Part shown: positions 1-7,201 of the stretch, one piece after another | Layout: each line of letters opens with the position of its first letter | Numbering within the stretch: the first letter of the stretch is position 1 | Assembly: GCF_000008565.1 (NCBI RefSeq) | Contig: NC_000959.1 | Span: 598 to 7,798 of the forward strand | Direction of reading: 5' to 3' | DNA length: 7,201 nucleotides | From: Deinococcus radiodurans R1 = ATCC 13939 = DSM 20539 | GTDB lineage: Bacteria > Deinococcota > Deinococci > Deinococcales > Deinococcaceae | Notes under the pieces: model-generated | Databases searched by the model: none | What the model was told of the DNA's origin: nothing | Seen by the model: the letters and a program-made list of their open reading frames with translations, nothing else | Made by a program: the position numbers and the translations under genes

Positions 1-127
1 ACGTTTTCTTTTCCACCGCGGTTACGTTTACAGCCACTTCATTCTGCCTGAAGGCAGTCCGGTTACAGGCAACCCGTCATCTCCTACTCCTACGGAACGG
101 TGGAATGCCGAATGGAAGCCGTACATT

Positions 128-1354
128 ATGTCACATCTTGTGCGCCTAGAGGACATTTCTCTCACCGGAATACCTGATGATGAACTGGGGCGTCTACTGC
201 AGGAAATAATTGAGCTGTGCGGATATGCCTGGGATGTCCACCACCGGCTCACCTATCCGGAAGTTGAAGCGTTCTACAACTGGTGCCGTATCAATATCGC
301 CGGAGTGACGAACGAAGAACTTCACGAGTTATTTCTTGGTCAGGATTTCCTCTCTTTAAGGCAAGCGCGTGGCTTTTGGAAACTGGCACATATTGCGTCC
401 TCGCTGACAGAGGGTTGCGTTGAGGAAGACTCTGATTGGGCAACACAACCACAGTTCCTTGCCGAGCTAAGTCAGTTCGTCTCTAAACATGGCCTATACC
501 TTACAACGTACTGCGATATCGGCCGTCCTTCCTGGGAAGAGGATCCTTCTGCAATCGTAGCCATAGTGAAGCGTTACATGGCAGCAAATCTGCCTGACCC
601 CTCCCTGCGAATCGAGCAACAGATCTTAAAACGCCAAGAACGATGTCAGGTACTTTCGGCGGCTTTACCAATCGACAAGCGGCCCGAATTTGATCGGCTG
701 TACCTCAGTGCGTTTTCGAGCCTGCATTTGCGTGAAGACCACGTCGAGTGGATAGAGCAGCGCCCTCTGGCGTTGCTCAGACGTGTCTGCAAGGCTTTTG
801 GCATCCGGTTGCACGCTCTTGGACTGATTGAAGACCCATTGGACTGCGCGTACTTTACGTTGACAGAACTGTACCAATTTGCGTGCGGCATTTCGATCGC
901 CCAGGCTCTAAGGGAACTCCCTGCTCGGAAGAGCAGTTACGAAAGTGACTTGAAGTTCAAACCTCCTAGATTTATCCGAGAAGCGCCACGTTCCAGTCCT
1001 GATGATGTCTCGAAGCTGTTGAAGGGCATGGGAATATCACGTGGAACAGTCAGCGGTCGCGTCTGCTCAGTACGTTCCGTGGGGGAAGCGTTTGAGAAGT
1101 TATCTTGGGGAGACATTCTGGTCTGCCCCGAAATCGGGCCTGACTGGACACCCTTGTTCTCTATCGCCGGAGGGCTGGTAATAGAATCATTTGCGGGCGG
1201 AATGCTGTCGCATGCGGCTCTGGTGGCACGTGAATACCGAATTCCCGCAATCCTTGGAATCAAGAGTGCCTGCTCGCTCCTTGATGGTCGATACGTGGAC
1301 TTGGATGGGACAACCGGTTTAGTGGAGATAGGGAGACGCTTTGAATCAATGTGA
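128..1354 (+). CDS. PEP-utilising enzyme family protein. An uncharacterised N-terminal region (~300 aa) is fused to a C-terminal phospho-histidine swivel (mobile) domain. It resembles the C-terminal part of rifampin-phosphotransferase/PEP-synthase-like dikinases but has no ATP-grasp domain in this ORF.
   Basis: 408-aa ORF. The last ~100 aa (GISRGTVSGRV...GDILVCPEIGPDWTPLF...GGMLSHAALVAREYRIPAILGI...DGTTGLVEI) fit the PEP-utilizers mobile-domain pattern, including the phospho-acceptor His (His362, codon 1211-1213). The segment FKPPRFI...LKGMGIS upstream of it is arranged as in RPH-like proteins. A weak SD (GGAAG, 114-118) lies 9 nt before ATG 128. Caveat: the frame has no stop codon back to nt 2, so the gene may be 5'-partial and start outside the window. 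Confidence 0.8.
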   Translation: MSHLVRLEDISLTGIPDDELGRLLQEIIELCGYAWDVHHRLTYPEVEAFYNWCRINIAGVTNEELHELFLGQDFLSLRQARGFWKLAHIASSLTEGCVEEDSDWATQPQFLAELSQFVSKHGLYLTTYCDIGRPSWEEDPSAIVAIVKRYMAANLPDPSLRIEQQILKRQERCQVLSAALPIDKRPEFDRLYLSAFSSLHLREDHVEWIEQRPLALLRRVCKAFGIRLHALGLIEDPLDCAYFTLTELYQFACGISIAQALRELPARKSSYESDLKFKPPRFIREAPRSSPDDVSKLLKGMGISRGTVSGRVCSVRSVGEAFEKLSWGDILVCPEIGPDWTPLFSIAGGLVIESFAGGMLSHAALVAREYRIPAILGIKSACSLLDGRYVDLDGTTGLVEIGRRFESM

Positions 1355-2204
1355 TGATTGCAAAAACTCACTTTTATGCGACAGTGGTTGTTTACCTTCA
1401 ATACTCCCACTAGAGTTGGTCGATCGCACAATGCTAGAACGAGTGGGTGGAAAAGCAGCAAATCTTGGAGAAATAGCTGGGATGGGATTTGAGATCCCAA
1501 ACGGATGTGTAATTACTATTGACGTTTTCGATGCTGCACTCAATGCAGTATCGTTACCAGTGGGAGGCAAGCGATACGGCTTTAGCTTTATGAATCTTCA
1601 CTTCCCGCAAGATCTTTATCCACATCTCAAGGAGTGGGCAGAGCGACTGGCTGGGCCCGTAGCGGTGCGTTCCTCTGCTGTTTTCGAAGATTCTGACCAG
1701 GCTTCGTACGCTGGCCAACTCTCCAGCATTCTTAATGTAGAGGGTTTTGACCAAATCGTCGTAGCCGTCGAAGAATGTTGGCACTCTATCTTTGGACAGC
1801 GTGTTAAGACGTACAGCAAGTTACATAACGATGGGATTGATAGGTTACGGATGGCCGTAATCGTGCAGGAACAGGTCTTTCCCAAAGCTGCTGGGGTAAT
1901 GTTCACCGCGCACCCGATCACTGGTAATCCTGAACACACTGTAATCGAAGCGGTAAGCGGCATCGGGAATAAACTTGTTGATGGAGTCGGCACACCTAAT
2001 CACTGGGTTATCGATAGAAATTCTCGTGAGGTGATTGAATCACACATTTTCAATTATGTAGATGTGTCTGAGGCTGAGTTGAAGGCCCTTCACGACCTCG
2101 GCATCAAAGTCCAAACTCTTTTCGGAAAACCCCAGGACATTGAATGGGCACTGAAAGATGGAAAACCTTTGGTCTTGCAGTGCCGTCCAATCACATCCAT
2201 GTAG
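1341..2204 (+). CDS. Stand-alone PEP/pyruvate-binding (PPDK_N) ATP-grasp nucleotide-binding domain protein, the likely partner subunit of the upstream swivel-domain protein.
   Basis: 287-aa ORF carrying the family motifs VGGKAANLGE, VAVRSSAVFEDS..SYAGQ..S.LNV, MAVIVQEQV...AGVMFTAHPITG...VIEAVSGIGNKLVDG and DIEWALKDGKPLVLQCRPIT. TTG start at 1341 is preceded by SD GGGAG (1331-1335, 5-nt spacer). It overlaps the ORF1 stop (1352-1354) by 14 nt. The alternative start ATG 1431 has no good SD. Confidence 0.85.
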   Translation: MNQCDDCKNSLLCDSGCLPSILPLELVDRTMLERVGGKAANLGEIAGMGFEIPNGCVITIDVFDAALNAVSLPVGGKRYGFSFMNLHFPQDLYPHLKEWAERLAGPVAVRSSAVFEDSDQASYAGQLSSILNVEGFDQIVVAVEECWHSIFGQRVKTYSKLHNDGIDRLRMAVIVQEQVFPKAAGVMFTAHPITGNPEHTVIEAVSGIGNKLVDGVGTPNHWVIDRNSREVIESHIFNYVDVSEAELKALHDLGIKVQTLFGKPQDIEWALKDGKPLVLQCRPITSM

Positions 2205-2396
2205 ATGTCGACATGGTTCTGTCAACTTTGTGTGTTGCGCTAAGCCGTGGGAAGCTGGGCGTGTCACTCCCACTCGGGCCAATAAACCTGCTGGCAACTT
2301 CGATCCTCAAGATCGTGGATAAAATCGTGGTCGGCCCGAGACCCTTTTAATCAGACGCGACAGTATGAATCGGACACCAAGCCTGCACGCAAATTA

Positions 2397-2421
2397 TTGA
2401 CTCCGGCACGACTTGGAGACG
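2397..2421 (+). repeat. IS630 left terminal inverted repeat (IRL).
   Basis: TTGACTCCGGCACGACTTGGAGACG compared with the reverse complement of 3436-3460, TTGACTCCGGCTTAGGTTGGAGACG. The first 11 and last 9 positions are identical and the central 5 differ. Confidence 0.85.
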
Positions 2422-2908
2422 CGAGGTAAACTTAGGAGGTGCTGCGCGTCTGGCGACCCTCCACTTTGACTCGTGACCAGCTGGAAGAACGACGGCTGTA
2501 TGCTCAGCAGCTCCTCGCCGCAGTGAGGTCAATGCCAAGGAGATCGCGGCTTCGGTCGGCGTTTCCGAAAGTACAGTCCGCACCTGGAAACAGCGTCTCC
2601 GAGAACGAGGCAGCCTCCAGGCCACCCGAGCGGCTGGGCCTTCACCGCGCCTGAGGCCAGAACAGCGCACGCAACTGGGGGAGATCCTGCGCGCAGGACC
2701 GCTGGCCGCCGGTTATCCCGACGCGCGTTGGACGACCTCCCGCGTGCGGGAGGTCATTGGCCTGCAATTTGAGGTGTGGTACCACGCCGATCACGTCAGG
2801 AAGTTGCTTCACCAGCTTGGCTTCAGTCCTCAGAAGCCAGAATCGCGTGCCTTGGAACGCGATGAGCAGGCGGTTCAGACCTGGGTCGAGCAGACGCTCC
2901 CCAGCTTG

Positions 2909-2917
2909 AAAAAAAAA
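2909..2917 (+). promoter_or_regulatory. A9 slippery homopolymer at the HTH/DDE junction of the IS630 transposase, a candidate recoding or transcriptional-slippage site.
   Basis: ttg-AAAAAAAAA-ggttga. The upstream frame stops at TGA 2921-2923. An A8 version would fuse LKKK to VEQGMTLVFLDESGF in one frame. Confidence 0.6.
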
Positions 2918-2930
2918 GGTTGAGCAGGGT

Positions 2931-3449
<519 letters not shown>

Positions 3450-3814
3450 GCCGGAGTCAATAACGTCGATTGAACCAGGGCTTAACCTAGAGAAGGCCCG
3501 ATTTTCCGCCATTTGCGATGAGTAATTTATGAGTCACCAAGAATCGTGCGAGAATGAGAGTTTGTGCAACGAATTTGGAGCGCTGATGCCAACAGCTTTT
3601 TGGGCTTGCAAAACTCTGTTGCACAACCGAAATCAATGGCAATTGGGTATTGCAAGCATCTAAAAAATGTGATTTGAGTTACTAGGGGAATATTTCGCAC
3701 GAACTCGATTGCGTTGGTAAATGGGGTACCGCGAGAGTAGGAACCAAAATCTGCGCTAAGGAGATATTCCTGCTGTAACTGTCATTATTACAGGATTTTT
3801 TCACAGAAGGCCTG

Positions 3815-3892
3815 ATGGAAACGGCAACGACTGGCACGGTATTTTGCTTGTCTTTAATACTTATCGCAGGAAAGACCGTACGTGTCAGTTAG
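3815..3892 (+). CDS. Hypothetical 25-aa hydrophobic peptide (METATTGTVFCLSLILIAGKTVRVS). Speculative.
   Basis: ATG 3815 is preceded by AGAAGG (3805-3810, 4-nt spacer). There is a single hydrophobic stretch, VFCLSLILIAG. It lies in otherwise non-coding DNA. No homology was recognised, and an ORF this short can easily arise by chance. Confidence 0.15.
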   Translation: METATTGTVFCLSLILIAGKTVRVS

Positions 3893-4165
3893 GCAAACGC
3901 CAGTCTCGTGCATGAGTGAGAAAAGATCCGTCTGGAACGGCGAATTCTGGCAGCTAAATCTCTTAGCGCAGGTTCCTGTTCTTACTCTCACGTCAGGCCA
4001 TTTCTTACTAAAAATTGCGAAGGTGTCAGAGACCCCGGCAAGCAGGATACAAGTGTAGCGAAGTAACCCAAAACTTGCAATGACTGACAATGAACTCGCT
4101 ATTCCAAAATATGGCGCATATCACTGTTAGCTTTGCATAGACTCTCAGGCAACCCCTGCACTGTG

Positions 4166-4723
4166 TCAGCTTTTTAGAGCCTCATAAAGCGTATCCCTGT
4201 TCACCCCCAGCTCACGGGCAAGAACCGTCTTTTTTTCCCCAGCAGCCACCCTTGCCCGGAGTTGTTCAACCTGCTCAGGGGTCAGCGCCCGTTTGCGGCC
4301 CTTGTACTTCCCGGCCTGCTTTGCTTTAGCGATGCCTTCCCGCTGATTTTCAAGGTTCTGCGCCCGCAGGAACTCGGCCACCGCGCCCAGCATGGTCAGC
4401 AGCAGGGTATTCATCGGGTTGTCCTCACTAGTGAAGACCACGCCTTCGCGCTGGAATTCCACCCGCACCCCGCGCCCCGACAGCTCGGTGACGATACGCC
4501 GCAGGTCGTCCACATTGCGGGCCAGCCTGTCCATCGAGTGAACAATCACGGTATCGCCTTCGCGGACGTAGGCCAGCAGCTCCTGCAATCTGGGCCGTCT
4601 GGCATCCTTGCCTGATGCCTTGTCTTCAAAGATTCTGTCCAGCTCTACACCATCCAACTGACGGGCGGTGTTTTGGTCTGTGGTGGATACCCGGATATAG
4701 CCGACGCGCTGCCCTCTGGTCAT
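4166..4723 (-). CDS. Small serine recombinase (resolvase/invertase family, Tn3/gamma-delta TnpR-like) with a C-terminal HTH.
   Basis: 185 aa from ATG 4721-4723, preceded by SD GAGGG with a 4-nt spacer. Motifs: RVGYIRVSTTDQ (catalytic Ser), SMDRLARN, AEFLRAQNLENQREGIAKAKQAGKYKGRKRAL, and C-terminal HTH KTVLARELGVNRDTLYEAL. The ORF track's longer 206-aa version (to 4786) adds 21 non-conserved residues and overlaps the res-like sites. Confidence 0.92.
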   Translation of the reverse strand: MTRGQRVGYIRVSTTDQNTARQLDGVELDRIFEDKASGKDARRPRLQELLAYVREGDTVIVHSMDRLARNVDDLRRIVTELSGRGVRVEFQREGVVFTSEDNPMNTLLLTMLGAVAEFLRAQNLENQREGIAKAKQAGKYKGRKRALTPEQVEQLRARVAAGEKKTVLARELGVNRDTLYEALKS

Positions 4724-4737
4724 GCTGCCCTCTATTT

Positions 4738-4866
4738 TGTCGGGATAGGGTTTAGAGTTGCCCCGACATATGTCGGAATATAGCAAAATGGATTCTATTC
4801 CGACACTCGGATGCCGATTTCATCAGGAGGCTTGCTTGTCGGGAATGGGTATACCTCAGAACGACA
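4738..4866. promoter_or_regulatory. Putative res site: three resolvase-binding subsites, each an inverted pair of TGTCG half-sites.
   Basis: Half-sites: TGTCGGGATA (4738-4747, +), TGTCGGGGCA (4759-4768, -), TGTCGGAATA (4771-4780, +), TGTCGGAATA (4796-4805, -), TGTCGGGAAT (4837-4846, +), TGTCGTTCTG (4857-4866, -). Pairs span 31, 35 and 30 bp. The pair farthest from the resolvase gene is centred on AT (4851-4852) within the palindrome GGTATACC. This compares with Tn3/gamma-delta res, which has three subsites of 28, 34 and 25 bp, a TGTCY-type half-site, site I distal to tnpR and crossover at a central AT. Confidence 0.6.
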
Positions 4867-4873
4867 AAAGGAT

Positions 4874-5608
4874 TTACCTCACTGTGCCAAGCAGGCGGCT
4901 CACATTTTCTTTCACGATTCGTTCTACCTCGCTGGCGGGAATTTGCCAAATCTTGCTCAGTCCTTCTACCACCGATTTGACGTCCCAAGGAAGCGCAGCC
5001 TGCCCATCAAGTTCGAGGAATGGCCCATCCGTTTCGGTCAACACTCGATCCCTTGGCATAGACCGGATTAAAGCTGCACCTTTTTGGGTTCTCACCATGG
5101 TGGGACCTACTGAAAACCAACACCCCAGGGAAATGGCCCGGCGCAGTTCTGTAACCGAGCCCGAGTACCAATGCAGGATGGGGGTACCGCTGCGTGGGTT
5201 GGCCTCGAGACAGTTCAAGACCTCGCTCTCAGCGCGGCGGCTATGAATAGAGAGGATTCGGCCTCCATGATCCTCGCAGCGGCGCAGGATGTGCTGAAAG
5301 ACAGCGAACTGCTGAGTCCAGGTGCCACGCAAGCTGGGACTGCCGTCGAGCCCTACTTCTCCCACGAAGCGTGTTTCGGGAAGATAACGGTCAAACCATG
5401 GGAGATCGGCAGCTCGTTCGCTCACCACCTCAGGATGAAAGCCCAGGGCAGTCCACACGTGCGGACGCCCAGCGGCCAAAGCCAGAGTTCCCCGCCACGC
5501 AGCTGGCGTCGTTGTAACCGAAAGGACAGTGAGTTGCCTCTCTTCGCATGCCCGGGCCACGGCCACAGGGTCTGGATACAGATCTAGGTGAACGTGAAAG
5601 TCAATCAT
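4874..5608 (-). CDS. qatD: TatD-family metal-dependent DNase/hydrolase; QatD of a Qat anti-phage system.
   Basis: 244 aa with TatD signature positions: MIDFHVHLD (HxH), GEVGLD, ILSIHSR, ILHWYSGS, CWFSVG, LTETDGPF. The start ATG 5606-5608 overlaps the stop of the upstream QueC-like gene (ATGA). The order QueC-like gene then TatD gene matches qatC-qatD. Confidence 0.85.
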   Translation of the reverse strand: MIDFHVHLDLYPDPVAVARACEERQLTVLSVTTTPAAWRGTLALAAGRPHVWTALGFHPEVVSERAADLPWFDRYLPETRFVGEVGLDGSPSLRGTWTQQFAVFQHILRRCEDHGGRILSIHSRRAESEVLNCLEANPRSGTPILHWYSGSVTELRRAISLGCWFSVGPTMVRTQKGAALIRSMPRDRVLTETDGPFLELDGQAALPWDVKSVVEGLSKIWQIPASEVERIVKENVSRLLGTVR

Positions 5609-6876
5609 GGCACCTTTAGGAGGCGGTGAAGTGCCCCCAACTCCTCCATAGAACGCTTCACCATAGCCTCCATTGCTGCCCGGTCGCCGATTCGCCGGTC
5701 ACTCAAGGAAGCTCCCAAAAACCGCTGCACACCTTCTTGCTCCACGGTGATGATCGCCAAGGCCAAGGAGCGGACATCATCGAAGAGTGCGTGGCTGTCG
5801 TCATTCTGGCCTAGAGGATAGAAGACATATTCCGTGCGGTCTGGCTGGCCCCAGGCGAGGAAGGCCGCCCGACGAACCTGACATGGGATGCACCGACCAC
5901 AGTGCTTATAACCGAATCGTCGATAACGACCACAACTGGTTGTGGCGCTCGCCCAGCGGCTCAGCACGGTCTGATTTGCGCATTCTGTGAGCATTTCGCC
6001 CTTCGTCTTGAGGGCATACGGGTTGATCAGCGCTACGTTGAGGCCCACAGCTTGTAGGACTGCTTGAAGCTGTTGCAAGAAGACGGGATGGGCTGTCCGG
6101 GTACTCAAACTGCCGATGCGCATGGGTGTCAGAGGGGGATTCAGGGCAATAAACCCATTCTCATTGATATATATCGGCACTGCCCGTGCCTGCTGAAAAC
6201 GTGTCGTGGCAGTGGCCGCTAAAACCGCATACGCCAAGAAGATCAGCGTCCGTGAACGTTGTGAGTCCTCGCCTGGGGTCGGGCATTCAGCCGCGTGATT
6301 CAGTTGCAGATGGGTCGTGCGGCCAAGGTCAGTGGCGATCTCCCTTTGCTTAGCGGCGTCTCCTGCGACCAGTTGACTCACGGCAAGGGGATTGTGCCCT
6401 TCAGCCACTAGGTCGATCATCCCTACCAAACTGTCCAATCCCCCTGAGAGCAAGGCCACGCAGTCTTCAATAAGCGGGCCAATAGGTTCTTTAGGTTGGT
6501 ACTGGTATCCGCCTGGGCTGAACGTGATGCTCCAGCGATCCGTCGTCAGGTAGGCGAGCGCCTCTTCCAGCGCCCGGGCTTGAGCATTCCATAGGTCAGC
6601 ATCTGTTACAGAGATGGTTAAGGACAGTTCACGCGTCCACCCATCTGGGCTTTCGCTCCTGGGAGAGGAAAGATCCGCAGCTAAAACGGACAGCGTAAAG
6701 CTCAGAAAATCCCAGGATTGGCTCGGAATCGGCCACCTCTTTCGAATCACCGCTTCCCGGAGGCTGGCACCGATGCCGACTTGATGAGTGTTCAGTCGTC
6801 GGCCATAGAGAGCAACAATTGTTGACCCGTTCGAGACCGCTGCGGGTGGGTTGGGGGTACACAGGAAATGTCTCAT
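5605..6876 (-). CDS. qatC: QueC-like PP-loop ATPase (7-cyano-7-deazaguanine synthase-like) with a ~130-aa N-terminal extension; QatC of a Qat anti-phage system.
   Basis: 423 aa. PP-loop motif SGGLDS at residues 144-149 (nt 6430-6447). QueC-type zinc cluster C315-x10-C326-x2-C329-x2-C332 (nt 5881-5934). ATGA overlaps with both the upstream and downstream genes. A TatD gene lies immediately downstream. Confidence 0.8.
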   Translation of the reverse strand: MRHFLCTPNPPAAVSNGSTIVALYGRRLNTHQVGIGASLREAVIRKRWPIPSQSWDFLSFTLSVLAADLSSPRSESPDGWTRELSLTISVTDADLWNAQARALEEALAYLTTDRWSITFSPGGYQYQPKEPIGPLIEDCVALLSGGLDSLVGMIDLVAEGHNPLAVSQLVAGDAAKQREIATDLGRTTHLQLNHAAECPTPGEDSQRSRTLIFLAYAVLAATATTRFQQARAVPIYINENGFIALNPPLTPMRIGSLSTRTAHPVFLQQLQAVLQAVGLNVALINPYALKTKGEMLTECANQTVLSRWASATTSCGRYRRFGYKHCGRCIPCQVRRAAFLAWGQPDRTEYVFYPLGQNDDSHALFDDVRSLALAIITVEQEGVQRFLGASLSDRRIGDRAAMEAMVKRSMEELGALHRLLKVP

Positions 6877-7199
6877 CCCTTTGCAAACACCTCCATGGTT
6901 AGTTCAAGAGCGCGTTGCGTGACGGCCTGCACGCTTGGAGCAGTAATTGCCTGTCCCTGGCGGCGCAACTCATCGAAGGCACCAGAGACGGTCGCTTGGA
7001 CGTAGTCCCGTGCTTGACGTAGCCGATCTGTCAGCATCAAGGCACTTACTCCCTGTTGCCTAAGCGCCTGGCCGACATCGAGTTCGATGTGGAAGAAGAC
7101 GTCTTGTGCTACGTACAGTTCTACGACTAGCTCGAGCTGGTCAGCAGTTAATGCAAGCAGGTCGGCCTGTGGGTGTTGGATCAGCAGTTCGGACAGCGC
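6873..7199 (-). CDS. 3' end (108 codons plus stop) of a gene truncated by the window edge. It occupies the qatB position upstream of qatC.
   Basis: Open minus-strand frame from 7199 to TGA 6873-6875, translating as ALSELLIQHPQADLLALTADQLELVVELYVAQDVFFHIELDVGQALRQQGVSALMLTDRLRQARDYVQATVSGAFDELRRQGQAITAPSVQAVTQRALELTMEVFAKG. It is not in the ORF track because its start lies outside the window. Its stop overlaps the qatC ATG (ATGA). The QatB identity is positional inference only; I recognise no motif. Confidence 0.6.
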   Translation of the reverse strand, partial: ALSELLIQHPQADLLALTADQLELVVELYVAQDVFFHIELDVGQALRQQGVSALMLTDRLRQARDYVQATVSGAFDELRRQGQAITAPSVQAVTQRALELTMEVFAKG

Positions 7200-7201
7200 A
7201 G

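Follow-up and report, generated by a model that had tools for sequence, protein, structure and literature searches.

Split dikinases in which a phospho-His subunit is followed by a separate ATP-grasp (PPDK_N) subunit have been characterised biochemically, namely, PpsAB (proteins 1 and 2 of Thauera aromatica, found also in Geobacter and Ferroglobus), CreHI of Corynebacterium glutamicum and AcvAB of Sphingobium SYK-6. They work by a ping-pong mechanism through a phospho-His (His569 in protein 1), releasing AMP and Pi, and the compounds they phosphorylate are phenol, 4-cresol or acetovanillone. PpsAB additionally has a third, stimulating protein, PpsC. Pairwise identity among the characterised aromatic kinases is ~40-46%. 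A further pair, HpeHI, was described structurally in 2025 and constitutes the two-component hydroxyphenylethanone dikinase of Rhodococcus rhodochrous GD02 (PMC12167813, PMC9618137). HpeH combines an acceptor-binding domain of the RPH type with a swivel domain, its catalytic His lies in the motif T/SxxGGxxxH, and the H581Q variant is inactive (PMC12167813); HpeI is the ATP-grasp protein, and activity requires both HpeH and HpeI. In both acvA-acvB and hpeH-hpeI the gene for the His subunit comes first.

Here we compare with these systems two adjacent genes, ORF1 and ORF2, from plasmid CP1 of Deinococcus radiodurans R1, of which a stretch of 7,201 nucleotides was analysed (the window). Set beside the published descriptions of PpsAB, CreHI, AcvAB and HpeHI, the pair shares with them an ATP-grasp-only subunit, a His subunit made of acceptor-binding and swivel domains, the T/SxxGGxxxH motif and adjacent genes in the His-first order. 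A sequence-only reading of the window had taken the family to be invariably single-chain, with the ATP-grasp domain leading, and the D. radiodurans arrangement to be unprecedented. The published systems contradict both statements: the architecture is already known, and as architecture the pair adds little. There are nevertheless differences. HpeH and HpeI are proteins of ~71 and ~40 kDa, as against 523 aa for ORF1 and 287 aa for ORF2, and the residue preceding the catalytic His is Cys in HpeH but Ser in ORF1, as it is in CreH and PpsA. The hpe genes belong to a catabolic cluster with biotin carboxylase and phosphatase, and PpsAB, CreHI and AcvAB likewise to catabolic operons, whereas ORF1 and ORF2 are part of a biosynthetic-type operon with rSAM, TldD, MFS and P450 genes.

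Gene models and domains of the two subunits

The frame of ORF1 is open to nt 2 of the window (Table 1), and ATG 128, where the sequence-only reading had placed the beginning of the protein, is not its start. In the plasmid sequence (L001:8443-10014) the start codon of ORF1 is a GTG located 217 nt before window nt 1; the gene encodes 523 aa and overlaps its predecessor by GTGA. The possibility that ORF1 extends upstream into an ATP-grasp domain of its own, which the same reading had considered, is borne out in its first half only: 115 further acceptor-domain residues are present, but inspection of the upstream frame on the plasmid revealed no ATP-grasp domain in full-length ORF1, and the gene met next is that of a P450-like protein. 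The additional N-terminal residues are conserved, homologues covering 93-98% of the 523-aa form.

Table 1. Features of the ORF1/ORF2 locus in window coordinates
Feature	Position (nt)	Strand	Remarks
ORF1, 3' part	1..1354	+	residues 74-523 of the 523-aa protein; His/acceptor subunit, counterpart of HpeH, PpsA, CreH and AcvA
ORF1 acceptor-binding all-helical domain	1..955, continuing upstream of the window	+	RPH rifampin-binding type, PF27448 Rph_4th
ORF1 phospho-His swivel domain	1016..1330	+	PF00391 match nt 1109-1318, E 8.6e-19
Predicted catalytic His codon	1211..1213	+	H477 in the 523-aa protein, H362 in earlier numbering
Shine-Dalgarno-like GGGAG	1331..1335	+	5 nt before the ORF2 TTG, within the end of ORF1; putative function
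ORF1/ORF2 overlap	1341..1354	+	14 nt; TTG 1341-1343, ORF1 stop TGA 1352-1354
ORF2, ATP-grasp (PPDK_N) nucleotide-binding subunit	1341..2204	+	287 aa, PF01326; counterpart of HpeI, PpsB, CreI and AcvB

PF00391 is the sole domain found in a Pfam scan of ORF1 (residues 328-397 of the 408-aa gene model), PF02896 being absent; a precomputed match to PF27448 accompanies PF00391 on the ORF1 product. The ~300 aa N-terminal to the swivel had been correctly assigned to the acceptor-binding slot by the sequence-only reading but described as devoid of recognisable motifs, which the PF27448 match shows to be wrong. We modelled ORF1 with AlphaFold2 in a 459-aa form, i.e. minus the first 64 of the 523 residues (pLDDT 87.2). 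The top PDB matches of the model in Foldseek are the RPH-Lm structures 5fbt and 5hv1 (E ~1e-16), with TM(query) of 0.73 over ~450-470 columns at ~20% identity, while PPDK and Enzyme I structures superpose on the swivel alone and not on the helical domain. In NCBIfam, ORF1 aligns with the last ~300 aa of RPH, PigC, RedH and PRK06241. As judged from the profile matches and the modelled fold, the region N-terminal to the swivel is homologous to the rifampin-binding domain of RPH. The swivel itself is a beta-rich domain (model residues 348-452) that aligns with RPH 786-865. Within it, H477 aligns with the catalytic H825 of RPH, lies in the stretch S469-F-A-G-G-M-L-S-H477, which fits T/SxxGGxxxH, and is invariant among 13 and among 27 homologues (alignments A1 and A3, respectively). 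Based on these alignments, H477 is the predicted catalytic His of ORF1.

The only Pfam domain of ORF2 is PF01326 (E 2.7e-55), and PF02896 is again absent, so that profile searches bear out the earlier placement of the swivel at the C-terminus of ORF1 and of the ATP-grasp domain in ORF2. PDB matches of ORF2 include the RPH ATP-grasp domain 5hv6 (3.7e-32), PEP synthases and 9goj, a 387-aa chain named 'phosphoenolpyruvate synthase' by its depositors. The latter, with 1.3e-30, is no better a match than RPH, which suggests that ORF2 is not specifically close to either of them at the sequence level. The C-terminal boundary of ORF2, ...Q-x-R-P-I-T, matches that of the 5hv6 construct. In an alignment of 59 homologues, ORF2 retains 61 of the 75 columns that are at least 90% conserved, including G36-G37-K38, R110, E116-D117, Q126, E268, Q280 and R282; an Asn replaces the at least 90% conserved Glu of the GLGE motif.

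All ORF2 homologues have an N-terminal beta-strand, ILPLELV, before GGKAANLG. TTG 1341 is supported as the start of ORF2 because it is the sole start codon preceding this conserved strand, which the RefSeq start (ATG 1431) would remove. Comparison with the homologues shows that, for each of the two D. radiodurans genes, the start given in RefSeq cuts off conserved sequence. The TTG start, the GGGAG motif and the overlap were thus read correctly by the sequence-only reading, and homology now backs the start. Given the overlap, translation of ORF1 and ORF2 is probably coupled; no promoter-like or terminator-like site was found at their junction.

Domains, motif, conserved ATP-grasp residues and gene order agree with one another in pointing to the two-component dikinase class, and dikinase activity of the pair is predicted. 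PEP synthase or PPDK identity was considered and rejected because the PF02896 TIM-barrel domain is absent; TIGR01418 gives 64 and 155 bits for ORF1 and ORF2 (cutoff 740), and PEP synthase/PPDK-type structures match the swivel only.

RPH of Listeria monocytogenes (5fbt, 5hv1, 5hv6) is the best structural match to the whole of ORF1 and a top sequence match for ORF2, and the three domains of RPH have equivalents in the pair. However, RPH consists of one chain of 867 aa that leads with the ATP-grasp domain, whereas ORF1/ORF2 is a two-chain system with the His subunit first. The likeness to RPH, the fact that RPH models are, together with those of PigC, RedH and PRK06241, the best NCBIfam matches, and the position of the pair on an IS-flanked, mobile plasmid segment of lower GC than its neighbours would all fit a kinase conferring resistance to rifamycin or another xenobiotic or antibiotic, as the sequence-only reading had proposed. 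We regard this as improbable. Scores against the RPH models NF041857 and NF000283 (91.3 bits for ORF1 and 162.6 for ORF2) fall far under the cutoff of 999, identity to RPH is only ~20%, and the pair sits within a biosynthetic-type operon rather than forming a stand-alone resistance cassette. Moreover, rare rpoB mutants have been selected by plating wild-type D. radiodurans R1 on rifampicin at 50 ug/ml; the wild-type host is therefore rifampicin-sensitive. The PigC/RedH prodigiosin ligases (NF052631, NF052632) represent an RPH-like dikinase family within a biosynthetic pathway and are among the best NCBIfam matches for both ORFs (95 and 165 bits, cutoff 1350). Unlike ORF1/ORF2, they are single ~880-aa chains and condense pyrroles; pyrrole-pathway genes are missing from the ORF1/ORF2 operon.

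Homologues and family diversity

The family comprises ~7,200 representatives at E<=1e-10. Among 80 related genome loci we observed fused forms, both orders of the split genes and forms without an adjacent ATP-grasp gene. The closest homologous pair (locus L018, 36-39% identity) has the same gene order, a TTG start and an overlap of 17 nt (11 nt if an alternative ATG is used), and adjoins a gene different from the D. radiodurans neighbour. Together with the profile matches, this sister pair supports the two-chain, His-swivel-first dikinase put forward by the sequence-only reading. Co-occurrence of the two genes is not general: while L018 reproduces order, TTG and overlap, some relatives are fused, reversed or have no ATP-grasp gene next to them. 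One near relative of ORF1 (P0243) lacks an adjacent ATP-grasp gene, and another (P0245) adjoins a full-length fused dikinase. Fused forms and both split kinds resemble the ATP-grasp domain of ORF2 to much the same degree (27-40% identity), so similarity alone gives no date for the split.

The closest ORF2 homologues are found in operons, 3' of a 577-aa Rph_4th+swivel protein. These operons look catabolic, with genes for GntR, cyclase, MR_MLE, FAA hydrolase, aldehyde dehydrogenase and molybdopterin dehydrogenase. Searches of JGI metagenome contigs with peptide patterns (including the back-translated FAGGMLSHAA.VAREY) produced no additional members of the ORF1/P0002 clade, and tblastn against 72,556 plasmids retrieved only the D. 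radiodurans copies and distant relatives (at most 32% identity).

The operon and its plasmid surroundings

ORF1 and ORF2 are the final two of ten same-strand genes, no two neighbours being more than about 30 nt apart. This 12-kb operon starts with genes for an rSAM/SPASM peptide-maturase-like protein, a 113-aa protein, a B12-type rSAM protein and a NodU-like carbamoyltransferase, followed, as genes five to eight, by those for a TldD-like protease with HExxxH, its degenerate paralogue, an MFS transporter and the P450-like protein. The genes preceding ORF1 lie upstream of the window and were thus out of view for the sequence-only reading. The operon is bordered by ISDra5 and ISDra3, with an IS5 element abutting its first gene. 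A precursor peptide gene was not recognised in the operon, and metagenome, plasmid and P450-like-protein searches found no second copy of it. No Rfam families were detected within the window.

The pair might be viewed as a decaying remnant, i.e. intact but non-functional ORFs within an IS-disrupted cluster. Consistent with this are the IS elements at both operon ends, the E-to-N change in GLGE of ORF2, the failure to recognise a precursor gene, and the P450-like protein, which at 333 aa is short and returned itself alone in a homologue search. In addition, the P450-like gene and the greater part of ORF1 are missing from one of the deposited pCP1 records. Yet all ten reading frames are intact and tightly overlapping, every catalytic residue checked is retained, window positions 1-2400 are identical in 12 D. 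radiodurans plasmid records and near-identical in one more, and the L018 sister pair retains the same features. Decay therefore appears highly improbable.

As the sequence-only reading had noted, the segment has lower GC (47% in ORF2 and 52% in ORF1, compared with 54-60% in the Qat and IS genes). A complete QatABCD operon is situated nearby, its qatD end ~2.7 kb away from the pair, and beyond it there is an Eco29kI-family nuclease gene. This proximity would suit a phosphotransfer module of an anti-phage island, an idea the sequence-only reading had raised; such a module might act together with QatABCD or alongside it. However, neither ORF1 nor ORF2 has a match in PADLOC-DB 2.0, whereas QatC (5e-89) and QatD (1e-91) in the same window do. 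The pair and the Qat genes run on opposite strands and are kept apart by a resolvase gene and by an IS630 element, which is complete and has its inverted repeats at 2394-2421 and 3436-3463; translationally, the pair is linked instead to the upstream biosynthetic genes. Furthermore, a Qat or defence neighbourhood recurs at none of the homologue loci inspected. With no PADLOC match and with Qat separated from the pair, we rejected the defence reading, the chance of which we put as extremely small. Possible defence-type genes at the inspected homologue loci are confined to a MazE/PIN pair and a SIR2-domain gene, all in L014. PHROGs gave only a weak match, to a generic 'kinase' family.

Predicted reaction and candidate acceptors

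By homology, MgATP would be taken up in the ATP-grasp cleft of ORF2, and the beta-phosphoryl would pass from it to His477 of the ORF1 swivel, with release of AMP and Pi. The swivel would then rotate back onto the helical acceptor-binding domain of ORF1, where the phosphoryl group would move from His477 to a hydroxyl of the bound acceptor. Phosphorylating the acceptor may tailor or activate it, or may provide self-protection.

Two kinds of acceptor come into consideration. If the pair were, like PpsAB, CreHI and HpeHI, a kinase for the catabolism of aromatic compounds, a free phenolic would be phosphorylated and the P450-like protein would act on the product, as CreJ does. CreJ is a P450 that works on a phosphorylated substrate, and the Cre pathway lists CreHI alongside CreJEF. 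Architecture and gene order equal to those of the characterised phenol kinases, the Ser-His pair as in CreH and PpsA, the GTGA overlap coupling the P450-like gene to ORF1, and the catabolic-looking operons around the closest ORF2 homologues all speak for such a role. Nonetheless, it seems unlikely. Genes for a carboxylase, a phosphatase, a dehydrogenase or ring cleavage are absent from the operon, which encodes instead rSAM/SPASM, B12-rSAM and TldD/E-like proteins and an exporter; ORF1 and ORF2 fall well short of the 71/40-kDa phenol kinases in length; and the P450-like protein matches CreJ (5gwe, 5xjn) only at the generic Cys-ligand loop, no more closely than it matches many other P450s.

In our view the pair is likely to be a two-component dikinase of the RPH-like branch, of the PpsAB/CreHI/AcvAB/HpeHI kind, with an acceptor supplied by the peptide pathway of its operon. 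Because the pair ends a ten-gene biosynthetic-type operon, the acceptor is probably a product or intermediate of a RiPP-like pathway; the link between operon and acceptor is drawn from one genome. More tentatively, and with considerable doubt, the split dikinase could be a tailoring enzyme of a cryptic RiPP-like pathway that phosphorylates the peptide or an intermediate on the hydroxyl of a Tyr, Ser or Thr. By analogy with CreHI and CreJ, the phosphate of such a tailored peptide might be a handle for the coupled P450-like enzyme; alternatively, it might be taken off at export, having served until then as a pro-drug or self-protection mark. To our knowledge, D. radiodurans is a model organism without known natural products. 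We found no literature that connects PEP-utilizing enzymes with RiPPs or with rSAM clusters.

The analysis provides corrected gene models for both D. radiodurans genes and places the pair in an unstudied IS-flanked, RiPP-like operon on CP1 of a model organism. For the family as a whole, the orphan acceptor/swivel proteins that have no adjacent ATP-grasp gene raise the question of which partner phosphorylates them. If the kinase acts on the product of its operon, such kinases would have a substrate range wider than the phenolic catabolites and rifamycins known so far. Should the proposed tailoring role hold, the swivel mechanism of PEP-dikinases would operate in the maturation of a peptide natural product, a use of which we found no description in the literature.

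Domain composition and gene boundaries of ORF1 and ORF2

The proposal that ORF1 and ORF2 together form a two-chain enzyme is upheld. Profile searches located both domains expected by the sequence-only reading, namely, the swivel domain PF00391 (PEP-utilizers, mobile domain) in ORF1 (residues 328-397 of the 408-aa model, E = 8.6e-19) and the ATP-grasp domain PF01326 (PPDK_N) in ORF2 (E = 2.7e-55). A PEP/pyruvate TIM-barrel domain is absent from both. The ~300 residues of ORF1 previously described as motif-less belong to an RPH-type (rifampin phosphotransferase) region: in NCBIfam, window-encoded residues ~148-443 align with the last ~300 residues of the RPH, PigC, RedH and PRK06241 'PEP synthase' models, precomputed Pfam annotation assigns PF27448 (Rph_4th), and the AlphaFold2 model of the 459-aa form (mean pLDDT 87.2, pTM 0.83) superimposes on Listeria RPH (5fbt, 5hv1; E ~1e-16, query TM 0.73, ~450-470 columns). 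Structural matches to PPDK, Enzyme I and pyruvate kinase are limited to the ~125-residue swivel domain. His477 of ORF1 (codon 1211-1213; His362 in the earlier numbering) is aligned to the catalytic His825 of RPH, and its context, S-F-A-G-G-M-L-S-H, fits the published swivel-His motif T/SxxGGxxxH (PMC12167813).

ATG 128, the ORF1 start both in the sequence-only reading and in the RefSeq/PGAP model (408 aa), had to be abandoned. Already at window nt 2 the frame is open, and on the complete plasmid the gene starts 217 nt before the window with a GTG, which overlaps the stop of the preceding, P450-like gene (caGTGAac) and yields a 523-aa product. Residues N-terminal to Met-128 are conserved in homologues (e.g. 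W32, the CP.P.GPLAQS block and HRGY.Y), and alignments with stand-alone homologues of 480-580 aa cover 93-98% of the 523 residues. When 1.84 billion representatives were searched exhaustively with HMMER, window residue 1 aligned with residue ~58 of the best full-length matches, and window residue ~31 with about residue 100 in most others. The upstream extension holds no ATP-grasp domain in frame, only more of the acceptor domain. RefSeq/PGAP starts ORF2 at ATG 1431 (257 aa). Alternative gene predictions make ORF1 459 or 523 aa long and ORF2 287 aa; both RefSeq starts remove conserved sequence.

The sequence of the ORF1/ORF2 junction (Table) is as originally described, and its overlap and Shine-Dalgarno-like sequence suggest coupled translation. 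Upstream of the strand ILPLELV, the frame, bounded by a stop at 1329-1331, offers TTG 1341 and no other ATG, GTG or TTG. This strand, N-terminal to GGKAANLG, is shared by all 59 homologues in the alignment. Since the RefSeq start would delete this strand, the earlier ORF2 model is the better one. ORF2 keeps 61 of the 75 columns that are at least 90% conserved among homologues, including G36-G37-K38, R110, E116-D117, Q126, E268, Q280 and R282. The Glu of the GLGE motif, conserved in at least 90% of ATP-grasp homologues and retained in the sister ATP-grasp protein (encoded in locus L018 beside the closest ORF1 homologue), is Asn210 in ORF2 (GIGN; 1968-1970). Compared with homologues, ORF2 has ~17 extra N-terminal residues with four cysteines (window 1341-1400; MNQCDDCKNSLLCDSGC), which could form a small metal-binding knuckle or be merely a leader sequence; the sister protein lacks this extension.

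Operon context and candidate acceptor

ORF1 and ORF2 are the last two of ten same-strand cistrons that overlap by at most 14 nt or stand no more than about 30 nt apart, and only the last ~2.2 kb of this operon lies inside the window. The window matches plasmid CP1 of Deinococcus radiodurans R1 at 100% identity and is contained in 14 deposited plasmid records, its nt 1 corresponding to nt 8661 of L001 (CP031503) and nt 16001 of L011 (NZ_CP015084.1). In one R1 sub-strain record of pCP1 (NZ_CP038986.1, 43,155 bp; L102, L103), window nt 1251 comes directly after a point just past the MFS gene. Missing are the P450-like gene and the greater part of ORF1, and the record falls short of the 45,503-bp records by ~2.35 kb. 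This gap either reflects a true deletion in the laboratory or arose artefactually where the record was circularised.

Features of the operon and its neighbourhood (window coordinates unless marked L011, a locus of NZ_CP015084.1)
Feature	Position	Strand	Remarks
Ten-gene operon	L011 6147-18204 (NZ_CP015084.1 17142-29199)
Gene 1, rSAM/SPASM enzyme			best NCBIfam matches: heme b synthase AhbD, peptide maturases such as WgkB
Gene 2, 113-aa protein
Gene 3, B12-type rSAM enzyme
Gene 4, NodU-like carbamoyltransferase
Gene 5, TldD-like protein			HELIGH
Gene 6, degenerate paralogue of TldD-like protein
Gene 7, MFS transporter
Gene 8, short P450-like protein	L011 14785-15786		intact FGxGxHxCxG; ends 214 nt before window nt 1
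Gene 9, ORF1	1-1354	+	begins outside window
Gene 10, ORF2	1341-2204	+
ORF1/ORF2 junction	GGGAG 1331-1335; TTG 1341-1343; TGA 1352-1354	+	14-nt overlap
ISDra3 (IS630 family)	2394-3463		3' of ORF2; inverted repeats 2394-2421 and 3436-3463 (28 nt, 82% complementary)
ISDra3 transposase ORFs	2744-2923; 2931-3449		HTH_33; DDE_3
ISDra3-resolvase interval	3464-4165		~700 nt, GC about 45-47%
Resolvase/serine recombinase, complete QatABCD, Eco29kI-family restriction endonuclease	4166-7201 and beyond (L011 20167-26499)	-	genes in this order
QatD	4874-5608	-
QatC	5605-6876	-
QatB	from 6873	-

Normal P450s align with the P450-like protein (333 aa) from about their residue 90 onward, and the Cys-ligand loop is retained; a word-indexed search of 5.8 billion proteins retrieved only the protein itself. 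ISDra5 lies directly upstream of gene 1 in all records checked. Mean GC content is 53% for the operon and 47% for ORF2, with 54 to 60% in the Qat and IS genes. A second copy of the operon was not found by peptide-pattern searches of JGI metagenome contigs, by tblastn of 72,556 plasmids or in the P450-like protein search, and no precursor peptide was recognised within the operon. The operon is RiPP-like and IS-flanked, an unusual biosynthetic-type setting for the dikinase pair.

The Qat defence genes reported next door are indeed present, with QatD, QatC and QatB confirmed within 4874-7201 and the gene for QatA, a KAP-NTPase, outside the window. The pair is nevertheless not a free-standing module beside them: it terminates the ten-gene operon, Qat lies on the other strand past an IS and a resolvase gene, and neither ORF1 nor ORF2 matched any PADLOC defence model. 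The ISDra3 transposase, split in the window and a single 335-aa product in some records, is probably frameshifted or programmed-frameshift. The interval between ISDra3 and the resolvase gene, a stretch of lower GC, has no ORFs other than short unannotated ones and is a possible location for the res site of the resolvase.

By homology, ORF2 would bind MgATP and place the ATP beta-phosphate on His477 of ORF1, releasing AMP and Pi, and the swivel domain would then carry the phosphoryl group to an acceptor hydroxyl in the helical domain of ORF1. A role in rifamycin resistance, raised earlier as an RPH-like kinase, is unlikely: NCBIfam scores of ORF1 and ORF2 fall far under the RPH cutoffs, and wild-type D. 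radiodurans is counter-selected by 50 ug/ml rifampicin. The operon points to the RiPP-like pathway as the source of the candidate acceptor, which would be its product or an intermediate. In the Cre pathway, the two-protein kinase CreHI acts together with CreJEF, CreJ being a P450 that works on a phosphorylated substrate. Coupling of the P450-like gene to ORF1 recalls this arrangement, although the sequence match between CreJ and the P450-like protein is generic only.

Two-protein dikinases and stand-alone relatives

The split, His-first layout is not novel, as it has been published for phenylphosphate synthase (His569 on protein 1, PPDK_N on protein 2) and for CreHI, AcvAB (operon acvABCDEF) and HpeHI, two-protein enzymes in which the His/acceptor subunit gene comes first. 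HpeI, solved in 2025, is an ATP-grasp protein with homology to its counterpart in RPH, and HpeH was modelled in the 2025 study as the rifampin-binding and swivel domains of RPH; HpeH H581Q is inactive, and HpeH alone moves phosphate between acceptors (PMC12167813). Like CreH and PpsA, ORF1 has Ser directly before the catalytic His. ORF1 and ORF2 are a new compact member of the known two-component dikinase subfamily, PpsA, CreH and HpeH being compared by their published descriptions. Overall, the original observation is partly confirmed: the two-chain enzyme stands, and the claims of novelty and of neighbourhood do not.

The closest ORF1 homologue, P0002, shares 36% identity and a two-residue SFAGG insertion with ORF1, and directly downstream of its gene, overlapping it by 17 nt, lies a PPDK_N gene (243 aa) that starts with TTG. 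Three unrelated contigs supply the homologues nearest to ORF2 (38-40% identity, ~272 aa), each encoded in the same operon as, and downstream of, a ~577-aa Rph_4th and swivel gene; a GntR gene intervenes in all three and a cyclase gene in two. Fused and split forms resemble the ATP-grasp domain of ORF2 to about the same degree. An adjacent ATP-grasp gene is absent from the more distant P0004, P0005 and P0008 of the first protein search (26-31% identity) and from P0243, a nearer relative from the exhaustive search; P0245, another such relative, adjoins a full-length fused dikinase. In a survey of 80 genome loci collected with the ORF1-family profile (88 ORF1-like genes; approximate hand tallies), about 23 genes encode canonical fused proteins, 16 have the ATP-grasp gene immediately upstream, and five, in four loci, have it immediately downstream, either overlapping or about 20 nt away. 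For about 40, the available flanking sequence (10 kb at most, less on short contigs) contains no ATP-grasp gene. Adjacency in the His-first order recurs, but as one of several arrangements.

In L012-L014, L020, L024, L028, L067, L100, L101 and other loci, many stand-alone ORF1-like proteins ('orphans'), composed of acceptor domain and swivel, lack an ATP-grasp gene within 10 kb. L067 carries three of them in tandem, in L101 one adjoins a full-length fused dikinase, and in L054 two ORF1-like genes precede one ATP-grasp gene.
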